Below, piece after piece: positions 1-64,000 of a DNA stretch of 64,000 bases (position 1 is its first letter; each line of letters starts with the position of its first letter). The notes under the pieces are model-generated. The model had not been told where the DNA came from, did not search any database, and saw only the letters and a program-made list of their open reading frames with translations. Position numbers and translations under genes: made by a program. This stretch comes from Candidatus Heimdallarchaeota archaeon. GTDB taxonomy: Archaea > Asgardarchaeota > Heimdallarchaeia > Heimdallarchaeales > Heimdallarchaeaceae. The stretch covers positions 1 through 64,000 of the forward strand of contig JAUVXV010000016.1 of assembly GCA_030603365.1 (NCBI GenBank), read 5' to 3'.

Positions 1-2020
1 CATAGTTAGCTCCGGCGTTTACTGGGTCTTAGCCTGGTTGAACCCAGGTTTCAATCACCAGCACCGGCCAGGATTCACTAACTGTACTAAGGCTTTCGCC
101 CTTGCAGTTAGCTATGTTTTTATTAAACAGTCGGGTGCCCCGAGTCACTGCGACCTGGTGAGGCATACACCTCTCCAGGCATCCCTTATACCCAAGGTAC
201 GGGACTAATTTGCCGAATTCCTTCACCCTAGCTCCCCTAACACGCCTTAGCCTTCTAAGCTAGCCACACCTGTGTCGGTTCTGGGTACGGACACGCGTAA
301 TCGTTCTCTTTGCCTTTTCATGGGCTGTTGGGATTGATGGCAGCCAGCAACCTATGGCCAGCCTCTTCATCTATTCTTCTGGTTCTCACCTTAACGGTTC
401 TCCCCAGAGTTCTAAAATTTAACTAGGATATTCTCCTAGGCCACCTACCCACCAACGTTAGCTCAGAGCTTGTGTCACCACGTCTATACGCATGGTACAG
501 GAATATGAACCTGTTTCCCTTTCGAATGATTCGTTTTAAGATCATCCTTAGGACCGACTAACCCTTGGCTGACGAACAGTGCCAAGGAACCCTTGGGCTT
601 GCGGCGGTGAGGATTCTCACCTCACTATGCTCCTACTACCACCGAGATCTGCAAATCTAATCGGTCCACTGGGAATCACTCCCCAGCTTCTACCCAACCA
701 GATCGCCCCCCTACCTGAGACTCTTTTGAAGTCCAAATGGGTATCGGGACCCGGTTTAGCCCCGTCCATTTTCTGGGCCCAAAAACTCGATGAGTAAGCT
801 GTTACGCTTTTTTTAACGGATAGCTGCCTCTAAGCTTACCGCCTCATTGTTTTCGTCGTTGGACGCCATTCTGTTTAACATTTAACCGGGATTTAGGGCC
901 CTTAACCCATTGCAGGGTTGTTTCCCTTTCGGCCATATCCCTTGCGGATACGCGCCCGTCTGTCGCCTTCTACGGCGCTTGCAAGTTCGGAGTTGGAAGG
1001 GAGGGTGAGGATTTCACTCCCCAGGACCTCCCGTCCGTAGCTCTACCTCACAAGCAACCTCCAGCGACGCTATCCTGTGGTGATACTTCGGGGGGAACCA
1101 GCTATCAGCAGTTTAGATTGGTCTTTTGCCACTATCCCCAACTCAGACGAATGAATTGCATATCAATACCGCTTCAGGCCTCCACGCTCCTTTCGAAGCG
1201 CTTCACCTTGGTCAGGGATAGATCAACTGCTTTCGGGTCTTACACCTGTGATTTCACGCCCTTATCGGACGTCGCGCCTTGCCGAAGCTGCGCGCTGATT
1301 GCTTTCGCTACGTCACCGTATAATACTTAGACTTACCACAGACATAAACTCCTCGGCCCGTGTTTCTAGACGGAACGGATGACTCTGGTCCTCTCAGCTC
1401 GTACTGCCACCTCACGATGGGTTCCTTCACCGAGACTCTACCCTTTCAAGCCATCCACGTCTGTTACCATGTAATTTCAGGAACTTTTCACTCTCGTATT
1501 TCGAATACTTTTCAACTTTCACTCACGTTACTAGTGCGCTATCGGTCTAGGGGAGTATTTAGGCTTGGGAGTTAGTCCTCCCATATTTGCGCGACATATC
1601 CAAGCCACGCTAGTCTTGATACTACTAAGCCGAACGTTTACGTTTACGGGGCTATTACCCTCTATGGCACCCCTTTCCAGGGGTCTTCAACTTCACGTTT
1701 ACGGTCTATAATGTAGTCAAAACACCACATCTACCTTAATCTTTCAAAAAAGGAATTCGGTTTGGCCTGTTCCGGTTTTACTCGCCGTTACTACCGGAAT
1801 CACTTTTGTTTTCTTTTCCTGCAGGTACTTGAATGTTTTGGTTCCCTGCGTTCCCCGCCATCACTGGCTGTTACAGTTTATTAAACTGTAACCGGAAATC
1901 CGATTCGGGAATCTATGGATCGTAGACTGTCTGCGTCTCCCCATAGCGTTTCGCCGCTTACCGCGCCCTTCATCGGCTCCCTAGCCGAGTCATCCACTAC
2001 ATGGCGTATGCATAGTGTAG
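1..2020 (-). rRNA. rrl: 23S rRNA, 5' ~2 kb (continues past the window edge)
   Basis: Reverse complement contains conserved LSU motifs, e.g. GTGGATGACTCGGCT..GCCGATGAAGG near the 5' end, AGTACCTGCAGGAAAAGAAA, ATAGCTGGTTCCCCCCGAA and GAAGGAATTCGGCAAAT. GC-rich against an AT-rich background. 5' end approximate. Confidence 0.97.
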
Positions 2021-2362
2021 GTTACTCTAGAAATCAGTTTTCGCCTTCTAGGAGAGTTCTTGTCAGCTAACTGAATTTTATTCAGTGGATAATCGTAATC
2101 CTGGAGGAGATAAACACGCAATGTATTGCGCGAGTAGGGTTTTTATTCCCTTCGTTTATAATTGTTCCGTTTTTGAACATTATCGTAATCAATAGATTAC
2201 ATTCCTACCTGTTAGGGTAAGATACAACAGATAAGCAAACATCAATAGATATTCGCATATCTACAAAATGAGCTTTAGATAAAAAGGTATTGTTTTAAGA
2301 TAGAATTTCCTAATATTTACGGAAGATTTTTAGTGCTTGAATTCTATCCTTAACTGAGCTAT

Positions 2363-2776
2363 ATGGTTGTCGACCAGTATCTGCCTAAACTCAAGAAACT
2401 TGCTATTGAATCCTGCAAACACGCTTATGCTCCTTACAGTAACTTCCATGTTGGTGTTGCACTATTAATGGAAAGTGGAAAAATTTTCACAGGATGTAAT
2501 GTTGAGTTTTCAGATTATCTTGCTCTTCATGCCGAAGTTAATGCTATAGGATCAGCTGTTGATAAAGGTGAGAAAGATATCCAAGCTGTAGTTGTTTACT
2601 CTACAAGCTCACCTCCAGTCTTACCTTGTGGTTCATGTAGACAAAAGTTGTTTGAGTTCTCATTAATGTTCAAACACGATATCAAGGTCATTGCTTTCAA
2701 CAATGAAGACGAGCAAATTGAAATGCTATTGAGTGAACTTTTACCAGGAGGAGAAATTAAAGTAGACAAAAAATAA
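2363..2776 (+). CDS. cdd: Cytidine deaminase
   Basis: AYAPYSNFHVG, GCNVE, HAE and PCGSCRQ zinc motifs. Confidence 0.95.
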   Translation: MVVDQYLPKLKKLAIESCKHAYAPYSNFHVGVALLMESGKIFTGCNVEFSDYLALHAEVNAIGSAVDKGEKDIQAVVVYSTSSPPVLPCGSCRQKLFEFSLMFKHDIKVIAFNNEDEQIEMLLSELLPGGEIKVDKK

Positions 2777-2782
2777 TTTTTC

Positions 2783-2929
2783 TTACTCAAGTAATTCATA
2801 AAACATACAAGAACCACATAACCAGAATTTCTTAATTTCAGTTAAATCATAATCATCAGGAAGATAGTTCTCTCTTTTGATCATCGACGACCCACATTTT
2901 GGACATTCTTTTATCTCTTCTTCACTCAT
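2783..2929 (-). CDS. 48-aa zinc-ribbon microprotein (CPxCG ... CxxC), not in ORF track
   Basis: Manual translation: MSEEEIKECPKCGSSMIKRENYLPDDYDLTEIKKFWLCGSCMFYELLE*; GTGA SD-like sequence upstream. Confidence 0.75.
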   Translation of the reverse strand: MSEEEIKECPKCGSSMIKRENYLPDDYDLTEIKKFWLCGSCMFYELLE

Positions 2930-3434
2930 GATATAGTCACGTTCTATTACACTTAAGCTAATTAATATTTTACGAAAGTCCTAATCGCATCAAGACGATT
3001 TTCTTGCCACCAAAGACTAATTCTAAGAGTAGTTATATGGATGAATATCTTTAGTCATTGAATAATACGAAACTTACTTGTTGGTGTGTTTTTACCATAT
3101 TATCATTCATTTCTGAAAGGGATATTGAATAGATTTGGAAAACATGTTGAAAAAGCAATTTGTTCTTATTTGGTGACTCTGGAGGTGATGTAAAAATCAT
3201 CACACTCTTCTGGATCTAACCATGTATCATCACTCTCGGTTGTAATTAATATTAAAGACCAAACTAATTAAACTACACAAGAAAAAAATGACATTTACAA
3301 ATAAAGTTCCAGTCGCAATTGGCCCGGGGTCTATTCACTTAACATCTGGTTTACAGACCCGGGGTCTGTATTATATTTGTATTATAATTGTAAGCTCAAA
3401 CGGCTTAAACCCCGAACTGAACCCGCTACACATA

Positions 3435-3470
3435 ATCTTACCACGTTAATTTTATTTCATGTGGTAAGAT
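3435..3470. repeat. Inverted repeat ATCTTACCAC-N16-GTGGTAAGAT (copy 1)
   Basis: Identical 10-bp arms and the same 16-nt spacer length recur at 43225-43260. Confidence 0.85.
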
Positions 3471-3530
3471 AAAGAATCGTTTGAATTCCCTCTTCCCTTA
3501 ATGTTTATAAGTTGATACTTCACCCAAAGC

Positions 3531-3875
3531 ATGATTATTATGAGCGAGATATTTCCTGAAGCAATAAGAAATTTACCAGAAGCAGATATTCCAATACCAG
3601 GACTAATAGCTTATCTTTCCCAAGATCAGAACCACCAGATTGTCTTTATGAATTTCAGTCAAGATGCCGAAGTTCCTCCTCATTCACATGATGCGCAATG
3701 GGCTATAGTGTTAGAAGGGAAAATTGCTTTGACTCTGGAGGGGAAGGACCAGATCTATACTAAGGGTGATCGCTTCTATATTTTACCTGGAGAAACCCAT
3801 TCAGCTAAGATATATGCTGGATATGCTAGTATGGAGTTTTTTGCAGATAAGGATAGATACAAGGTTAAAGAATGA
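3531..3875 (+). CDS. Cupin-domain protein
   Basis: PPHSH..QWAIVLEG and GDRFYILPGETH cupin motifs. Confidence 0.9.
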   Translation: MIIMSEIFPEAIRNLPEADIPIPGLIAYLSQDQNHQIVFMNFSQDAEVPPHSHDAQWAIVLEGKIALTLEGKDQIYTKGDRFYILPGETHSAKIYAGYASMEFFADKDRYKVKE

Positions 3876-3968
3876 GGATAGATTAAGGTAAATAATATTG
3901 GTAATTCTATTCATTTCTTTTGTTCCACTAGAAATAGACCCGGGGTCAACAAAAACCCATTCTTCAGT

Positions 3969-5543
3969 TTAAGTCACTATTTTCAATGTGTCTTTACCCT
4001 GTAAATTGAGATAATCTAGTAGTTTGTTCTCTAATCTACTAAAACCATGTTGTTGACATTTCTTAATTGCCATGTACTGGAGAGCTGGTCCTAAAGAATC
4101 ACCATTCTTGTAAGCACCTACCTGGATGAAAGCTTCCATGAAGACGCGTAACTCAAGAACTTCGATACGGTGAAGCTGGTTTTCATATTTCTTTAAGAGT
4201 GGGTATATCTCTGCAAAACGATGTATTCGGTAGTATTCCTGTGCTGCTAATAGATCCGCGAATGCTTTCTCTACAAAGGTCATTCGTTCTTCAACCGGTC
4301 TCTTCTTTAAGATAGAGATATAACCAATGATTTGCTTTTCTTCTGTATGAGTTGCTTTTTCTATGAGAAAATTGATGATGTGTTCAAATCTCTTTGTACT
4401 CGGGTTGTTTAGGTTTCTTATTTTTAGTAAATGCTCCTTAGTAAGGTTAGCGTTCAGAAGAAACTCACTAAAGAATATCGCATTGCTGTAATATTTGTCT
4501 ATACCACTTCGAATAATTTGCACTAATTCCTGCAAACCTTCAATTTGAAAACCTTGTAATCTTGATTTAATGTAAAATTTCGTTAGATTGAATGTGTGCT
4601 CAATTTGTCTTTTGCTAAAAGAATCTAGATTCTTAATTGCAATATTTTCTTCTATCAGACCATCTACTTCTTTCATTTGTTTGAGAGCTAGTTCTAGTTT
4701 TCCTTGAAGTGCATAAGTAGAAGCTAAGTGTGAGAGCGTTGTTATGTAATATCCTAAGTATATACTCTTTCTGTGAATAAGTCTCAGAAAGTTTTGAGAG
4801 CGTTGAAAATGATTTTCTGATTTACTAAGATTAAAACTCAATTCATGACTAAAGCCAATGAAGAAATGAATGATTGCTTGTACTTCTTCTGGTACATTGT
4901 CAAGAAAATTGTAATCACTTAGTATCCTTTTTGATATGCTTAATGTCTTCCCCCAATTCTGATCTTGCTGGTAAATTAGAATTAGAACCCCCAAAGCAAA
5001 CGTTAAGCTTCTGTAAAAACCTTTTTGCATGAAATATTCTGCACATTTTTCTAAAATTTCAGCTGCTGTTACATCGCGTTTTATTAACCATTTTTCAATA
5101 GCAAACGAATAGTTACAAACATAATAGTCATATTCTTCAATATTATCATTTAGAGATATAAATTTCATTGATTCATCAAGAGCTTCTTTGCTTCTTTGTT
5201 TATTTCCTTTATATTTCTCAATATACCATTCAACATTGTAAGCAAGCGCTAATCCACCATCATAATCAATCTTTCTAGATATTTCTTTCATTTTACTTAT
5301 TAAATCGACAATGATTGTGAAGTTTTCTTCTGAGTGTTGAATTTGTGTTATTTTGATTTCATAAAGCTTAACTAAGGATTTCTGATCATTAATTAGTTCA
5401 CATTTCTTAATTGCTTTATTAACTGTATACAAAATTCCCTCATTATTTCTGTTATTTGATGCTGCAACTCTAAATTGTTCAATGAATGTATTCATGTCTT
5501 CAAAGGAATTTATACTCTCTAGTTCTCTAACCTTATCTTCCAT
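3969..5543 (-). CDS. Cassette 1 alpha-helical/TPR-like protein (524 aa)
   Basis: Helical-repeat pattern (e.g. LASTYALQGKLELALKQMKE); paralog of 5988-7575 and 8060-9634 with a near-identical C-terminus (IYPLL.KYENQLHRIEVLELR.FMEAFIQVGA..NGD.LGPALQYMAIKKC). Confidence 0.85.
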   Translation of the reverse strand: MEDKVRELESINSFEDMNTFIEQFRVAASNNRNNEGILYTVNKAIKKCELINDQKSLVKLYEIKITQIQHSEENFTIIVDLISKMKEISRKIDYDGGLALAYNVEWYIEKYKGNKQRSKEALDESMKFISLNDNIEEYDYYVCNYSFAIEKWLIKRDVTAAEILEKCAEYFMQKGFYRSLTFALGVLILIYQQDQNWGKTLSISKRILSDYNFLDNVPEEVQAIIHFFIGFSHELSFNLSKSENHFQRSQNFLRLIHRKSIYLGYYITTLSHLASTYALQGKLELALKQMKEVDGLIEENIAIKNLDSFSKRQIEHTFNLTKFYIKSRLQGFQIEGLQELVQIIRSGIDKYYSNAIFFSEFLLNANLTKEHLLKIRNLNNPSTKRFEHIINFLIEKATHTEEKQIIGYISILKKRPVEERMTFVEKAFADLLAAQEYYRIHRFAEIYPLLKKYENQLHRIEVLELRVFMEAFIQVGAYKNGDSLGPALQYMAIKKCQQHGFSRLENKLLDYLNLQGKDTLKIVT

Positions 5544-5602
5544 AAAATGGTCACCAGCATATTTGATGACAACTAGATTTTATTTAAAAGTCGTCCAATA
5601 AA

Positions 5603-5618
5603 TTGCAGTTTAATTGCA
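5603..5618. promoter_or_regulatory. TTGCA-N6-TTGCA direct repeat upstream of the cassette 1 large gene
   Basis: Same motif at an equivalent position upstream of the cassette 3 large gene (9695-9710), just upstream of an AT-rich TATA-like stretch. Confidence 0.5.
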
Positions 5619-5660
5619 TTTATACTGAAATAAAAGATAAAAGGGGAGACTTAATTGCTT

Positions 5661-5729
5661 TTACGGTCTCCATGCTGGTGGAAGTATTCCTTCATCTCCC
5701 TCATCGGGATCATATTTTAGTTCATGCAT
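5661..5729 (-). CDS. Cassette 1 micro-peptide MHELKYDPDEGDEGILPPAWRP (22 aa)
   Basis: Manual translation; GAGTGA SD 6 nt before ATG; TTTTAATA box at 5776-5783; conserved across paralogs. Confidence 0.85.
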   Translation of the reverse strand: MHELKYDPDEGDEGILPPAWRP

Positions 5730-5736
5730 TGTAAAT

Positions 5737-5982
5737 CACTCTTAGGAAAGGGTTATCCTAATAGTAGCATGAAGCTATTAAAACACCTCAAGGAAGAATG
5801 TGTCATAAAAGAAAATTGGTCCGATGAATTTAATTCTGTAAAAGAGTATTTCAGATGATTTTTTGTGTGAAATTAAAAACCTCCAAAGAATACAGAAACC
5901 CCGAAACATCTTATCTACTGAAAAAGAAAGAGAATAAGGGTTGTGGGATCTATATAAGATCCCAAACGTAGAAGGTGATCCA
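5737..5982 (-). repeat. Copy of 16S 3' end + pre-rRNA trailer + peptide promoter (unit 1)
   Basis: Highly similar to 9834-10079; begins TGGATCACCTTCTACGTTTGGGATC on the minus strand. Confidence 0.9.
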
Positions 5983-5987
5983 TTTCA

Positions 5988-7575
5988 TTAAACACTAATT
6001 CTAAGTGCCTCACTTCCCTGTAAGAATAGATAATCTAGTAATTTGTTTTCTAATCTACTAAATCCGTATTCTTGACACTTTTTAATAGCCATGTACTGGA
6101 GAGCAGGTCCTAAAGGATCACCATTTTTATAGGCGCCAACTTGGATAAAAGCTTCCATGAAGATACGTAATTCGAGAACTTCGATACGGTGAAGCTGGTT
6201 TTCATATTTTCTTAAGAGGGGGTATATCCCTCCATAATTTTCATGTAAGAATAATTGTTGTGCAATCAATAAATCAGCGAAGGCATTCTCAATAAAGGTG
6301 GTTTTACAGGTTTTCTTTCTATTTTTCAAAATTCTTATTGTTTCCAGAAATTGTTGCTCAGTAGTGGCTTTCTCCCTTCTGTTAAGGAGTGTAAATGAAA
6401 TCAAGTGTTTAACACGGGCAATGCTAAAATTATCAATAATCAGAAGTTCTTCTAATTCTGCTGATTCTAGATTTGCGTTGAGAATAAACTCACTTAGGAG
6501 CATGAAATCACTATAAAGAGACTTACTTCTTATGAATATCTTAGAAATTAAATCTTGCATTTCCTCTGAATCAAATTCTTGCATACGAGAATAGACGTAA
6601 AACTTGTTTAAATTTAGAGTATGATGAATCTGTCTTTTTGTATTTGTATCTAGATTCTTCAAAAAAAATTCCTGTTGAAGTAATTTCTCAACATCTTCTA
6701 TTATTCTAATAGTTTGTTTAAGATTACCTTGCAATGCTTTAACTGTAACAATGTAAGAGTGGACAATAATAAAATTACTGAAATAGATACTGTCCTTATA
6801 GATGGGTTTGAGAATATTGTATGCTTCTTCGAAGAAGGATTCAGCAAAACTTAGATTCATGTTAAGCATAAATCCTAAACCTGTGAAGTATTGTAAAATT
6901 GCTTTGATGTCATTGGGTAATTCATCTAATATGCCCTTGCTACTAAATATTTTCCTACTAAGTTCCAGTATACTCTCGTGGGACTGCATTCTTGCATAAA
7001 TCACGCTCAATATACTTATAGACTGAGCCAAACTGCGATAAAAACCATTACTGTAAAAATACTCTATGTTATTCTTCAAAATGGATATAGATGAAAAGTC
7101 ATGATGCTCTAACCAAAGTTCAAGAGCATAAGAATAGTAACACATATTCGAGATGTATTGATCATATTCAATATTATTCTCTAGAATTGAAATTGCTTCT
7201 TGAATTGCCTTCGAGCTCTTTTCTTTATTTCCTGAAATTCTTTCAAGTAACCACTCATACATGTATGAAAAAGCCAATCCATTCATATTGTTTGATGTTT
7301 TTGAAAAGTATTTCATATCTTGTAGAAGTTTAAAACAGAGTTTTCGGTTTTCTTCAAGATGGTAGATTTGAGCGATTTTAAGTCCAATAAGTAATATTTG
7401 TGATTTCTTATCGTTTAGAATCAAACTTTTCTGAAGTCCAATATTGATAATCTCTTGAATAGTTTCATTTTTTTCATTTGATGATATTACTTTCAGATTC
7501 TTCTAAGAATTTTCTAAACTCTTCTTTAGTTTCAATGCTAATTATTATGTTTTTGACTTCTTCGTAATAGCTCAT
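5988..7575 (-). pseudogene. Cassette 2 TPR-like protein with a +1 frameshift near 7500 (about 528 aa if corrected)
   Basis: ATG at 7575 reads MSYYEEVKNIIISIETKEEFRKFLE; the next frame continues NLKVISSNEKNETIQEII..., matching paralog N-termini. The span is 1588 nt (3n+1). Could be a sequencing error. Confidence 0.75.
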
Positions 7576-7669
7576 CTTACAAATTAATCCGTACTTTCAT
7601 TTATATACTCGTGAAATACTTAAAATAAGAAATCTCGTTCAAAAAATAAAAAAGTATTGGGAGAAAGAA

Positions 7670-7741
7670 TTAAGCAGGACACCATAAAGGTGGTGTTATA
7701 CTCTCGTCTCCGTCTTCTGGGTCGTATTTTTCTTCGTACAT
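7670..7741 (-). CDS. Cassette 2 micro-peptide MYEEKYDPEDGDESITPPLWCPA (23 aa; two further in-frame ATGs up to 7747)
   Basis: Manual translation; GAGTGA SD; TTTTAATA box at 7788-7795; T-rich tract downstream. Confidence 0.85.
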   Translation of the reverse strand: MYEEKYDPEDGDESITPPLWCPA

Positions 7742-7748
7742 CATCATT

Positions 7749-8050
7749 CACTCTTAGGAAAGGGTTACCCTAATAGTAGAACAAAGCTATTAAAACACCT
7801 CAAGGAAGAAAGTGACAAGTAAGAAAACTGGCTAGAGGAATTTAAATCTGTAAAAGAATATTTCAACTGATTTTTTGTGTGAAATGAAAAACCTCCAAAG
7901 AATACAGGAACCCCGAGACTACTTCGTCCATAGAAGAATGAAGAGAATAAGGGGGCTTCTTTCGAAGTCAGATTGGTCATAACAAGGCCTAAAACAGGCC
8001 CTGCATGATCAGAGAATCCCCTGAGGGGATTCCAACGTAGGAGGTAATCC
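7749..8050 (-). repeat. Variant copy of 16S 3' end + trailer + peptide promoter (unit 2), with ~55 extra nt
   Basis: Begins GGATTACCTCCTACGTTGGAATCCCCTCAGGGG; extra hairpin-rich segment at about 7962-8015; remainder close to 9834-9990. Confidence 0.9.
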
Positions 8051-8059
8051 TTTCCTTGT

Positions 8060-9634
8060 TCAACCACTTACTTTGAGTATACTACTTTCCTGTAGGAATA
8101 GATAATATAGTAATTTATTTTCTAATCTACTAAATCCATATTCTCTACATTTCTTTATAGCCATGTACTGGAGCGCGGGTCCTAAAGGATCACCGTTGTT
8201 AAAAGCACCTACTTGGATGAAAGCTTCCATGAAGATACGCAATTCAAGAACTTCAATACGATGAAGTTGATTTTCATATTTTCTTAAGAGTGGGTAAATC
8301 TCTGCAAAACGGTTCAATTTATAATATTCTTGAGCTGCTAATAAATCTGCAAAGGCTTTCTCTACAAAAGTCATTCGTTCTTCAACAGTCCTATTTTTTA
8401 AAGCTTGAATTAGTTCCACAACTTGTATTTCCTCTGAATGTGTTATTTTTTCAATAAGAAAAGTAATGATGTGTTGAACTCTTTTAGTACTTGGATTGTT
8501 CAAATTTTTTATTCTTTCTAATTGATCTTCTGAGAAATTAGTGTTTAAAATGAATTCACTAAAGAAGATGGGATCGCTGTGTTGTTTCTTGATATTTTCT
8601 AGAATTACTTGAATCAACTCACTTAAATCTTCAGTTTGAAAGTTTTGCAATCTAGAATGGATGTAAAATTTGATTAAATTAAAATCATGTTCTATCTGTT
8701 TCTTGCTAAAAGAGTCTAAATTCCTTGTAGTAACACTTTCTTCAATTAGCTCTTCTACCTCTTTCATCTGGTTTAAAGCTAATTCTAATTCTCCTTGAAG
8801 AGCATAACAAGCTGTCAAATGGGCTTGACATCTTAGAAAGTATCCCAAGTAAACACTTTTTTTGTACTTACCTCTCAGATTATTCTGTGATTTGAGGAAG
8901 TAGTGTTTTGCTTCATTGATGTTAAGATTTAATCTATGATTCACTCCAATAAAATAATCTATTATTGCTTGGATTTCCAATGGCATTTTATGTAAAACAT
9001 TCTTATTTTGGATGATCCGTCTTACCAATTGTATTGATTTTTCTTTATTTTGTGTTTGTTGATAAATTAAAACTAAAAGTGATAAACTTTGAACAAAGCT
9101 TCTGTAAAAATTGTTCTTATAGAAGTAATTAGCACATTCTTCCAAAATAGAGGGGGCTATTGGTTCACGTTTTGATAACCAAATTTCTACTGCAAACGAA
9201 TATTTACATACATTATATTCATAGTTTTCTGAGTTTAAGTATTGAGTTACATAATTTATGGAATTATTGATAGCTTCTATGCTTTTCTTATCATTCCCTT
9301 TATGTTTTTCAATGTACCATTCTTTGTAATATGCTAGCGCTAATCCTCCCATATAGTTAATTTCCTTTGAAATATCTTTCATTTGTTGAATTATTTGAAC
9401 GATATTTTGATGTTCTTCCTTTTGGTGCTCAATTTGCGACATCTTCATTTCATATAACTTAACCAATGATTTTCGATCATTAAGCTGGTTACATTTTCTT
9501 ATTGTTTTATTTATTGTTTCTAAAATACCTTCTTCATTTCGGTGATTAGAAGAAATAACTCTAAATCTATCTATGAACAATGACATAGATTCTTCTGAAT
9601 CAATAGTTTCAAATTCATTAACCTTATCTTCCAT
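8060..9634 (-). CDS. Cassette 3 alpha-helical/TPR-like protein (524 aa from MEDKV)
   Basis: Closest paralog of 3969-5543; GGTGAT SD precedes the ATG at 9634 (the ORF track starts at 9652). Confidence 0.85.
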   Translation of the reverse strand: MEDKVNEFETIDSEESMSLFIDRFRVISSNHRNEEGILETINKTIRKCNQLNDRKSLVKLYEMKMSQIEHQKEEHQNIVQIIQQMKDISKEINYMGGLALAYYKEWYIEKHKGNDKKSIEAINNSINYVTQYLNSENYEYNVCKYSFAVEIWLSKREPIAPSILEECANYFYKNNFYRSFVQSLSLLVLIYQQTQNKEKSIQLVRRIIQNKNVLHKMPLEIQAIIDYFIGVNHRLNLNINEAKHYFLKSQNNLRGKYKKSVYLGYFLRCQAHLTACYALQGELELALNQMKEVEELIEESVTTRNLDSFSKKQIEHDFNLIKFYIHSRLQNFQTEDLSELIQVILENIKKQHSDPIFFSEFILNTNFSEDQLERIKNLNNPSTKRVQHIITFLIEKITHSEEIQVVELIQALKNRTVEERMTFVEKAFADLLAAQEYYKLNRFAEIYPLLRKYENQLHRIEVLELRIFMEAFIQVGAFNNGDPLGPALQYMAIKKCREYGFSRLENKLLYYLFLQESSILKVSG

Positions 9635-9757
9635 AAATAGGATCACCAGCAAAATGGATATGATATATATTTTATATTAAAACTATGTTCAATATTGCAG
9701 TTAGGTTGCATTTTTACTACATTTTATAAATTAAAAAAAGGAGAAACTATGATATTT

Positions 9758-9826
9758 TTACGGTGTCCATAATGGCGGCAAAATATCTCCGTCTCCTTCG
9801 TCAGGGTCGAATCTTTCTTTGTACAT
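9758..9826 (-). CDS. Cassette 3 micro-peptide MYKERFDPDEGDGDILPPLWTP (22 aa)
   Basis: Manual translation; GAGTGA SD; CTTTAATA box at 9873-9880. Confidence 0.85.
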   Translation of the reverse strand: MYKERFDPDEGDGDILPPLWTP

Positions 9827-9975
9827 CATTATTCACTCTTTGGAAAGGGTTATCATAATAGTAAAAAGAAGCTATTAAAGCACCTCAAGAAAGAAAGTGC
9901 CAAAGAAGAAAATTGTCTAGAGGAATTTAAATCTGTAAAAGAATATTTCAACTGATTTTTGTGTGAAATGAAAAA

Positions 9976-10031
9976 CCTCCAAAGAATACAGGAACCCCGA
10001 GACATCTTATCTACAGAAGAAAAAAGAGAAT
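9976..10031 (-). other. 3' arm of the 16S pre-rRNA processing stem
   Basis: Imperfectly complementary to 11691-11747 upstream of the 16S gene. Confidence 0.8.
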
Positions 10032-10066
10032 AAGGGTTGTGGGATCCCTGAGGGGATCCCAAACGT

Positions 10067-11577
<1,511 letters not shown>

Positions 11578-11690
11578 CCTTGTCTGATTATGGTACGATC
11601 TTTTATAGCTTAATTTAATAAATTGAACAGATTTGTTGCGCACATACACGTACTAGTGTTTTTTGTACTACACAAAACTTTTGTTCCTAA

Positions 11691-11747
11691 ATTCTCATAT
11701 TCTTCTGTAGCATCAGAACGTCTCGGAGTTCTTGTTTTCCTTGGAGG
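11691..11747 (-). other. 5' arm of the 16S pre-rRNA processing stem
   Basis: Imperfect inverted repeat of 9976-10031. Confidence 0.8.
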
Positions 11748-12057
11748 TGATTGTAAAATTCATACAGCACTTTGTTATGTTTTGCAAGGCTTTTTTAAGT
11801 TATCGTTCAAAGGCTTATTGTAGACAGCCAACCATAACGAAGTAGTAAGCTTGCAAATATGATTATTGCGTTTTCTCTTTTATTAATTGCGATTTAAGAG
11901 TTTTTTGCCTAAACAAAAAAAACTGCAATAAAACTGAAACAATCTGTGAAATCAAAGGAGCGGATTCTGTTAGACGAACCCGCTCAAAGACATGGCTTAA
12001 CATCCACTCATCAGACCGAAGTCTGACTTTTCGTGGCAATATACTAAGTTAGAGTTT

Positions 12058-12072
12058 ACTATAAATACTTTG
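12058..12072 (-). promoter_or_regulatory. Probable BRE/TATA promoter of the 16S transcript (AAAGTATTTATA)
   Basis: Archaeal TATA-like box ~25 nt upstream of a GC-rich structured leader beginning near 12037. Confidence 0.6.
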
Positions 12073-12373
12073 CTCTTTTGTCCATCTAAGTTTCCATTAA
12101 TCTAGACTTTTATGTCGGTAAGAGTGGCCATATCCTGATAAATTAATATTGAAAGTATTTGACAATTTTTTTCCTTTGAGATAATAGATGAAAATGAAAT
12201 AGCTATATTGAGAAATAGAGGGTGGTGATAAGGAAAGGATAGTATAACTTCTTTAAAAACGAGGGAATCCCTCTATTTCCTTCTTTTATTCACTAGTTAA
12301 TAAAATAAAATATTACTTGCCATTTGGCAGAAAATTTCCTTTACTTTCTTTTACTTTCATTTCGCTTAAAGTA

Positions 12374-12487
12374 TAACCTTTCCACGAGAGTTGAAATGAT
12401 ATGTATGACCCAGAACCAGGCGATGAAGATACTTTACCCCCACATTGGTTTCCTTAAAATTCAGAAACCAATTCATTTATTTTTTTG
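12374..12487 (+). repeat. 114-bp perfect inverted repeat, left arm
   Basis: Exact reverse complement of 14304-14417 by manual comparison. Confidence 0.95.
12401..12457 (+). CDS. Micro-peptide MYDPEPGDEDTLPPHWFP (18 aa), copy in the left IR
   Basis: Manual translation; same family motif as the cassette 1-3 peptides. Confidence 0.7.
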   Translation: MYDPEPGDEDTLPPHWFP

Positions 12488-12489
12488 TC

Positions 12490-14172
12490 TTATACCTCAT
12501 TTTCCAGATACTCTAATACTAACTTCTTTGATTGATTGTTATATATATCCAGAAAAGCAGTTTGTTTAAATCGCTCTGAAAAACTCTCTAAAGTTTTTGT
12601 TGATGTTATTAATTTTCTGTATAGTTTCACTTCTTCAGCCATTTTTCGAAAATTGTTTTTTGTACACCATCCCTCTAGTGAACTAAATTTACTTACTAGA
12701 TTTTGATCTTCTGGTTTTTCTAAATAACTTTGAAGAAGAACGAATAAATCAACCCACGGTTTTAAAACAGGGATCTCTGATTCAATTTTTATCTTTTTTA
12801 TCTTATCTACTATATTCTGAAATTCATCATATTTACCAATTGAAAGATAGATTTTTCCCAAAATGACATCAGCATATAATGGATTGTGTGTGAAATCTCG
12901 TATTATTTTGATGTTATCTATGGTTTTTTCTGTTGCAGAATATGTTTCTACAGAAGAGAGATGTTGATATAGACTGACATAGAGCTCAAGAGGATTTCTT
13001 GATTCAGTTCTTAATATGTCCCGCATTTGTTTTTCATCTAAAGATGTATCTAAAAGAAGGTTTTTTGATATATTAGATTTTTCTAGAAGAGATTTAACAT
13101 ATTGATGAATTTTCTGTAGTTTATTGTCTTGTATTCCTGAAATATTTAAATCAAGTTGAACAAAGATAAAGAGTAAGGTGTAGTAAGAATTAAACTGCAA
13201 CCGCTTGTAACCATACTCAAAATAATTCCGCTTAACATAATCCTCTTCCATAAATGATAATAATTCCATGATAAGATCGTATGATTGCTGAAAATTACCA
13301 ACATATGCATAACAACGACTTAGAAGACGTATAATCTCTGTATATTCATACATCATTGTTAATTTTGTTTTTCTTGAATTTGAGATTTTTTTGTGAGCTT
13401 CAGTCAATAGTTCTATCGCTTCTCTAGTTCTCATTCTGATCGTGTAAATTTGACCTGTAAATAAATATAATAAAATATAATGTGTATCTATAAGATTATT
13501 TTGAATTTGTTCTTCGTCAAAAACCCAATCTAAGATTCCCTTGATTTTTTCATCATCACCTAAGAAACTATAGATACGTAGGAGTTGAAAAATAGCAAAA
13601 ATCATTGCTTGAGAATTATAATTACTATACCAATACTGTATGCAATCTTCAGTATTTGAAATTGCATCAGGAAAATTATGGTTTTTTGTCCAACTAAATA
13701 GTGTGTAAACATACAAAATTCGATGATAGGTATCATCATATTGATTTTTATATGGAGTAATTAATTCAACTGCTTTACTCGCGAAATTAATTGCATCATC
13801 CATTCTCGAATGGAATTGATTTGTTAAGGATTTGGAGATGTTAATGAAAGCTTCTTGTTCTATTTTGTTATTTTTTTCATTTATTTTCTCCATTTGTATG
13901 ATGACTTCTTCTGCTTTTTTGGAGTACTCTGTATAGAAATATATTTGTTGAAAATAAAGGAGATATAGTCTAAATAACTTTTGACTATCGTTAACATTTT
14001 TTGTAGTTTCAATTAACATCTCTAATAATTTTACTAATTCTGATGATCTTTCATTTGCACATACGTATTCTAAATCAGTGAGAATTTCCTGAAGTTCTGA
14101 TATACTAGTAACTGGTTTTTGAATATCAAGAAGTTTCTTCTTCTTTCTTTGATACTCTACAATATCTAACAT
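12490..14172 (-). CDS. Cassette 4 alpha-helical/TPR-like protein (560 aa), distant homolog of cassette 1-3 proteins
   Basis: Collinear similarity: NDSQKLFRLY..QQI vs NDQKSLVKLY..TQI; LSRCYAYVGNFQQS vs LASTYALQGKLELA; NFRKM vs GFSRL. Confidence 0.75.
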   Translation of the reverse strand: MLDIVEYQRKKKKLLDIQKPVTSISELQEILTDLEYVCANERSSELVKLLEMLIETTKNVNDSQKLFRLYLLYFQQIYFYTEYSKKAEEVIIQMEKINEKNNKIEQEAFINISKSLTNQFHSRMDDAINFASKAVELITPYKNQYDDTYHRILYVYTLFSWTKNHNFPDAISNTEDCIQYWYSNYNSQAMIFAIFQLLRIYSFLGDDEKIKGILDWVFDEEQIQNNLIDTHYILLYLFTGQIYTIRMRTREAIELLTEAHKKISNSRKTKLTMMYEYTEIIRLLSRCYAYVGNFQQSYDLIMELLSFMEEDYVKRNYFEYGYKRLQFNSYYTLLFIFVQLDLNISGIQDNKLQKIHQYVKSLLEKSNISKNLLLDTSLDEKQMRDILRTESRNPLELYVSLYQHLSSVETYSATEKTIDNIKIIRDFTHNPLYADVILGKIYLSIGKYDEFQNIVDKIKKIKIESEIPVLKPWVDLFVLLQSYLEKPEDQNLVSKFSSLEGWCTKNNFRKMAEEVKLYRKLITSTKTLESFSERFKQTAFLDIYNNQSKKLVLEYLENEV

Positions 14173-14303
14173 GATTTACCCCTTTGTGCCTTTCCTCAAG
14201 CTAAACTGAATAACAATTTTACATTAATAAATATGTGAAATGACTATAAAATGTCTTTGTCTGGCTAGTATACTAAAATATAATCATATTGCAAAATAAA
14301 TTT

Positions 14304-14417
14304 CAAAAAAATAAATGAATTGGTTTCTGAATTTTAAGGAAACCAATGTGGGGGTAAAGTATCTTCATCGCCTGGTTCTGGGTCATACATATCATTTCAA
14401 CTCTCGTGGAAAGGTTA
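14304..14417 (-). repeat. 114-bp perfect inverted repeat, right arm
   Basis: Exact reverse complement of 12374-12487. Confidence 0.95.
14334..14390 (-). CDS. Cassette 4 micro-peptide MYDPEPGDEDTLPPHWFP (18 aa)
   Basis: Upstream of and co-oriented with the 560-aa gene, as in cassettes 1-3. Confidence 0.85.
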   Translation of the reverse strand: MYDPEPGDEDTLPPHWFP

Positions 14418-14586
14418 ATAGATTATATTCAGAAAACTTGATAACCCCCTTGGAAAGAATATGACAACACAATTTTTCTTGTTTTAGAAAACAGTTTATT
14501 CCTCTATTTTTTGGTGCTTATATACCTAGAACTAGTATCTCTTTTAGTGAATCACTGTCCCTATTAGTTCTTCTGAGGAGAGTTCT

Positions 14587-17433
14587 ATGGTAAAAAAGAA
14601 GAATCCTTCAAATAAATATAAATACAATTCAAAAAAGAGTAAGGAAAGTAAGAAAATTCGTATTTTCAAAAGGATTCTGCCATGGTTAATAGTTATTCTT
14701 GTGGGGTTAATTTCCTTCATTTTTCTGTTTCCTGAATTAATTAAACTCCTTCCATTTGAACCCTTAGTAGTAATAGCTGAATTCAGTGAGAACGTTTCCC
14801 TAGCTCTGAAAGGTTTCTTTGTAACAGTCTTTACAAACGTAGCTGCTTTATCATCTATTGTAGGTCTAGTTATTCTGTTAATTATAATCAAATTCTTGCC
14901 TTTCTATCCTGTAGATGATGTAAATTCTCAAACTCAGAAGAAACTGTTTTTGCCTTTTTACAGAAAAGTGGGTATTGTAATTGTATCCTCTTCAGTAACA
15001 AATTCCTCTAACAACTTCGATTCTGTGAATTCATATGCTAACAGGGTACACCAAGCTTTCATCAGCTGTCTATCAATGAGGAAGAGAGATAGGATGTTAG
15101 CTGTCTATAAGCATAATACAGGGGTTAGTTTATTCTTTCCAGTAGCAGTAAAAGGATGGCTCAAGAAAAAGGTAGAAGAAAAATTAGAAAGAGACATTGT
15201 ATTTGTTTCCAGTTCCATTGAAACACATTATGATTGTAGAATCAAGACTCTAACTGGAGAACAAGCACGAAGTATGGTCAAAACACTGAACCAAATGAAA
15301 GCAAAGAGCAAAATTGATTTTTCAAGAGAGCTGGTTACTAGTTTTAACCTAACGGATCAGATGTATAACATTCTCTTGAGAAATGAAATAAAAGATGCTT
15401 GTTTTATTATTAGGACAGAAAAAAAGAGAAAAGAATCAAAACAGGTTATTTTTGATTTACTACTTTTAGCTGAAGACAAGAAAACCGAATCTTTTATTCT
15501 AAACGCCAGTGGCTTAGCTAAGAAAAAAAGAAAAATTATCCCTTCTAATAAATCTTTCAATAAGTTAATGTTCTCTCCTGTTAGGAATAAACAGTCAGTA
15601 GAAATAGAAAACATTGCTACTCTAGTTCATGTTCCTCACACATATAGAGGAGGATTCTTACCAGTGAGAACAAAAGAAATAAGCTCAGAGTTAGCTAATT
15701 TTGTTCAAGATAAAGAAACCATTATTGTTGGTAGAGTTGTTGATGAGAATGATATGGGACGAGAGATTACTCTAAATGTTAAAGACTTACTACTCAATGC
15801 AGAGATTTTTGGTCAAATTGGGCGTGGAAAGACAAAGATTGTTTCCTCTATTGTTGGACAACTATTAGATAAAAAAATCAGTACTTTGGTATTCGATATC
15901 AAAGGAGAGTATGCTAGAACCTTTTTTGATAATCCAAAAGTAGAGGTTTTTACAATAGGGAGACCTCATCCTTTGTGTATTAATATATTTGAAACTGTGG
16001 ATGAAGATGATATTCATAACACACTCCTGATAATCGAGGAGATGTTATTGTCTTCAAATCAGGAATTTACACCTGCAATGAAGAATCTATTTGAGAGTGC
16101 TCTAATTTTAACACACAAATCACCTAAAAGAAACCTCCAAGTTTTTGTTGAAAATATCTTCAAAGTGTCAAAACAGCTACAAGTTCATTCAAACATTACC
16201 TACCTACAACAAACAATTGATGCGGTCTTAAACCGATTGAACTTCATTTTTAATCCTATTAACTTTGAGATTTTAGGGTCTACAAGGACAACCTTAGATT
16301 TCTCGCTTCTAGAGGGAGGCAAAAGCATAATTTTGGATATGAGTCAATTTCAGAGAAGGGCAGCAAGACCTTCTGATATCTTCTTAGTCTGTAATCTTAT
16401 TCTGAAAATGCTTTACAGATATGCTTCCTCAAAGGAAATGACAAATAAATTGAGATATGTTGTTGTTCTTGAAGAAGCAATAAATATAATTCCCAATTTC
16501 TATCACTCTGAAAGCTCTGCTTCGTTGATTACTGCAGAAAATAACTTTTTACTAGGAAGAAGTCTTGGAATTGGTCATATAACAATTTCACAGATGTGGC
16601 AAAGTGTTAGTAATATTGTCCACGGTAATTCTGCAACTAAATTCATCTTCCGTTCAAGTGAAAAAACCGATTTAATAGCTAAGTCTTTGAATCTGGATGA
16701 AAATGAAACAGCAAAAATTCAGAGTCTTCCTACTCAACATTGCTTTCTGTTTTCAGAGAATTCAGAATCAGCAATTCGAATAAGAACTCTTGACTTAATT
16801 AATGATCCAATTAGTTATGCAGAATACCAGGCAAAAATGCTCAAGAAATATGGTAGAAGTGTCTTTCCATTATTGTATAACAATTTCATAGATATGAGAA
16901 CTTCAATCTATCAACAGAGTAATCAAAATAGAACTGCAAAGACATCCAAGAGTGTAGTAACTAAAACCCCTGTCTATCCTCAAGAAAATCTTGATCAATT
17001 TCTTGAAAAAGAAGAGTCAGAAGTCAAAGCGATTCAAAAATCTAAAATCATTATTGAGCAAGATACATTAGATCTTATAACTTCGGCAGGAATGCTTCCT
17101 GAAAATCTAATCTGTGAACGTTTATGCCCAGAAAAAAGTAGTAATAAAGCCTGTTTGAAATACAATATGGCTGCTAAGATTATTAAATCAACAATAATAA
17201 ATGAGTGTTCTACCAAGGAGATATCAATCTTATTGAATGATGAAACAGAATTACAATCTTTAGTTTCTGCAGTAGCTATTAAGAGAAATCTAGAATATGA
17301 TGATTTTCTTGTTTTTTGTACTGTTAAGGTTCTGGTTCTTGATTATGCTTCAGATAGCATTCTCACACCCAACGAAGCCTATACCATTCTTACCAGATTT
17401 TCACCTAGATTACGAAATACTATTAATTCTTGA
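14587..17433 (+). CDS. Membrane-anchored HerA/FtsK-like (DUF87-type) ATPase
   Basis: Two N-terminal TM segments; Walker A GQIGRGKT; VFDIKGEY; Walker B VVVLEEA; GRSLGIG motif. Confidence 0.8.
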   Translation: MVKKKNPSNKYKYNSKKSKESKKIRIFKRILPWLIVILVGLISFIFLFPELIKLLPFEPLVVIAEFSENVSLALKGFFVTVFTNVAALSSIVGLVILLIIIKFLPFYPVDDVNSQTQKKLFLPFYRKVGIVIVSSSVTNSSNNFDSVNSYANRVHQAFISCLSMRKRDRMLAVYKHNTGVSLFFPVAVKGWLKKKVEEKLERDIVFVSSSIETHYDCRIKTLTGEQARSMVKTLNQMKAKSKIDFSRELVTSFNLTDQMYNILLRNEIKDACFIIRTEKKRKESKQVIFDLLLLAEDKKTESFILNASGLAKKKRKIIPSNKSFNKLMFSPVRNKQSVEIENIATLVHVPHTYRGGFLPVRTKEISSELANFVQDKETIIVGRVVDENDMGREITLNVKDLLLNAEIFGQIGRGKTKIVSSIVGQLLDKKISTLVFDIKGEYARTFFDNPKVEVFTIGRPHPLCINIFETVDEDDIHNTLLIIEEMLLSSNQEFTPAMKNLFESALILTHKSPKRNLQVFVENIFKVSKQLQVHSNITYLQQTIDAVLNRLNFIFNPINFEILGSTRTTLDFSLLEGGKSIILDMSQFQRRAARPSDIFLVCNLILKMLYRYASSKEMTNKLRYVVVLEEAINIIPNFYHSESSASLITAENNFLLGRSLGIGHITISQMWQSVSNIVHGNSATKFIFRSSEKTDLIAKSLNLDENETAKIQSLPTQHCFLFSENSESAIRIRTLDLINDPISYAEYQAKMLKKYGRSVFPLLYNNFIDMRTSIYQQSNQNRTAKTSKSVVTKTPVYPQENLDQFLEKEESEVKAIQKSKIIIEQDTLDLITSAGMLPENLICERLCPEKSSNKACLKYNMAAKIIKSTIINECSTKEISILLNDETELQSLVSAVAIKRNLEYDDFLVFCTVKVLVLDYASDSILTPNEAYTILTRFSPRLRNTINS

Positions 17434-17554
17434 AAATATATTGTATATTCTCTGTTTTGATAAGATTTAAAAACCAACATCCTTTGTTGTATTTTAGTTC
17501 TGACCACGCTGACCGTTGGTCGTAGTTTCAACGGAAGTGGTAGAGGCTGATATT

Positions 17555-18193
17555 ATGGTAGAACAAGAACTTAAGAGTGCAATTGAGAAGATGAAAGAAG
17601 ATTCTCCTTCTCGTAAATTCGTTGAATCAATTGATCTTGCTATCAATCTAAGAGACATAAATCTTCAGGATCCCTCAAAGAGGTTTCAAATGGAAGTAAA
17701 TCTTCCTCATCCTCTGGGAAAGGAAATAAAGATATGTGTTTTAGCAGAAGGTGCTCATCTAGTAGAGGCAGCATCAATAGCTTCTAGAGTGATAAGTAAA
17801 GAAGAATTGGACAACATAAGTAGAGAACCTAAGTTAGCTAAGAAACTAGCACAGGAATATGACTACTTTGTTGCAACAGCATCTCTGATGCCAACGATTG
17901 GTCGTAGTTTAGGTAAAGTCTTGGGACCAAGAGGAAAAATGCCTAAACCGGTACCGCCCACTGCACCTATTGAGCCATTGGTTAAAAACTATCAATCTGT
18001 CGTACAAATAAGACTTAGGCAAGCTCCTGTTATTCATACTAGGATTGGAACTATTGCTATGAATAATGATGCTATCAATGAGAACGCTTTGGCTGTTATT
18101 CGAAATGTAGAGAATAGGCTTGAAAAAGGCGTAAACAATATCCGATCGATTTATATTAAAACAACAATGGGTCCCGCAGTAAAAGTCAAGTAG
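17555..18193 (+). CDS. rpl1: 50S ribosomal protein uL1
   Basis: RKFVESIDLAINL, LGPRGKMPKP, KTTMGPAV; ATG start chosen at 17555. Confidence 0.97.
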   Translation: MVEQELKSAIEKMKEDSPSRKFVESIDLAINLRDINLQDPSKRFQMEVNLPHPLGKEIKICVLAEGAHLVEAASIASRVISKEELDNISREPKLAKKLAQEYDYFVATASLMPTIGRSLGKVLGPRGKMPKPVPPTAPIEPLVKNYQSVVQIRLRQAPVIHTRIGTIAMNNDAINENALAVIRNVENRLEKGVNNIRSIYIKTTMGPAVKVK

Positions 18194-18201
18194 GTGGATA
18201 A

Positions 18202-19212
18202 ATGTCAACTGTTAAAGTTACAGAAAAGAAAAAACAAATTGTTAAAAACTTAATAGATGATTTATCATCCTTCCCTATTATTGGTTTAGTCAAAATTGAT
18301 AATATCGATGCTAGCGTTGTACAACAAATGCGCAGAGATATGAGAAAAGAAGCAAAAATAGTCATGGCTAAAAACAGTTTGATGAAGATAGCAATTTCTG
18401 AATTAAAAAAGAAAATAAAGGGAATTGATAAGTTATCTGACTATATAGTGGGTTCTTGTGCCTTTCTACTTACTCAAACAAATCCTTACAAGTTAGCAAC
18501 TTTTATGGATGAAAATAAAGTCCCTGCACCAGCAAAAGCTGGTCAATTCGCTCCTAACGATGTTATAATTCCACCAATGAATACAGGTATCCCTCCTGGA
18601 CCTGTGATTGCTGAATTACAATCTTTGGGATTAAAAACTAGAATTGAAGGCGGACAAATTCGTATAGTAGAGGCATCAGTTGTAACACAAGAAGGAGAAC
18701 GAGTTAACAGAACGGTTGCTCTTCTATTAAGAAGATTGAACATCAATCCTTTTCAAGCTGGATTGAAATTTGTAGTTGCTTTTGAAGATGGTGAAATTAT
18801 ACCTGGCGATGCATTAGTCCTTGACTACGAGTATTATAGACAAAACATACTCTGGGCATACCAATCTGCAATGAATCTAGCAGTAAATACTGGTTTTATT
18901 ACAAAACAGAGTTTATCGGTGATTCTGACAAACGCTAATCAATTTGCTTTAAATCTTTCAATTAATACAGGATTTATAACCGAGAAATCATTTTCCCTAA
19001 TACTTTCAAAAGCAGTTCAAGGATCACTTTCTGTTGCTGGTGCAATAGCAAATGTAGATCCCAGTGCATTATCTGATAAAGCTCAAGCAAAGTTTTCAGA
19101 AGTTAAGAAAGCACAACCTAAAGCTTCTGTTATAGAAGACAAACCTGAAGAACCTGAAAAAGAGGAAGAAGAACCCGAGGAAGATCTGGGATTAGGATCA
19201 TTATTTGGATAA
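18202..19212 (+). CDS. rplP0: Acidic ribosomal protein P0 (uL10)
   Basis: PAPAKAG, NTGIPPGP, acidic tail ending LGLGSLFG. Confidence 0.97.
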   Translation: MSTVKVTEKKKQIVKNLIDDLSSFPIIGLVKIDNIDASVVQQMRRDMRKEAKIVMAKNSLMKIAISELKKKIKGIDKLSDYIVGSCAFLLTQTNPYKLATFMDENKVPAPAKAGQFAPNDVIIPPMNTGIPPGPVIAELQSLGLKTRIEGGQIRIVEASVVTQEGERVNRTVALLLRRLNINPFQAGLKFVVAFEDGEIIPGDALVLDYEYYRQNILWAYQSAMNLAVNTGFITKQSLSVILTNANQFALNLSINTGFITEKSFSLILSKAVQGSLSVAGAIANVDPSALSDKAQAKFSEVKKAQPKASVIEDKPEEPEKEEEEPEEDLGLGSLFG

Positions 19213-19222
19213 GGTGAAAAAT

Positions 19223-19525
19223 ATGGAATATGTATATGCAGCATTAGTACTTCATGAATTAAAACAAAAAGTTACTCAAGCAAAAGTAAAAGGAATACTT
19301 GAGGCTGCTGGCGCAACAGTAGACGATTCTCGTATCAAGGCTTTAGTAGCAGCTTTGAAAGAAGTTGATATAGAAGAAGCTTTGAAAACTACTGTTATGG
19401 CAGCTGCTCCAGTCGCAGCTCCTTCTGGAGGAGCAGACAAAGCAGCACCAGCAGAAGCTAAAGAAGAAAAGGAAGAAGAACCTGAAGAAGATACCGATTT
19501 GGGTCTAAGCGCTCTATTCGGATAA
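19223..19525 (+). CDS. rpl12: Ribosomal stalk protein P1/aL12
   Basis: MEYVYAALVLH N-terminus, Ala-rich hinge, acidic tail GLSALFG. Confidence 0.97.
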   Translation: MEYVYAALVLHELKQKVTQAKVKGILEAAGATVDDSRIKALVAALKEVDIEEALKTTVMAAAPVAAPSGGADKAAPAEAKEEKEEEPEEDTDLGLSALFG

Positions 19526-19568
19526 TCAATCTTTTTTTCCTTTCTTATTTTATTTTTTATTTATTTTC

Positions 19569-19886
19569 TTATTTCTTTTTTAAAAAAACATTGAAAGCAT
19601 CTACAATATTGTCACATTTGTCTAGTGCATGGTATATCTCTAGATGTGAGAATTCTGTTTCTTGAGCAACACTGGAACCAAGAGATGCAGTTCTAGTTCT
19701 TCGAATATCTCCTCTTCCATCTATAGAGATTATTAGAGTATGATCATCAGCATGCATCAGCACAAAATTAAACAGCTGACTGTCTCTTAATTCTACTAGT
19801 TGTTTTTTTTCTATTTTGCACTCAAGCATTTTTCCACAAAAATCACAACTTAAGGTTTTGTGGATGTATTGATTATTATTTACCAT
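19569..19886 (-). CDS. Small putative metal-binding protein (CxxC ... H-x3-H)
   Basis: CDFC and HADDH; last gene of a five-gene minus-strand operon. Confidence 0.65.
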   Translation of the reverse strand: MVNNNQYIHKTLSCDFCGKMLECKIEKKQLVELRDSQLFNFVLMHADDHTLIISIDGRGDIRRTRTASLGSSVAQETEFSHLEIYHALDKCDNIVDAFNVFLKKK

Positions 19887-19910
19887 TTTTTTGCACCATA
19901 TTCATATATT

Positions 19911-20516
19911 CTAGAAACTTGGGTACTTTGATATTAATTCGTCTGCTAAGTTCTCTTCTTTGTTTAGAATTTGATTAACAATATATTCAAAAGGTTCTGA
20001 GACATTACCTGATAACAGGCCGCTCACAAGAAAGTGTTTTTTGATATTGTAATTTTTCATGAAATCATGAATGTCTTCTATGGCTACTTCAATTTCTTCT
20101 AGGTCAAGTTTGTTTCCTACTAATACTTCAGGTACCTTTGGGTAAAAATGATTTACTAAATAATTTCTTGTTAAATCTACAAATTCATTCAGATAAGCTA
20201 ATGTTTCAATATCTGTTATATCGTATACATACATTACCCCTTTAACACCACGTAAGAAAACATCAATCATAAATCTGAATTGCTTTTGACCTGCAAAATC
20301 CCAGATTTGTAAAGTAACAGTTTTGCCTTGATATATAATTCGTTTTACTGTTATATCTACACCTTTTGTCATGGAAATTTGGTCAAGATCAGTTATTTCA
20401 CCTGAATAGCTTTTTGAAATCGTAGTTTTTCCTACAGAACCTAAACCTAATACCGCAATTTTCAATATGCTTTCATTCTTTGTATTGTGAGGGTGTGTTG
20501 CATTCATCATAATCAT
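19911..20516 (-). CDS. Ras/Rab-like small GTPase
   Basis: GLGSVGKT (G1), TKGVD (G2), WDFAGQ (G3), NKLD (G4). Confidence 0.92.
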   Translation of the reverse strand: MIMMNATHPHNTKNESILKIAVLGLGSVGKTTISKSYSGEITDLDQISMTKGVDITVKRIIYQGKTVTLQIWDFAGQKQFRFMIDVFLRGVKGVMYVYDITDIETLAYLNEFVDLTRNYLVNHFYPKVPEVLVGNKLDLEEIEVAIEDIHDFMKNYNIKKHFLVSGLLSGNVSEPFEYIVNQILNKEENLADELISKYPSF

Positions 20517-20531
20517 ATCCTAAAAATAGAT

Positions 20532-21878
20532 TTAAAACACCACATTTTTTTGTGGTGAGTGACCATATCCTGCTACTAATCCATGTACAGAAACAGCAGC
20601 GTAGATTGGTTTGTGATTTATTATCGAAAATTCTCCTCCAGAATATAATGTCATAAAAGGTACATCTGCTCCTAAAGCTTCCTCAATCATTTTATTCTCT
20701 TCTTCTGTTTTGTCTCCTGCTATTAACAATCTATTACTGCAATTTATGAAAAGACCAAAAGCAGGATTATTGATTCCTTGAGAAGCTGCTTTGGCACATT
20801 GATAGGCAGATTTCTGAACCCCAATACCCGATTGGGTGCAAAATTCTGCTATTCTGTTGCTTTCATCTAGGATTTCTTCAGGTATTGTGGATATTACTCC
20901 TTCTAAGATTGGGTGACATACTGAAACAAAAGGTAAATTCCCTTGATCTTCTGACATAAGTGTGGATAAATACAATAATGAAGCATATGCAACTCCTTTG
21001 AATGCCTCTTCATAAAGGTCTTTAGGAATATCTATTATATTTAGGAATTCTTCTTGTGCAGGCTTATTGTTTATTGTATGAACATAACTGCTACTTTTAA
21101 GTCCCTTAGAAATCTCAAATGTTTTAGATCTTTGTGATTTATCAAATGTCCAGCTGTGACCAAAATCTAATTTGTCCGAAGAAAAAGTGGTTCCCACCAT
21201 TGCATTTTGGAAGACATTTTCGCCTTGAAATTGATAACATGAGAGCATATCCAAATCTATAGTTGCTCCTCCCAGAGTGTTACTTACACCATTTTCTAAC
21301 AACTTCTTAAGAATCTTATAAGCGAAAGATGTTACTCCATAACCGTTTTTTCCCATGTTTCTGTTGATTAATTTTCCAACTAGGTTAAACATCCCTCGAA
21401 ATTTATGTGCGAATATAGAATCAAGCATTTTCATATCATTAAACGCATCTGGGGGGAAATTAGGTCCAGGTGTTAGAAAGAAACCAGTTTTGTTTTTTTT
21501 CTTATCTTCTTTGAATAATTTAACTAATTTTTCTGCACCTTTAATTGGATTCAATCGTACATTTGAATATGAAACAGGGGGTTGAAAACTCAATTCTGAA
21601 GATTTAAATGCCATTAATGAACAACCTTGAGTTGTAGGTATGTCATTTGATGTAGCAACTGCAGGGAATGTGCCCCCAATGATATTTTGTGTGCCACTTT
21701 CTTCACATATTTTTGCTATTGCTTTTTCATATTCCTCTTTTTCACGATAATTTGGTGTATAAGCAACAATCATAAAATCAGGTGTACCATTAATATCTCC
21801 AATAACATCATTAATGATCTGTTTAGTTGCAGCATGAATAGATCTGTGACTTGTTGTTCCAGTTGTTGCTATTTGCAT
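20532..21878 (-). CDS. FIST-domain sensory protein
   Basis: N-terminal FIST-like pattern (PDFMIVAYT..IIGG) and C-terminal CSNR..E...LYSGGE motif. Confidence 0.75.
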   Translation of the reverse strand: MQIATTGTTSHRSIHAATKQIINDVIGDINGTPDFMIVAYTPNYREKEEYEKAIAKICEESGTQNIIGGTFPAVATSNDIPTTQGCSLMAFKSSELSFQPPVSYSNVRLNPIKGAEKLVKLFKEDKKKNKTGFFLTPGPNFPPDAFNDMKMLDSIFAHKFRGMFNLVGKLINRNMGKNGYGVTSFAYKILKKLLENGVSNTLGGATIDLDMLSCYQFQGENVFQNAMVGTTFSSDKLDFGHSWTFDKSQRSKTFEISKGLKSSSYVHTINNKPAQEEFLNIIDIPKDLYEEAFKGVAYASLLYLSTLMSEDQGNLPFVSVCHPILEGVISTIPEEILDESNRIAEFCTQSGIGVQKSAYQCAKAASQGINNPAFGLFINCSNRLLIAGDKTEEENKMIEEALGADVPFMTLYSGGEFSIINHKPIYAAVSVHGLVAGYGHSPQKNVVF

Positions 21879-21887
21879 AAAAATTCC

Positions 21888-22247
21888 TCATAGATAATTT
21901 GATATTAAGAGAGCCTTTCTCTTTGATTCTATGGATAACAGACTTAGGTTGGCATTCTTACTACTAATGGTTGTTAAAAGTGTGATATTGTTAACAACAT
22001 AGAAGATTACACAAAATTCATTCAATTCATATGTAACTTTTTTGAGATTACCTGATTTCATTTCTAATGAAACCTTGTCAACATTTGCTTTGCACCACTG
22101 AATTGTTCTAAGCAATTTATGGGAATATTCTTCTTTAAATGAGGAATCAACTACATTTCCATCAATACGAAACAACATTGCTGCTTCTACTTCATCTAAA
22201 TGAGTTAAGTCGTGTAATTCTGATAATATTCCCTGTTTTGAATTCAT
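21888..22247 (-). CDS. Roadblock/LC7-like protein
   Basis: 119 aa; VEAAMLFRIDGNVVDS and ANLSLL fit the roadblock pattern. Confidence 0.75.
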   Translation of the reverse strand: MNSKQGILSELHDLTHLDEVEAAMLFRIDGNVVDSSFKEEYSHKLLRTIQWCKANVDKVSLEMKSGNLKKVTYELNEFCVIFYVVNNITLLTTISSKNANLSLLSIESKRKALLISNYL

Positions 22248-23176
22248 TTTTTAACCTCTTGTAATATCTGCTTATCAGTCAATACTTCTACTAGATCCAT
22301 ATTCTGTACTGTGTCTTTTCTTTCTCTTTCACCAAGGAGATTCTTTGCAATTTGAGCAATTATTCGCTTTTTTGGATCTTTGTCTTTTGAAAGCTCTTTT
22401 ACTTTCTTCATAAGTTCTTGATATCTAATATCATAAACTACAGGATCCATTGTGATTGCTTCTACAGAACTGGTATCTATGACAATACCAGGACCTTCAA
22501 CAAAATTCAGAGGATATATTCCTTCATGATGTGGTGTTTTACGAGATTTTATCACTTTACAAGTTCTATTATATTTTCCTCCTAACCCTAAGTTTTGAAT
22601 GTGAATTACACTATCTGATAAATATATAGGAACTCTAGTTTCTGTAGCTCCAATATCGGTTTGACCAAATGCATTTGATTCCTCTATAGTCTGTAAAACA
22701 GTTCCTAGAGAACTCAAATGTTGATAAATTTTTGTTAAAACCTTTCTCTGTTCTTTCTCAGATGGAAACTCCCAAAGAATGGGGGTTAGTGGATCTAAAA
22801 CTATCCTTGTATGTTTAATATTCCTATGCTTCAGCTTCTGTGCTAAAGCTGGAAGAATATTAGTCATGAATTCTACAATTTTTTCGCTTTCTACTAAGTG
22901 GATTAGATCTTCTGCATCATTAGTTAACCCTCTAATGTTTATACCCAATGATTCAGCTTCACCAATTAGTTTAGATGGTGTTTCTTCAAACGAAAGGTAT
23001 AATGTGTGATCTCCATTCAGTAGCCCTTGATATAGATATGCAAGAGCAAATGTGGTTTTTCCAGTTCCACTACTTCCTACTATTGAGTTAACTGAATTTT
23101 TAATAATTCCACCTTGTAAGAGTACATCAATCCCCTCTATCCCAGAGGAGATTCTTTCAGTGTTTATCATTGACAT
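22244..23176 (-). CDS. KaiC/RAD55-like ATPase with C-terminal extension
   Basis: RISSGIEGIDVLLQGG, GSSGTGKT, SFEE, VIKSRKTPH. Confidence 0.9.
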   Translation of the reverse strand: MSMINTERISSGIEGIDVLLQGGIIKNSVNSIVGSSGTGKTTFALAYLYQGLLNGDHTLYLSFEETPSKLIGEAESLGINIRGLTNDAEDLIHLVESEKIVEFMTNILPALAQKLKHRNIKHTRIVLDPLTPILWEFPSEKEQRKVLTKIYQHLSSLGTVLQTIEESNAFGQTDIGATETRVPIYLSDSVIHIQNLGLGGKYNRTCKVIKSRKTPHHEGIYPLNFVEGPGIVIDTSSVEAITMDPVVYDIRYQELMKKVKELSKDKDPKKRIIAQIAKNLLGERERKDTVQNMDLVEVLTDKQILQEVKK

Positions 23177-23288
23177 CTATATTTATATCCAAACAAGCTA
23201 AATAAACTCCACAATTTCCATTTTATATCTTAAGCTCCCTAAAACTTGAATTCTGCATGGATTCTCGACTGCCAAAATAAACACAAAG

Positions 23289-24089
23289 ATGAACTTTATA
23301 AAAGAAATATATCTACTTCTTTCGAGTACTATGAGTTCATTCTTTCAGAAAATTAAAGATATGTTTGTCTCTGAGGAAAAGAAATTCAATTCTATAATAC
23401 TAATTGAGTTAGAATCATCAAATTTTATCAATATCAGGAAACTTGAGTCAAAGCTCAATTTAGAGAAACGCTATATTAGTATAAGAAAATTAATTACTTT
23501 AGGTAGTATAGAAGGAGTCTTTATTCCTGAAAAATCATTCTTCTTCTCCATCTCAGATGATAATCTAAGTGAAATTCGAAACACTTTGAAGAAGCAAGGG
23601 CATATACGCCTATCATTATTCAAAGATCAATGGAGTATTAATGAAAAAACCCTAATTCCTTTTCTACAACATTTAGATAAGGGTTTGATAGGTGGAAATG
23701 AATTTTATTCACTTAGTTTTATTCGAAATTCTCTAACATCACTTCTTAAAAATGTAGAAGAATATGAGATCCAAGATATTCAAGGGAAGTATAATATAGA
23801 AATAGAAGAAATCACACAGATAATTGAAGAATTAATAAGTGAGAAAGAAATTAAAGGTGTGATAAAGGATAAAACTTTATTCATCGGTTTTGAACAATTT
23901 GCAATGATAATTTCTGAGTTTATTGAAGAGAGTCTAGAAGATTCTTTGGAAATGACTTTTGATGCTATATCAAAGAAACTACAAGTTCCAGAAGAAGACA
24001 TTGAGAAGTTTTTAGTTAATTATGTTGACTCTAATCCAAATAAATTGGTCATTTATCCTTTGGAGAAAAAAATCAGATTTAAAGGCTGA
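23289..24089 (+). CDS. Hypothetical protein with probable winged-helix repeats
   Basis: Intact 266-aa ORF; repeated helix..IKGVI-type segments. Confidence 0.55.
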   Translation: MNFIKEIYLLLSSTMSSFFQKIKDMFVSEEKKFNSIILIELESSNFINIRKLESKLNLEKRYISIRKLITLGSIEGVFIPEKSFFFSISDDNLSEIRNTLKKQGHIRLSLFKDQWSINEKTLIPFLQHLDKGLIGGNEFYSLSFIRNSLTSLLKNVEEYEIQDIQGKYNIEIEEITQIIEELISEKEIKGVIKDKTLFIGFEQFAMIISEFIEESLEDSLEMTFDAISKKLQVPEEDIEKFLVNYVDSNPNKLVIYPLEKKIRFKG

Positions 24090-24317
24090 TTTAGACAATT
24101 AAAGAGGAATAAAGAACTCACAAAACAGAATAAATTTCTTTCTCTTTTTCATTTAGATGCTGTTTGATGAGAATTATTAGGAAATTTGGAGCTATTTTTA
24201 GAAAATATTTAATTTTTTTATGTAAAATTTTTTCTTTTCATATCAAGCAAAGTATAACTTACTATTCTGTGTCGAAATCTTTAAAATAGTATATTATATC
24301 TCGGGTTTTAGATAAAA

Positions 24318-24752
24318 ATGGCCAGAAAGATACCATGGTTATTCCCAGGAATTAGAAGACCTAATTTTAGTTTACATCAAGTGTCTATACGTATGCCTAC
24401 CCGTATTCCTAGAAGTGTTCTGTATGTTTTAATTTATGGAATCATATTCTATATTTTTGCAGGTGGTGCATATATGTTAGTTAACAAAGATAATCTAATT
24501 AGCATTGGCCAATATGGAAATACACCCCAATTTATAGCTGCTTCATTACATTTACAATATCTGATAGAAGGTTTAGTAGCTGGTTTTATCTTCTCATTCG
24601 CTGCACTAAGTCTGTATTTATTTGATTACGCTACCCGTTATGCTTTTGATGTAAGTACAGCTCAAAAAGTTGAGCTAATAGCAACTGTACTGATCGTTGT
24701 TTGGTATGTGGTAATCCTACTAATATTCAGAGCGAAAACAGCAGGGGCTTAA
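24318..24752 (+). CDS. OST3/OST6-family (DC2/OSTC-like) oligosaccharyltransferase subunit
   Basis: 144 aa, three TM segments, FAGG and QYLIEG motifs. Confidence 0.75.
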   Translation: MARKIPWLFPGIRRPNFSLHQVSIRMPTRIPRSVLYVLIYGIIFYIFAGGAYMLVNKDNLISIGQYGNTPQFIAASLHLQYLIEGLVAGFIFSFAALSLYLFDYATRYAFDVSTAQKVELIATVLIVVWYVVILLIFRAKTAGA

Positions 24753-25387
24753 TTCTTATTTTTTATTATTTCTATCCCTTTTGTTGTTATAGTGTAGTAT
24801 TCTTCTTCATTTTCATGGGTTGCTTTCCAAAGTCTTCTATTTATGTGGATTAAAGCAATTTCTATATCTTTATATTTTTTTATTGCAGAACCAGCTACTG
24901 GTCGAAATGTTTGTTTATTTTCTTCTTTAAATGCTGTTACTTGATTTGTAATTAAAATAGGTATATCGTACTCTCTACTAATCATTCTTAGAAAAGCTAA
25001 TTGTAGATTTAATGCTTTAGGCAATTCTCTATCCTCCTTATCTGTCCTTCCCAATCTAAAATGATCAGTTATTCCATTTATTGCAATGAATTTATAATTT
25101 GCTTGTGAAAGAAAGTTATGGATTTTCATCACTGTTTTTATTTGCTGTTTTTTATTTAGAAGACTGATTATGGTAATATAATCTAGTTTCACTCCAGATT
25201 CTATTAAAATTTCTCTTAATCTTTGTGCACTAAAATTTACCTCACAATCAAGTATTAAAGCCCTATCTTCTTTCTTTAATCCTTTACAAGCATGATATAG
25301 CATTGTAGTTTTTCCTGAATTAGGGGGGCCTGCTATATGAGTAATACCCGATGGTAAAATAGATTTTTCAAGCAAATCTAATAGCAT
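24749..25387 (-). CDS. radB: RadB-like RecA-family protein
   Basis: GPPNSGKT, DCEVNFSAQRL, ITNQV, PVAG. Confidence 0.7.
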   Translation of the reverse strand: MLLDLLEKSILPSGITHIAGPPNSGKTTMLYHACKGLKKEDRALILDCEVNFSAQRLREILIESGVKLDYITIISLLNKKQQIKTVMKIHNFLSQANYKFIAINGITDHFRLGRTDKEDRELPKALNLQLAFLRMISREYDIPILITNQVTAFKEENKQTFRPVAGSAIKKYKDIEIALIHINRRLWKATHENEEEYYTITTKGIEIIKNKN

Positions 25388-25498
25388 TGCAACATCACTT
25401 ATGTTTCAGATGTTTTAATATTAAATTTATGCTATTTTAAACCTTTTACCAGAAATAATCTAATTGTTAATTGTTTCTGGAATACACTACTAATATTT

Positions 25499-25723
25499 TC
25501 AAACTAAAACCAAGTAGATTAACAGTGATAAGGAAACCATGCCTAATCCTTTCATTATTTTACTCACATAAAAAGTAATATTTCTATTAATAGCTGCTTT
25601 ACATGATTTTTCAGTTGTATACATCAATCCAATAATAATCCCGATTTTAGATATATATAGAATAACTAGATACATTATATCTAAGAAGAATTGAAGTGTA
25701 CTTCCGCCTATATCCAATGCCAT
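25499..25723 (-). CDS. Small membrane protein
   Basis: 74 aa with two hydrophobic segments. Confidence 0.45.
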   Translation of the reverse strand: MALDIGGSTLQFFLDIMYLVILYISKIGIIIGLMYTTEKSCKAAINRNITFYVSKIMKGLGMVSLSLLIYLVLV

Positions 25724-25802
25724 TTATCTCAATATAATTATTCTATTAGAAGTTAAATACCCCACAAAAACACGTTTATGAACACTGAAATTTTAGTTAT
25801 AA

Positions 25803-26609
25803 CTAATTTCTATACATTTTACATATCTTTGGCATTATGCTTTTATGTTTATTTTTCTTTATGAGACTCTTTATTCTACTAATTTGCTTTGTATCTAATT
25901 TTAGCTCATTTGCTAATTTTTCTTCGTTGACTAGATTCTCTAATCCAAGCAGAAATTTATCCAGTTTTTCATAAGAAACCCCTATTTCATTTTCGTCTGT
26001 TTGGTTTGCCCAAAGACCAGCTGTTGGCGGTTTTTCTATTATTTTTTTATCTATTCCTAGCTTCTCAGATATTCTATAAAGTTCAGTTTTGTATAAGTCA
26101 CCAATTGGCCACATATCTGCAGCTAAATCTCCAAACTTTGTTCCATATCCAATAGCAAGCTCGGATTTATTTGATGTACCAATAACTAATTTGTTTTCCA
26201 GATTAGCTATAGAGTAGAGAAAAACAGCTCTTATTCGTGCTTTTAAATTTCCCTTAGCCATTCTATTTTTATTTATATTTGGTAGAATTTCAGATATCTC
26301 ATTTAGTGGATTTGATATTTCAAAAATTTTCAATTCTATACCAAGTTGTTGAGCTATTAGTTTAGCATCCTCAGTGTGACTTTGATCCAATTCTTCTTCT
26401 GGTAAATGGATCAATGTTACATTTTCTTTACTAATAGCCAAAGCTGTTAAATAAGCCACTGCTGCAGAATCAACCCCCCCACTAAGTCCTATTACGGCAC
26501 CTTGGACTGATGCTTCTTCTATTTCTTGATTAATGAATCCAACAATTTCATTAATTGCTTTTTCTTCATTTTTAAGAAAGCTATCCATTTTAAGTCGAAT
26601 CCTTTTCAA
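25803..26609 (-). CDS. nadE: NH3-dependent NAD+ synthetase
   Basis: GLSGGVDS, GNLKARIR, GTSNKSE, GYGTKFGD, PPTAGLW; start may be 26588. Confidence 0.95.
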   Translation of the reverse strand: MKRIRLKMDSFLKNEEKAINEIVGFINQEIEEASVQGAVIGLSGGVDSAAVAYLTALAISKENVTLIHLPEEELDQSHTEDAKLIAQQLGIELKIFEISNPLNEISEILPNINKNRMAKGNLKARIRAVFLYSIANLENKLVIGTSNKSELAIGYGTKFGDLAADMWPIGDLYKTELYRISEKLGIDKKIIEKPPTAGLWANQTDENEIGVSYEKLDKFLLGLENLVNEEKLANELKLDTKQISRIKSLIKKNKHKSIMPKICKMYRN

Positions 26610-26665
26610 AAACAGTGCTTAATAATCTTATTCTATGAGTAGAATTGTCCAGAAACAGAGAATTA

Positions 26666-26741
26666 TGGAGCCCCGAAGGGGGTTTGAACCCCTGACCTTT
26701 ACCTTACCAAGGTAACGCTCTACCAGCTGAGCTATCGAGGC
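26666..26741 (-). tRNA. tRNA-Thr(GGT)
   Basis: Cloverleaf; anticodon arm TTACC-TTGGTAA-GGTAA; encoded CCA. Confidence 0.95.
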
Positions 26742-26897
26742 AAATCAAATGAATTTTCCTCATATATTTTTTAAAGATTATGATATTAAGAAGTTATTCT
26801 ATTATCCTTAACATTATATTTTGACACTTTTCTTCTTTTTCACTAAGAACTAAACCTTCAACCCTTTTTCTATTGAGTATATTAGAAAACACCCTTT

Positions 26898-28085
26898 ATG
26901 GAAAAATCCACAAAGGGCGAAAAGTCTAAATATACTTTCTTCAAATTCCTAACAAATTACTTGATTTGGGATAATATGAAAAAGCGTTCATTAGTATTTA
27001 TCATAATTTGCTTACTCTCTTTAGCAAATATACTGCCTATTTATTCAGCTACTGAACAAACAAATAGTGAAAAACAAATAATAGAATATGTTATTCTTTA
27101 TGATGAGTCTCATGGTCAACTCTTCAACCGAACTCTTATGGAAACTGCTTTAGACTCTCTTTCCAACGTTACAGTTCAAGATTCTGAAGTGGAAATTAAG
27201 ATAACTGTATTGTTCCAAAAGAATGGGACAACATTTAATTCAACTAATTTGCAAGGTGTTGACCTTCTGATAATCAGTAACCCAGGAATAGCTGAAGAAG
27301 ATGTCATTTCCTCCTCTGAAAGAGATGCCATTCTGGATTTTGTTGAACTAGGCGGATCTTTATTCCTGCTTTGTAATCCATTAACTCATAATGAGAACAT
27401 AACGGGTCATACTTCTACATTAAATAATCTCCTTTCTACAAGAAGCAACAGATTAACCTCTGCTAGGTTCTTATCAAGCCCAGATCAAATCCATTCTCAA
27501 GTGATTATTGATGACTTTAATAGTACTTATGGAAATGATTCTTATATAACAATAAATGAATATAATGTTACTAAAAACATACTAAGTCGTCAAATTGATT
27601 ATTTCTGGCAAGAAATGGAAATCGATAATGTGACGATTTATTCTACTCCTATCACTTTAGGGAATGAAAGACCAGATGACGATGATGATAATGTTGAACT
27701 GGCTAAAACACCATTTACCTCATATTCAGTTGATACTGATTATAATATTTTCAGAGATCCTGGAAACGGTTTTCTTACTTGGCTATTAAGCAAAGATTTA
27801 GGAAACTCTAGAATGGTAATGTCAGGTTCTACAATTATGTTTAGTGATTATAAGATATATGACAATTCAACTTGGATTGAACAGAATCAAAATCTAGATT
27901 TATGGAGTAATCTAGTACTTTGGCTTCTGGGATATACGCCTCATCCTGCTAGAGATCCTCCAGCAATTTGGGTTTTTGAGAATTATGCAATAGTTGTTGC
28001 TGTTATCTCTCTAGTTATTTTTGGAGCTTCTGTGCTTATCTATAAATATCGTAATAAAAGAAAATCTTCAATTAAGATACAGTGA
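26898..28085 (+). CDS. Secreted, C-terminally anchored protein with a GIFT/DUF4350-like domain
   Basis: Signal peptide from MKKRS; YDESHGQ; DLLIISNP; FVELGGSLF; C-terminal TM plus basic tail. Confidence 0.7.
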   Translation: MEKSTKGEKSKYTFFKFLTNYLIWDNMKKRSLVFIIICLLSLANILPIYSATEQTNSEKQIIEYVILYDESHGQLFNRTLMETALDSLSNVTVQDSEVEIKITVLFQKNGTTFNSTNLQGVDLLIISNPGIAEEDVISSSERDAILDFVELGGSLFLLCNPLTHNENITGHTSTLNNLLSTRSNRLTSARFLSSPDQIHSQVIIDDFNSTYGNDSYITINEYNVTKNILSRQIDYFWQEMEIDNVTIYSTPITLGNERPDDDDDNVELAKTPFTSYSVDTDYNIFRDPGNGFLTWLLSKDLGNSRMVMSGSTIMFSDYKIYDNSTWIEQNQNLDLWSNLVLWLLGYTPHPARDPPAIWVFENYAIVVAVISLVIFGASVLIYKYRNKRKSSIKIQ

Positions 28086-28171
28086 GATTAGATGTCACCA
28101 ATCTCACAGTAGTTTTATTTTATACTTCTTAAAAAGTGGTGTATAAATATTGAAATTCTGTTATTTTACTG

Positions 28172-29446
28172 ATGGATGTTCAAGAATCTATAGATACTAG
28201 TTCTATTATTTCACAACTAATTAATTCGTTATCAAGTGGTGAAATTGATCCAAGTGATTTCAGAGTTAAAACAAATCAATGTTCTCAAACTATGACTAAA
28301 AATCTTTTTAGAGATAGTTTACCTAAATTTAGTTCAAATTTACGTTCAAAAGCTACTGATATATTCATCCGATGTTTTTTTAAAGATGATTCATACCAAA
28401 ACAATGAACTATGGAAATTCGTAGATTACAAAGATTTTTGGATACAATTGCGGAATTTCCATGATTTTGTTTATTTTAGAAACATGACTTTTAATGATGT
28501 GATTAAGTTTTTTGAAGAAAATCTTGCTTGCTCGAATAGTCAATTAAATCTTAGTTATCTTGAGCAAAAAATAATAAAACAACTCGATCAGTCTCCTCAC
28601 ATGCTAAATAAGGATTTAGCACAACAGTTCAATGTATCTGAAAAGAAAATAAGCAATATGGTGAATAATTTAAAATCTAAAGGCATTTACGTAGGTTGTT
28701 TGGTAGATTATCCAGCTTTGGATTCTTGTGAGTTTTTTACCTTTGGAAGTACACCGATTAATAATGAAAAAGCTGTTTTGTTACAGAAATATGAACTTTT
28801 CCCCAATTTTACAATGGGTTATGGTGTCTCTTCAGAGAAACTTAACAATTCCTCCTCATATAATGTAATAAACAAAAAAATATCCTGCAATACCAGAATT
28901 TTAACCATGGGTATCTCACTAAAAGATTGGAGTAAACATCCAATTAAGAGAAAAAAAAAGATTTCAACAAATCAGAAAAAAGAGGAATTGACGTTTTATA
29001 TTACTCCCATGAGCAAAGATTATATTCTACAATTAGTTAGAAACTGTGAAAAAGATTTCAGACGACCCAACATTAAAGAAATAGCAGATATCAACAATGT
29101 TTCAATAAGAACACTATTCCGAATAAAATCGAAATTAAAGGATATGGGAATAATTGAACCAAGGATTATAGTGGAAAATGAAGAACTAATGACCATATTA
29201 ATGGTATCAGATAAGGAACTTATGGACTTACATGATAAGGTACCTTTCATAAAATCGTATGAAATACAAGATAATAAAAATAACATTAAATGGATGTCAT
29301 TTCTTTCAATTTTTCCTAGTGATTTCAATTTTATATACAAAAATATCAATAAATCAGTAGACGTCTTTCAAGTAATTGAAAAAAGAGTTCTTAATCAAAT
29401 TAAAAATAATGAAAGGTTGTTATTACATTTAGAACAAAAAACTTAA
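28172..29446 (+). CDS. Putative transcriptional regulator with two winged-HTH domains
   Basis: NKDLAQQFNVSEKKISNMVNNLKSKG and IKEIADINNVSIRTLFRIKSKLKDMG. Confidence 0.7.
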   Translation: MDVQESIDTSSIISQLINSLSSGEIDPSDFRVKTNQCSQTMTKNLFRDSLPKFSSNLRSKATDIFIRCFFKDDSYQNNELWKFVDYKDFWIQLRNFHDFVYFRNMTFNDVIKFFEENLACSNSQLNLSYLEQKIIKQLDQSPHMLNKDLAQQFNVSEKKISNMVNNLKSKGIYVGCLVDYPALDSCEFFTFGSTPINNEKAVLLQKYELFPNFTMGYGVSSEKLNNSSSYNVINKKISCNTRILTMGISLKDWSKHPIKRKKKISTNQKKEELTFYITPMSKDYILQLVRNCEKDFRRPNIKEIADINNVSIRTLFRIKSKLKDMGIIEPRIIVENEELMTILMVSDKELMDLHDKVPFIKSYEIQDNKNNIKWMSFLSIFPSDFNFIYKNINKSVDVFQVIEKRVLNQIKNNERLLLHLEQKT

Positions 29447-29472
29447 ACAAAGTAAAAAAGGATGTTTATTGT

Positions 29473-31593
29473 ATGTCAAGTCAGCGCTCACTAAAAGAAA
29501 TAATTGAAATAATCTCTAATGAAACAAATTTAGGAAAAGAAGAGATTCATCAACTTATAAACGATAAAATGGAAGAACTTGGAGAATTTGTAACTGAATT
29601 GGGCGCGGCTCACATTGTTGCAAGGGAGAAAAATGTAGATCTTTCTTCTGAACCACCTATACAAGTACAATCACAATTAACTGTTGACCAATTGGTTCCT
29701 GCTATAACCAGTGTTAATATCATAGGACGTATTCTAAGGATTTATGATCAACATTCTTTCAAAAAGAAGGATGGAACCGATGGGGTACTACAGTCAATTT
29801 TAATCGAGGATAAAACCGGAAAAGTGAGAGTTGTTTTTTGGGATCAAATTGTATCTGAATTACAAAATAAGAATGTCAAAGTAGGTGACCCAATCCGTAT
29901 CTTGAATGGTTATACAAAACTAGGACGAGATGAATCAGTTGAAGTACATTTGGGAATTCGTAGTCAAGTTCAAATTCGTCCTTCCGGTATTGATGACACG
30001 GAACTTCCTGCTACACAGTCTATATTTGTGAAAATAAAAGACATCAAAGGAAATGAGATTGACTTATCTTTAGTCGCTAAAATAACTCAAATCGACGATT
30101 TACTAGAATTTGAACGATCTGATGGAACTAAAGGGAAAAAGAAAGGATTGCTTGTTGGTGATGAAACAGGTGAAATCTACATAAATTTCTGGAATGAAAA
30201 AGTAGATATTGTTGATGATTTAGCCTTAGGTGAGGTTCTAGAAATAGTTGGACTGGCTGCAAAAGAAGGATTAAAGGGATTTACAGAGTTACATTCAAGT
30301 AGATACACAAATGTATCTAAGAGGGATAAAACAAAGGATATCATTGTAAAGAAGGGTTTCATCGGTTCCGGAACAGCTGCTGAGGCACAGCTAAAACCAA
30401 TTGATCAAATTACTAGTGTTGGTAGTCTTGTTTCTACTAAAGGATTGATTGTTAATATAGTTCCTGTACATGAATTTACTAGAGAAGATGGCTCTAAAGG
30501 AATGGTTAGAAACGTTTCAATTTCTGATAAATCAGGTATAGTTATTGTGGTTTTATGGGATGATAAAACCCAACTAGTCAATGAAGAAGACATTAACAAA
30601 GTGTTGCTTATATCAAACGGTTATACAAGAAAAGGTAGAAATTCTAATATTGAAGTTCATTGTGGAAATCAAACCCAACTCGATATTAAAAGCCCTGATT
30701 CAGATGATACCATACAGCACCTTTTTGATTTTATAGATATTAAAGATATAAAAGATGATTTAGAGGTGGCTCATGTTAAGGGAGTAGTTATTGATTTACC
30801 TGCTGTTCAGGATATTGTGACAAAAGATAATGAAACCGTTCAATTAAGAAATCTTAGAATTGAAGACCAGACAGCTTCTATTCGAATTACTTGTTGGAGA
30901 GAAAATGTATCAAAATTATCTGGTTTAACTGAGGGAGATCATATTGAATTGTTGAATGCTAAGGTCAAAGAAGACACTGGATATGGTTCAGAACTTCTTA
31001 TAACAAGAAATACTATTGTCAAAAAATCACTTTCTAGTTCATCAAATCCTCAAGGATTTGTTTCTAGTTTAACAGTGTCTCCAAAGGAATCTAATTTTGA
31101 GAAACTCAAAGATATTGAAGATATAGAAGAAGGTGATAATATTACTATCCAAGCTACTGTGATTAAACTTATAGAAAAACAATTTGTATATCCTCTCTGT
31201 CCAGAGTGTAAGAAAAAGATGAAAAAGGAGAATTCTGATTATATCTGCTCAGAACATGGAGAAGTATCTGAACCTCTCAACCGAATCCTATTTACATTCA
31301 TTGCAAATGATGGAACTGGGAATATCAATGTTCTTTGTGCTGGAAAACTCGCGGAAATCGTTTTAGGTATGTCTGCTAATGATGCTGCGAGAATGGTCGA
31401 AGAAAATGAATCTGAAAAAGCTCCCTACTCTTATCTTAAAGCAAAGAATTTCGTCAATTCAGAACTTATTATAAGTGGTAAAGTTAATAAGAACCCCTAT
31501 CTAAAGAGTTTGGAAATAATTGCTAACTCTATTGAAAGAGTAAAATACAATGAAGCAACGAGAACAATGATTAAACAGATTCATACAGATTAA
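29473..31593 (+). CDS. rpa: Replication protein A (multiple OB folds plus Zn finger)
   Basis: Repeated DxTG..W OB motifs; CPEC...CSEHG. Confidence 0.9.
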   Translation: MSSQRSLKEIIEIISNETNLGKEEIHQLINDKMEELGEFVTELGAAHIVAREKNVDLSSEPPIQVQSQLTVDQLVPAITSVNIIGRILRIYDQHSFKKKDGTDGVLQSILIEDKTGKVRVVFWDQIVSELQNKNVKVGDPIRILNGYTKLGRDESVEVHLGIRSQVQIRPSGIDDTELPATQSIFVKIKDIKGNEIDLSLVAKITQIDDLLEFERSDGTKGKKKGLLVGDETGEIYINFWNEKVDIVDDLALGEVLEIVGLAAKEGLKGFTELHSSRYTNVSKRDKTKDIIVKKGFIGSGTAAEAQLKPIDQITSVGSLVSTKGLIVNIVPVHEFTREDGSKGMVRNVSISDKSGIVIVVLWDDKTQLVNEEDINKVLLISNGYTRKGRNSNIEVHCGNQTQLDIKSPDSDDTIQHLFDFIDIKDIKDDLEVAHVKGVVIDLPAVQDIVTKDNETVQLRNLRIEDQTASIRITCWRENVSKLSGLTEGDHIELLNAKVKEDTGYGSELLITRNTIVKKSLSSSSNPQGFVSSLTVSPKESNFEKLKDIEDIEEGDNITIQATVIKLIEKQFVYPLCPECKKKMKKENSDYICSEHGEVSEPLNRILFTFIANDGTGNINVLCAGKLAEIVLGMSANDAARMVEENESEKAPYSYLKAKNFVNSELIISGKVNKNPYLKSLEIIANSIERVKYNEATRTMIKQIHTD

Positions 31594-31660
31594 AATCAAG
31601 TGTTTTTGCAATGGGTCGAAAAGCTTATTAATAAACATGAAACAGCTTCAAACGAGCAAC

Positions 31661-31771
31661 ATGGATTTCCTTGTAATAAAAACAATCACTATTATTATTG
31701 TAATATTAGCAGTAGTTTTTGCACTCTTTTACCATGCATTTAGTATAGGGAAAGAAGAAGAAACTGCATGA
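31661..31771 (+). CDS. 36-aa single-TM microprotein, Ost4-like (not in ORF track)
   Basis: MDFLVIKTITIIIVILAVVFALFYHAFSIGKEEETA*; TM segment followed by YHA. Confidence 0.6.
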   Translation: MDFLVIKTITIIIVILAVVFALFYHAFSIGKEEETA

Positions 31772-31773
31772 TT

Positions 31774-34647
31774 TTAGATTTCCAGTATCATACCTTTCTT
31801 CTTATTATAGATTTTAATTCCAGCTGTTATTACTCCTAGAAGTACGCTTGTACTTGCTACCACAGGAATAATTAAATTCGTTATAGAATTTGCTTGATTA
31901 TTTTTGTTTCCTACCAAATCTAAAATGAGACTGCTGCCCTGTACTATATCTAAATTTGTAAAATACACATAAAGATCATTTACTTCTAAACTGTAAAACT
32001 CGGTAACATCATTTTGATTATTTGTTACAAGCTTCCATTCATATTTTGAAGTAGCATAACTTTCATTTAACTGGTATAAAACTGATAAATTTGAGTATCC
32101 TTTTGTCTCTGTGCTTATTATAAAGTGGATTGTTATGCTATCTTCGTTTTCTTCATTAGTAGCTTCAAAATTAGGTCCATTTGTCATGATAACTAATTTG
32201 TGATCATTCGTTTCTTCACTTGCTTGTATCTGCCAATAAAAGGCATTTGCATCCCAATTCACAGGAATTCTTAAAGCTTGGGTTTCAATATACGCATCTA
32301 GTATAGGAACCATTTCCTCTTCTATCATGAATGTCCATCTATCGTGGGTTAAAGAATAGTTGATATCATAAGTTAGGGTTATATTTGTGGCAACAAGAAC
32401 ATCCTCGGCACTTCTTTCTGCTTCAACCAACGTATTTTCAAATTCTATTTCAAAAGTCCTAGTAGCTACAATCTGAGAAACCTTGAATATTGTACAAGTA
32501 ACATTTACAAGTAAAAGGTCTAAAGGTAGCTCAGCTATATAGATGAATAGACCATTTGCTTCAGTTATCCCTGTATATTGGTCGTTATGATTGATCTCTA
32601 TACTAATTGGAGCATACCCCACGGGTAATCCGCTAGAGGAGATGTTGAAATTCAAAATATATTCAGATGGATTATCTGATAATTCATGCTGTAGATCAAT
32701 AAGAATCTCACTTTCATAGATAGTGATGTTGACGTATTTAGTTATGGTTGAATGGGTTTGTGATTCCGCTTGAATTTTCACAATATATTCATTTTGCGTC
32801 AAATAAAAGGATGATATTAAAATTATATACTCTTCATCTTGTTTAATAGCTTGAATTATCTCCCCATCTATATTTGCATAGATTATAGCGTTTTCTATTT
32901 CAGAATATTGATCTAAGCTTAAGTAAGACACTCCGAGCTCTTTAATTGCATATTTCGGAATGTCTATTTGTTCCTCAACAGTCATTGATGCTGGTTTTCT
33001 GAGCAGGTTTATTGTACTGTTTCTATAACCTATATAATCCCCATCTAATATTAGAAAAGTTATATCGATATTTCCATCTGTAATCCATGGTGGAAACGAG
33101 TACAGAATATTATTATCAACCATTTCACATGTTGAACCTCCCGTCTCTCTTTTGGTCCAAAATATGTAAATAAATGTGCTAGAAACTGGTTCTTGAAATT
33201 CAAATGAAGCGTTTAATACTTCAAATATTGTTGTATTCTCATAGTTTACATCTACTATGTGATTTATTACAGTAAAATCACATTTAATGGTGAAAATTGC
33301 TTCCCGAATTGCAAGAGTTAGTATTTTGTATCCGTTGCTTAAATCATCAACAGATATGATATCTGCACCTGTTGGATTCCCAAATATTACCCACAAGTCT
33401 GGATATGTGATGTTTATTTGATCTATTAACGGACTTAAATCTAAAATATTAATTGAATACAAAAGCGTTGACACATTATAGAATAGAATCTGTTTTTCAT
33501 ATGCTATCTCAACTGTTCCAGATGATCTTACTGTAAAATTTCCTTCTATCGAATTATTTGAATTATATGTCCATATAATATTGTATTCATATGGTGCATC
33601 ATCTTCAAATAGAATGACTGCTTCAATAGAACCAGTTCCAGGACCTGTAGAACTTATCTGTATGTCATTAATTCTTAAGTCAATATCCGAAGGTGTTACA
33701 GACGTTTTGACTTGAAATTCATCAATTAAAACTGTACATTCCGATATTTCAGGTGAAATCACATATATACCAAAAGACTTCATCATAGTTGGTATAAATG
33801 GATCACCCTCTGTAAATAGATCTGAAATAGATAGGGAATAATGATTCCATTGATCATTCCAGCTACTGTTCTGAAGAAGTCTATACACAATGAAGGGAGA
33901 TGTTGTGTTGTCACCAATTGAAGGAGGATCTATATTTGTATGGTGCCAATGAATTATCATTATTCTACATGTATCAAAAACGAAATCAAAAATCAATGAA
34001 GAGTTTACAACATTTTGCAAACTTGAATTTGATACAAGAAAATAGCTGTAGGATATCTTTGTATCTGTATTATACAAAGGTAAATCTTTCTGGTATAATG
34101 CGTATGTTATAGATTCCATATTGTAAGAATAGAATTTCCATGCATAATTCCCTTCTAAACTATCTGTTTCTTCTATTCGTTCCAAACCAAGACCTACATT
34201 AGTTGCATCCTCTGCATAAAATTTTGATTGTTCTTCAGCACCAGGGTTTTGTATATACTGTGACTCTAAGTTAGTTACATTGCCTTCAATTGAATATTCT
34301 CCATTTCCAGGAAGAGTAATGCTTGAATTATATTCTCCAATAATGCCATTAGTGTTTTCCCCCACATAATTTCCAGTTACATTAACCTCGGGATTAAAAG
34401 CATTCAATGTTTCTTCTAATGTTTCTTCTTCTCCTAAAGCTTCTAAACTTAATCTGTTCTCCTCTGTATTCGTTTTTTCTTTGGTAAAATCCCCACTAGC
34501 ATCTAGACTTTTTAATCCTTCTTTCCCACTCTCTATGTACCCTTGTTGGTCTACATAGGCGTTTTCTCCATTAAAAGTAATTGGGGCCTCTAATACTAGC
34601 ACCAAATAAAACAGTAAAACTGTTGCAATTATCTTCCTGTATTTCAT
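31774..34647 (-). CDS. Large secreted, C-terminally anchored cell-surface protein
   Basis: Signal peptide; acidic, beta-rich body with many NxS/T sites; C-terminal TM plus KKK. Confidence 0.75.
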   Translation of the reverse strand: MKYRKIIATVLLFYLVLVLEAPITFNGENAYVDQQGYIESGKEGLKSLDASGDFTKEKTNTEENRLSLEALGEEETLEETLNAFNPEVNVTGNYVGENTNGIIGEYNSSITLPGNGEYSIEGNVTNLESQYIQNPGAEEQSKFYAEDATNVGLGLERIEETDSLEGNYAWKFYSYNMESITYALYQKDLPLYNTDTKISYSYFLVSNSSLQNVVNSSLIFDFVFDTCRIMIIHWHHTNIDPPSIGDNTTSPFIVYRLLQNSSWNDQWNHYSLSISDLFTEGDPFIPTMMKSFGIYVISPEISECTVLIDEFQVKTSVTPSDIDLRINDIQISSTGPGTGSIEAVILFEDDAPYEYNIIWTYNSNNSIEGNFTVRSSGTVEIAYEKQILFYNVSTLLYSINILDLSPLIDQINITYPDLWVIFGNPTGADIISVDDLSNGYKILTLAIREAIFTIKCDFTVINHIVDVNYENTTIFEVLNASFEFQEPVSSTFIYIFWTKRETGGSTCEMVDNNILYSFPPWITDGNIDITFLILDGDYIGYRNSTINLLRKPASMTVEEQIDIPKYAIKELGVSYLSLDQYSEIENAIIYANIDGEIIQAIKQDEEYIILISSFYLTQNEYIVKIQAESQTHSTITKYVNITIYESEILIDLQHELSDNPSEYILNFNISSSGLPVGYAPISIEINHNDQYTGITEANGLFIYIAELPLDLLLVNVTCTIFKVSQIVATRTFEIEFENTLVEAERSAEDVLVATNITLTYDINYSLTHDRWTFMIEEEMVPILDAYIETQALRIPVNWDANAFYWQIQASEETNDHKLVIMTNGPNFEATNEENEDSITIHFIISTETKGYSNLSVLYQLNESYATSKYEWKLVTNNQNDVTEFYSLEVNDLYVYFTNLDIVQGSSLILDLVGNKNNQANSITNLIIPVVASTSVLLGVITAGIKIYNKKKGMILEI

Positions 34648-34948
34648 CCTATTATCTTATGTAAACTATATCTTAAAAACAGCACAATTTTTTCGAGTAG
34701 ATTTTTGTTGTGTTAGTTAACAATATAAAAACACTATCTATAGAATCAAACTCTAAGGCTTAGCAATTCGCAGTAATCTTCTAATCTTTTTCATGAAAAA
34801 TGAAAAATTAATACTTTCAGTGAACAGCCCCTTCTTTCTATTCTAGTCTACTGAAATTAGTGATAAGAATATTAGATTTTATCTGTACTCAGTATTAGCT
34901 CTGTTTGAATCTTAAAAATTCTCAATAGTTTCGATATGGTTATTTTTA

Positions 34949-35989
34949 TTGAGTAAAATGGAAAGTTGCTTGTGTGATGAATGTGGATCTCGAATAGTTG
35001 AAGAGAACGGGGAGAATGTATGTCAAAAATGTGGTCTTGTACACGATCCTATACTTGAATCTTCATCTTTTCAATTAGGTTCAGTGAAAAATGGTGTATC
35101 TAGAAAAAACCAACAATATACTTCAATAAATAACAATTTAACTGTTGTAAGTTCTTTAGGTTCATCTATTGGTTCAGTAGAAGAATACATGTTTAGGGAT
35201 GCAAATGGGTCTCTTTTAGATGAAACTATGCAATATAAGTTTCGAAAATTTAAAACTTACTATCACATCCCTGGAGCTATTAAAGGAAAGGAAACTGATT
35301 TTAGAACTTTAAAGATTTTAAATGAGGTCTTTTCACGACTTCAAGTTCCAAACAAAATACGAGAAAGGACCCTCTTTCTCTATCATCAATATAAATCGGA
35401 ACACAAAAAGAAGATAACAAATCATGTTCTGCTTTCAGCTATGGCACTATTTCTAAGCATACGTGAATCAGGGACAAATTGTCCTCTTACACTAAAGGAA
35501 ATAGTAAATACCTACAGGGAGCTAGGTCATAGAGTTCTTGGAAAAAATCTACTAAGTCTTATGCAAGATCTGAATATCAAACCAACTTCAAGTGGGGTTA
35601 GAAGAAGTGAAGAATATGTTTTCAGAATATGTTCTCTGATTTGCCGTTGTCCAATAATAAAGGAAAGAATTGAGAAGAAGTATTCCATAGATGTTTATGT
35701 TTATGAGAAAATGCTTCAACTTCTTTGTTTGAAGATACTTGAGCGTATACCATATCCTGATCGCGGAGGAAGAAGACCCTATCCTCTTTCAGCAGCTTCT
35801 GCTTATGTAGCTGATAAGCTCTTATCAAGAAAGATAAAACACTCTTCTGCTCTAACACAAAAACTTGTAGCTCAATCAGCAAACGTTGCAGAGTTTACAA
35901 TAAGAGATCATGCTGAGTTTATGTTTTCTTATGATTATGAGAATATTATTAATGATATCAGTGAAAGATTATCTTCAAGTTTTGTTTAG
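34949..35989 (+). CDS. Divergent TFIIB/TFB-family protein
   Basis: N-terminal CDECG..CQKCG Zn ribbon, two cyclin-like repeats, TQKLVAQSANVAEFTIR HTH. Confidence 0.85.
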   Translation: MSKMESCLCDECGSRIVEENGENVCQKCGLVHDPILESSSFQLGSVKNGVSRKNQQYTSINNNLTVVSSLGSSIGSVEEYMFRDANGSLLDETMQYKFRKFKTYYHIPGAIKGKETDFRTLKILNEVFSRLQVPNKIRERTLFLYHQYKSEHKKKITNHVLLSAMALFLSIRESGTNCPLTLKEIVNTYRELGHRVLGKNLLSLMQDLNIKPTSSGVRRSEEYVFRICSLICRCPIIKERIEKKYSIDVYVYEKMLQLLCLKILERIPYPDRGGRRPYPLSAASAYVADKLLSRKIKHSSALTQKLVAQSANVAEFTIRDHAEFMFSYDYENIINDISERLSSSFV

Positions 35990-36024
35990 AATATTTGTGT
36001 TGAAAAAAATAGTTTGGGGTGTTC

Positions 36025-36651
36025 CTAAAAGGGAATAACCCCAACTAGAAAGAATCTAACTCCTATAACTATAACAACATGCAGAACAATTACGATAATT
36101 AACCGAATTTTAATGCTTTTTTCATTTGACATCTTGAGAAGGTAGTAATTATTTAGTAAATTTATCAAAAGAAAAGAAACTGATAAGTAAGAGAGAATAG
36201 AAAGAGACGTGGTAAACTCTCCTGTATTAATGAATTCGTACAGATTTGAGAAAATGGGTGAAAAACCTGCAATTAATGCAATAACAACTAATGTTACAAA
36301 ACGTATTATCTTGATTCTACGTCTATGTACCTTTAAAGTAGTTTCTTTTTCTTTAAGAGTTTCTTCTCTTATCCTAATTAGTTTTGATGTTATCATTAAT
36401 CGTTCTAAAATATCCGTTTCATCCGCATTATCAATAGAAGTGAAGAGATTTGTCAATGCAGGATATTTGAAATCAATGGAAGATACAATATCTGTAAGTT
36501 CTTCTCCTAATTGCAATCTTGCAAGAATATCTTCTGGAACACCTTCAGTCAAGAAAAAAGCTCTTTCAAGATTTTCACCACCTTCCAGACGAAATGCAAT
36601 ATTACTTAGAAAATCAAATTCTGTACAATTTAGTTTACTCATTTTAATCAC
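36025..36651 (-). CDS. TadC-like membrane protein
   Basis: TM segments; in an operon with the secretion ATPase. Confidence 0.55.
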   Translation of the reverse strand: MIKMSKLNCTEFDFLSNIAFRLEGGENLERAFFLTEGVPEDILARLQLGEELTDIVSSIDFKYPALTNLFTSIDNADETDILERLMITSKLIRIREETLKEKETTLKVHRRRIKIIRFVTLVVIALIAGFSPIFSNLYEFINTGEFTTSLSILSYLSVSFLLINLLNNYYLLKMSNEKSIKIRLIIVIVLHVVIVIGVRFFLVGVIPF

Positions 36652-37456
36652 ATGATTCCCTATTTTGCATAAAACGAAGTACTAGTGTTCCAAATATTGC
36701 ATAAAGTAGAGGAAATACGAATATCGTTAATGAATCTGATGGCAAAAGAAATGACAAAACCATGCTTAAGACTAATGGTAATAAACATGAAATTGCAATA
36801 AAAATCACAATATTGTCTTCAATGAGTTTTATTCCATTTCTAACTCTTAATAGAAAATCAGGGTCAGAATCAATAAAGGAGTTCTCAGTTTTAATATTCT
36901 GAAATGCATTTTCATACTTTTTTGTTTGAAAGATTTTCCCGCTTTCCTGAATAATCTCATCTTCATCCACTCCCAAATTAAAGTTATAGATCATTTCTTG
37001 GAAATACTTCTTGTAATCTTCATCTATACCACTTTTGGATAACAATAATTCTATCGAATAAGGAAAGGATTGTGTAGATGTCATATTTATTGAAAGAGAA
37101 TTTATGATTATAAAGGCTGACTCATCAAATTTTTGATGCCTTTCAAGAATTTTTGACCTAATATAATCACCAAACACAATTAGAAATGCAATGCTAGAAA
37201 TAGCACTTATAACCAGTGCTAATATTATGTTTAATTGTGTTATAAAGTAAGTAATAATTGCTATTACTATGAGAACGATAAGGGTTAAATTCCCTATTAC
37301 TCTAATGCTAGTGTAATCTTTTTCCAATATAAAAAATCTTGATGAATTTCTTATTTTTCCTAAAACAGCTCTATAGAGTATCTTCTTAGGAATGATACTT
37401 ACATCCATTATTCTTGATCTAGTAGTTTTTTTAGTTAAACCAGTTCCCATTCTCAT
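36644..37456 (-). CDS. TadB/T2SS-F-like membrane protein
   Basis: TM-soluble-TM layout; directly downstream of the ATPase. Confidence 0.55.
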   Translation of the reverse strand: MRMGTGLTKKTTRSRIMDVSIIPKKILYRAVLGKIRNSSRFFILEKDYTSIRVIGNLTLIVLIVIAIITYFITQLNIILALVISAISSIAFLIVFGDYIRSKILERHQKFDESAFIIINSLSINMTSTQSFPYSIELLLSKSGIDEDYKKYFQEMIYNFNLGVDEDEIIQESGKIFQTKKYENAFQNIKTENSFIDSDPDFLLRVRNGIKLIEDNIVIFIAISCLLPLVLSMVLSFLLPSDSLTIFVFPLLYAIFGTLVLRFMQNRESCD

Positions 37457-37493
37457 TCACCTATAAACAAGAGTAATCTCTCTTACCATTTTT

Positions 37494-38885
37494 TTATCTC
37501 CAAGTTTCCTCGTATTCTTTGTTCAACATTTTGCTTCTTTTGATGATTTCAGTTAGTTCAGTACTCAAAAATGATTTTTCTTTTATACGTTCCAATGTTT
37601 GTTCTTCATTCATTGTATCGTCATAAATTTTTCTTAGAAAACCATAATTACTAATTTTATCGTTATCAGGGTTGACTTCATAAACATCCACTACTTTTCT
37701 GACGAACGTACTTTGGGTAATTTCTCTTTTCATTACAACTATGATATTTAATGATAAGAAATCTGTTCTTGCAATTTTATGGAGATTTTCCCATCTTCTT
37801 AATATCTTCTCAACAGAATCAGAGTGTGCTGTTTGAATCCCCTTTAAACCAGCGTTTAGTGCTTCAAACATCGCTTGAGTGTGCTCCCTTGATTGAATCT
37901 CTCCAAGATATATCCAATCTGGTGATCTGTGAAGCAATTTTAGAATTTCTGTTGTCTTTGTGTGGACAGATTTATTAGATTCAAAAGAATCTACTTGGAT
38001 TGAAAGTTGTTTATAACCCATAGAGGATTGATTTATTGACTCTATTGCATCCTCTATAGCAATTTTTCTCCAATGTTTTGGTGTATACAAATCTAACGCA
38101 TTTGCCAAAGTTGTTTTTCCAGCATTTGGTTCTCCAATAATTGTTATATTCAATCTTTTCTGAATTGCCTCAATTAAGAAGGATGCAACATATGAAGGTA
38201 GAGTATCTAGGTTGATTAAATCAACTAATGTTAAGGGATTTCTTTTAAGCTTCCTTATATTAAATGTAGGACCATTAGGTGATAAAGGTGGAAAATCCAT
38301 TGAAATACGAGAATGAAATAATCTTGTCTGAAACTCAACTTTTAATGATGGTTTCTTTGTTGAAATAGTAATTGGGTGCTCTAATTTGATTCTTGTTAAT
38401 AGAGCTTTTAGTTCCTCTTCCTCTAGTACAACTACAGTGTTACACCTACCGAAAGACTGATGATCCAAATAAATGGGGGAATCCTTCTGATCCAAGTAAA
38501 TTTCATTTACATTATGATCTATTAAGAAAGGAATAATCTTATCGATCTTGATTAAACGGTAAATAAACAATTCAGCGAAGATTTCAGGATCGATCTTTAG
38601 ATTATCTATCTCGAGAATTTTCCACATGCAAATTGATTTTACAGTATCTACTAGTTCGTCAAATTTCAAGATTTCTTTTCCTAGACGATTTTGGCTATTT
38701 CGAATCAAAGCGGATAGTTCAGCAAAAAGCAAAGGTTCTTGGTTAAAATCTATCAGAGGTAACGCTTTATAAAATAGAACTTCATCTTCTTCAATTAGTT
38801 TTATTTTAAAACCTCTAATTATGTATTCTTTCTCTATTTCATTTAGTTTATGTTTTTCTTCCTGTAAACAGTTACTACTAGTCAT
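37494..38885 (-). CDS. Type II/IV secretion (CpaF/VirB11-like) ATPase
   Basis: GEPNAGKTT, AIED, LHRSPDWIYLGE, TAH. Confidence 0.9.
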   Translation of the reverse strand: MTSSNCLQEEKHKLNEIEKEYIIRGFKIKLIEEDEVLFYKALPLIDFNQEPLLFAELSALIRNSQNRLGKEILKFDELVDTVKSICMWKILEIDNLKIDPEIFAELFIYRLIKIDKIIPFLIDHNVNEIYLDQKDSPIYLDHQSFGRCNTVVVLEEEELKALLTRIKLEHPITISTKKPSLKVEFQTRLFHSRISMDFPPLSPNGPTFNIRKLKRNPLTLVDLINLDTLPSYVASFLIEAIQKRLNITIIGEPNAGKTTLANALDLYTPKHWRKIAIEDAIESINQSSMGYKQLSIQVDSFESNKSVHTKTTEILKLLHRSPDWIYLGEIQSREHTQAMFEALNAGLKGIQTAHSDSVEKILRRWENLHKIARTDFLSLNIIVVMKREITQSTFVRKVVDVYEVNPDNDKISNYGFLRKIYDDTMNEEQTLERIKEKSFLSTELTEIIKRSKMLNKEYEETWR

Positions 38886-39055
38886 TTGATAACCATCTTC
38901 TGCAATATCAAATAGACTGATTACTATTTCAACACCACATTTTTAGAGGATTTTTAATATCAAAAAATCTACACATTAGTAAAAGTGGAAATCATTACAG
39001 AGATTTAAGGTAATACCTTTAAATAGAAAAAACTTATACTTGAAGGTGTGGGAAA

Positions 39056-40027
39056 ATGGAAGACAATTATGACATAATGTGGACAGAGAAATATAGGCCT
39101 AAGAAACTTGATGACCTAAGAGGACACAAAGACATTATTTCTAGACTTAAAGGTTTTGTCTCAAGAGGAAATCTACCTCATCTTCTTCTTGCTGGACCTC
39201 CTGGTACAGGTAAAACTACTGCATTATTAGCTCTAGCAAACGATTTATTTGGTCCAAGCAATGTTTCAAGAAATCTGTTAGAGTTGAATGCATCTGATGA
39301 TCGTGGTATTGACGCAATTAGAACTAAAGTAAAGGAGTTTGCTAGAACGGCATCATATGGGGGAGTACCTTTCAAAATTATCTGTCTTGATGAGGCAGAC
39401 AATCTGACATCTGCTGCTCAACATGCTTTAAGAAGAACAATGGAAAGATATGTAAAGACAAGTAGATTTGCACTAATTTGTAACTATTCAAGCAAAATAA
39501 TAGAACCAATACAATCGAGGTGTGCAATTTTTAGATTCAACCCCTTAGATGAGAAAAGTATGCTAGACTTCCTTAAGCATATTTGTAACAATGAAAAGCT
39601 TGTATACGACAAAGAAGGGCTTGATACTGTGCTCTATATCTCTGAAGGTGACTTAAGAAAAGCGATAAATATTATTCAATCAACCGTTGCTTCAGGAAAA
39701 TCTATTGAAAAAGTAACCGTACTTCAAACAATTGGTCATGCGGATCCTGAGAGGATTAGAGAAATGCTGAAGTATTCGTTAGAAGGTGATTTTTACAAAT
39801 CAAGGGATGTTCTACAGAAACTTATATTGGAGTATGGTCTTTCAGGAACAGATGTAACTTATCAAATTTATCGGGAAATACCAACTCTTGAAATTCCAGA
39901 CTTGCAAAAACTAGAACTGAACGAATATCTTGCAGAAGTTGATTTTAGAATATCTGAGGGGGCTTCGAGCAATATACAACTAAGTGCTTTCTTAGCTAAA
40001 CTTGTAAAAGAAGGAAACAAAAAATAA
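39056..40027 (+). CDS. rfcS: Replication factor C small subunit
   Basis: WTEKYRP, GPPGTGKT, ELNASDDRG, DEAD, SRC. Confidence 0.97.
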   Translation: MEDNYDIMWTEKYRPKKLDDLRGHKDIISRLKGFVSRGNLPHLLLAGPPGTGKTTALLALANDLFGPSNVSRNLLELNASDDRGIDAIRTKVKEFARTASYGGVPFKIICLDEADNLTSAAQHALRRTMERYVKTSRFALICNYSSKIIEPIQSRCAIFRFNPLDEKSMLDFLKHICNNEKLVYDKEGLDTVLYISEGDLRKAINIIQSTVASGKSIEKVTVLQTIGHADPERIREMLKYSLEGDFYKSRDVLQKLILEYGLSGTDVTYQIYREIPTLEIPDLQKLELNEYLAEVDFRISEGASSNIQLSAFLAKLVKEGNKK

Positions 40028-40060
40028 CCCCTTCTTCTTCCTTCAGATTGAAATTAGTTG

Positions 40061-40909
40061 TTAATCTATTATTTCAGTTAAGGTAAAAAAATCGTAAATT
40101 GAGGTAACTAGAACCTTATTTTGTTGTAAACTCTTAAGAAGATTATTACTTCTTTTAATGATTTTTTCAATGGCTTTGCTACTAGTTTTCCATTCAACAT
40201 TATCATAGAGATGTTTGACTAATATAAGCTGTTTAGGATTAGCAGGTTCTATATTTAGAGCTTTGATTTCTGTATTTGTTTGGAGAAGATCTTTTGTGTT
40301 TTGAAGAGTTTTTGACAACTTACTAAAATTCAGTATATAGCTGACCACTCTTCTAACTTGTTCCCAAAGAAAAGAATTAGCTTCAATTTCAAAGATGATT
40401 ACATCCTCATTAATAATCAAATTAAATTCGTTGATTTTTCTTATTGTATTCCTCTGGTCTAGTTTACAAAATAGTCTAAAATCGTGTTCCCCTTTAAAAG
40501 AAGAGCAAATCTCAGTAATTTCTTCTAGATTCATGTTTGTAATTATTTTAGCATAGTTTAATGGTAAAACATACCAATATTTTTTTGACTTGCTATATTT
40601 TGGTGTAAAATCATTACTTACCTCGGCATAACTCCAACAGATTATTGATTTATCACTTGGTAAAGTAGCATTCAGCAGATCCAAAATTATGTTTTTTTCT
40701 GAATTAAAAGCAAAGACATTACCTATAGCACTGACAAATCTATCAGTTCTACTAGCACTTCGAAAGTGATTGGTTTCTGGAGACTCAATATACCCAGATT
40801 TTATTAAAGATTCAACTAAAGTTCCTTCTACTGTTTTTAGATTAGGTTGTCTCTGATAACCATGATAATTCGTTCCATCATAGAACGTTTGTATAGCAAA
40901 TCTTCTCAT
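40061..40909 (-). CDS. truA: tRNA pseudouridine(38-40) synthase
   Basis: YDGTNYHGYQRQ, SRTD, GEHDF, FLWEQVR. Confidence 0.92.
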   Translation of the reverse strand: MRRFAIQTFYDGTNYHGYQRQPNLKTVEGTLVESLIKSGYIESPETNHFRSASRTDRFVSAIGNVFAFNSEKNIILDLLNATLPSDKSIICWSYAEVSNDFTPKYSKSKKYWYVLPLNYAKIITNMNLEEITEICSSFKGEHDFRLFCKLDQRNTIRKINEFNLIINEDVIIFEIEANSFLWEQVRRVVSYILNFSKLSKTLQNTKDLLQTNTEIKALNIEPANPKQLILVKHLYDNVEWKTSSKAIEKIIKRSNNLLKSLQQNKVLVTSIYDFFTLTEIID

Positions 40910-40996
40910 CTATAGTATAGTTCTCGGATAAGAAATTAAAAATCTACTGTAGAGATAAGAAAGATTAAAAAACGTACTAATTCTCATTAATTCATC

Positions 40997-41074
40997 GCCT
41001 CGATGGTGTAGCTCGGCCAATCATTGCGGACTCTCACTCCGCAGACCCGGGTTCAAATCCCGGTCGAGGCACCA
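40997..41074 (+). tRNA. tRNA-Glu(CTC)
   Basis: Anticodon arm GCGGA-CTCTCAC-TCCGC; encoded CCA. Confidence 0.95.
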
Positions 41075-41082
41075 ATTTTTTT

Positions 41083-41382
41083 TCAGTTTTCCTCCCATAT
41101 TTTGAAAAGTTGTTTCAAAGAATGAGCTAGAATATTACTGTCCTGAAATTGATAGATTAGTATTCTACCAAACCTCTTTTCTTTTAGTAAACCTACTCTA
41201 GTAAGGAATTTTAAGTGCTCTTTAACAGCGGAATGATTTAGATTAATACTTCTTGAAATAGCAGACACATTAAGTTCTCCGAGTCCTGCTAGCAGTTTTA
41301 ATATTCTCACTCTACCTTTAGACGAGAAAACATCTTCCAGAGCTATTTTGGGAAGAGTTTCAGTTTCGGTTTTATTTGTCAT
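41083..41382 (-). CDS. ArsR-family winged-HTH protein
   Basis: FSSKGRVRILKLL..ELNVSAIS..HLKFL..GLL; directly downstream of cdc6. Confidence 0.8.
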   Translation of the reverse strand: MTNKTETETLPKIALEDVFSSKGRVRILKLLAGLGELNVSAISRSINLNHSAVKEHLKFLTRVGLLKEKRFGRILIYQFQDSNILAHSLKQLFKIWEEN

Positions 41383-41396
41383 TTTTTTGGTCTCCT

Positions 41397-42620
41397 CTAT
41401 TTCTCAGCATACTCAACTGTTTTCTTCTGGTTCTCAATTGCTTTTACTAAAAACAGTTCAATGTTTTCCACAGATATATCTGGTATGCTAATTAGTGTTG
41501 TTTTACCTCTCATACCCTCACCTGAGATTTTTGTGCTAATGATATCCTGTTTGGAAAGCTCTTTTAGATAAGACCAAACCTGAGTATGTTTTCTCGGTTC
41601 TTCCTTATACTCTTCACACACCAATCTATAGGCACCTATAGAATCATTTGTGGAGATATAGGCATTTTTTGTATGCTTTAGTTTTCTGATTATAGCAAGA
41701 AGAATTAACTTCTGATGAAGAGTTAAAGTTAGAATAATTTCTCTTCGAATTTCAGGGTGAATTAAGGCTTTTGCTTTTCTTACATGATCGGGATAAACAA
41801 TAGGAGAACTCTCATCATCGGCACATTGTCCAGCCCCCCAAAGAAGTTCTATCGCATATCTAGCATCACCAGACCTACTTGAAATGTCTGCAATTAATTC
41901 AGTTGTATCTTCTGTTATTGTGCCATCATAGAATGCTAGTTCTGCACGTGATTTTATAATGTCCTTCAAATCATCTTCTGCATATCTATCTAACGATATG
42001 TGGTTTGATTGAAAACTACTTTGAGTACTTGCGTCCATTTGATAAATGAAATTAAGATTTCTTGCTACAAAAATATAAGACATCCACTGTTTTGAAGTCA
42101 TCTCACTGATTCTAAGCAAGGTGTAAAGAAAGTCAGTTCCAACTCTTGAAATTAAGTAATCCACTTCATCCAAAATCAGTAATACTTTTGGAGAATAAAA
42201 ATCAAGTAATCTGATTAGAAGTGATTGTAATTCTTCAAATGAATAACCTCGTGGTGGTATAGCTTTGTTCAATTTACGGGCAAGAGTGCTAACAATCAAA
42301 TATGGGCTCTTGTAAATGCGGCAGTTAATATATACTAAAAGAAAATTATTGGTTTTATCGATATTTTCTAAAAGTTGACCAAATCGTTTTGCTAAAGTTG
42401 TTTTACCAGATCCAGTAGGACCAGTTATACAGACTTTTTTCAAAGGTCCATCTTGGCTGTCAAAAATTGTTTTGAAACATTTAGCCAGAGTTCTAAGCTC
42501 TTCCTCCCTATGTGGAAGATAAGGTGGAATATACGTCACAGAAAGACAACCAATGTCTTTAAACACAGTTGGCTTCTTAATTAGTGAGTTGAAATACTCT
42601 TCATCTGAAGTATGCATCAT
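41397..42620 (-). CDS. cdc6: Orc1/Cdc6 replication initiator
   Basis: YIPPYLPHRE, GPTGSGKT, YINC, LDEVD, GDARYAI, C-terminal wHTH. Confidence 0.95.
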   Translation of the reverse strand: MMHTSDEEYFNSLIKKPTVFKDIGCLSVTYIPPYLPHREEELRTLAKCFKTIFDSQDGPLKKVCITGPTGSGKTTLAKRFGQLLENIDKTNNFLLVYINCRIYKSPYLIVSTLARKLNKAIPPRGYSFEELQSLLIRLLDFYSPKVLLILDEVDYLISRVGTDFLYTLLRISEMTSKQWMSYIFVARNLNFIYQMDASTQSSFQSNHISLDRYAEDDLKDIIKSRAELAFYDGTITEDTTELIADISSRSGDARYAIELLWGAGQCADDESSPIVYPDHVRKAKALIHPEIRREIILTLTLHQKLILLAIIRKLKHTKNAYISTNDSIGAYRLVCEEYKEEPRKHTQVWSYLKELSKQDIISTKISGEGMRGKTTLISIPDISVENIELFLVKAIENQKKTVEYAEK

Positions 42621-42888
42621 ATCCTCTCTAACTTACTCAAGGGAATTTACTATTTATACTTAATAGAGAGGCTTGTCTGAAAGTGATTTTCATCCAAAAA
42701 AGAGTCTTTCCACTATGACGGTTTTTGCTGGGTCTAAAATGCAGTTTAGATAACAACACCTAAACTAAAAGTATCTGTAAGTGTTGAATGTGAAAGACAG
42801 ATCATCTTCTAACCTGTCAGTTTTTCTTTAGAGTGTTTTAATAGTTTTATTCAATTAATATGGTAGACCTATCCGAGAGTGAGTTATG

Positions 42889-42960
42889 ATGTACAAACCA
42901 AAATATGATCCTGACGAGGGAGATGGAGATATTCTCCACCCAGCTTGATTCCCAAACTAA
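42889..42960 (+). pseudogene. Cassette 5 micro-peptide MYKPKYDPDEGDGDILHPA*FPN (conserved Trp codon mutated to TGA)
   Basis: Same TTTTAATA box (42836-42843) and GAGTGA SD; premature TGA at 42946-42948. Confidence 0.85.
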
Positions 42961-43012
42961 AAAAATCTCCAAATTTTCATTTTTTTTGACAAAAAATTTC
43001 ACGAGTATATAA

Positions 43013-43171
43013 ATGAAAGTAGGTGCTTTCAAGAATGGTGATCCTCTTGGACCTGCTCTCCAGTACATGGCTATCAAAAAGTGTAAACAGTATGAATTTA
43101 GTGGATTAGAAAAGAAGTTAGCAAATTATCTAATGATGCAAGGCACTGATATAATTAAAACAATGCCTTAA
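43013..43171 (+). pseudogene. C-terminal ~50-aa remnant of the cassette TPR-like gene
   Basis: Reads (MK)VGAFKNGDPLGPALQYMAIKKCKQYEFSGLEKKLANYLMMQGTDIIKTMP*, fused directly to the promoter. Confidence 0.9.
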
Positions 43172-43224
43172 ATCACTTGTCTTTAATCTAATTGACCTTC
43201 AGGGGTTGAGATAAATGGTTTTTA

Positions 43225-43260
43225 ATCTTACCACAGAGAAATATAATTGCGTGGTAAGAT
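43225..43260. repeat. Inverted repeat ATCTTACCAC-N16-GTGGTAAGAT (copy 2)
   Basis: Same arms as 3435-3470; followed by a T-run. Confidence 0.85.
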
Positions 43261-43365
43261 TTTTTTGTTTGAAATTATCTGTGGTTGATCAATTATCTCC
43301 AAAGTAACAAAAATCATATGCCGATAAAGTTAAAAATTGGTAGGTTCGGGCTAATACATACTCAA

Positions 43366-43450
43366 GCGGAGATTGCCGAGTGGTCAAAGGCGCTAGAATG
43401 AGGATCTAGTCCTTAGTGGTCCGGGAGTTCGAATCTCCCTCTCCGCACCA
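43366..43450 (+). tRNA. tRNA-Leu(GAG)
   Basis: Anticodon arm CTAGA-ATGAGGA-TCTAG, long variable arm, CCA. Confidence 0.95.
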
Positions 43451-43459
43451 AATTTTGCT

Positions 43460-43636
43460 TCAGCCAAATAAATTATCTATAGATGTTGTTGACCAATCTA
43501 TAAGACTAAAAATAACTCCAAAGATAATCGCGAAGATTAAGATTGCAATACCAATGAGTAAAATTTCCTCTAGTATGGGTGATCCTCTCTTCTTCTTGAA
43601 GAGTTTGAGCTCTTTAAATAATAGTAACCTCAACAT
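43460..43636 (-). CDS. 58-aa Flp-like pilin with class III signal peptide (not in ORF track)
   Basis: MLRLLLFKELKLFKKKRG/SPILEEILLIGIAILIFAIIFGVIFSLIDWSTTSIDNLFG*: basic leader, G at -1, E at +5, hydrophobic helix. Confidence 0.7.
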   Translation of the reverse strand: MLRLLLFKELKLFKKKRGSPILEEILLIGIAILIFAIIFGVIFSLIDWSTTSIDNLFG

Positions 43637-43849
43637 AATTCTCAGCTATTATACTAATGTTGATATTTAAGCACCACAAATAGAGATTACTGTATTCTCC
43701 GCTTCCAAGTCTTATTTTCAAATAGTGGACAGCCTGTGCTTAAGTGATTACAACCAACCCAAAATACTCTATTTAAAAAACTTGGATATGGAAAACCTTT
43801 TTTACTATCATAAGGGGGTGCGATATAGAATCCTTTGCCGGGTGTAACT

Positions 43850-44683
43850 ATGGATATAGAGCTTATTGAACTGTTTCCTAATTCGATAAAATTCATTTTA
43901 TCAGATGTATCTTTAGCTTTTGCTAATGCAATAAGAAGGATAGGTTTAGCTGAAGTCTCATCCTTAGTTATAGAGGACGTTTATGTTCTAAAAAATACTT
44001 CTCCACTTTTTGATGAGTTTATCGCACATCGGCTGGGATTAATACCATTAAAATATGATATCGATGCTCTTGATTTAAATTTCAAGGATGAATGTGATTG
44101 TGGTGGAATTGGTTGCAACATGTGTACTGTAACCTTGACAATTTCTAAGGAAACCGACAATCAAACTACCACAGTAATCTATAGTTCTGATCTGATTTCG
44201 TCACAGAAAGGAGTTGAACCAATTAGTTCAACAATCCCCATTGTAAAATTAGGACCAAATCAAACATTGGAACTTGAATGTATGGCACAATTAGGCAAAG
44301 GAAAAGAACACGCAAAGTGGCAACCTGTTTCAGCTATGGGATACCAAATTTTTCCAATTCCCAAAATAAATAAGGATAAATGTACAAACTGCCTTATTTG
44401 CATAGAAGCTTGCTATAGGGGCGTTTTTCAAAAATCTGGTGAAAATGTTCAAGTAGCTAATCCTCTAAACTGCACTTTGTGTGATTATTGTTTAGATTTG
44501 TGTGAACCAGGAGCAATTACAATTAACAATGACCCTAGTAAGGTTATATTCTCCTTTGAAACAAATGGTGGAATAAATCCAGCTACTGTTTTAACAAAAT
44601 CAGGTGAATTACTTATCTCCAAAATCGACGAATTCAAAAAGACTTTGGAATCAACAGTTATTGAAAAGGAAAAAGAATCTTAA
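43850..44683 (+). CDS. rpoD: RNA polymerase subunit Rpo3 (D) with ferredoxin-like insert
   Basis: FANAIRR, DEFIAHRLGLIP, HAKW, two CxxCxxCxxxC motifs. Confidence 0.96.
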   Translation: MDIELIELFPNSIKFILSDVSLAFANAIRRIGLAEVSSLVIEDVYVLKNTSPLFDEFIAHRLGLIPLKYDIDALDLNFKDECDCGGIGCNMCTVTLTISKETDNQTTTVIYSSDLISSQKGVEPISSTIPIVKLGPNQTLELECMAQLGKGKEHAKWQPVSAMGYQIFPIPKINKDKCTNCLICIEACYRGVFQKSGENVQVANPLNCTLCDYCLDLCEPGAITINNDPSKVIFSFETNGGINPATVLTKSGELLISKIDEFKKTLESTVIEKEKES

Positions 44684-44693
44684 AGTGATTAAA

Positions 44694-45059
44694 ATGCCAA
44701 AAAGAACAGGATCAACTGATTCAAATGTATTAGAGTTGATAAATAAACTGAAGAAAAAATCAGCAGAAACAAACGCTTCCTTATGGAAGACAGTTGCTAA
44801 CAAAATAGAAAAACCTAGAAGACAAAGAGCTGCTGTTAATCTCAGCAAAATAAATAGGCACACTAAAGCCAATGATATTGCTGTCGTTCCAGGTTCTGTT
44901 TTAAGTTCTGGTGATTTAAAGCACAAAGTCACTATTGCTGCCCTTAGATTCTCAGAGGGAGCAAGAGAGAAAATCAATTCAGCTAATGGGAAGGTAATTA
45001 CACTAGAAGAATTACTGGAATCTGGGTTAAAAGTAAGTAAAATGAAAATAATTATCTAA
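44694..45059 (+). CDS. rpl18e: 50S ribosomal protein eL18
   Basis: VNLSKINR, VVPGSVL, VTIAALRFS. Confidence 0.95.
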   Translation: MPKRTGSTDSNVLELINKLKKKSAETNASLWKTVANKIEKPRRQRAAVNLSKINRHTKANDIAVVPGSVLSSGDLKHKVTIAALRFSEGAREKINSANGKVITLEELLESGLKVSKMKIII

Positions 45060-45073
45060 TTGAGGAAAACAAA

Positions 45074-45547
45074 ATGGCAAAAAAACAGAATAATGTGGCA
45101 ACAACCCAGGTAATCAAACCTAAAATCAATATTGATGCTGACAATGCTATTTTAGGCCGTTTGAGTTCTGAGGTAGCTAAATACCTATTAGAGGGTTATG
45201 AAGTTAATATTTTAAATTGTGAAAAAGCTGTAATCTCCGGTAAAAAACACTCTATACTAAGAGAATATAGAGTCATGCAACAAATCCACACTCATACAAA
45301 TCCAAGAAGGGGTCCTTTTCACCCTAAAAGACCAGATCGTTTGGTTAGAAGAACTGTTAGGGGTATGCTACCTTGGAAGAAAAGCAGAGGAAGACAGGCA
45401 TATCACAGACTATTGACCTATATTGGTGTGCCAGAGGAATTCTTAAAGAGTGAAATAATCAAACCTAAATTTGCAGATGCAGATAAACTTACAAACAAAA
45501 AAACAACAATCGGCGAACTTTGTAAAGAGTTCGGATGGCAAGAATAA
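45074..45547 (+). CDS. rpl13: 50S ribosomal protein uL13
   Basis: DADNAILGRL, GPFHPKRPD, VRGMLP. Confidence 0.97.
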   Translation: MAKKQNNVATTQVIKPKINIDADNAILGRLSSEVAKYLLEGYEVNILNCEKAVISGKKHSILREYRVMQQIHTHTNPRRGPFHPKRPDRLVRRTVRGMLPWKKSRGRQAYHRLLTYIGVPEEFLKSEIIKPKFADADKLTNKKTTIGELCKEFGWQE

Positions 45548-45561
45548 AAAAGGTGAAGAAT

Positions 45562-45966
45562 ATGGGTAAAGTTATTGTTTCTTCAGGAAAAAGGAAAACA
45601 GCTATAGCTAGAGCTACAGTTAAGCAAGGAAAAGGTAGAATTAGAGTAAATGGTGTTCCTTTGGAAGTTCTACCAAATGAATTAAGCAAAATAAAAATCA
45701 GCGAAATATTTATTATAGCTGGTGAAGAAAAAAGAGACTCGATTGATGTAAAAATCAATGTTAGGGGCGGTGGTTATATGGGACAAGCTGAGGCAATAAG
45801 AACTGCTATTGCTAGAGGTTTAATAGAATATTTTGATGACTTAGGTTTAAAAGAGAAATTTGTTCTATATGATAAAACAATAGTTTCAGGTGATCCTAGA
45901 AGAACTGAACCAAAGCATTTTGGTGGAAAAAGTTCCAGGTCTAGATTTCAAAAATCATATAGATAA
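45562..45966 (+). CDS. rps9: 30S ribosomal protein uS9
   Basis: GKRKTAIA, GGGYMGQA, QKSYR. Confidence 0.97.
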   Translation: MGKVIVSSGKRKTAIARATVKQGKGRIRVNGVPLEVLPNELSKIKISEIFIIAGEEKRDSIDVKINVRGGGYMGQAEAIRTAIARGLIEYFDDLGLKEKFVLYDKTIVSGDPRRTEPKHFGGKSSRSRFQKSYR

Positions 45967-45997
45967 CTATTTTATTTTATTCTCTTATCATTAAAAA

Positions 45998-47029
45998 ATG
46001 ACATCTGAATTAGATTGCTCTATAGGTGAAGGAGGGGGTTCAATAATAAGAATCTCTGTTGCTTTAGCTGCAGGTAAAAATAGTAAATTGACACTATATA
46101 ATATACGTTCTAATAGATCCAATCCTGGACTTAGAGCTCAACATATTGAAGCAATAAGTGCAATAAAGCAATTTTCTGGTATGTCTTCGTTGGATTTACA
46201 AGTTGGAAATTCTCAACTAACATTAACTAAAGAAAAAGAAGAAAATAATGTCGCTTCTGTTAATATAAAAACAGCAGGAAGTATAGGTTTGGTTACTCAG
46301 GCTGTTATGTTCTATTCCTTTTCTCAAAAAAGAGATCTTGAATTAGTCATAAATGGAGGAGCAACACATGGAAAATGGGCTCCTTCAATCGAGTACATTC
46401 AAAATGTGACAAATAAAATTGTTAGTAAGATGAACAAAAAAATTACACTGTCCTCATCTAGATATGGTTTTTTTCCAAAAGGTGGTTCTAAAGTACAATG
46501 TAATTTTAGTAAGCATAATAATCTAACCCCTCTTAATTTGGTTGAAAGAGGAGAGCTGGAGAAGATTGAGATTTATTCTACAGTTTCTAAAGATTTGGCT
46601 GAAAGACAGGTTGCAGAAAGGCAAAGTAAATCCTTTCTCAAGGAAATTAATATCAGTGTAGAAGTTGTTGAAAATATAAACTATGTAGATAGTCTGTGTT
46701 CTGGAACTGGATTAACTATAGTTGATTGTTATTCTTCAGGAGCTAGAATGGGTTGTTTTATTCCTGGAGAAAGAAAACTCCCCGCTGAAAAAATAGGTTC
46801 TCTTTGTGCTAATTTGTGGAGAAAGAATTCTAGTAGTTCTGCTTCGGTAGATGCTTATGCAGCTGATCAAATGATTGTACCAATGGCTTTAGTTGAAGGT
46901 AAATCTGAAATTACAACAACTGAAATAACAAACCATACAAGAACAAACATTCAGTTAGTTCAAAAATTCATTAAAAGAGATATTACTTTTAGTAGGGAGA
47001 AGGATTGCTTTAGTATTATAGTCAACTAA
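45998..47029 (+). CDS. rtcA: RNA 3'-terminal phosphate cyclase
   Basis: GEGGGSIIR, RSNPGLRAQH, GFFPKGG, ADQ, TNHTRTN (catalytic His). Confidence 0.92.
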   Translation: MTSELDCSIGEGGGSIIRISVALAAGKNSKLTLYNIRSNRSNPGLRAQHIEAISAIKQFSGMSSLDLQVGNSQLTLTKEKEENNVASVNIKTAGSIGLVTQAVMFYSFSQKRDLELVINGGATHGKWAPSIEYIQNVTNKIVSKMNKKITLSSSRYGFFPKGGSKVQCNFSKHNNLTPLNLVERGELEKIEIYSTVSKDLAERQVAERQSKSFLKEINISVEVVENINYVDSLCSGTGLTIVDCYSSGARMGCFIPGERKLPAEKIGSLCANLWRKNSSSSASVDAYAADQMIVPMALVEGKSEITTTEITNHTRTNIQLVQKFIKRDITFSREKDCFSIIVN

Positions 47030-47179
47030 TCATGATTTCTAACTGAAATTAATAGGAATTCTTTCTTAACGACATATTTATATGATACTAACTGTGCCGG
47101 GGTACGACATAAAAAGCATAGTATTCAATTACTATAAGATTAGAAAGAAGTGTCATAATAGTCAAAATAAACAAATAAA

Positions 47180-48190
47180 GTGATGTTTATGGGGCATCGA
47201 AGGGTCAGTGCTCCCCATCGGTCATCTCTCGGATACCGAAGGGTAAGAGCTAGAAGAATGATCCCTGCACCTCGAGCTTGGCAAGAATACGAGGGTGCTC
47301 CGAAATTGTTAGGATTTCTGGGAATAAAAGCAGGGATGACACATTGTGTGTACATTGAAGATCGACCAAGGAGTCACTTGGCGAATAGAGAGATTACAAC
47401 AGCTGTAACTTGCATAGAAACACCACCTATTGTAATATTTAATTTGCGTGGATATAAGAAAACAGCTTATGGGCTTCAGATAGCTGCAGATCTTTTAGCA
47501 TCTGAAACTAAAGAGGAACTCAAAAGAAAGATAAAGCTTCCAAAAGAATACAACTTTAAGAAATCTAAAAAGAACTTTGACGATAATCTTAACGACATAG
47601 TGGAGCTTCGTGCTGTTGTTCATACACAACCACATTTAACTGGAATTGGTATGAAAACACCTCAAATTGCTGAAATTAAAATAGGCTGTAGCAATATCAA
47701 AGAAGGATATGAATATGGTCTTTCTCTATTAGGAAAAGAATTGCTAATAAGAGATGTTTTCAAAGCAGGAGAGTTTGTTGATGCACTTGGTGTAACAAAA
47801 GGAAAAGGTTTCCAAGGTCCTGTCAAAAGACATGGTGTCAAGATTCTACAACATAAATCTAAAGGAACAAAAAGAGGTGTAGGTTCCATTGGACCATGGA
47901 CTCCTGCTAGAACCATGTGGACTATACCTAGATATGGTCAAATGGGTTTTCATATGCGAACTGATTACAATAAAAGAATTATGCAAATTGGTTCTGATGG
48001 TGCTCAAATTGTTCCTAAAGGTGGTTTTGTGAGGTATGGTGTGGTTAAAAATAACTATCTTTTAGTAAAAGGATCAATTCCGGGATCAAAGAAGAGAACA
48101 GTTATGCTGAGAGGACCAGTAAGAAAAACTCCTCAAGCAATAAAGGAACCACAAGTCCTCTTCATTTCAACGAAGAGTCAGCAAGGTTAG
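47180..48190 (+). CDS. rpl3: 50S ribosomal protein uL3
   Basis: KAGMTH, TKGKGFQGPVKRHG, GGFVRYG. Confidence 0.97.
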   Translation: MMFMGHRRVSAPHRSSLGYRRVRARRMIPAPRAWQEYEGAPKLLGFLGIKAGMTHCVYIEDRPRSHLANREITTAVTCIETPPIVIFNLRGYKKTAYGLQIAADLLASETKEELKRKIKLPKEYNFKKSKKNFDDNLNDIVELRAVVHTQPHLTGIGMKTPQIAEIKIGCSNIKEGYEYGLSLLGKELLIRDVFKAGEFVDALGVTKGKGFQGPVKRHGVKILQHKSKGTKRGVGSIGPWTPARTMWTIPRYGQMGFHMRTDYNKRIMQIGSDGAQIVPKGGFVRYGVVKNNYLLVKGSIPGSKKRTVMLRGPVRKTPQAIKEPQVLFISTKSQQG

Positions 48191-48200
48191 AAAGAGGTAG

Positions 48201-48992
48201 ATGATGATGAATGTAACAAAATACTCAATAAAAGGACAAAAAATAGACGAGAAAGTAGAACTTCCAAATGTGTTCGAAACAACCTTACGTCCTGATGTTA
48301 TTAAGAGAGCTGTTCTTGCTGAACAAAGCTGGAAAAGACAACGAAAAGGTGTTAGTCCTTTTGCAGGTAAGTTAGTTGCTGTTGAAAATTGGGGGCCAGG
48401 TAGAGGTGCAGCACGTGTTCCTCGTATAAAAGGATCTCGAACACATAGTGCGCAAAGAACTGCATTTATTCCACAAGCTAGAGGCGGTCATAAAGCACAT
48501 CCTCCCACAGCAGAGAAGAGAATAATTGAAAAGATAAACAGAAAAGAACATCTACTCGCTCTTAAGTCAGCTATTGCATTTACAGCTCAGAAAGAAGCAG
48601 TAAGTGATAGAGGACACAGATTTGAAGATAAAATGGAATTTCCAATTATTATAGAATCAAAAGCTGAGACAATTGAGAAAACAAGTGATGCTCTTCGCTT
48701 ATTAAACAATCTAGGACTCTCTTTAGAGCTTATGAGAATAAAAATAGGAAAAAATGTTCGTGCAGGTAAAGGTAAAATGAGGGGTCGTAAATACAAAGTT
48801 CCTGTTGGACCTTTAATTATAGTAAAGAACAGAGATTGCTCCCTAATTAAAGCAGGACGAAATATCTTAGGTGCTGAGGTTATATCTGTTAGTGATCTTA
48901 CCACTGAGATTTTAGCTCCAGGAACGTACCCTGGAAGACTCACTATATGGACAGAGGATGCAATACAATCCTTGATTGAAAGATTCGGGTGA
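48201..48992 (+). CDS. rpl4: 50S ribosomal protein uL4
   Basis: WGPGRGAARVPR, RAGKGKMRGR, LAPG..PGRLTIWT. Confidence 0.97.
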   Translation: MMMNVTKYSIKGQKIDEKVELPNVFETTLRPDVIKRAVLAEQSWKRQRKGVSPFAGKLVAVENWGPGRGAARVPRIKGSRTHSAQRTAFIPQARGGHKAHPPTAEKRIIEKINRKEHLLALKSAIAFTAQKEAVSDRGHRFEDKMEFPIIIESKAETIEKTSDALRLLNNLGLSLELMRIKIGKNVRAGKGKMRGRKYKVPVGPLIIVKNRDCSLIKAGRNILGAEVISVSDLTTEILAPGTYPGRLTIWTEDAIQSLIERFG

Positions 48993-48998
48993 TGAAAA

Positions 48999-49259
48999 AT
49001 GGATCCATACAAAATAATAAAGAAACCACTAATATCTGAGAAAGATTTTGAGTTAATAGAGACGGAAAATAAACTAGTAATATTAGTAGATCTCAGAGCA
49101 ACTAAACACCAAATTAAAAAGGCCATAGAACAGCTTTATAATGTAAAAGTTGAGAAAGTTAATACTTTGATAACTCCAAAAGGGACAAAGAAAGCATATG
49201 TACGATTAAGCGAGTTTGATGATGCTGCAGATATAGCATCAAGGATGGGCTTATTCTAA
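48999..49259 (+). CDS. rpl23: 50S ribosomal protein uL23
   Basis: PLISEK, KVNTLI, KKAYVRL. Confidence 0.97.
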
Positions 49260-49273
49260 AAAAGGTGATATGA

Positions 49274-50008
49274 ATGGGTAAGAAAATTTTAGTTCAAAGA
49301 CGTGGAAGAGGAACATCAAAATTTCGAGCTGCTTCACACAAAAAGAAGGGTAGTGTAAAGTACAGAAAATTAGCGAAGTTAGAATATACAGGAACCATTA
49401 CAGGAGAAGTTAAAGATTTTGTTCATGACCCTGGAAGGGGTGCACCAGTTGCAAATATCTTATTCGAAGATGGACTTAAGAAAATAATTCTACCTTCAGA
49501 AGGCCTAAGAGTAGGGCAGGAAATTGAATATGGTGTAACTGCAGCAGTTCAATTAGGAAATACAATGCCTTTACAAGCAATTCCAGACGGTTCCCCTGTT
49601 TTTAATATTGAATTAACACCTGGGGATGGCGGTCGGTTAATAAGATCTAGCGGTGGATATGCAACTATTCTAGGTAGAGACAAAGGAAAAGTTACTCTTC
49701 AGCTTCCTAGCGGAGAAATGAAGGAAATTCCACAAAGATGTAGAGCAACAATAGGTATTGTTGCTGGTGGTGGAAGAACAGAAAAACCCTTTGTAAAAGC
49801 AGGAAACAAATTCCATTTGAAGAAAGCAAAAGGTCACACCTATCCCAAAGTTAGAGGAGTCGCAATGAATGCTGTTTCCCATCCACATGGTGGTGGGGCA
49901 CACCAAGGTCCTCCAAGATCAACAACTGTCTCAAGGCATGCACAACCTGGTAGAAAAGTTGGTCTGATTGCAGCTAGAAGAAGTGGTAGAAGAAGAGGTA
50001 AGAAATAG
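49274..50008 (+). CDS. rpl2: 50S ribosomal protein uL2
   Basis: HDPGRGAP, VRGVAMN..HPHGGG, KVGLIAARRSG. Confidence 0.97.
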   Translation: MGKKILVQRRGRGTSKFRAASHKKKGSVKYRKLAKLEYTGTITGEVKDFVHDPGRGAPVANILFEDGLKKIILPSEGLRVGQEIEYGVTAAVQLGNTMPLQAIPDGSPVFNIELTPGDGGRLIRSSGGYATILGRDKGKVTLQLPSGEMKEIPQRCRATIGIVAGGGRTEKPFVKAGNKFHLKKAKGHTYPKVRGVAMNAVSHPHGGGAHQGPPRSTTVSRHAQPGRKVGLIAARRSGRRRGKK

Positions 50009-50193
50009 TTCTTCCTACTTTATTTCTTTTTTAATGATAACATTCAATTTTTAATGTTTTTTTAGAAGATCGTTTATTATATTCAATAGTATATTTCAAG
50101 AAAATATGAAAATGTATTTAAACTAACCAAATTTGATGTACAAAAATTAGTCATTATAAAGACATTTAACAACATTATACTGAGGAGATAATA

Positions 50194-50937
50194 ATGGAAA
50201 GCAAGAATCTTTATGGGGATTTGGAATTTGTTTTTAATGAACCCCAAAACTTTGAAGGTTGTACATTACTTAATGGTTGGCATGGAATTGGTGAATGTGG
50301 TTTTATTTCGATGAGTCACCTAGTAGATAAATTGAATGCTGAGAGAATAGGTTATATTATTACAAGTAATATTCCACAATTCATAACCATAAAGAATAAC
50401 AGAATAACCTTTCCTTTTGAAATTTATAGAAAAGATGATATTGTAATAATCTTACCAATATTCGAACCTATTAAGTCTGAACATTTGATATTCACAAAGA
50501 GTGTTGTACAATGGTCTATTGATAATAAATTTAAGCAAGCAATACTAGTTGGTGGATTAGATAGAAGATTAAAAGAAGATGTGGAGCTTAAGGCTATATA
50601 TACAAAAGCCTTTAGAGAAAAAAGAACCGATGTGGAGATACCTTTTCTTGAAGAAGGTTTGTATGTTACAGGACCTTTAGCATATATGTTGATGTTTTAT
50701 GAATTACACGATTTTGAAGCCTTAGCACTTTTACCATATGCAGAAAGATCTAGGCCAGATCCGGTTGCTGCCAGTATTGCAGTAAGTGAAATCAATAATA
50801 TCCTCAATATTGATGTTAATGTTCAAGAGTTATTAGATGAGGCTGAGAAGATAGAAAAGGAAATTGAATCTCTAATTCAAGCAAGTAAAACACGGAGAGA
50901 TTCTGATAAGGATGCAGATGAGGGAATGTTTGTTTAG
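50194..50937 (+). CDS. PAC2-family (proteasome assembly chaperone-like) protein
   Basis: GWHGIGECGFI, VGG, PDPVAA, LLDEAEKIE. Confidence 0.85.
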   Translation: MESKNLYGDLEFVFNEPQNFEGCTLLNGWHGIGECGFISMSHLVDKLNAERIGYIITSNIPQFITIKNNRITFPFEIYRKDDIVIILPIFEPIKSEHLIFTKSVVQWSIDNKFKQAILVGGLDRRLKEDVELKAIYTKAFREKRTDVEIPFLEEGLYVTGPLAYMLMFYELHDFEALALLPYAERSRPDPVAASIAVSEINNILNIDVNVQELLDEAEKIEKEIESLIQASKTRRDSDKDADEGMFV

Positions 50938-50945
50938 AAAAACAT

Positions 50946-52058
50946 TCAAAATTCATAATTTATTTCTTCTTCATTAGGAGGAAGAAATTCCTTAGCTATA
51001 ATTATCTTCTGAGATTCCTTAAATTTTTCAGCAGTTTTAACGATATTTATTACTCTTGTTTCCAGTTCAGAGATTAAGGGTTCCAAACTTTCAATGCTTT
51101 TCATAGATATAAAAAATTCAATTCCGAATAATGCTTTACTTCTTTTAATTTCCTCCTCCGAAATCAAATCTATTTTATTAAGAACTCTAATCATAGGAAC
51201 ATTAAGAAATTCTTTTTCAATGTCTTCAAAAAGATTCAACTGTTCATCGGGTGTGATGACTGCATCTTTTGATATATCAAAGATAAAAACTATAATATCA
51301 GAAACATACCTTATTGAAGCTATACTTTGTCGTTCTATCATATTTCTCTCTCTAAAAGGCCTGTCCAATAAACCAGGTGTATCTACAACTTGAACATTGG
51401 TAACAGCTAAATCTCTATGACCAAAGATAATTTGTTTGGTTGTAAACGGATATTCTGCTACCTCTGGTTTACCAGAAGAAATCTTTCTTACAAGAGATGA
51501 TTTTCCCACATTGGGCGCACCTGCAATAACAATTGTTGGATATGTAACGTTAAAATCTGGGATGGTTTTCAGTTTTTTTATAGTTTTTCTTAGATAATTT
51601 ACATCCCCTCTAGCTTTCTTAATTAGAGAAGCTATCCTACCACTACTTTCTTTTCTGATTTTTGCCATTTCTAAAGGATGATCAGATAGTCTTAATTTGG
51701 ACATCTGTTCTTTTTCGATTTCCTTAATTTGGTTAGCGATACCATCTATTCGACCTAAAATCCTCCTAATCTGATCTATACTTCCTATTAAATCGCAAAG
51801 TTCAATATAGAAAGGATGTATATTTTCAATCCAAGGAAATTGCTTTGTTATATCCAGTAACTTCTCTGATATCACTTCTGCTAGTTTATAGATTCGATCT
51901 CTTTCAAAGGATGCTATTTTTTCTTCTCTAGTGCGTCTCTTTGAAGTTTTCATTCTCAGTTTTTTGACCTGTTTAAATGCAATGGAAAGTATCTCATCAA
52001 CTGAAGGAACATACTTAACCTGTCTAAATGGATTTCCCTTATATTGCTTTTTCATCAC
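50946..52058 (-). CDS. NOG1-family ribosome biogenesis GTPase
   Basis: HPFY, GAPNVGKSS, YPFTT, DTPGLLDR, NKID. Confidence 0.93.
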   Translation of the reverse strand: MMKKQYKGNPFRQVKYVPSVDEILSIAFKQVKKLRMKTSKRRTREEKIASFERDRIYKLAEVISEKLLDITKQFPWIENIHPFYIELCDLIGSIDQIRRILGRIDGIANQIKEIEKEQMSKLRLSDHPLEMAKIRKESSGRIASLIKKARGDVNYLRKTIKKLKTIPDFNVTYPTIVIAGAPNVGKSSLVRKISSGKPEVAEYPFTTKQIIFGHRDLAVTNVQVVDTPGLLDRPFRERNMIERQSIASIRYVSDIIVFIFDISKDAVITPDEQLNLFEDIEKEFLNVPMIRVLNKIDLISEEEIKRSKALFGIEFFISMKSIESLEPLISELETRVINIVKTAEKFKESQKIIIAKEFLPPNEEEINYEF

Positions 52059-53176
52059 ACATAATCACTTCCAATGACTGATAAATCAATATCGTGATCA
52101 AAGTATTTGTCAATGTTCTTTATAACTTCCTTTTTTCTTCTATTATACCCTTCTTGGTATTTTAGAATCATTTCAATCAAATTTGGCTTACAATCAAGAC
52201 CACAGATAAGATTACCTGATCTGCAGCCATTCTCTATTTTTTGTAGTTCCTCATCATCTTCTACAAAATACTTTTTGAACCAATCAAAAACTGTACATAT
52301 CTCAGGATTTGCTCCAAGTTCTCTTTGTTCTTTAATGGTAGTTCTACCACCGGTAAGAGCTTTCATTATTTTCTTTTTGATGATTTCAGGTTCATCTCGT
52401 AGAAATACACATGTTTCTTCAGCTGATGAAGACATGGGACCACCTGTTAAACCTTTAAGGTATTGGATATAGAGAGAACCTGGCAATGTTATTTTCCGTT
52501 TTCTCGATATATCTCTTGTTAATCTCATATATACATCTTGATCTAATCCAATTGGTACAACAACTGGTAAATCATGATCAATAGTAGGTTGAAGTATGTG
52601 TGCAGCTTGAATAAATGTATAATAACTTGTTCCAGCATTTTCTTCACCTGTAAGACCAAGTGCAGCTTTTATTGCGTTGTAGGTTTGATTTATTGAGAAA
52701 GAAAGTGCTAAATAATGTATTCTAGGAGTTATGCTTGATATATATGCATGTACATTTTCTGGGTTAAAACCTATTGCAAAAATATCAATTGCATTTTCAA
52801 TGGCCAATTTATATGTTCCTTCTAAAGAATCGACCTTTCGAAATACATACTTTTCATCATCTGAAAAAGGTAGAAAATATTTACAATTATACTTGTCTTG
52901 TAAATATCGTATTAAATCAAAGAGAATGAGATGACCAAAATGTAAATCATTAGACGGTCCTCTACCGCTTATAATAGCAAAAGATTTATTCTTCTCAACC
53001 CTATCTAAGATTTTATCAAAATCTCTGTGGGCAAAAACAACACCCCTTCTAAAGAATAGGTGCTCTGTTCCAATTCTAGGGAGTATTTTCTCTACTTTGG
53101 AAATGCCAAATTCCTTGAGTATTTGATTATAATCTTCTCTTTTTTCAATATCATGGGGTTCTGTACTTTGATTCAT
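52055..53176 (-). CDS. trpS: Tryptophanyl-tRNA synthetase (archaeal/eukaryotic type)
   Basis: RRGVVFAHRD, GRGPS..HFGH, DDEK, DQD, PMSSS, TGGR. Confidence 0.95.
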   Translation of the reverse strand: MNQSTEPHDIEKREDYNQILKEFGISKVEKILPRIGTEHLFFRRGVVFAHRDFDKILDRVEKNKSFAIISGRGPSNDLHFGHLILFDLIRYLQDKYNCKYFLPFSDDEKYVFRKVDSLEGTYKLAIENAIDIFAIGFNPENVHAYISSITPRIHYLALSFSINQTYNAIKAALGLTGEENAGTSYYTFIQAAHILQPTIDHDLPVVVPIGLDQDVYMRLTRDISRKRKITLPGSLYIQYLKGLTGGPMSSSAEETCVFLRDEPEIIKKKIMKALTGGRTTIKEQRELGANPEICTVFDWFKKYFVEDDEELQKIENGCRSGNLICGLDCKPNLIEMILKYQEGYNRRKKEVIKNIDKYFDHDIDLSVIGSDYV

Positions 53177-53353
53177 TGTTACACCTCATAGAAAAAAAAC
53201 TACAATTAAAAGCTTGATTATATGGTACTGGAATCACCCCTAATTCACTATTTAGGGAAAACAAACCAAGAAAAGCTATTTCCAGTCCAAGTTACCACAC
53301 TCATTTATTTTTAAGAAAAAACTCTTTATAAGAATATCGCCCAAAGTAAAACA

Positions 53354-54772
53354 ATGGAAAATTGGCTTGATACTTATTTAAAAATGTTAAATTCTAAACC
53401 CTTTGCAATTGAGAAAAAAAAAGGCTCTCTAATAGGTTTCAATGTCAATATTGACAAAATTATTGCAATAAACCCAGCAAAAATTTTACAAGTAATACCT
53501 ACAGAAATAATTCCCAAGCTTGATTTCGATAAAACCCCTCCCTCTTCTGTTGAAACTCTAATTGATTTCTTCTCGTGTTTGTTTCATTCAATTAAACATG
53601 GAAAAGCTGATGAGGTCTTAACAGAATCTCAGAAATTATCAAATTGGATAGAAGAAGTTTTCGAGATTATGAAAGTAAAAATTGGCGGTCAAGCTGGAAT
53701 TATAGCAAATCTATTTAGTAAACTAGGCTTGAAGAAAATTTTACTGAGTTTACCAGTTTTGGATAATTCTTTAACCAGTTTATTAGAACCGAATATTTTG
53801 ACAATAACAATGGATAAGTCTGGTCATTCTATTACCCCAATCTCCAAGATAAATAATACAGAAGACGAACCAATTATTCATTATGTGTTTGAATTTACAC
53901 CAGGAACTTATGTAATAGGTGATCAGAAGATTGTTTGTAAAAGAGATAATCGATTTATCTTATCTTATGATAAAATAAATACACAATTGAGGTTTAATGA
54001 AGGTTTTATGGATTATTGTGAGGAATTTCTTTCTGAATATTCCCTAGCAATAATCTCTGGATTCCATTTAATTAGTCAACAAGAAGGTTCCTCACAATCC
54101 TTCTATGATATAATCGCGCCTGTAGAAACGATGCTTAAAAAATGGAAGGTAACCAATCCTCTTCTCTACCTACATCTAGAAATTGCTTCTACAAAAGACG
54201 TTAAGCTGAGAAAAACTATAATTGAAGTTTTATTCCCTTTAGTTGATTCAATTGGTTTAAATGAACAAGAATTAATCTCATTTATTGAAATAATCAATCC
54301 CAAATTTGCAAGCGAATTAAGAAAAAACATGAGTTCTGTTATGTTTTTTAAAGCTTTAAATGAGATTTTACAACACTATCCAAATATTAGAATCCATTTT
54401 CATTATCTTGGTTACTTCCTTATCCTTTCTAAACCAATTGATTACAAAAAAGCACAAATGAGAAAGCAAGGACTTATTCTATCTTCGTTATTTGCTGCAA
54501 GAAACGCAGAAGGAAGAGAATTTACCACTTTCGGTGATATTCATAATGTTTCTTTAAATATAGCAATTAATGGATATGAGGATTTGAAAAAGCTTCACAA
54601 TTATTTACAATCTCACTTTTCAACAAAAGAAAGCCTACATGAAGATGGTTTATTATTCACCCCTTTCTTTTCTTTGATAGGCATACCTACTATAATTGTA
54701 GACAATCCTAAAGAATTGGTGGGTTTGGGCGATACTATCTCCTCTGTTTCTATTCTTTACGAGACTCAATAG
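53354..54772 (+). CDS. ADP-dependent glucokinase/phosphofructokinase family
   Basis: GFNVNID, GGQAGIIAN, HYVFEF, NRFI, GLNEQEL, VGLGDTIS. Confidence 0.92.
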   Translation: MENWLDTYLKMLNSKPFAIEKKKGSLIGFNVNIDKIIAINPAKILQVIPTEIIPKLDFDKTPPSSVETLIDFFSCLFHSIKHGKADEVLTESQKLSNWIEEVFEIMKVKIGGQAGIIANLFSKLGLKKILLSLPVLDNSLTSLLEPNILTITMDKSGHSITPISKINNTEDEPIIHYVFEFTPGTYVIGDQKIVCKRDNRFILSYDKINTQLRFNEGFMDYCEEFLSEYSLAIISGFHLISQQEGSSQSFYDIIAPVETMLKKWKVTNPLLYLHLEIASTKDVKLRKTIIEVLFPLVDSIGLNEQELISFIEIINPKFASELRKNMSSVMFFKALNEILQHYPNIRIHFHYLGYFLILSKPIDYKKAQMRKQGLILSSLFAARNAEGREFTTFGDIHNVSLNIAINGYEDLKKLHNYLQSHFSTKESLHEDGLLFTPFFSLIGIPTIIVDNPKELVGLGDTISSVSILYETQ

Positions 54773-54879
54773 AAAGTAATCGTGTTTTTGATTGTAAAAA
54801 AGGAATTCTTGTGTTTAAATAATTTCTTCAATATAAAATACAGAAGAAGATGTTATTCAGAAAATGAGTAGATGAGTAA

Positions 54880-56286
54880 ATGAGTACAACACAAATAGTA
54901 AACGATTATAATGATGTTTCAGACATTGATCAGGATAGCAATATAGACATCAAAGTGTATGAATTGGCCTCGAAAGAGGTTGAGAAGAATGTTTCTCACC
55001 TAATAAACGAGCTTTATTCAAAAGGTGTCATCTTTTCTATTAAAATATCTAAAGAAAAAACCCATCTTATCATCTACAGTTTAAACAATATATATCGAAA
55101 CGAAGAAACAAGAGAAAATCTACTGAATCATCTTCAATTAGCATACTCCTTAAAGGAAATAGAGAATACAGAGGATTTCTTTATACCATCTATTAAAAAA
55201 GTAGAGCAAGATGGAAAATTTGTTGTATTAAGTTACTCTAATAACAATCCAAGACAATATTTCTTTACTTGTTTACTATCTGCTGTTAACTCGAACATAC
55301 AATCTTTAAATAGAAATTTTAGCAACTTTGTCAAAGATTTAGTACAAGCAAATATTTTCTCTATTATATTAACTCAATTTGCTTCTAGAAATAAAGCTGA
55401 TCAGATGTCTAATATGTGGGGAATTATGTTTTTAGCAAAAAGTAGTGACAAAGAGTTGCTTAAGAAAAAAGAACAAACATTTCAGAGATATATTAAGGCA
55501 AACACAACAAAACTAAATTGCCAACTCCAATTTCTCTCAAAAAGAGAAATAATGAGACATCAAATAAATTTCAGATTATATGTTCCTTGGATTAAACACT
55601 TAGGCGTGCTTAATGATATTATGCCCGTACCTAAATTACTGAACCTAGTTATGCAAAAACAACGCATTGTTGTTCCATTTCCTACAATAGAAAAGGTGGA
55701 GGAACCTTCTTTACAAGCTACAGTAATATCAAAACCCAATCTGTTGAAAGAGACCTCTTCTCAAAAGGTATTTTCATCAAGAAAACCCTATCCTAGCATT
55801 AGAGCAAACATACCTTCTGGAATTGTGAATAAAAGTACAACCATACAGAAACTTCATGATTCTATGAAACAGCTTACTCCTAGTAATATTGAAGATTTTT
55901 CAGTACCTACTCCAAGAACAATGAATGCTGTTTTCGATATTGAATACTTGAAAGTTAGAATAAGTAAGATCTTTAAAGAGTTTGAATTCAAAGAAACTTT
56001 GATTTTTGAAGAGAATTTTGATTTGGTTTTGAGAAAAGAGACTTATTATGTGTTCATTAAATTCTTCAAAGATGTTTTAAATCAGAATGGTGCTTATGAA
56101 ATCGTAGAAACTCTAAGCTCAATAGCAGGTTTAAGAAATAAATTTCTTTGTATAGTAGTAGCAGATGTTTTGGAAGAAAATGCCAGTAAACTTCTGAATG
56201 AATATAATATTCTTCATTTAACTCTGACTGATATTTTAGTTAATGATTCATTAAAAGCCAAGCTTTATGGAATAATTTTAGCTTAA
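54880..56286 (+). CDS. Hypothetical protein; C-terminal restriction-endonuclease-like fold possible
   Basis: Intact 468-aa ORF; low-complexity linker then FDLVLRK..FIKF. Confidence 0.5.
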   Translation: MSTTQIVNDYNDVSDIDQDSNIDIKVYELASKEVEKNVSHLINELYSKGVIFSIKISKEKTHLIIYSLNNIYRNEETRENLLNHLQLAYSLKEIENTEDFFIPSIKKVEQDGKFVVLSYSNNNPRQYFFTCLLSAVNSNIQSLNRNFSNFVKDLVQANIFSIILTQFASRNKADQMSNMWGIMFLAKSSDKELLKKKEQTFQRYIKANTTKLNCQLQFLSKREIMRHQINFRLYVPWIKHLGVLNDIMPVPKLLNLVMQKQRIVVPFPTIEKVEEPSLQATVISKPNLLKETSSQKVFSSRKPYPSIRANIPSGIVNKSTTIQKLHDSMKQLTPSNIEDFSVPTPRTMNAVFDIEYLKVRISKIFKEFEFKETLIFEENFDLVLRKETYYVFIKFFKDVLNQNGAYEIVETLSSIAGLRNKFLCIVVADVLEENASKLLNEYNILHLTLTDILVNDSLKAKLYGIILA

Positions 56287-56426
56287 AATTCGTGGAAAAA
56301 TAGCGTGTTAGGTCTTCTTAGAAGATTCAAACTAATTATAATTTGTTTTCAAGAATTGTCTAAGGAAATAAGTAAAAAGCTTCCGTATTACAGAAGCTTT
56401 TGAGGAGAGTAAATAAGTAAAAAGCT

Positions 56427-56801
56427 ATGGGGGAACCAGATATAAAAATAAAATCTTACATCGCAGGTCTTGTACATAAATTTCTACCAAAACATGAAGA
56501 AACAATACACAGCGGTCTATTTCTAATGTCTTCTAAACAAAAAGATTTCAATATTTTTGATTGGTATTTTAATGGATATTCTGTTATTTCTGAAACCATT
56601 TCTTCATATTTACGACATTTGTGTTACAACAAGACTGTAGAATTTACAAATGACGGGATATACTCTCTTGCAAAAAATCAAACTATTATATCAGCTGAAG
56701 AATTAGCTAATGCAATACAGCAGGTGGAAGATAGTTTGCTTGATTATAAGTCGAGTATAGATATAATTAGAGATGCAGAAAAAATATTTTCTTCTGCCTA
56801 G
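56427..56801 (+). CDS. Hypothetical protein
   Basis: Intact 124-aa ORF. Confidence 0.55.
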   Translation: MGEPDIKIKSYIAGLVHKFLPKHEETIHSGLFLMSSKQKDFNIFDWYFNGYSVISETISSYLRHLCYNKTVEFTNDGIYSLAKNQTIISAEELANAIQQVEDSLLDYKSSIDIIRDAEKIFSSA

Positions 56802-56825
56802 ATAGAACTTGGTTATTAGCTTCAA

Positions 56826-58202
56826 TTAATAGGATGTAACTGACACATCGGGTTCTTTATCAAGTGTTTTAGGTCTTATTTTCTTCCACATGTCTCTGAG
56901 TTTTTCTGCATCATTTGGGTGAGCATATGCTCTAACCAGCGTAAACAGTGTTCTATAAGCTTTAGGTCCTGAAAATGTAGTAATATACGATGTAGTATTA
57001 AGGGCTTCATTTAGAGTAAATGAATTTGTACCAGGACGAATACGATCGTATGGATCATAAATGTATATGTTTGAAGCTTGAAATTCTTGCTCATTTATTG
57101 TAGACAATTTATATGTTGAATCAACTTTAATATTATATTTGATTTTAATTTTGTTTTCCTTAGCGTAATTTTTCACTTTTTTAATGAAAGATTCTTGTGC
57201 GGTCAGACTACATAGCTCTTCAACACTGATCCCTAAACTATCTGCAGTTGATTCATCAATAATTTTCTCCCAAACAGCTTTATATAAACGACGATCAAAA
57301 AGATCCTTTGCTAGTGATTTGGCGACAGCTAAGTCTTCTGATTCTTTGGAGAAGATTTCTCCAAGAAGGGTATATTCGTTAAGGTATGTATATCTGGCTA
57401 AATCGTTTGTACGTTCAATAAGTTCCAGGGGCTCACAAGCCTCTCCAAGCATTTCATGTATTGTAATATCAGCAGCTCTTGCTGTTTTATGAAAATATAC
57501 ATTCTTATATTCAAAAAATCTGCCGATGAGAGAAGAATAGATGTCATCTAAGCATTTCCAATTATAATGAATAGCTTCTTTATCGAGATGCATCTGAATT
57601 GATGTATTATTGATAATCCGATTTACTGCTATTATTCCAAAATGAAGAGTACCTGCAAAAAAGGAGTCTCTAAGCATGAAATCTAACCGATCAGCTCCAA
57701 GTGCACCTTGAATTAGTGGATGGACAAGATAGTTCTCACCATTCCAGATTTTCATTAATTCCTCTGGATTAGTAAACTCCTCAATAATTGGTTTGAGGAA
57801 TTCAGAAAAAACCATTTTATCTCTATGAACATCATGTCCGTGAGGTGCATCAGGATATACTCTCTTGAAAACAACATCATCATAAGTGTGGCTGAAAGGA
57901 CCATGACCAATGTCATGTAGAAGTGCTGCAATTCTAGCAGTTTGAGTTATTTCTACTACATCATCATGCTCTCTGAAAACTTCTTCTGAATATTTACCTG
58001 CTAGATGCATGACCCCAGTGCTATGTGTAAATCTAGAATGAATAGCTGAAGGATAAACTTGTCGAACTCCTGAAAGTTGGCTTATCCAGCGTAATCTTTG
58101 AAATATAGGCGTATCTATTATTTTATTTTCTATTTCTGTCATACGTACTTCATCGTAGATGGGATCTCTGATAGTACGAGTGAAGTTTAATACGTCTCTC
58201 AT
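56826..58202 (-). CDS. HD-domain phosphohydrolase (SAMHD1/YdhJ-like dNTPase family)
   Basis: IRDPIY, FQRLR..QL, HSRFTHS, LLHDIGHGPFSH, DRLDF.RD, VYFHK. Confidence 0.92.
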   Translation of the reverse strand: MRDVLNFTRTIRDPIYDEVRMTEIENKIIDTPIFQRLRWISQLSGVRQVYPSAIHSRFTHSTGVMHLAGKYSEEVFREHDDVVEITQTARIAALLHDIGHGPFSHTYDDVVFKRVYPDAPHGHDVHRDKMVFSEFLKPIIEEFTNPEELMKIWNGENYLVHPLIQGALGADRLDFMLRDSFFAGTLHFGIIAVNRIINNTSIQMHLDKEAIHYNWKCLDDIYSSLIGRFFEYKNVYFHKTARAADITIHEMLGEACEPLELIERTNDLARYTYLNEYTLLGEIFSKESEDLAVAKSLAKDLFDRRLYKAVWEKIIDESTADSLGISVEELCSLTAQESFIKKVKNYAKENKIKIKYNIKVDSTYKLSTINEQEFQASNIYIYDPYDRIRPGTNSFTLNEALNTTSYITTFSGPKAYRTLFTLVRAYAHPNDAEKLRDMWKKIRPKTLDKEPDVSVTSY

Positions 58203-58342
58203 AGTAATTCCTCTATAATACTTATTGTTAATTAATTTAATAACCTTTTAATCTTTTTGCTCCAAACTAAAATTACGACAAAAATGGTTGTGGGCTGTGA
58301 AAACATGGTTTTTTATCAAACAATTGATGGGTTTGTGGGTGT

Positions 58343-58419
58343 TGGTGGACCGACCGGGATTTGAACCCGGGGCTACTTCGGTGCGAACGAAGCGATCTCC
58401 CAGACTGATCTACCGGCCC
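58343..58419 (-). tRNA. tRNA-Ala(CGC)
   Basis: Anticodon arm CTTCG-TTCGCAC-CGAAG, G3.U70 pair, CCA. Confidence 0.95.
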
Positions 58420-58511
58420 AACGAAGCATTACGAATATTTATTTTGGAAAGAAATTAATAAAATACGATAATATGATATTGAAAGAAGAGAGTGGCAAAA
58501 TAAGGAAAATT

Positions 58512-58925
58512 CTATCCAGAACCCTTAGCTCTCATGATTTGTCTTTTACCTATGGCCTCCCAATATTCAACTTCTGAACCTTCTTGAATCTTGCTTTTAA
58601 TATCTTCATCATCAGGTATTGCTGCTTCAAAAGTATCATAAGTTTCAAGATCCATCAGTTGAACACTATCTGTAGATAATGATAAAACTTGAGCATTTCT
58701 TTTATCAATTATGGGAGATTGAAGTTTAAAATCACCAGGAATAGCGATTTCTGTTTTACTTCCTGTGAAAATGTTCTCTATTTTCATTCTACATTTAGCA
58801 TGACCATGTTTTCCACTTTTTGATTTCTCTATTGAACGGACTAAGTAAACATCATCATTATGAATAATGTGATGGCCTTCTTTAATTTGACCTGCTTTTA
58901 TTGGTTTTACATCGTGTTCAGACAT
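58512..58925 (-). CDS. eif5a: Translation factor aIF5A
   Basis: SKSGKHGHAK hypusine motif. Confidence 0.97.
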   Translation of the reverse strand: MSEHDVKPIKAGQIKEGHHIIHNDDVYLVRSIEKSKSGKHGHAKCRMKIENIFTGSKTEIAIPGDFKLQSPIIDKRNAQVLSLSTDSVQLMDLETYDTFEAAIPDDEDIKSKIQEGSEVEYWEAIGKRQIMRAKGSG

Positions 58926-59072
58926 TTGATTATATCTCCTACAAGTTCTTTTTTCTTTATGATTTATTTTATATTACTGTGATATTTTTAAAGGATTTTG
59001 GTTACAATAATCTAAAGATGATATCGTTTTAATAGATTTTTGAAAAATAAAATAAAAAAGGAAATGAATGGA

Positions 59073-59516
59073 TTATCTTTGTGGTTTAGCTTTCTTTCCT
59101 ATAACAATTTGATTAATGGCTGTTCCATTAACATGTGTAACTTGCCATTTTACACCAGGAATATCACCCATTGCTCCCTTTTGAGCACCACCTATACTAC
59201 ATACTAGAACTTCATCGTGCTCATCAATGTAAAGAAGACCTCCATCATGTGGAACAAAGGCACCAACCTGTTTCCCGTTTTTAGTAAGTCTAACCCTTAC
59301 ACATTTTCTCATTGCAGAGTTGGGTTGTTTACTTTCCACTCCATATTTTTCTATAACAATCCCTCTTGCAGCTGGAGCTCCCTCTAATGGATCTGTTTTC
59401 TTGTCCAATCTTAACATTCTTCTTTTATAATGGATATCTTTCCAACGGAAGTGTTTTCTTTTGTTAACTAATTTTCTTGCTGCGAATTCTCCTTTCGGAC
59501 TTTTTGATCCAGTCAT
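59073..59516 (-). CDS. rps12: 30S ribosomal protein uS12
   Basis: [20 protein letters not shown]. Confidence 0.97.
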
Positions 59517-59672
59517 ATTAAATCACATTTTTTTAAGCCAATTAATCTAACCTTGTTAAGCTTAAGCTTTAGTTAGATTTTCCTCCTTAGTTTTTAATAA
59601 AAACCTTCTGTTCAATTACTTATACGCTATTTCCAAATTAATTTAAGAAATTAAAAAGAAGAATGAATTTAT

Positions 59673-63571
<3,899 letters not shown>

Positions 63572-64000
63572 TTTTTGTTTTTCTCCCAAAAATATGTTAG
63601 AATCTCTACACTAATCACGTGACTCTATCCCACGGGTTCGAGTATTTGATAAAAACCTTTTGATTCTTAACCTCTTTATTGTTTCAATAACAATTAGACT
63701 AGCCCTTTATACTATAGTTCAATTATAATGAAAATAACAATGAAACTTATTATCCCGATTTTCCTTATTACCTATTTTTTTAGTATTTTGTAGTATATAG
63801 ATGCCTCTAGCTTCATATCTAAAGTCATAGAGAGATTTTATGTAATGAACTGTTGTTTACTCGTTCGATTTATTCTGGTTTGGTAACAAACCATTCACTA
63901 GTATACATATTACTTGATAAGGTGCTAGAAACAGCTGTAAAAAAATGTAAATTCTTAGAACTTATATAGCCTTAAGCTAAAATGTCAAATTGAAAGTGAA

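Follow-up and report, generated by a model that had tools for sequence, protein, structure and literature searches.

This work reports a two-gene module of Heimdall (Asgard) archaea, in which a tiny gene for an acidic, Pro/Gly-rich peptide of 18-25 residues stands beside the gene of a 525-560-residue protein predicted to form one continuous TPR superhelix, and we propose, with moderate confidence, that the peptide acts in trans as a putative ligand of the neighbouring TPR protein. Copies of the peptide gene exceed 120 in one Heimdallarchaeaceae lineage, and their linkage to the large gene is near-strict across 27 genomes. A first-pass annotation of the window (the whole 64,000-nt stretch of DNA analysed) had counted five such cassettes; it actually holds four, one of them frameshifted, and one deleted remnant.

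Peptide genes and large genes in the window

The micro-ORFs quoted in that annotation are all present, and the minus-strand micropeptide genes 1-4 each lie 74-318 nt upstream of a large ORF on the same strand. Micropeptide gene 1 (5661..5729, minus; 22 codons plus stop, core YDPDEGDxxILPPxWxP) has a TATA-like box about 50 nt upstream, an AGTGA SD and a T-rich tail, and it precedes large gene 1 (P0001; 3969..5543, minus; 524 aa, type A), which carries its own TATA (TTTAAATA) and a GGTGA SD. Micropeptide gene 2 (7670..7747, minus; 25 codons from the first ATG) precedes large gene 2 (5988..7574, minus; type A, 44% identical to gene 1), in which the N-terminal ~50 codons lose the reading frame past an A-run near 7470-7480, by a frameshift or stops; the broken gene is either a pseudogene or a homopolymer error of the assembly. 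The third pair consists of micropeptide gene 3 (9758..9829, minus; 23 codons) and large gene 3 (8060..9634, minus; type A, 61% identical to gene 1, with its ATG at 9634), and the fourth of micropeptide gene 4 (14334..14390, minus; 18 codons, a DPEPGD variant) and the type-B large gene 4 (12490..14172, minus; 560 aa, 18% identical to gene 1), which has orthologues at loci L041, L034, L040 and L060. The duplicate of micropeptide gene 4 noticed earlier is indeed an identical copy (12401..12457), but it lies on the plus strand, convergent to the 3′ end of large gene 4, inside the left arm (12374..12487) of a perfect 114-bp inverted repeat whose right arm is 14304..14417. Each arm spans a complete peptide unit, from just downstream of the predicted promoter through the terminator. 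A sixth peptide copy is found on contig C14, upstream of a fifth large-gene paralog.

The supposed fifth cassette is a decayed one (42813..43171, plus) that retains its peptide promoter. Its peptide is, as had been read, a broken copy (42886-42948), with the Trp codon TGG changed to TGA and one Pro to His, but a full large partner is absent, an internal deletion having left a 52-aa ORF (43013-43171) with the conserved C-terminal helices only, so that peptide and partner have decayed jointly. A 407-aa ORF nearby was rejected as the TPR partner, being Orc1/Cdc6 on the opposite strand. A tRNA-Leu gene follows at 43366, and relatives have an intact cassette at this same tRNA-Leu locus.

All 51 peptides compared are devoid of a hydrophobic stretch, and 50 of the 51 micro-ORFs have an ATG start and a stop 0-1 codon past WxP. 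The fixed D/P/G/D/P/P residues are each written with two to four synonymous codons, changes at conserved codons fall almost solely on third positions, and the entropy per codon position (0.44/0.49/1.38) and a pN/pS of 0.27 come from a set selected with a protein regex, a choice that exaggerates the invariance but has no bearing on where starts and stops fall. Judged by these codon patterns, the micro-ORFs are real coding genes under purifying selection, the selection on the peptide that had been suggested from synonymous codon use. The micro-genes were missed by gene callers.

A promoter and terminator of its own accompany the peptide ORF at 46-50 of 50 copies, with a TG(T/A)CA box at -73, a TATA-like box at -50, a predicted start near -22, an SD-like AGTGA at -10 to -7 and an oligo-T terminator, and the SD-like element, TATA-like box and T-rich tail noted at first sight are thus all borne out; the large genes carry a separate TATA box and GGTGA SD. 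This layout bears on whether the peptide could be a cis-acting leader, wherein a ribosome stalled at the PPxWxP-stop would govern how often the T-tract is read through to the large gene. Most copies do end with PP.W.P at the stop, type-A copies lie on the same strand at a median gap of 114 nt with a T-tract after them, and conservation is higher in the peptide than in the large protein encoded after it, as in tunnel-binding arrest peptides. However, we judge a leader very improbable, as a promoter of its own is predicted for each peptide gene and the large genes bring a separate TATA and SD, up to three complete units stand in tandem, some copies are convergent at the 3′ end of the large gene (in the window and at L039, L040 and L060) or partnerless, and about one third have an extra residue past the final Pro. 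Action in trans is preferred because of the tandem arrays of one to three units, the convergent 3′-end copies and the intact orphans.

Fold of the large protein

The AF2 model of the large protein (pLDDT 89) predicts 13 helical hairpins over residues 14-523, tandem antiparallel helix pairs in a right-handed superhelix, as in a TPR or TPR-like solenoid, which agrees with the TPR-like character first assigned to it. Pfam and NCBIfam identify no catalytic, HTH or other domain, again as first noted, and the Pfam TPR models match only below their thresholds (TPR_MalT at E 0.012, below the cut-off). When an 83-member family profile was compared with all PDB sequences, only designed and IFIT TPR matches at E > 0.002 were returned, and no RRNPP protein. 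Among structures, the top whole-length match is APC5 (Z 22, 466 aligned, rmsd 8.9), followed by Rap with pheromone (Z 19.6, 318 aligned, rmsd 5.2), MalT domain III (Z 19.3), RapF-PhrF (Z 19.2), NprR-NprX (Z 18.1) and APC6-Cdc26 (Z 16.6, 276-277 aligned, rmsd 4.9-5.0); Rap, NprR, AimR and PlcR together span Z 14-19.6, and LGN, APPBP2 with degron and KLC1 TPR-peptide complexes also match. TPR proteins that bind peptides (Rap, NprR, APC subunits, LGN and APPBP2) are therefore among the nearest structural analogues. These matches reflect common repeat architecture and not common function, because the alignments slide along the solenoid, Rap aligning to either residues 13-384 or 174-523. A Rap-like N-terminal bundle remains compatible with the structure. 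In type A, the C-terminal ~90 residues are near-invariant and the N-terminal four-fifths diverges fast.

Linkage and possible pairing across Asgard genomes

A degenerate DNA pattern for DPxxGDxxxxPPxWxP gave 123 matches in 24 genomes, all in the two Heimdall genera g1 and g2 to which the partner TPR protein is also confined, a number far above chance; neither the 369 other Asgard-phylum genomes nor a reversed-pattern control yielded a match. At the fetched loci, one to three tandem peptide genes lie upstream of 51 of the 52 type-A large genes, an adjacent peptide gene, upstream or convergent, accompanies all five type-B genes, and none of the nine remote type-C paralogs has one. About 8 of the 123 peptide genes adjoin no large gene, and because of these the peptide may also act elsewhere.

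A few of these orphans are intact, as would be expected if the peptide worked independently of the TPR protein, by binding metal or Ca or as a ligand of another conserved protein, adjacency then reflecting co-duplication and shared regulation. The same invariant part persists beside partners only 18% identical, including the very divergent cassette-4 partner as the first-pass annotation had remarked, and this would fit a single common target; moreover, the DPDEGDGD stretch may resemble acidic DxDxDG-type loops. Nevertheless, independence seems a poor prospect, given the adjacency in 56 of 57 type-A and type-B genes despite synonymous saturation and orientation changes, and the joint decay of peptide and partner in the window remnant.

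A possible trace of cognate pairing is seen at two core positions. Among pairs whose large proteins share 65-80% identity, the peptides agree at position 14 in 82% and at position 11 in 73%, although third positions of the fixed codons differ in 42%; at 35-45% protein identity, agreement drops to 17% at position 14 and 24% at position 11. Positions 11 and 14 are therefore kept between orthologous cassettes despite saturated synonymous sites and differ between paralog groups, as specificity residues would show, a pattern partly expected without pairing selection because linked genes share ancestry. Of the specificity proposed for the variable residues around PPxWxP, these two positions fit, but position 16, beside the Trp, is hypervariable even among close orthologues and is not a clean specificity residue. 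No residue signature common to types A and B and absent from the peptide-less type C was found.

The cassettes have undergone a lineage-restricted expansion, form tandem arrays and number as many as 11 in one genome, and pseudogenes and remnants are frequent. They occupy conserved chromosomal places, such as the rRNA operon, where they lie within the 16S-23S spacer across the genus, and the tRNA-Leu/Orc1 locus, with pyrophosphatase, PEPCK, rRNA, HerA-like and ribosomal protein genes as conserved neighbours and a MacB-type ABC exporter (ATPase plus FtsX permease) as a recurrent syntenic one; no recognisable mobile elements or defence islands were seen around them. Copy number, decay, the fast-diverging N-terminal four-fifths, the hypervariable position 16 and an inverted-repeat-flanked copy that could invert would all suit a conflict or recognition module (toxin-antitoxin-like, defence or self/non-self), in which one partner neutralises the other and the paralogs record an arms race. 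That reading is unlikely, however, as the large protein contains neither a toxin-like nor a nuclease/NTPase domain and the cassettes keep to conserved places rather than recognisable mobile elements or defence islands.

The exporter would also accord with a RiPP- or cofactor-like precursor, whose YDPxxGD leader would be seen by the TPR protein and whose PPxWxP core would be modified, e.g. at the Trp, and possibly exported. Several precursor-like genes, equipped with a strong promoter and terminator, are arrayed in tandem before a larger gene, a layout shared by pqqA and many RiPP precursors, and the peptide has a conserved N-part, whereas its C-part varies more around an aromatic residue that is near-invariant. 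Yet the model shows the partner as a TPR solenoid throughout, Pfam/NCBIfam match it to no catalytic family, no radical SAM, YcaO, LanC/M or prenyltransferase is among the conserved neighbours, Trp is swapped for Tyr in two intact copies, and the ABC genes in the window's genome have no cassette beside them, so a precursor is improbable as well. The antitoxin and RiPP alternatives, which had been called equally open, do remain, but not on an equal footing; both are less likely than plain binding, because neither the partner nor the conserved neighbours offer a catalytic domain.

The putative peptide ligand and known peptide-TPR systems

These findings establish the coding nature of the genes, their distinct regulatory signals, the tight linkage, the shared distribution and the TPR fold; from them we infer the binding, specificity and output of the module as follows. 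The peptide gene is probably a separate transcription unit beside a TPR gene with its own signals, and the free acidic Pro/Gly-rich peptide would be incapable of folding alone. Upon binding, it would lie extended in the groove of the adjacent TPR protein and alter that protein's action, either as a ligand under regulation or as a small subunit that is always required, comparable to Cdc26 in the groove of APC6. Contacts common to all pairs would fall to the invariant YDPxxGD...PP.W part, a bias of each peptide for its own paralog would come from positions 11 and 14, and the near-invariant C-terminal ~90 residues of type A could form a common output or partner surface. A further step, which we regard as rather unlikely, is that the module is an Asgard peptide signal-receptor system, intracellular or cell-to-cell, with pherotype-like paralogs, evolved independently of RRNPP, in which the invariant C-terminal module couples peptide occupancy to a conserved target; the cassettes in the 16S-23S spacer raise the possibility that this target is linked to ribosome production.

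No known system matches the peptide-TPR module, and no description of the family was found in literature searches. The closest parallel is RRNPP (Rap-Phr, NprR-NprX, PlcR-PapR and AimR-AimP of Bacillota and phages), as in both a tiny peptide gene stands beside a TPR-superhelix gene, many diverged paralogous pairs occur per genome, and the large protein is predicted to have the TPR-type peptide-binding superhelix, a likeness of architecture only, since the alignments slide. However, the host here is archaeal, the peptide gene usually precedes its partner, is often present in two to three copies and has a promoter and terminator to itself, the acidic peptide is without a signal or hydrophobic segment and apparently used whole (18-25 aa), and the protein is longer (13 hairpins), without HTH or a recognisable Rap-type effector domain and with no detectable sequence similarity. 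RRNPP membership was thus rejected, as two defining features, an HTH or recognisable effector domain and the secreted pro-peptide signature, are lacking here and a sequence relation is absent; of the cognate peptide-receptor pair first envisaged on that model, the TPR fold, the linkage and the selection stand.

In the APC/C, Cdc26 on APC6/Cdc16 and small accessory subunits offer another likeness, a short unstructured peptide stabilising a long TPR superhelix from inside, but there is no sequence relation, such Z scores can come from architecture alone for helical repeats, no APC/C-like genes lie nearby, and the pairs here are multi-copy and fast-evolving. If binding holds, the module would also resemble the W-acidic motifs and the Y-acidic motifs (PMC6214655) of kinesin light chain and the C-degron receptor APPBP2, in which an acidic peptide with a key Tyr or Trp sits in a TPR groove; those motifs lie inside large proteins and flank the Trp with acidic residues, whereas here the peptides are stand-alone genes with a Pro-flanked Trp. 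The arrest peptides TnaC and CMV UL4 uORF2 are likewise ~20-25 residues long, conserve a Trp and end in Pro at the stop, upstream of a larger gene, but the genes here have their own promoter and terminator and tandem, convergent and orphan copies.

To our knowledge, archaea offer no established case of a gene-encoded peptide ligand with a receptor dedicated to it, and the archaeal signals we know of are small molecules. That more than 120 micro-genes, each tied to a fast-diversifying TPR protein, were overlooked shows that standard Asgard annotation misses a functional class of small genes. Short-motif/TPR recognition is typical of eukaryotic complexes such as the APC/C and kinesin light chain, and, if the peptide binds its partner, the module would provide a compact and testable model of such recognition in the closest archaeal relatives of eukaryotes.

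Cassette layout around the rRNA genes

All cassette genes of the window lie on the minus strand, each cassette consisting of a micropeptide gene of 18-25 codons (core DPxxGD...PPxWxP) and an adjoining large gene for a TPR-like protein. After a complete 16S rRNA gene (11577-10098 by Rfam match, the true GGATCACCTCCT end being near 10059) come three tandem units of a micro-ORF and a ~525-aa gene, and then the 23S rRNA gene. Unit 3 (micro-ORF 9829-9758, large gene 9634-8060) comes first after the 16S, unit 2 (7747-7670 and 7574-5988) takes the middle of the spacer array, and unit 1 (5729-5661 and 5543-3969) is the last before the 5′ two-thirds of the 23S (2021-1), the remainder of which is on contig C14 of the same genome. 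On that contig a fifth pair (gene C14:1750-3354, peptide core 3433-3480) is convergent to the 23S 3′ end, and cassette 4 (peptide 14390-14334, gene 14172-12490) lies upstream of the 16S. In gene 2 the reading frame is lost at an A-run close to the N-terminus. Searched in six frames for the motif, the complete genome yielded six peptide copies and no others. The Rfam 16S model stops at 10098, short of the anti-SD end near 10059, because of a hairpin-forming insertion of ~31 nt between ...GGGGAACCTGCGGA and TGGATCACCTCCT (10059-10110, minus strand).

At the head of each of units 1-3 (5740-5985, 7760-8050 and 9830-10058, minus strand), the final 12 nt of the 16S are repeated, along with the 3′ strand of its leader-trailer (processing) helix. 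All three copies can form a duplex with the 5′ leader of the 16S (11578-11800), at -72 to -87 kcal/mol by duplexfold versus -41 to -57 for shuffles. These copies show how the units multiplied, not what the peptide/TPR pair does.

Four of the five cassettes that the first-pass annotation counted in the window stand, and the fifth, at 42.9 kb, is a decayed remnant: its peptide promoter is intact, the peptide has its Trp codon changed from TGG to TGA and one Pro changed to His, and an internal deletion has left of the large gene a 52-aa ORF keeping the conserved C-terminal helices alone. The Orc1/Cdc6-tRNA-Leu locus holding this remnant carries intact cassettes in eight relatives. A 407-aa ORF at 41397-42620 was rejected as partner of the decayed peptide, as it is Orc1/Cdc6 itself on the opposite strand, with the same family found in L037, a locus from a relative. 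A 10-nt stem (CTTACCAC.. / ..GTGGTAAG type) closing a 16-nt loop is found both at 43225-43260, downstream of the remnant cassette, and at 3435-3470, downstream of the spacer array; the stem at 43.2 kb, with a T-run after it, may be a terminator hairpin.

The peptide copy at 12401-12457, previously taken for a same-strand duplicate, is in fact on the plus strand. It belongs to one of the two 114-bp arms (12374-12487 versus 14304-14417) of a perfect inverted repeat that brackets gene 4, and recombination between these arms could invert the 1.8-kb segment. A diverged form of this layout is present in a related genome (G015:C330, locus L039), and loci L040 and L060 have the convergent copy only.

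A micropeptide gene family linked to the large gene

The earlier reading of the micro-ORFs as peptides under selection, drawn from synonymous codon use, is borne out by the relatives, in which the same ORF lies upstream of the large gene in 30 loci, often in 2-3 tandem copies. Among 51 collected ORFs each of the invariant residues (Asp, Pro, Gly and Pro) is encoded by 2-4 synonymous codons, the entropy at codon positions 1, 2 and 3 is 0.44, 0.49 and 1.38, and pN/pS is 0.27; an ATG start lies 1-7 codons ahead of the core in 50 ORFs and a stop 0-1 codon past WxP in all 51, and since a protein regex was used for ascertainment, the invariance is inflated and the start and stop placement is not. 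A degenerate DNA pattern of the core gave 123 matches in 24 genomes of the genera g1 and g2. In 369 further genomes from the phylum it had no match, and neither had the reversed-pattern control. Short and acidic, with a high content of Pro and Gly, the peptide varies at positions 8, 9, 11, 14 and 16 along the core. That it is a mere conserved piece of the rRNA trailer was rejected, as homology to the non-rRNA loci (C14, tRNA-Leu) begins at the peptide promoter and it is the protein level at which the sequence is conserved.

Of 47 genomes of the order, 27 encode the large protein, and these belong to a single family (g1, 23/24; g2, 2/2; g3, 1/1), with up to 11 gene copies per genome and tandem arrays. 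The protein comprises three subfamilies, namely type A (like genes 1-3 and gene 5, the C14 paralog), type B (represented by gene 4 and sharing only 18-21% identity with A) and the single-copy type C (22-25% identical to A and to B). The proposed linkage with the peptide gene proved near-strict across genomes. In a count over the non-redundant genes of the fetched loci, with a same-strand peptide ORF ≤700 nt upstream required for type A, at least one was present for 51 of the 52 type-A genes: by a stricter regex, 32 of the 51 have one, 13 two and 5 three, and the last of the 51, in locus L059, has two W-to-Y variants recovered with a looser pattern. An adjacent peptide gene accompanies all five type-B genes (in three cases upstream and in three convergent to the 3′ end of the gene, window gene 4 having both) and none of the nine of type C, and the median gap from peptide stop to large-gene start is 114 nt. 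Type C, of 547-587 aa and with the peptide gene absent, has a beta-CASP/metallo-beta-lactamase gene on one side and one for UDP-glucose dehydrogenase on the other (L042-L050, L027, L028) and may be the ancestral form; none was found in the 89%-complete genome of the window, and genus g3 gave type-C-like matches alone, the peptide not being found there. Orphan or terminal copies make up about 8 of the 123 peptide genes. Such orphan copies, and a motif that stays constant beside very different partners, would suit a peptide functioning independently of its partner, which we consider quite improbable.

The cassette places, in the 16S-23S spacer and on the 3′ side of the 23S, are conserved across the genus: L059 (genome G025) has the order 16S end, two cassettes, 23S and convergent cassette, and L017 and L057 agree. 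Upstream of the convergent cassette of L059 (11150-11900, minus strand) lie two intact peptide genes in which Tyr takes the place of the Trp that is invariant elsewhere; their products end in PPLYFPN and PPMYFPN. Cassette 4 of the window is flanked by a gene for a HerA-like (DUF87) ATPase of 948 aa (14587-17433, plus strand), followed by the ribosomal protein L1 and L10 genes, and this trio also flanks type-A cassettes in G028:C9 (L057), so the cassette region has a conserved border here.

In synteny with the cassettes, a MacB-type ABC transporter made up of an ATPase and an FtsX-like permease recurs as a neighbour (L053 9388-12067; L054 3689-6365; L055 17257-19933; L038 3-2670), directly adjoined by a peptide gene in L038 and L053; the copy in the window's own genome (C14:8824-11439) has no adjacent cassette. 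Together with the tandem precursor-like genes, the recurrence of this transporter could speak for a RiPP-like precursor, but any modifying enzyme is missing, and we regard this reading as improbable.

Regulatory signals and the architecture of the large protein

Alignment of 50 copies on the peptide ATG placed, in 46 of them, TG(T/A)CA at about -73 (e.g. window 5800, 7815 and 9900), a TATA-like box ~22 nt downstream of it at about -50, TAAC at about -22, which is likely the transcript start, and GTGA at -10 to -7, complementary to the 16S 3′ end; past the peptide stop codon comes a T-rich tract. A TATA box of their own (e.g. TTTAAATA) lies ~45 nt before the ATG of the large genes, along with a GGTGA SD. 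The TTTAATA box of the first-pass annotation is thus present, and the promoter anatomy around peptide and large genes now identifies it as a TATA box. Judged by these signals, the two genes of a cassette seem to be transcribed separately. The ending PP.W.P-stop would be apt for a cis-acting leader or arrest peptide, but separate promoters, complete units in tandem, and convergent and orphan copies make this very unlikely. Just upstream of the large-gene TATA box, about ten loci have direct repeats (A)ACTGCAAT in 2-3 copies with 11-nt spacing (window 5590-5625 and 9690-9720; L001 3370-3410; also L012, L022, L023, L025, L026 and L031), a candidate operator for some transcription factor, and the TG(T/A)CA element is a second candidate regulator site.

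The large protein is TPR-like, as suspected: its AF2 model, built from 83 sequences, is a continuous TPR-like superhelix of 27 helices (pLDDT 89, pTM 0.86). Pfam and NCBIfam gave no family at threshold and generic TPR below it, the ESM Atlas search nothing past sub-threshold generic TPR, and a PDB sequence profile no RRNPP and no other natural relative. A profile search of 1.84 billion representatives gave 117 clusters in all, with no fused or domain-extended relatives among them hinting at function. Foldseek and VIA-align on the model retrieved TPR proteins exclusively, namely APC5 (Z 22, 466 residues aligned, rmsd 8.9), Rap proteins of phage and Bacillus with pheromones (Z 17-19.6), MalT domain III (Z 19.3), LGN (Z 18.3), APPBP2 with degron (Z 18.2), NprR-NprX (Z 18.1), AimR (Z 15) and PlcR (Z 14), values suggestive only, given that Z near 14 is background for helical repeats. 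The Rap alignment slides between residues 13-384 and 174-523 of the large protein, and therefore the likeness is that of repeat architecture.

Type-A proteins hardly vary over their last ~90 residues and diverge elsewhere (61% identity for genes 1 versus 3), and a conserved polar face (Q313/H316/N319/R328/N364/R385/H388) is specific to this type. Comparison of near-invariant residues among A, B and C gave no signature common to the peptide-linked types and missing from C. Copy expansion, rapid divergence and pseudogenes would be expected of a conflict or toxin-antitoxin-like module, but toxin-like domain and mobile context are both lacking, and such a module seems unlikely.

Peptide-partner relationship and comparison with known systems

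We propose that the peptide, alone expected to be extended, would act as a diffusible product on the neighbouring TPR protein. An extended conformation is the usual state of TPR-groove ligands. A diffusible product is favoured over a cis element because the peptide gene has its own promoter and terminator, units occur in tandem and orientation is not fixed, and action on the neighbouring protein is suggested by the near-strict adjacency, the same taxonomic range and the joint decay in the remnant. By this genomic reasoning, we give binding of the peptide to the adjacent TPR protein about an even chance, of which a regulated ligand and a constitutive groove-filling subunit would each take roughly half; the invariant C-terminal module would be the obvious candidate output surface.

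Among cassette pairs with large proteins 65-80% identical, peptide position 14 is the same in 82% and position 11 in 73%, although the fixed codons differ at their third positions in 42%; among pairs only 35-45% identical, positions 14 and 11 agree in 17% and 24%, and position 16 is hypervariable throughout. Conserved within orthologues despite third-position change, positions 11 and 14 look like type-defining residues held by selection, with shared ancestry of the linked genes contributing. Complex prediction for the L009 pair, with both chains as alignments, gave scores of 0.25 and 0.19 versus the mark of 0.32, for a non-native peptide extended with 9 in-frame upstream codons to 30 residues, values that weigh neither for nor against binding.

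A full-text literature search found no description of this module. The RRNPP-like peptide-receptor pair proposed earlier holds in so far as a TPR-type partner lies beside the peptide gene, and membership of RRNPP does not hold: there is no sequence relation, domain of life and gene layout differ, and RRNPP have an effector/HTH domain and a secreted pro-peptide, the Heimdallarchaeaceae module neither. That the module amounts to archaeal peptide signalling in the full sense is rather unlikely. In its working it would most resemble a peptide/TPR-receptor pair.

Follow-up and report, generated by a model that had tools for sequence, protein, structure and literature searches.

A gene array behind the only 16S rRNA gene of a heimdallarchaeal genome is best explained as an additive island built without an integrase

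We describe an array of genes that lies behind the single 16S rRNA gene of G000, a genome from the same family as Ca. Heimdallarchaeum, and whose likeliest explanation is an additive island, assembled without an integrase and with the 3' terminus of that gene as its anchor. In the window (by which we mean the whole 64,000-nucleotide stretch of DNA that was analysed) the array runs from 16S, with a predicted 31-nt bulge-helix-bulge (BHB) intron in helix 45, into three trailer-peptide-TPR-like units; the order and coordinates given in the original prediction were all borne out. According to the same prediction, the 16S 3' end is where units are added, and sequence comparison with relatives supports this: in two genera, 17 genomes contain about 50 displaced copies of the 16S tail or trailer, which separate unrelated cargo (SIR2-STAND, HEPN, peptidases, LRR and peptide-TPR types). 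These copies are nearly restricted to the 16S flank; as in additive islands, direct repeats of the anchor's 3' end bound the inserted blocks, and the same site holds different content across related genomes.

The anchor occupies 10067..11577 on the minus strand (Rfam RF01959; tail at 10078-10067) and, with a single BLAST match, is the sole 16S copy in the assembly. The predicted mini-intron sits at 10080..10110 (minus strand), after about E. coli position 1527; a pairing check from 10110 to 10080 gives the canonical archaeal arrangement, helix-bulge(3)-helix(4)-bulge(3)-helix, with 9-bp and 4-bp helices and two 3-nt bulges. Excising the 31-nt insert in silico restores the conserved exon and yields the exact sequence of intron-less relatives, which places the 3' exon start at 10079, just where it had been predicted. 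The 5' arm of the pre-16S processing stem (11691..11748, minus strand; an inverted BLAST match) pairs near-continuously with 9975-10031 on cofolding, with no clear BHB.

All three units lie on the minus strand. The native trailer, R1 (9830..10066), comprises a hairpin, the 3' processing arm (core 9976-9998), a T-tract, a gene remnant and the peptide upstream region; it is followed by peptide gene 1 (9758..9829; 23 aa, of a YDP-x-GD-x-PP-x-W family) and TPR-like gene 1 (8060..9634; 524 aa). The displaced trailer R2 (7746..8050), of a long type, begins 1 nt inside the 3' exon and is 96% identical to the native trailer of another species, G023; behind it come peptide gene 2 (7670..7747; 25 aa), with a near-identical peptide in G023, and TPR-like gene 2 (5988..7575; frame broken near 7475-7500), whose sister is a G023 array gene and not genes 1 and 3. 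The third unit consists of displaced trailer R3 (5736..5982; short type, 88% to R1), peptide gene 3 (5661..5729; 22 aa) and TPR-like gene 3 (3969..5543; 524 aa), which has no trailer copy after it. On the plus strand beyond, a cupin gene (3531..3875; Pfam, synteny) borders the island distally, a position conserved within the genus, and a cytidine deaminase gene (2363..2776) is a conserved core gene between island and 23S. We note that the TPR assignment of the cargo genes scores below Pfam cut-offs.

Every trailer carries, in antisense, the last ~16 codons of c3, a gene of ~1,650 aa that adjoins 16S in relatives. The remnant in R1 (9902..9955, plus strand; profile 3.2 bits against a shuffled maximum of 1.9) is weak by itself and is backed by those in R2 (about 7820-7870, plus strand; 6.9 bits) and R3 (about 5810-5858, plus strand; 7.7 bits). 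The conserved arm pattern occurs three times in the genome, always in the array, and a reversed control pattern not at all. The tail copies begin at 8050 and 5982, 9 and 5 nt past the stop codons at 8060-8062 and 5988-5990, as originally read, and the match of unit 3 to 16S is one base longer against the intron-less form. It was also correct that cargo diverges more than trailers: the trailers are 85-89% identical, the cargo proteins 45-61% and their four-fold sites 38-51%. Over their final 90 codons the TPR-like genes share 76-78% identity, which extends the conserved block to the TPR C-terminus in addition to trailer and peptide. A TGG microhomology 3' of TPR-like gene 3 was considered as a mark of the original junction, an idea we dropped.

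The junctions themselves do not share a fixed position. In short-trailer numbering, left boundaries are spread between -134 and about +75, over more than 200 nt, and some copies retain the core only; this scatter in relatives is at odds with the earlier proposal that each unit starts at the intron's 3' splice site. Scattered boundaries in relatives had been named beforehand as what would refute that proposal, and scatter is largely what we see. By manual grouping we count about 30 independent junctions, of which about 10 fall within -7..+4, with a binomial p of 3e-6 to 6e-3 according to the null range, and about two thirds lie downstream of this cluster. Genomes that lack this intron (G029, G013, G023, G022 and G003) have tail-proximal boundaries too, which in the intron-less form reach 1-7 nt into the 5' exon. 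At the other end, copies continue beyond the T-tract, the terminator, into antisense remnants of the neighbouring c3, whose length in G008 and G013 reaches 106-118 codons. Some boundaries interrupt or fuse genes: a beta-helix gene is reduced to 97 aa in G013 and joined to the trailer in G023 and G016, and at locus L112 c3 is cut inside its ORF, adjoining a trailer copy. Gene-to-repeat spacing is nonetheless tight in many units. The two junctions in the window probably trace back to a single ancestral junction that they have in common with G023, and so should not be counted as two independent splice-site events.

Units also cross species boundaries. The R2-peptide-TPR2 unit is common to the window and G023, with differing left junctions (+1 versus +97), and both trailer types and intron types are scattered over RpoB clades. 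RpoB groups G016 with G023, a clade that the c3 tree rejects (p-AU 0.0004), the G016 part of this test being weakened by the presence of two different 16S ends in that genome, which may be mixed. 16S chimeras are common in metagenomes, and we have set aside, as a chimera risk, an apparent 16S mosaic at locus L113 (5' part with 4 differences from G003, 3' part G009-like).

Neither an integrase nor a reverse transcriptase had been visible in the window, and searches of the genomes and trailer copies named below found no attC, IntI or reverse transcriptase. PF00589 was found neither on array contigs nor in nine array-bearing genomes, among them G025 at 95% completeness, all relatives being incomplete MAGs in which an integrase could be unassembled. 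No IntI was found in G000 (89% complete), whose sole tyrosine recombinase lies on another contig and is XerA-like (220.1 at a cut-off of 220, as compared with 110.8 against 265 for the IntI model). CALINs lack IntI by definition; attC R''/R' cores (RYYYAAC ... GTTRRRY) were found on either strand in 0 of 65 trailer copies, and the precise cassette ends and intact genes of integrons and CALINs are replaced here by variable boundaries and cut or fused genes. Nor did we find, within these incomplete MAGs, a fixed att core with a site-specific integrase of the tycheposon or prophage type, given the variable boundaries and the lack of PF00589 at the arrays. Serine recombinases occur in five genomes, away from the array, and the beta-helix gene (c2), tried as an integrase candidate, proved to be NosD/beta-helix. 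RVT_1 was found in none of G000, G013, G023, G017 and G025, a search that divergent reverse transcriptases or unassembled genes could escape.

Synthesising these findings, we lean towards a model of RadA-type recombination in which 16S provides the left arm and a displaced trailer the right, supplemented by rare illegitimate joins. The donor DNA, a 16S end followed by trailer, cargo and (an old trailer copy), would recombine homologously with the recipient through host functions, using conserved 16S on the left and, usually, an existing displaced trailer on the right, by double crossover or gene conversion, such that the junction is inherited. Rarely, the right-hand join may instead be an illegitimate one at a microhomology, which would create a new junction in a variable place. 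The new block would then have the tail and trailer of the recipient behind it, with the oldest material farthest from 16S, and runs of peptide-TPR units may expand and swap via the conserved block of TPR C-terminus, trailer and peptide. Counting against the recombination model are the pile-up at -7..+4, which it does not predict unless helix 45 is a hot spot for breaks or slippage, the constant 16S-proximal position of c3, and the incompleteness of the relatives' MAGs, from which an integrase may be missing by assembly.

That pile-up would fit homing, a reading we regard as possible and rather unlikely. Here, a free-standing, lineage-specific nuclease of the island, for which membrane-anchored c3 and a LAGLIDADG protein of the HeimM2 type are candidates, would cut intron-less 16S near helix 44/45; repair from the donor would copy tail and cargo, the displaced tails serving as right-hand repair arms and each event dragging cargo in, whilst the BHB mini-introns would act as immunity marks that protect donor alleles. 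Consistent with this, the native tail has the intron and a displaced tail reads as intron-less in G000, G025 and G017. The distribution of c3 also fits: it is limited to this clade and to the 16S-end site, is 16S-proximal in 12 of 12 cases and never intact at a distal position, and carries an invariant GFDD...(E/D)xK motif (PD-(D/E)xK-like). Suggestively, at least one 3'-end mini-intron is present in 10 of the 10 c3 loci at which the end of 16S can be seen, compared with five of eight c3-less loci of the two genera (Fisher p 0.07, not significant within two genera, and kin are not independent). All three close LAGLIDADG homologues sit in a 16S-flank island context. On the other hand, the LAGLIDADG gene is found in just 3 of 31 genomes, is not at the G000 locus, and in G027 occurs together with a 16S that lacks an intron; the intron is retained in two displaced copies (G025, boundary -134; G016, about -40); and the bulk of junctions lies downstream of the presumed cut. 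As to c3, its signal peptide and membrane helices are unlike known homing enzymes, and no Pfam, PADLOC or PDB sequence match, nor any Atlas feature match, marks it as an integrase, reverse transcriptase or known nuclease. Two AlphaFold models (pLDDT 75 and 80) gave no Foldseek match at E<=0.001 and a VIA Z of at most 4.6, which is no evidence of a new fold; the best nuclease-like match was HamA (Z 2.7-4.0, rmsd 5.6-6.8).

Local tandem duplication of one trailer-peptide-TPR unit from a single junction, with gene conversion of trailers and diversification of the TPR cargo, is suggested by the homology of the three cargo genes in the window, with their similar C-termini, by the resemblance of the window's two junctions to each other and to that of G023, and by G001, where five TPR units share one inherited junction. 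It leaves the non-homologous cargo of relatives unexplained, and is thereby refuted as sole mechanism; moreover, unit 2 lies between two closer paralogues, is not of the same lineage as units 1 and 3, and has another species' trailer type, in agreement with the original view that this is no simple recent tandem amplification. As a full account we find duplication distinctly unlikely; it probably contributes within TPR runs and does not explain the system.

We think it very unlikely that circular elements were integrated, in the manner of tRNA islands or integrons, through a trans-acting tyrosine or serine integrase for which the anti-SD region is attB. The 14.5-kb block of G025, between near-identical 16S-end direct repeats, is what Campbell integration would leave, and the close spacing of genes and repeats would also suit it; yet boundaries vary and genes are cut, the integrase searches were negative (G025 included), the serine recombinases are not at the array and attC is lacking. 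No junction of an excised circle appeared among the contig joints, a kind of data too limited to demonstrate absence. Boundary scatter led us to give up both the anti-SD region as an attachment site for circles and capture at the splice site. The related proposal of RNA-templated capture, through the splicing-endonuclease cut at the intron 3' site, is highly improbable: both copies in the window do begin within 1 nt of the 3' exon start, and several displaced tails read as the spliced form, but the same boundaries recur in genomes without this intron, matches enter the 5' exon (sequence that would be missing from a cut end), copies run past the T-tract into antisense c3 and no RVT_1 was found in five genomes, so that this route is largely refuted. 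The chance of an assembly artefact at the rRNA repeat, a doubt raised by the metagenomic source and the rRNA-derived repeats, is negligible, given that the units are far from identical, that there is only one 16S, that many assemblies share the architecture, and that Logan contigs from runs X1 and X4, of two independent studies, span both junctions with 2-7 differences.

The closest parallels are additive flexible islands at tRNA 3' ends, as in Ca. Actinomarinales (PMC7771536) and the tycheposon islands of Prochlorococcus (bioRxiv 10.1101/2020.12.28.424599), where an essential single-copy RNA gene likewise collects cassettes at its 3' end and every cassette leaves a direct repeat of that end, with the newest material proximal and units crossing species. 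In our case, by contrast, the anchor is 16S rRNA, the repeat spans processing arm and terminator and has variable ends, and we found no dedicated tyrosine integrase such as tycheposons have. HeimM2 of Ca. Heimdallarchaeum aukensis, described as a single element of 8 kb with 16S on one side and tRNA-Arg on the other (Wu et al. 2022, PMC8813620), occupies the same site behind the only 16S in the same family, and its LRR and LAGLIDADG genes have array homologues; however, no array or direct trailer repeats were reported for it, and we see none in G027 or G030. Ordered, repeat-bounded accessory genes, some of defence type, with repeats most similar within a genome, are a feature shared with integrons and CALINs, archaeal ones among them (Ghaly et al. 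2022, PMC9668308), but in our arrays we find no attC cores and no IntI, and instead multi-gene and inverted modules, variable junctions and cut genes. Free-standing homing endonucleases of fungal mitochondria, with C-terminal gene duplications (for example atp6, cob; PMC6279837), and intronless or collaborative phage homing (PMC2988022) are similar in that a displaced 3'-end copy lies downstream of the insert and introns may mark resistant alleles; unlike in those systems, our target is rRNA, the cargo is large and varied, and the nuclease is only a candidate. The mini-introns resemble the short archaeal 16S BHB introns of Jay and Inskeep (2015, PMC4496867), hairpins of <50 nt with a BHB, but lie near E. 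coli 1499, 1513 and 1527, outside the loci reported there (374-1391), and in an Asgard host. Within the partial library of literature available to us, HeimM2, a single element, is the nearest thing to a published account of 16S-tail arrays that we found.

Taken as an additive island, the array provides a mechanistic context for HeimM2, and would represent a route of gene gain in which the most conserved gene, 16S, serves as recombination anchor with no integrase needed; this in an Asgard lineage, near the eukaryotes. The 16S 3' end, its introns and its trailer would accordingly move between species, which matters for 16S-based taxonomy; by our own mapping, the intron near 1499 falls within the 1492R primer site. 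Should it be true that a nuclease and mini-introns drive the system, we would be dealing with a new form of collaborative homing. The island also spreads peptide-receptor modules and defence-type genes.

On the minus strand, the 16S rRNA gene (11577 to ~10067) is followed by three units, each made of a trailer, a peptide gene and a TPR-like gene (TPR1-TPR3), and then by cupin, cdd and the 23S gene. A 31-nt insert (10110-10080, minus strand) folds as a canonical bulge-helix-bulge (BHB) and is a predicted intron; as its removal restores the helix-45 sequence of intron-less relatives, the 3' exon would start at 10079. Copies of the 16S tail head units 2 and 3, as originally noted, beginning at 8050 and 5982, that is 9 and 5 nt past the preceding stop codons. 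The pre-16S stem (11691-11748 with 9975-10031) forms a nearly continuous duplex in which no clear BHB is seen, and its 5' arm has ATCACCTCC, identical to the anti-SD tail, so that the tail could also pair with the 3' arm. TPR2 has its frame broken near the start (7475-7500; a pseudogene or an assembly error), and contig C14 of the same genome, G000, has a fourth peptide-TPR module from this family (L067 1750-3573), convergent on the 23S 3' end and without a 16S trailer.

Two complete genomes of the Ca. Heimdallarchaeum family measure 3,081,793 and 3,326,783 bp. In the former, 16S is followed by 8 kb that include LRR and LAGLIDADG genes and then by a tRNA with its anticodon read as 'tcta'; this layout matches that of HeimM2 of Ca. 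Heimdallarchaeum aukensis, sitting between 16S and tRNA-Arg(TCT) (PMC8813620), from which we infer that the window belongs to a sister genus in the same Asgard family. At the HeimM2 left end in genome G027 (L048 ~2715-2815), the 16S 3' end recurs as a degenerate inverted copy ~190 nt past the real gene.

The units of the window differ in history, and trailer and cargo of the middle unit are shared across species. Its trailer, R2, shares 96% identity with the native trailer of another species, G023, and is of a type unlike G000's own (R1), to which the trailer of unit 3 (R3) is 88% identical; TPR2 clusters with a G023 array gene bearing almost the same peptide, and TPR1 with TPR3. The left junction of the R2-peptide-TPR2 unit falls at +97 in G023 and at +1 in G000 (short-trailer numbering around the 16S 3' end), which suggests that different blocks were added ahead of one older unit in the two lineages. 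Both window junctions are alike and similar to one junction in G023; all three probably descend from one event.

Across ~50 displaced copies in 17 genomes, left ends lie at -134 (G025), at ~-40 including the intron (G016), at -7 to +11 or at +25 to +60, or the copy holds the core arm only. The interval -7 to +4 takes ~10 of the ~30 junctions that we grouped manually as independent, exceeding a uniform null (p 3e-6 to 6e-3), and the base of helix 45 is a real hot spot, yet not a fixed site. The fixed start at the intron 3' splice site that had been proposed is therefore not supported: left ends are scattered in relatives, and the same cluster appears in genomes without the window's intron (G029, G013, G023, G022 and G003). 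In genus g2, a trailer copy lies behind an inverted beta-helix gene (L058 1260-3360; L035 18947-19011), opens a second array in G025, and precedes 23S in G029, which suggests rearrangement through the repeat. At L113 (2637-4179) 16S appears mosaic, with a G003-like 5' part and a G009-like 3' part, introns and trailer; it is either a real recombinant or an assembly chimera.

On balance, and with some reserve, we favour a model in which donor DNA, carried by some presumed vehicle, would anchor in conserved 16S through host recombination. Resolution in an existing displaced trailer would leave the junction inherited and bring copies to resemble the host's own trailer, while a rarer illegitimate join would create a new junction; the old 16S tail would be displaced downstream. 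Transformable bacteria are known to carry out one-sided homology-facilitated illegitimate recombination. Near the island, a membrane-anchored HerA/FtsK-type ATPase (14587-17433), weakly similar to the DNA importer CedD (58 bits against a cut-off of 600), is a possible DNA-uptake component.

Homing driven by a nuclease is distinctly less probable, despite several observations in its favour. The c3 gene (~1,650 aa, 700 of them in a cytosolic part, with a signal peptide and membrane helices) adjoins the 16S trailer, convergently, in all 12 intact or long copies; it carries a PD-(D/E)xK-like motif, making it a putative nuclease, its tree disagrees with RpoB, and only ~20 homologues occur among 1.84 billion proteins. 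Three genomes have, in island context, a free-standing LAGLIDADG gene with 56% identity to its HeimM2 counterpart, and at least one mini-intron is present at 10/10 c3 loci whose 16S end is visible vs 5/8 without c3 (p 0.07, kin not being independent). c3 (L034 12239-17182 and homologues) is restricted to the lineage, and its large cytosolic domain is of unrecognised fold. The predicted mini-introns (30-35 nt; window 10080-10110 and the 16S 3' ends of L032, L033, L038, L040, L041 and L065) occupy three sites, near E. coli 1499, 1513 and 1527 in our own numbering, the first of which falls, by our mapping, within the 1492R primer site. They are patchy within the genus and spread over RpoB clades, and all three sites are absent from the intron loci given in PMC4496867.

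Tandem duplication alone, with the units as copies of one another, is unlikely. As had been noted, the cargo is more divergent (45-61% protein identity, except for the last 90 residues of the three TPR-like proteins, at 76-78%) than the trailers (85-89%). Slightly more doubtful still is an integrase acting in trans. In genomes 72-95% complete, we found no tyrosine recombinase on any array contig and none at all in nine array genomes, the only one in G000 being XerA-like; serine recombinases are located away from arrays. The layout is similar to that of an integron array (PMC9668308), but the integron-like mode of the original prediction does not survive, since trailer copies held no attC cores, ends are variable, and genes in relatives are cut or fused at junctions, an outcome that site-specific cassette systems do not produce. 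An RNA route from the splicing cut end is very improbable. RVT_1 was not found in five genomes of that same range of completeness, in keeping with the earlier failure to see an integrase or reverse transcriptase in the window; matches often take in, without the intron, the last 1-7 nt of the 5' exon, nucleotides that such a cut end would not carry; and copies run beyond the T-tract into antisense c3 remnants (~16 codons in the window, >100 in G008 and G013), which points to their origin from DNA. That the array is an assembly artefact is scarcely credible, because contigs of two independent studies bridge both junctions.

Elsewhere in the window, a TPR-like gene of 560 aa, a short way upstream of 16S, is enclosed by perfect 114-bp inverted repeats (12374-12487 and 14304-14417), both of which carry one and the same gene for an 18-aa peptide; the segment between the repeats is possibly invertible. 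A decayed peptide-TPR module (42807-43170), its peptide with an internal stop and its TPR gene reduced to the C-terminus, lies upstream of tRNA-Leu. Short palindromes, GACCCCGGGGTC and ATCTTACCAC..GTGGTAAGAT, recur intergenically (3320-3470, 3937-3948 and 43224-43260, and in L033) and may be small mobile or regulatory elements.

Our literature search found no paper describing 16S-tail arrays. The array works in like manner to additive islands at tRNA ends (PMC7771536) and tycheposon islands, and its layout of displaced ends is also reminiscent of the C-terminal duplications found next to homing endonucleases in fungal mitochondria (PMC6279837) and of collaborative or intronless homing (PMC2988022). 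The trailer core is present in 20 of 31 family genomes, across two genera, and its occurrences are nearly confined to the region following 16S and to fragmentary arrays of this kind (a reversed control pattern gave 0 matches). Between copies lies unrelated cargo: SIR2-STAND, STAND NTPase, HEPN, AbiV, Schlafen, HEAT, S8 and S9 peptidases, hydrolase, beta-lactamase fold, LRR, beta-helix, LAGLIDADG and peptide-TPR pairs. Since the copies separate such cargo, accretion at the 16S 3' end, as first proposed from the window, is general in the group, the window being one case in which all the cargo happens to be of one family.
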